From: Naegleria gruberi
Lineage: Eukaryota
DNA length: 3,743 bases
Assembly: GCA_000004985.1 (NCBI GenBank)
Contig: GG739210.1
Strand: one strand, 5' to 3'
The notes under the pieces: generated by a model
What the model saw: the letters and a program-made list of their open reading frames with translations, nothing else
Databases searched by the model: none
What the model was told of the DNA's origin: nothing
Position numbers and translations under genes: made by a program
Part shown: positions 1 through 3,743 of the stretch, piece after piece
Position numbering within the stretch: the stretch's first letter is position 1
Layout: every line of letters begins with the position of its first letter

Positions 1-214
1 TACAATTACACGCTAATAAAAACAGTATCGCCGAAAATTTTATTGTAATTACACACTTTGTTTACAAGTCCACTAGTTTGATGAGAAATAAGGGAAATAG
101 TTCCGACAATCATTAATGATTGAAAACTAACACTTTTCAATGAAACAAAATAAGCTGAGTTCATTCTGGTTGTGTGTTAGCATATTGTTCTCATGTGTAT
201 TAACAGGTATAGCG

Positions 215-242
215 GACACTCAAGTTATATGACACTCAAGTT
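215..242. repeat. Tandem direct repeat of the 12-mer GACACTCAAGTT with a 4-bp ATAT spacer (period 16).
   Basis: Read directly: gacactcaagtt (215-226), atat, gacactcaagtt (231-242). The element is more GC-rich than its surroundings and lies in non-coding DNA. Confidence 0.5.
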
Positions 243-693
243 CTGATTGATGGTTTAAATATATAACAACAATGTATAATAATGATGAATAATAACATCT
301 TACAACAACAATAATAACACATTTGATAATATGATGGTAATGATGATCATTTGGTGCTTTTTGGTATTGTTTGGACAATGATCATCCTATTGATGCAATC
401 TACCGATCCGGTATTGATGGTTATCGACTTCTTTCTTGTTGTTTTGCCTTGCTTAACAACAGTATATACCCTGTATCCATCAATCAACAAATCTACTCGG
501 CCATGATGATGGTAACATTGATCCTAACAAGAATAATTCCTCTAGATCCAAGTACATGACTGCTACTGGTGCTATTCAACATCCACAACAACAACAAAAA
601 TCTTTTTGTGTTCTAATGTGATTTTAAAACACAAACATTGGAAAATCCTTTTCAGAAAATCCTGGAGATGGTTGTGAATTTTGTAAACCTATA

Positions 694-713
694 AATAATA
701 TTTAAATATTATT
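694..713. repeat. 20-bp perfect palindrome AATAATATTTAAATATTATT (A/T only).
   Basis: The sequence 694-713 equals its own reverse complement. It lies in the AT-rich spacer downstream (minus sense) of the LYS2-like block. Confidence 0.5.
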
Positions 714-809
714 ATTACAATGATATGGTTTTTTTTTGGAATTTTGTTATTGTTGTTGTAAAATCATATGATGAAAATGTCCAATATAATTATATTTCCA
801 TTTTTTTTG

Positions 810-1952
810 TTATATTGTTGGTGTAATTTTTACAAAATAGTATTTAACAAAATATTTATTTATAATATTAAAGATATCCAGTCCAAATATTTTGGGCCTG
901 TGAAACAGTGTAATAGGAAAATATTGTTTCATCCATGGATAATAGTGAGTGAGAGGACCGTGTCTTCCCAAAACACCCTTTGGAATACCAGTACTTCCTG
1001 ATGTATAGGTGCAAACAGCAAAGTCATCTTGTGTAATTTTAACATTCAAAGTTGGATCTTCGCTCAAATTGGAATCGTTATAATCAGAGTAGACATTCTC
1101 ATTAAGAATATCAGTCATGGATTTCAATACTGTTACAAACTTGGTATTTTCATTGATAAAATCAATGACAGACTTTGGTAATTGACCAGCAGCTTCAATT
1201 AAAATAACTGCGGATGGTGTTGAAACTTCCAAACAAGTGATAATTCTATCGGCTGGATAAGCAGGATCTAACATGTTGAAAATTGCACCACATTTCAATG
1301 TAGACAAGATGGCCAACACAACTGGACAAGATCTGTGACCAAAGATTGTCACAACCTCCTGTCTCTTCAATCCCTTATGAAGTAAGTGTCTTGATAACTG
1401 ATTGGAAACTCGATTCAATTGTTCAAAGGTAACACTTTCATGATTATCAACCATGGTAATTCTATCTGGTGTTTGTTTAGCTTGTTCTTGGAAAATTTCA
1501 TGAATTGGACCAACGAAATCGTTATTCAAAGCTTTATCAGGGTGTGGTAAAACCTTCTTGGCATATTCAGTCACCAAACTGATATCATAAATAGAGACAT
1601 TGCAATTACTCGACAATACTTGTTCAGAAACTAATTTCAATTGATTCAATAATTCAGCCATTCTCAATTCTGTGAACAAGTTATTTTGATAAATGATACT
1701 GAGTTCGTTAGATTGAGTATTGTAGTGTAAATTTAAATCAACATTCGAAATAGGGAATGGTTTGTCCACCTTAGTGAATGGACCGGCATAGGAACTATAA
1801 GAAACTTGAACGAGTAAATTTGTATCAATATTACCAGCATTAGCATTGTTAGACAAAAATTGTTCGAGAATATTCTTTACATTATTGAAATATGATAAAT
1901 GATTCAATGAATCATTATATGATTGTTGTACATTGTAACAAATTAACTCCAA
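810..1952 (-). pseudogene. LYS2: Lys2-type L-2-aminoadipate reductase gene fragment. The homologous core is ~918..1945 (about residues 85-440 of a ~1390-aa Lys2): Lys2 N-terminal region plus adenylation motifs A1, A2 and A3 only. The 3' stretch 810..917 is a non-homologous AT-rich tail. There is no ATG start (the track M is TTG at 1950-1952) and the first upstream in-frame stop is at 1977-1979.
   Basis: The translation closely matches yeast Lys2 from memory. DFVGPIHEIFQEQAKQTPDRITMVDN matches Sc DFVGCIHDIFQDNAEAFPERTCVVETP. The A1-like VTFEQLNRVSNQLSRHL matches Sc FTYRDINRTSNIVAHYL. The A2-like LKCGAIFNMLDPAYPADR matches Sc LKAGATFSVIDPAYPPAR. AAGQLPKSVIDFINE matches Sc AAGQLDQLVEDYIND. A3 [16 protein letters not shown]...YYPWMKQYF (plus ~918-995) matches Sc [30 protein letters not shown]. 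Immediately after KQYF the frame reads PITLFHRPKIFGLDIFNIINKYFVKYYFVKITPTI*, which has no similarity to the expected ...NLTENDKFTMLSGIAHDPIQRD..., contains CTG codons and is low-complexity. No A4-A10, PCP or reductase-domain motifs appear in any frame of 1..905. I list the ORF as a pseudogene or gene relic rather than an intact CDS. Confidence 0.6.
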
Positions 1953-2483
1953 TAAAACAAAGTTCCAGAACAGATTTTATTTAGTGTTATCTCAAATTTA
2001 TGCAACGAGTATTAAAAAGCTTGAAATATGAACATACACTAACCAATAGGTTCGTATTTATCTTAATGTTTATCGTACATAACAGAACACCGATACAATT
2101 TCTTACCACCAAATGTCAAAGTTACACTATTCCGTCATTAGTACAGGTTTGGGTATATGCTCAAAATATTGTATGTTATTTCGTGTATTATAAGCCAAGA
2201 TATCTAAGATTGTTGATACCGTTTATCAGAAGTGGAAAGCTCCTCTTTATCTACAAACACAGCTCCAAAGTTAATGATAAACTTTACTAGTTAATAGCAT
2301 TCATTTGACATATTCATTACGAAACCGTTGTTAAAAGTCAGCATCTGATGTATCTGTAGTAAGTTGATCTGTACAACCACATGTATATATTTAACATAAT
2401 CGTGTACTAGTATAATGATTATCAATATCCAAGTGTTTGCTTGTTACGATTCTATGATTATCAGTAATATAATATTTACTTAG

Positions 2484-2672
2484 GTATTGCTTGGGTTAGC
2501 TCTTACTTTTCTCCAACCAACTGAATCAGACGAACAAGAAATTAAAGTTTTGACTCCCAGATTCGACTTCAGAACCTGGTTAGCCATTGTAGAGGATGAT
2601 GATTCTAACAATCACATTGATTTCACAACTGCTACCAGTAACTTGTGGCTTTTTTCTCAAGATTCCTTTTAA
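2484..2672 (+). other. Unassigned open frame (62 codons, no ATG; the track start is TTG) encoding an acidic peptide ...TESDEQEIKVLTPRFDFRTWLAIVEDDDSNNHIDFTTATSNLWLFSQDSF*. It could be a terminal exon of an unrecognised plus-strand gene or may be spurious.
   Basis: It opens right after TAG at 2481-2483, which also forms a ...tatttacttAG| acceptor-like context. Its codon choice (ccc, ttc, gac, acc, gcc, gag, ctc) is less A/T3-biased than the two recognisable genes. I recognise no homology. Confidence 0.12.
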
Positions 2673-3084
2673 ATTTTTTACCTTTTAATTACACACCAAC
2701 TTTTTATTGTGTTGCTCTTGTTTGAGTCACCCAAGTCTGCTTGATAATAGAAAGAAGGTTCAATTTCCATCATTCCAACCACTTTTAATTATTTATGGCT
2801 TTAAATGTTAGAATATTTCTTGACTTGAAATTTTTCACTTACCTCTCTCTATCTACGGAAAACAAGCTGTTTCTAACTGATGGTTGCAATTAACAAATTC
2901 ATCAAGAAAAATCATGTCTTAATCAAAAAACAAGCAAAGGATATTATACTTATTTTTCCAATCCATTCTGCATCTCTTATTGGCACTTTGTTTTAAAACC
3001 TAATTAAATTTGATGACGGATTGTTGCTTTGAATTGAAAAAGGAATTATGTTGTGACAAAAGAATAGAAAGTCTCTAACATGTT

Positions 3085-3115
3085 AAAAATATAAATTTAT
3101 ATAAAAATTATATTA
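3085..3115 (-). terminator. Putative 3'-end processing / poly(A) region for the MVP gene: AT-rich block with a TATATA element 60-90 nt downstream of the TAG stop.
   Basis: The minus-strand sequence downstream of the stop is ...ttgtttaatataatttttatataaatttatatttttaaca.... TATATA lies at plus 3098-3103 and is palindromic, flanked by A-rich runs. This is the efficiency-element pattern used in yeast-like 3' ends. The call is by analogy only. Confidence 0.25.
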
Positions 3116-3142
3116 AACAACTTGATTTCTACAACTCATTCC

Positions 3143-3170
3143 TCTTGTTGTTTGTTGGTTGTTGTTTGAT
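3143..3170. repeat. (TTG/TTGT)n = (CAA/ACAA)n simple-sequence tract immediately downstream of the MVP stop. Similar (CAA)n and (AAT/GAT)n tracts occur at 575-598 and 262-350.
   Basis: Plus strand tcttgttgtttgttggttgttgtttg. Plus strand caacatccacaacaacaacaaaaa at 575-598. aataatgatgaataataacatcttacaacaacaataataacac at 262-320. Confidence 0.45.
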
Positions 3171-3176
3171 AATCAT

Positions 3177-3743
3177 CTAATATTGAGTAACATTTAATTT
3201 CAATTGAGTAGATTGTGGTACAATAGTAGCCTTTCTAACATTCTTTGTTGCATTCATTAATTTAACATATTCAATGTATAAATCACCCTTATCACCATCT
3301 AATAATTGCATAGTTTCCTTAATTTGATTCAATTCACTATCATATTTAGCCTTTTTCAATAAAGAAATTGAATCATTTTCAGCCTTTTCTCTTTCAATTT
3401 TAGCTTGACCTTCAATTCTTGATTTTTCAATCTTTTCTTTTTGCATATTTGAATTTTTGATTTGAATTAAATTCTTTTTCAATTTTGCAAATTCAATTTG
3501 AGATTGAATTTCTTCCTTTTCAGCTAAATTCTTTGCATTTTCTTGTAATTTGTTACACATAATATTCATTGATGATTTAATGGATGAATCTAATAATTGT
3601 GCAATTTCCTTATCAACTGGTCTTAATTCTTTAACATCAACTGCATAAACAAAGAAATTAAATTCTCTAAATAATCTACCATGTACTTGAACTGATGTTT
3701 CATCATTAAATTCTACTTTGTAATCTTTAAATAAATTATTTCT
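3177..3743 (-). CDS. MVP: Major vault protein (MVP) homologue, C-terminal part (end of shoulder domain, cap-helix, cap-ring). The 5' end of the gene lies beyond the window edge at 3743. The track ORF 3177..3569 is only the part after an internal Met.
   Basis: The minus-strand frame stays open from 3743 down to a TAG stop (plus 3177-3179) and reads RNNLFKDYKVEFNDETSVQVHGRLFREFNFFVYAVDVKELRPVDKEIAQLLDSSIKSSMNIMCNKLQENAK...EKSRIEGQAKIEREKAENDS...DLYIEYVKLMNATKNVRKATIVPQSTQLKLNVTQY*. From memory of metazoan MVP, FFVYAVDVKELRPVDKEIAQLLDSSIK aligns with ...[26 protein letters not shown] at the shoulder/cap-helix junction. The long K/E/Q/A-rich helix aligns with the cap-helix, and YVKLMNATKNVRKATIVPQSTQLKLNV aligns with the C-terminal ...[25 protein letters not shown]. 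Codon usage is strongly A/T3-biased and there are no in-frame CTG codons. I cannot run a database search. Confidence 0.7.
   Translation of the reverse strand, partial: RNNLFKDYKVEFNDETSVQVHGRLFREFNFFVYAVDVKELRPVDKEIAQLLDSSIKSSMNIMCNKLQENAKNLAEKEEIQSQIEFAKLKKNLIQIKNSNMQKEKIEKSRIEGQAKIEREKAENDSISLLKKAKYDSELNQIKETMQLLDGDKGDLYIEYVKLMNATKNVRKATIVPQSTQLKLNVTQY

Follow-up and report, generated by a model that had tools for sequence, protein, structure and literature searches.

The window, that is the whole stretch of DNA analysed (3,743 bp, one strand), is a complete, small and unplaced scaffold of the Naegleria gruberi draft genome. It carries the 3′ end of a gene for major vault protein (MVP) and, ~1.2 kb downstream of that gene, a block of coding sequence of LYS2 type that is related to an intact gene of the same genome, NAEGRDRAFT_77825, referred to below as the parent. 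The features, in window coordinates, are as follows.

579 to 662, minus strand: weak, degenerate match to parent residues 499-529, seen in a frameshift-aware alignment and of uncertain status.
663 to 917, minus strand: 3′ breakpoint of the block (917/918) and an AT-rich spacer of 255 bp unrelated to LYS2, which contains a chance stop codon at 810-812.
810 to 1661, minus strand: GenBank/JGI gene model NAEGRDRAFT_54898, with a CDS of 283 aa labelled 'predicted protein'.
810 to 1976, minus strand: the whole open frame, 388 codons and a stop, made up of the LYS2 block with unrelated read-through at both ends.
918 to 1934, minus strand: Lys2-type block, in which residues 160-498 of NAEGRDRAFT_77825 are copied without gaps.
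975 to 1007, minus strand: adenylation motif A3, the last core motif in the block, from direct reading.
1254 to 1298, minus strand: adenylation motif A2, LKCGAIFNMLDPAYP, from direct reading and alignment.
1413 to 1433, minus strand: adenylation motif A1, VTFEQLN, from direct reading and alignment.
1935 to 3176, no strand assigned: 5′ breakpoint of the block (1934/1935) and 1.24 kb without detectable LYS2 N-terminal coding sequence, parent residues 1-159 being absent.
2592 to 2645, plus strand: candidate ubiquitin-activating-enzyme (E1) motif of 18 codons, EDDDSNNHIDFTTATSNL, inside a 61-codon ORF at 2487-2672.
3177 to 3743, minus strand: 3′ end of the MVP gene, its last 188 codons and stop, running off the scaffold (100% identity; Pfam).

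The stop-free frame on the minus strand extends for 388 codons over 813-1976 and is closed by the stop codon at 810-812; in the program-made list of ORFs the Lys2-like frame is given as 810-1952, with 380 aa and a TTG start. The longest frame in dinucleotide-preserving shuffles of the window had a mean of 91 codons, and since in 300 trials it never exceeded 172, a frame of 388 codons is far above chance. The initial annotation gave LYS2 identity to the span 810-1980. As an open frame this stands (810-1976), but genuine homology to LYS2 is confined to 918-1934 within it; the frame opens with 14 codons (1935-1976) and closes with 35 (813-917) of unrelated read-through. The accompanying statement that the fragment lacks an ATG start is correct for the 5′ end of the frame but not for its interior, where there is an in-frame ATG at 1659-1661. 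It is this internal ATG (1661), lying within the conserved region, that serves as the start of NAEGRDRAFT_54898 (EFC35465.1, XP_002668209.1, D2W637), whose protein is 100% identical to the window frame. The annotated ATG, the terminal 35 codons and the stop at 810-812 are accidental.

That the frame holds an open fragment of Lys2 type, cut just after A3, is borne out by profile searches. Pfam AMP-binding matches the block with an E value of 1.7e-35, over profile positions 1-199 of 384 only, and NCBIfam TIGR03443 (L-aminoadipate-semialdehyde dehydrogenase) matches it at positions 153-451 of 1390 with 209 bits. Motifs A1, A2 and A3 are all readable and intact in the block, and LYS2 homology ends ~20 codons past A3; the adenylation domain is thus incomplete in the window, A4-A10 being missing. 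Of the Lys2-specific N-terminal (condensation-like) region the C-terminal portion alone is present, corresponding to parent residues 160-~300. Remnants of AMP-binding were sought in the flanks of the block with Pfam and a profile HMM, and none were found. There is no Pfam match to PP-binding (the phosphopantetheine carrier) anywhere in the window and none to NAD_binding_4 (the NAD(P)H thioester-reductase), domains that the parent has at residues 888-953 and 1009-1270, respectively. An exhaustive search of representative proteins returned mostly giant multi-module NRPSs and no close relative.

The initial annotation had suggested looking for an intact LYS2 elsewhere in the genome, and there is one. 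It was traced via the 90%-identity cluster of NAEGRDRAFT_54898, in which the one other member is NAEGRDRAFT_77825 (EFC50840.1), an N. gruberi protein of LYS2 type with 1,469 aa, encoded on a scaffold of 1,555,553 bp. By tblastn its residues 160-498 correspond to window positions 1934-918, with 336 identities over 339 codons (99.1%) and no gaps, and against the whole window the protein gives no second significant match. The three replacements, in the direction parent to block, are I161V (1929-1931), I300V (1512-1514) and K422N (1146-1148); they are conservative, evenly spread and at variable or semi-variable positions, and the codons in the block are GTA, GTT and AAT, respectively. Measured against the parent, the C-terminus, of which ~950 residues had been noted as missing, is indeed absent (971 residues), and 159 N-terminal residues are gone as well. 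The near-identity upholds what had been offered as an alternative in the initial annotation, namely partial duplication from an intact LYS2 at another site, or else rearrangement or misassembly, and the block, matching the middle of a protein of 1,469 aa, is no naturally shorter member of the ANL superfamily.

The parent itself is domain-complete, with Pfam matches to AMP-binding (1-383 of 384), AMP-binding_C, PP-binding and NAD_binding_4 (1-258 of 258). It matches TIGR03443 over positions 2-1364 of 1390 with 997.4 bits, slightly under the curated cut-off of 1030.1. In the alignment the usual A4 motif is replaced by SGISHDP, which we take to be the Lys2-type form. Fungal alpha-aminoadipate reductases have 33-36% identity to the parent across 95% of its length, and judged by its sequence the parent is of the alpha-aminoadipate reductase family, LYS2 type. 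With respect to that family (TIGR03443, with S. cerevisiae Lys2 and the fungal AAR large subunit), the parent is alike from end to end and has the A-T-R architecture. The window copy shares the segment matching positions 153-451 but, with A1-A3 only, is not a functional member.

Full-length orthologues of the parent are found across Heterolobosea. There are two N. fowleri models, FDP41_005596 (74% identity) and FDP41_010133 (72%), and orthologue proteins from Logan and ENA have 77% and 74% identity; the Willaertia magna orthologue has 66% and that of Acrasis kona, which is named LYS2, has 50%. For N. fowleri and Willaertia together the range is 66-77% with 100% coverage of the parent. Alignment statistics of the Logan contig and the N. 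fowleri locus are identical, and on that contig (788-5209) the N. fowleri orthologue is a single uninterrupted ORF of 4,422 nt. The block aligns with N. fowleri LYS2 at 72.4% nucleotide identity over window positions 924-1760 and by tblastx over 909-1934. Nothing specific was found in the literature on Naegleria together with aminoadipate or lysine biosynthesis.

With an intact, domain-complete gene of LYS2 type in the same genome and orthologues in related genera, the proposal that the fragment is the recently truncated relic of a lost aminoadipate pathway for lysine has to be given up. The truncated yet open state of the fragment is what such a relic would be expected to show, and even so the idea is now improbable in the extreme. 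As N. gruberi keeps the conserved gene, the fragment is uninformative on loss of lysine biosynthesis, and its main value is that of a correction.

Identity to the parent ends abruptly on both sides of 918-1934. At 917/918 the parent goes on past QYF with its own sequence, where the window reads QYF and then PITLFHRPKIF; at 1934/1935 the parent reads KKLLS and then NIQQ, where the window reads LICY and then NVQQ. Searches of the flanks by tblastn, profile HMM and all-frame Pfam revealed no LYS2 similarity, and there are no further LYS2 exons in the 917 bp downstream of the block or the 1,242 bp upstream. A putative N-terminal exon upstream, noticed by eye at ~2480-2660 with a frameshift and a GTAAGA donor, was at null level in profile HMM, tblastn and frameshift-aware alignment. 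Reading the 255-bp spacer as an intron was likewise rejected, for the break lacks a GT and the alternative donor/acceptor pairs all meet a stop. A search for repeats in the window found only ones that are short, of low complexity or not flanking, and around the block no target-site duplication, terminal repeat or poly(A).

Could the block nevertheless be an exon of a larger gene whose other exons are separated from it by long introns or fall outside the scaffold, or encode a functional truncated protein? In favor are the open frame itself and the in-frame ATG from which the annotated 283-aa model is derived. That ATG is inside a conserved domain, however, and the product would comprise less than half of an adenylation domain (profile 1-199 of 384). 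Because the N. fowleri ORF is uninterrupted and the alignments of the orthologues continue unbroken across both breakpoints of the block, the breakpoints are not exon boundaries; an orthologue that is intronless through both of them, a 3′ break without a canonical GT donor and the empty flanks together make either version very unlikely, and the exon block with large introns mentioned in the initial annotation falls with them. Because it has no native start and no A4-A10, carrier or reductase domain, the block cannot make an aminoadipate reductase, and the copy is presumably not expressed as a useful protein.

The surroundings of the block are also relevant to where it came from. In N. fowleri, LYS2 follows an actin gene and precedes genes for an Arf/Ras GTPase, a thiolase and a DUF2076/CHCH protein; neither MVP nor E1 is encoded within 10 kb of it. 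Compared with that locus, neither flank of the block in the window (1-917 or 1935-3176) shows any similarity that could be detected. An exact match of 18 nt between window positions 2616-2633 and the thiolase gene close to LYS2 in N. fowleri shrinks to a hexapeptide, IDFTTA, and is ascribed to chance. The MVP end of the scaffold has counterparts in other material. A metagenome protein of 265 aa is 100% identical to the MVP piece (Pfam MVP_shoulder, E 8.3e-32), and an 856-bp metagenome contig in ENA, from an independent sample, is 100% identical at the DNA level across window positions 3143-3743. Since no N. gruberi protein clusters with the C-terminal MVP piece, the scaffold is suggested to hold unique genomic sequence. 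A 24-mer from the end of the block beside the junction had no matches when scanned in JGI metagenomes.

From comparison of these sequences the block at 918-1934 is probably a young, non-functional duplicate of an internal fragment of NAEGRDRAFT_77825 at an ectopic site. About 1 kb of the coding sequence of the parent, residues 160-498, would have been copied to a site downstream of the MVP gene, where unrelated AT-rich DNA adjoins it on either side, perhaps by DNA-level ectopic duplication or by templated break repair. Direct support comes from the identity to the parent, from the presence of both breakpoints in the sequence, from a parent that is itself intact and conserved, and from an orthologous locus with a different neighborhood; ectopic placement was assessed by way of N. 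fowleri, where the neighbors are actin, GTPase and thiolase genes without MVP and where the locus is unlike the window flanks. That the frame is still open would be due not to selection but to the copy having barely diverged, with three conservative replacements in 339 codons; with so few substitutions the chance that none makes a stop is likely to be high. Some features do not sit easily with a young ectopic duplicate. The scaffold is tiny and unplaced and so of the class where assembly debris gathers, the protein divergence of ~0.9% is within the range of allelic variation or low-coverage sequencing error, the match at 579-662 beyond the spacer is unexpected for simple recent insertion of a fragment, and nothing such as a target-site duplication, a terminal repeat or poly(A) points to a mechanism.

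Several of these features are what would be expected if there were no genomic fragment at all, and the block were instead ~1 kb of true LYS2 joined to unrelated DNA in a chimeric scaffold, or in leftover reads from the other haplotype. A very small unplaced scaffold from a Sanger draft, 99.1% identity of the block to a gene on a main scaffold (which fits allelic difference or sequencing error), abrupt edges of identity at both ends and the failure to find signatures of insertion all accord with an assembly artefact. On the other hand, a gap-free contig with a pair of chimeric junctions separated by just 1,017 bp would be unusual, and co-ligated shotgun inserts selected for size seem unlikely to produce one. 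Rather than bunching at the ends of reads, the three replacements relative to the parent are distributed evenly along the block, the open frame and the motifs are clean without indels of the low-quality type, and the MVP part is confirmed by the independent sample. An artefact of this sort is a possibility to be taken seriously, though a lesser one, and the copy is more likely than not to be physically real in the genome and not a product of assembly. Comparison with the small unplaced scaffolds and haplotigs of heterozygous drafts points in two directions. A tiny scaffold with ~99% identity to part of a main-scaffold gene is typical of them, but here the identity is limited to the central 1 kb, and the flanks and MVP differ from the LYS2 neighborhood of N. 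fowleri.

The weak match beyond the spacer raises a different possibility. In the same frame as the block, 662-579 reads GFSEKD-FPMFVF*NHIRTQKD-FC-CCCGC, with 14 of 31 identities to parent residues 499-529, one stop and three gaps, and these are the residues that directly follow the 3′ break. In a focused frameshift-aware test the score was reached in 2 of 300 shuffles, a figure to be read in the knowledge that the test was devised after the match had been seen by eye; among 147 parent segments scored against the downstream flank, 499-529 came top. Furthermore, the GFSEKD of the window is the state in Willaertia and others, whereas the N. gruberi parent has GFSEND. If real, the match points to an older LYS2 pseudogene, otherwise decayed, whose central 1 kb would be continually overwritten, and so homogenised with the parent, by ectopic gene conversion; conversion tracts would be halted by heterology or by an insertion, the 255-bp spacer for one. 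Yet broad tests of similarity of both flanks to the parent are at null level, nothing was detected for parent segments 533-668 or in the entire upstream flank, Pfam has no match at 579-662, and neither Pfam nor the profile HMM finds an AMP-binding remnant. Other similarities seen by eye in the window turned out to be spurious, and conversion into a copy whose flanks are so decayed is mechanistically hard. Gene conversion is accordingly a doubtful explanation for the block. Should it prove true, the mosaic of 99% and ~45% identity would be a natural instance, in a heterolobosean amoeba, of conversion-tract boundaries set by heterology.

Among known kinds of partial gene copy, the young ectopic duplicate is nearest to the non-processed gene-fragment pseudogene, being a near-identical part-copy at an ectopic site with no start, with most domains missing and with its frame kept by youth. 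It differs from that type in being still free of disabling mutations within the copied block and in being truncated at each end within conserved coding sequence. A processed (retro-copied) pseudogene is a poor comparison, as the copy is internal (160-498 of 1,469), has no poly(A) at 917/918 and is without flanking direct repeats. Fragments captured in the manner of Pack-MULEs or Helitrons differ from it too, there being in the window no flanking terminal inverted repeats, characteristic termini or target-site duplications and no transposase or Rep domain.

Whether partial duplicate or leftover of assembly, the block is an unremarkable derivative of an intact gene. The best treatment of NAEGRDRAFT_54898 (D2W637) is to regard it in the same way, and to give it no separate place among adenylating enzymes when gene families or metabolism are reconstructed. 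If the copy is real, it provides one small data point on DNA-level duplication of gene fragments in Naegleria.

Elsewhere in the window, scans with Rfam and for tRNAs gave no RNA genes. Further pieces of ubiquitin E1, thought from inspection by eye to be on the plus strand at ~330-510 and at 2750-2800, gave no E1 matches in PDB searches. The plus-strand peptide EDDDSNNHIDFTTATSNL at 2592-2645 is close to the invariant SCCH motif of ubiquitin E1. Pfam UBA_E1_SCCH scores 18.2 bits here, under the cut-off of 21, and phmmer against PDB gives a match to S. pombe Uba1 residues 797-821 with an E value of 0.0015, the other matches listed being mostly E1 enzymes; the motif may be another tiny gene fragment or may have arisen by chance.

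Full-length α-aminoadipate reductase of the LYS2 type, as judged by sequence, is conserved in Heterolobosea, being present in Naegleria, Willaertia and Acrasis, and on the NCBIfam model for L-aminoadipate-semialdehyde dehydrogenase, TIGR03443, the protein from this group (P0271, the N. gruberi parent) scores 997 bits, slightly below the curated cut-off of 1030.1. The search for homologous proteins returned matches only up to about 1.75 times the length of the query (at most 658 aa for the 378-aa query and 2,555 aa for the 1,469-aa one), and so, where the query is a fragment, its full-length parent may go undetected unless the 90% cluster is listed. LYS2 of Naegleria fowleri is a single uninterrupted ORF of 4,422 nt (1,473 aa) on a Logan contig (L002, 788-5209). 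Because that ORF runs uninterrupted across the same span, the introns predicted in the GenBank model FDP41_005596, which has 1,417 aa across 4,421 nt (10001-14421 of L003, the N. fowleri LYS2 locus), are probably spurious. A second LYS2-like model in the same assembly, FDP41_010133, is on a 65-kb contig and is possibly a haplotig or duplicate.

Outside the 99%-identical LYS2 block, the following features were found in the window.

579-662, minus strand: degenerate match to residues 499-529 of the parent LYS2, containing a stop
585-600, 744-759 and 3145-3168: short simple repeats of the CAA/TTG type, from the repeat search (pairs I1 and I13)
2592-2645, plus strand: isolated ubiquitin-activating-enzyme E1 motif, within the ORF at 2487-2672
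3177-3743, minus strand: 3′-terminal part of a major vault protein gene, which is truncated at the edge of the scaffold

The degenerate match sits 255 bp past the sharp edge of the block, and its p value is about 0.005-0.01 in tests that were designed after the match had been seen. It reads GFSEKD, which is the Willaertia state, while the N. gruberi parent has GFSEND. The CAA/TTG-type repeats form weak, low-complexity inverted pairs, and the block is not flanked by them.

The E1 motif reads EDDDSNNHIDFTTATSNL, compared with KDDDSNHHIDFITAASNL in Schizosaccharomyces pombe Uba1, and no other E1 sequence was confirmed in its surroundings. Possibly the motif is another very small gene fragment, which would hint at a patchwork of fragments in the region, or else the remnant of a neighbouring gene. 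Window 2616-2633 has 18 nt of exact identity to L003 16842-16859, within the N. fowleri thiolase gene that is two genes downstream of LYS2, though the match amounts to the hexapeptide IDFTTA only and is probably due to chance.

At the major vault protein end, 3143-3743 is 100% identical to an ENA metagenome contig (L001, from ERZ929261, run ERR1078381) that carries the gene 255 nt beyond the window's portion, and the public metagenome PRJEB11402 therefore contains DNA identical to that of N. gruberi.

Follow-up and report, generated by a model that had tools for sequence, protein, structure and literature searches.

Results

Organization of the scaffold

The DNA analyzed here, referred to throughout as the window, is 3,743 bp long and makes up one small, unplaced scaffold in the assembly of Naegleria gruberi (Heterolobosea, Discoba). 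Its G+C content is 30%, and it has zero Ns. It carries parts of two genes, both on the minus strand. Reading inward from the right edge, the window opens within a major vault protein (MVP) gene that runs past that edge. The part inside the window consists of the last 44 codons of the MVP shoulder domain (3612-3743, minus strand; residues 372-415 of the N. gruberi protein D2V5B9), assigned from Pfam MVP_shoulder and from identity to D2V5B9; a Lys/Glu-rich, cap-helix-like stretch (3342-3611, minus strand) that phmmer placed against PDB MVP chains at approximately rat/human residues 648-748; and the C-terminal tail of a short-form MVP, to residue 559, which has no alignment to solved MVPs (3180-3341, minus strand). 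The reading-frame call ends in a TAG stop codon (3177-3179, minus strand).

Downstream of this stop codon lies a spacer of 1.24 kb (1935-3176) in which no protein, tRNA, RNA family or significant repeat was detected, and beyond it, in the same orientation as the MVP gene, a 1,017-bp internal piece of a Lys2 gene (918-1934, minus strand) that corresponds to residues 160-498 of the N. gruberi protein D2UYT1 and was recognized by tblastn, a motif scan, Pfam AMP-binding and TIGR03443. The Lys2 frame then reads through into unrelated sequence (810-917, minus strand) for 35 codons (917-813) before a TAA at 810-812. In the remainder (1-809), tblastn, ORF, RNA and repeat scans detected neither a gene nor a further Lys2 exon. 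Scans for transposon and RNA features picked up neither an Rfam family nor a tRNA, and any direct or inverted repeats fell short of significance; ten stop-to-stop ORFs outside the two genes, searched as a concatenate, gave no match at E ≤ 1.

One of the stop-to-stop ORFs (457-618, plus strand, 54 codons) ends in KSFCVLM immediately before its stop codon, a CaaX-like prenylation motif that follows a Gln-rich stretch; a homologue search with this ORF found none, and the motif may be due to chance. Short tandem repeats are present in the presumed 3' UTR or downstream region of the MVP gene, namely TTGTTGT in 3.4 copies (3145-3168) and the 11-mer ATATAAAAATT in 2.7 copies (3089-3117).

The MVP gene fragment

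The open frame that enters from the right window edge runs on the minus strand from 3743 to 3180 and comprises 188 codons, all 188 of which encode the same amino acid as the corresponding position in residues 372-559 of D2V5B9 (XP_002680828.1, NAEGRDRAFT_63766), with the stop included. D2V5B9 is a protein of 559 aa, carries the UniRef name "Major vault protein", and is encoded on an N. gruberi scaffold of 938,756 bp. Taken by itself, the window piece matched the final 31 profile positions of Pfam MVP_shoulder (PF11978) at E 0.014 and 15.9 bits, below the gathering cut-off of 25 bits because just the last 44 residues of the domain lie inside the window; its top six matches in the PDB were all major vault proteins, at E-values of about 0.05.

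A longer version of the same gene segment was available from a metagenome assembly (ENA ERZ929261), in which contig k127_389474 matched positions 3143-3743 of the window at 601 of 601 nucleotides. This 856-bp contig carries the MVP gene 255 bp beyond the window edge, and its extended product of 265 aa proved identical to D2V5B9 residues 295-559 in an exhaustive HMMER search. The extended product matched MVP_shoulder over its residues 1-121 (E 8.3e-32, 110.1 bits) and aligned with rat/human MVP residues 524-748 at E 1.6e-19. The identity to D2V5B9 and the metagenome contig thus turn a borderline MVP call into a certain one.

The full-length D2V5B9 scored 117.4 bits against MVP_shoulder (residues 291-415) and exceeded the cut-offs of two vault repeat families, Vault_3 (36.1 bits, cut-off 28.8) and Vault_4 (23.5 bits, cut-off 22.9), while Vault_2 fell just under its cut-off (22.0 bits, cut-off 23.6). 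In rat MVP the N-terminal array consists of nine vault repeat domains; with 559 aa compared to 861, D2V5B9 therefore has fewer vault repeats than canonical MVP. The shoulder is predicted to lead directly into a long cap-helix, as the alignment continues unbroken through rat/human MVP residues 628-748.

Several further observations concern the metagenome contig. The 601 nucleotides at 100% identity mean that DNA indistinguishable from that of N. gruberi NEG-M is present within this "metagenome" (run ERR1078381, project PRJEB11402), and a literature search on project PRJEB11402 found no paper. The end of the contig coincides with the TTGTTGT repeat that follows the MVP stop codon. Upstream of the metagenome gene call, sequence ending in aaatatag and continuing as GACTTTATG resembles the 3' end of an intron and stands before the codons for D-F-M (D2V5B9 residues 293-295); from this it looks as if an intron interrupts the MVP gene about 240 bp past the window edge, with the prokaryote-style gene call beginning at an internal Met. 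With regard to method, a word-indexed protein search returned the metagenome fragment alone and missed the 100% identical D2V5B9, which the exhaustive search found, and one negative from a word-indexed protein search should consequently not be read as absence.

Relatives of the N. gruberi MVP

The copy in the window and D2V5B9 represent the same protein, with the same shoulder, cap-helix and tail, and differ in that the window copy is truncated by the edge of its own 3.7-kb scaffold. The nearest named relatives outside Naegleria came from the jakobids Andalucia godoyi and Stygiella incarcerata. These proteins belong to other discobid lineages and are 37-44% identical over the C-terminal 265 aa, and they resemble the N. 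gruberi protein in length (527-552 aa) and in their architecture of shoulder plus Vault_3. Since its closest named relatives are jakobid MVPs, the N. gruberi MVP looks native. The two short MVP paralogues of Andalucia godoyi, ANDGO_00782 and ANDGO_00780, carry locus tags that differ by two and may therefore lie in tandem or nearly so. The rat and human MVPs (PDB 4V60, 4HL8 and 2QZV; 861-893 aa) share a homologous shoulder and cap-helix with the Naegleria protein, which is, however, about 300 residues shorter and has fewer recognizable vault repeats. About 230 proteins in a library of 1.84 billion proteins matched at E ≤ 0.001, many of them 520-560 aa in length and from environmental eukaryotes; as far as these sequences indicate, short MVPs seem to be widespread.

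The Lys2 fragment

A tblastn search of D2UYT1 against the window resulted in a single block, in which residues 160-498 aligned with positions 1934-918 of the minus strand at 336 of 339 identical residues, the three differences being I161V, I300V and K422N. No other Lys2 segment was found in the window by this search. The block keeps its frame intact over all 339 codons and represents 23% of the parent protein. It takes in a portion of the N-terminal extension and then the adenylation domain as far as motif A3 (TSGSTGIPKG), which amounts to the first half of that domain. It matched Pfam AMP-binding over profile positions 1-199 of 384 (E 1.7e-35 for the 810-1952 frame), and its best NCBIfam family was TIGR03443 (L-aminoadipate-semialdehyde dehydrogenase), at 209 bits compared to 106 for the next family and over model positions 153-451.

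D2UYT1 carries all seven motifs that were scanned for (A3, A5, A7, A8, A10, the carrier-domain GGHS with its serine, and the reductase GxTGFLG); in the window copy, A3 is the sole one present. Thus the complete Lys2 architecture of N-terminal extension, adenylation domain, carrier domain and thioester reductase is found in the parent and not in the window copy, which, of the catalytic domains of fungal Lys2, retains half of the adenylation domain. Lacking a start codon, motifs A5-A10, the carrier-domain serine and the reductase domain, the window Lys2 cannot make an active enzyme.

At both ends of the block the similarity to D2UYT1 breaks off, with "KKLLSNIQQ" against "ELICYNVQQ" at one and "MKQYF/GFSENDRF" against "MKQYF/PITLFHRP" at the other, where the slash marks the point of divergence. 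Introns were considered as an explanation for these breaks and rejected, as no GT occurs at or within 12 nt of the 917/918 junction and no exon is found in the 917 bp downstream or the 1.8 kb upstream. A resemblance to the Lys2 N-terminus seen by eye at 2480-2700 on the minus strand ("QVTGSS...", "MANQVLKSNLG..."), which would have stood behind a putative intron of approximately 500 bp, was likewise dismissed; tblastn with D2UYT1 gave no match in this stretch, its best stray matches having E > 0.7, and the resemblance is attributed to chance.

The annotated protein NAEGRDRAFT_54898 (XP_002668209.1, "predicted protein", 283 aa) corresponds to 810-1661 on the minus strand, falls in one 90%-identity cluster with D2UYT1, begins at an internal Met (1659-1661), and owes its last 35 residues, a false C-terminus, to the read-through past the end of the block. 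It is therefore an annotation artefact built on a cut-down gene fragment and no real protein.

The full-length Lys2 gene

D2UYT1 (XP_002683584.1, NAEGRDRAFT_77825) is a protein of 1,469 aa encoded on an N. gruberi scaffold of 1,555,553 bp, with the Pfam domains AMP-binding, AMP-binding_C, PP-binding and NAD_binding_4. Its alignment to TIGR03443 covered model positions 2-1364 of 1390 and scored 997.4 bits, which is 33 bits below the curated cut-off of 1030.1 bits and over double what the next family reached. It shares with the fungal Lys2 of this family the N-terminal extension and the adenylation, carrier and thioester-reductase domains, nearly end to end. From this architecture we infer that D2UYT1 is an alpha-aminoadipate reductase, and, as judged by its predicted protein, N. 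gruberi has a complete Lys2-type gene including the N-terminal extension. The fragment in the window would do nothing, and it is D2UYT1, encoded elsewhere in the genome, that would perform any function in the lysine pathway.

The aminoadipate pathway is known in fungi and in euglenoids (PMC8779187, PMC6630311), and euglenoids, like Naegleria, are placed within the Excavates/Discoba (PMC3762200, PMC7052976). A search of the literature on the aminoadipate pathway in Naegleria itself found nothing specific.

Discussion

A vault protein gene and a Lys2 gene in one discobid genome

The first-pass annotation of this scaffold, made from the letters alone, had called one gene an MVP and the other a fungal-type Lys2 with its N-terminal extension. 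Both calls are borne out by the identities to D2V5B9 and D2UYT1, with TIGR03443 as the best family for the Lys2 block and part of the extension contained in it. The same annotation regarded the two genes together as an unusual taxonomic combination and thought of a CTG-clade yeast or a dictyostelid as the source. The source is instead Naegleria gruberi, whose public proteome has contained both genes since 2010, so that the combination is ordinary for the organism. This is one of the outcomes that the first-pass annotation had itself listed as refuting its reading. Of the two alternatives that had been offered, a lineage that keeps vaults and had or has the aminoadipate pathway or a foreign origin for one of the pair, it is the former that agrees with the finding of both full-length genes in N. 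gruberi. A vault protein beside a Lys2 is no longer puzzling, because the source is a discobid amoeboflagellate that has both genes. The N. gruberi MVP is, moreover, already known, having been treated in two papers of 2012-2013 (PMC3595041, PMC3762200) and in one of 2025 (PMC12547018).

Taken together, our analyses make it very probable that the scaffold consists of the 3' end of a known short MVP gene and a dead internal piece of Lys2, with the full-length genes native and located elsewhere in the genome. The statement that the MVP gene stands next to Lys2 is misleading. The two pieces do lie 1.24 kb apart on one scaffold; the Lys2 piece, however, is truncated, and each full-length gene has a large scaffold of its own (938,756 bp for MVP and 1,555,553 bp for Lys2), judging from the scaffold sizes listed with the two proteins. 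With both full-length genes native and on different scaffolds, the adjacency in the window would carry neither functional nor taxonomic meaning.

Origin of the juxtaposition

For the Lys2 block itself, we give an even chance, or slightly better, to its having arisen very recently in the N. gruberi genome, as a dispersed partial duplicate or as a haplotype-specific insertion. The block has no terminal repeats and no other hallmarks of a transposon. Should the insertion be real, the haplotypes of N. gruberi would differ by kilobase-sized insertions of gene fragments.

Somewhat short of an even chance is an assembly chimera, in which the MVP locus, the Lys2 locus (or its other haplotype) and other places each contributed reads that were mis-joined, the juxtaposition being absent in the cell. 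Consistent with this, the scaffold is tiny and unplaced, one of 1,977 in the N. gruberi NEG-M Sanger assembly (PMC9928731), both of its coding pieces have counterparts on large scaffolds with 99-100% identity, and the Lys2 block, at about 1 kb, has approximately the length of one Sanger read. The independent metagenome contig supports 3143-3743 only and thus neither junction; an exact-protein look-up of the junction-specific ORF of 380 aa found it in no other assembly on record, and JGI metagenomes, scanned for the 917/918 junction and for nearby Lys2 DNA, yielded neither. On the other hand, a chimera would demand that two clean junctions (917/918 and 1934/1935) both be artefacts in a window without Ns, and the three amino-acid differences from D2UYT1 indicate more than a mere repetition of one consensus sequence. 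Gene neighbourhoods on tiny unplaced scaffolds are not to be taken as biology.

A foreign origin for one of the two genes, whether by recent horizontal transfer (for example of Lys2 from a fungus) or through a contaminant contig, appears unlikely. Beyond the Naegleria self-matches, the best matches of the Lys2 block do include a basidiomycete protein as well as metagenome proteins, but at 36-38% identity they are too distant for a recent transfer of Lys2 to be likely; an ancient transfer of Lys2 may have occurred. The first-pass annotation had also pointed to similar codon usage in the two genes, which holds only loosely, as the G+C content at third codon positions (GC3) is 0.28 in the Lys2 piece versus 0.14 in the MVP piece, a difference that could be read in favour of a foreign gene. 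Against such an origin, the presence of full-length copies of both genes on N. gruberi scaffolds of megabase scale speaks against contamination, the MVP has its closest named relatives in jakobids, that is, in other Discoba, and the aminoadipate pathway is known biochemically in euglenoids, which are discobids as well (PMC8779187, PMC6630311).

The overall G+C content of the MVP piece (0.245) is under that of the non-coding flanks (0.29-0.30), a contrast that is probably explained by its cap-helix being rich in Lys, Glu, Asn and Ile.

Far more remote is the reading in which the "MVP" would be a generic member of the SPFH/band-7 group that carries a coiled-coil tail, an outcome that the first-pass annotation had named as one that would refute it. 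It could draw on the score of the window piece, which alone is under the MVP_shoulder threshold, and on one distant relative from the exhaustive search that is labelled HflC/stomatin superfamily by JGI. However, no Band_7 or SPFH family matched the window piece or the 265-aa product at E ≤ 0.1, or D2V5B9 at E ≤ 0.01, whereas the extended product reached 110 bits against MVP_shoulder, D2V5B9 has Vault_3 and Vault_4 above their cut-offs, and the six PDB matches of the extended product at E ≤ 0.01 were MVP chains without exception, aligned over positions 524-748. At the level of sequence the band-7 reading is refuted, and the MVP call stands.

Finally, that MVP and Lys2 form a functionally linked and conserved pair of neighbours in this lineage, as their common orientation and 1.24-kb distance might suggest, can practically be dismissed, given that the Lys2 copy is a dead fragment, that the full-length genes are on different scaffolds, and that we know of no biological link between the two proteins.

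Short MVPs and the vault in Naegleria

The protein to which the MVP fragment belongs has been considered before in the context of vault evolution. D2V5B9 (559 aa) and a second protein, D2W0Z9 (530 aa), were named as N. gruberi MVPs by Daly et al., who found that they model as MVP folds even though they are about 300 residues short and who predicted lateral docking in silico (PMC3595041). With Naegleria among their arguments, Daly et al. further proposed an MVP already present in the ancestor of eukaryotes and lost later by fungi, insects and probably plants (PMC3762200). By homology, the N. gruberi MVP would associate laterally with itself through its shoulder and cap-helix and so may build a vault-like shell. 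To our knowledge, a vault particle has never been observed in Naegleria.

The original annotation had suggested a search for the vault partners TEP1 and vPARP, and published surveys bear on both. The Heterolobosea and Jakobida are reported to have short MVP forms only and no TEP1 (PMC12547018), and the vPARP clade is confined to animals and Amoebozoa, with the N. gruberi PARPs placed elsewhere (PMC2964712).

The value of the present analysis is mainly corrective, in that the combination of a vault protein gene and a Lys2 gene is ordinary for N. gruberi and the annotated protein NAEGRDRAFT_54898 rests on a gene fragment. Two wider questions extend beyond the window. The first is the relation of the Lys2 of the Discoba to that of the fungi, and the second concerns the vault-like shells that the short MVPs of Heterolobosea and Jakobida may form without TEP1 or vPARP.
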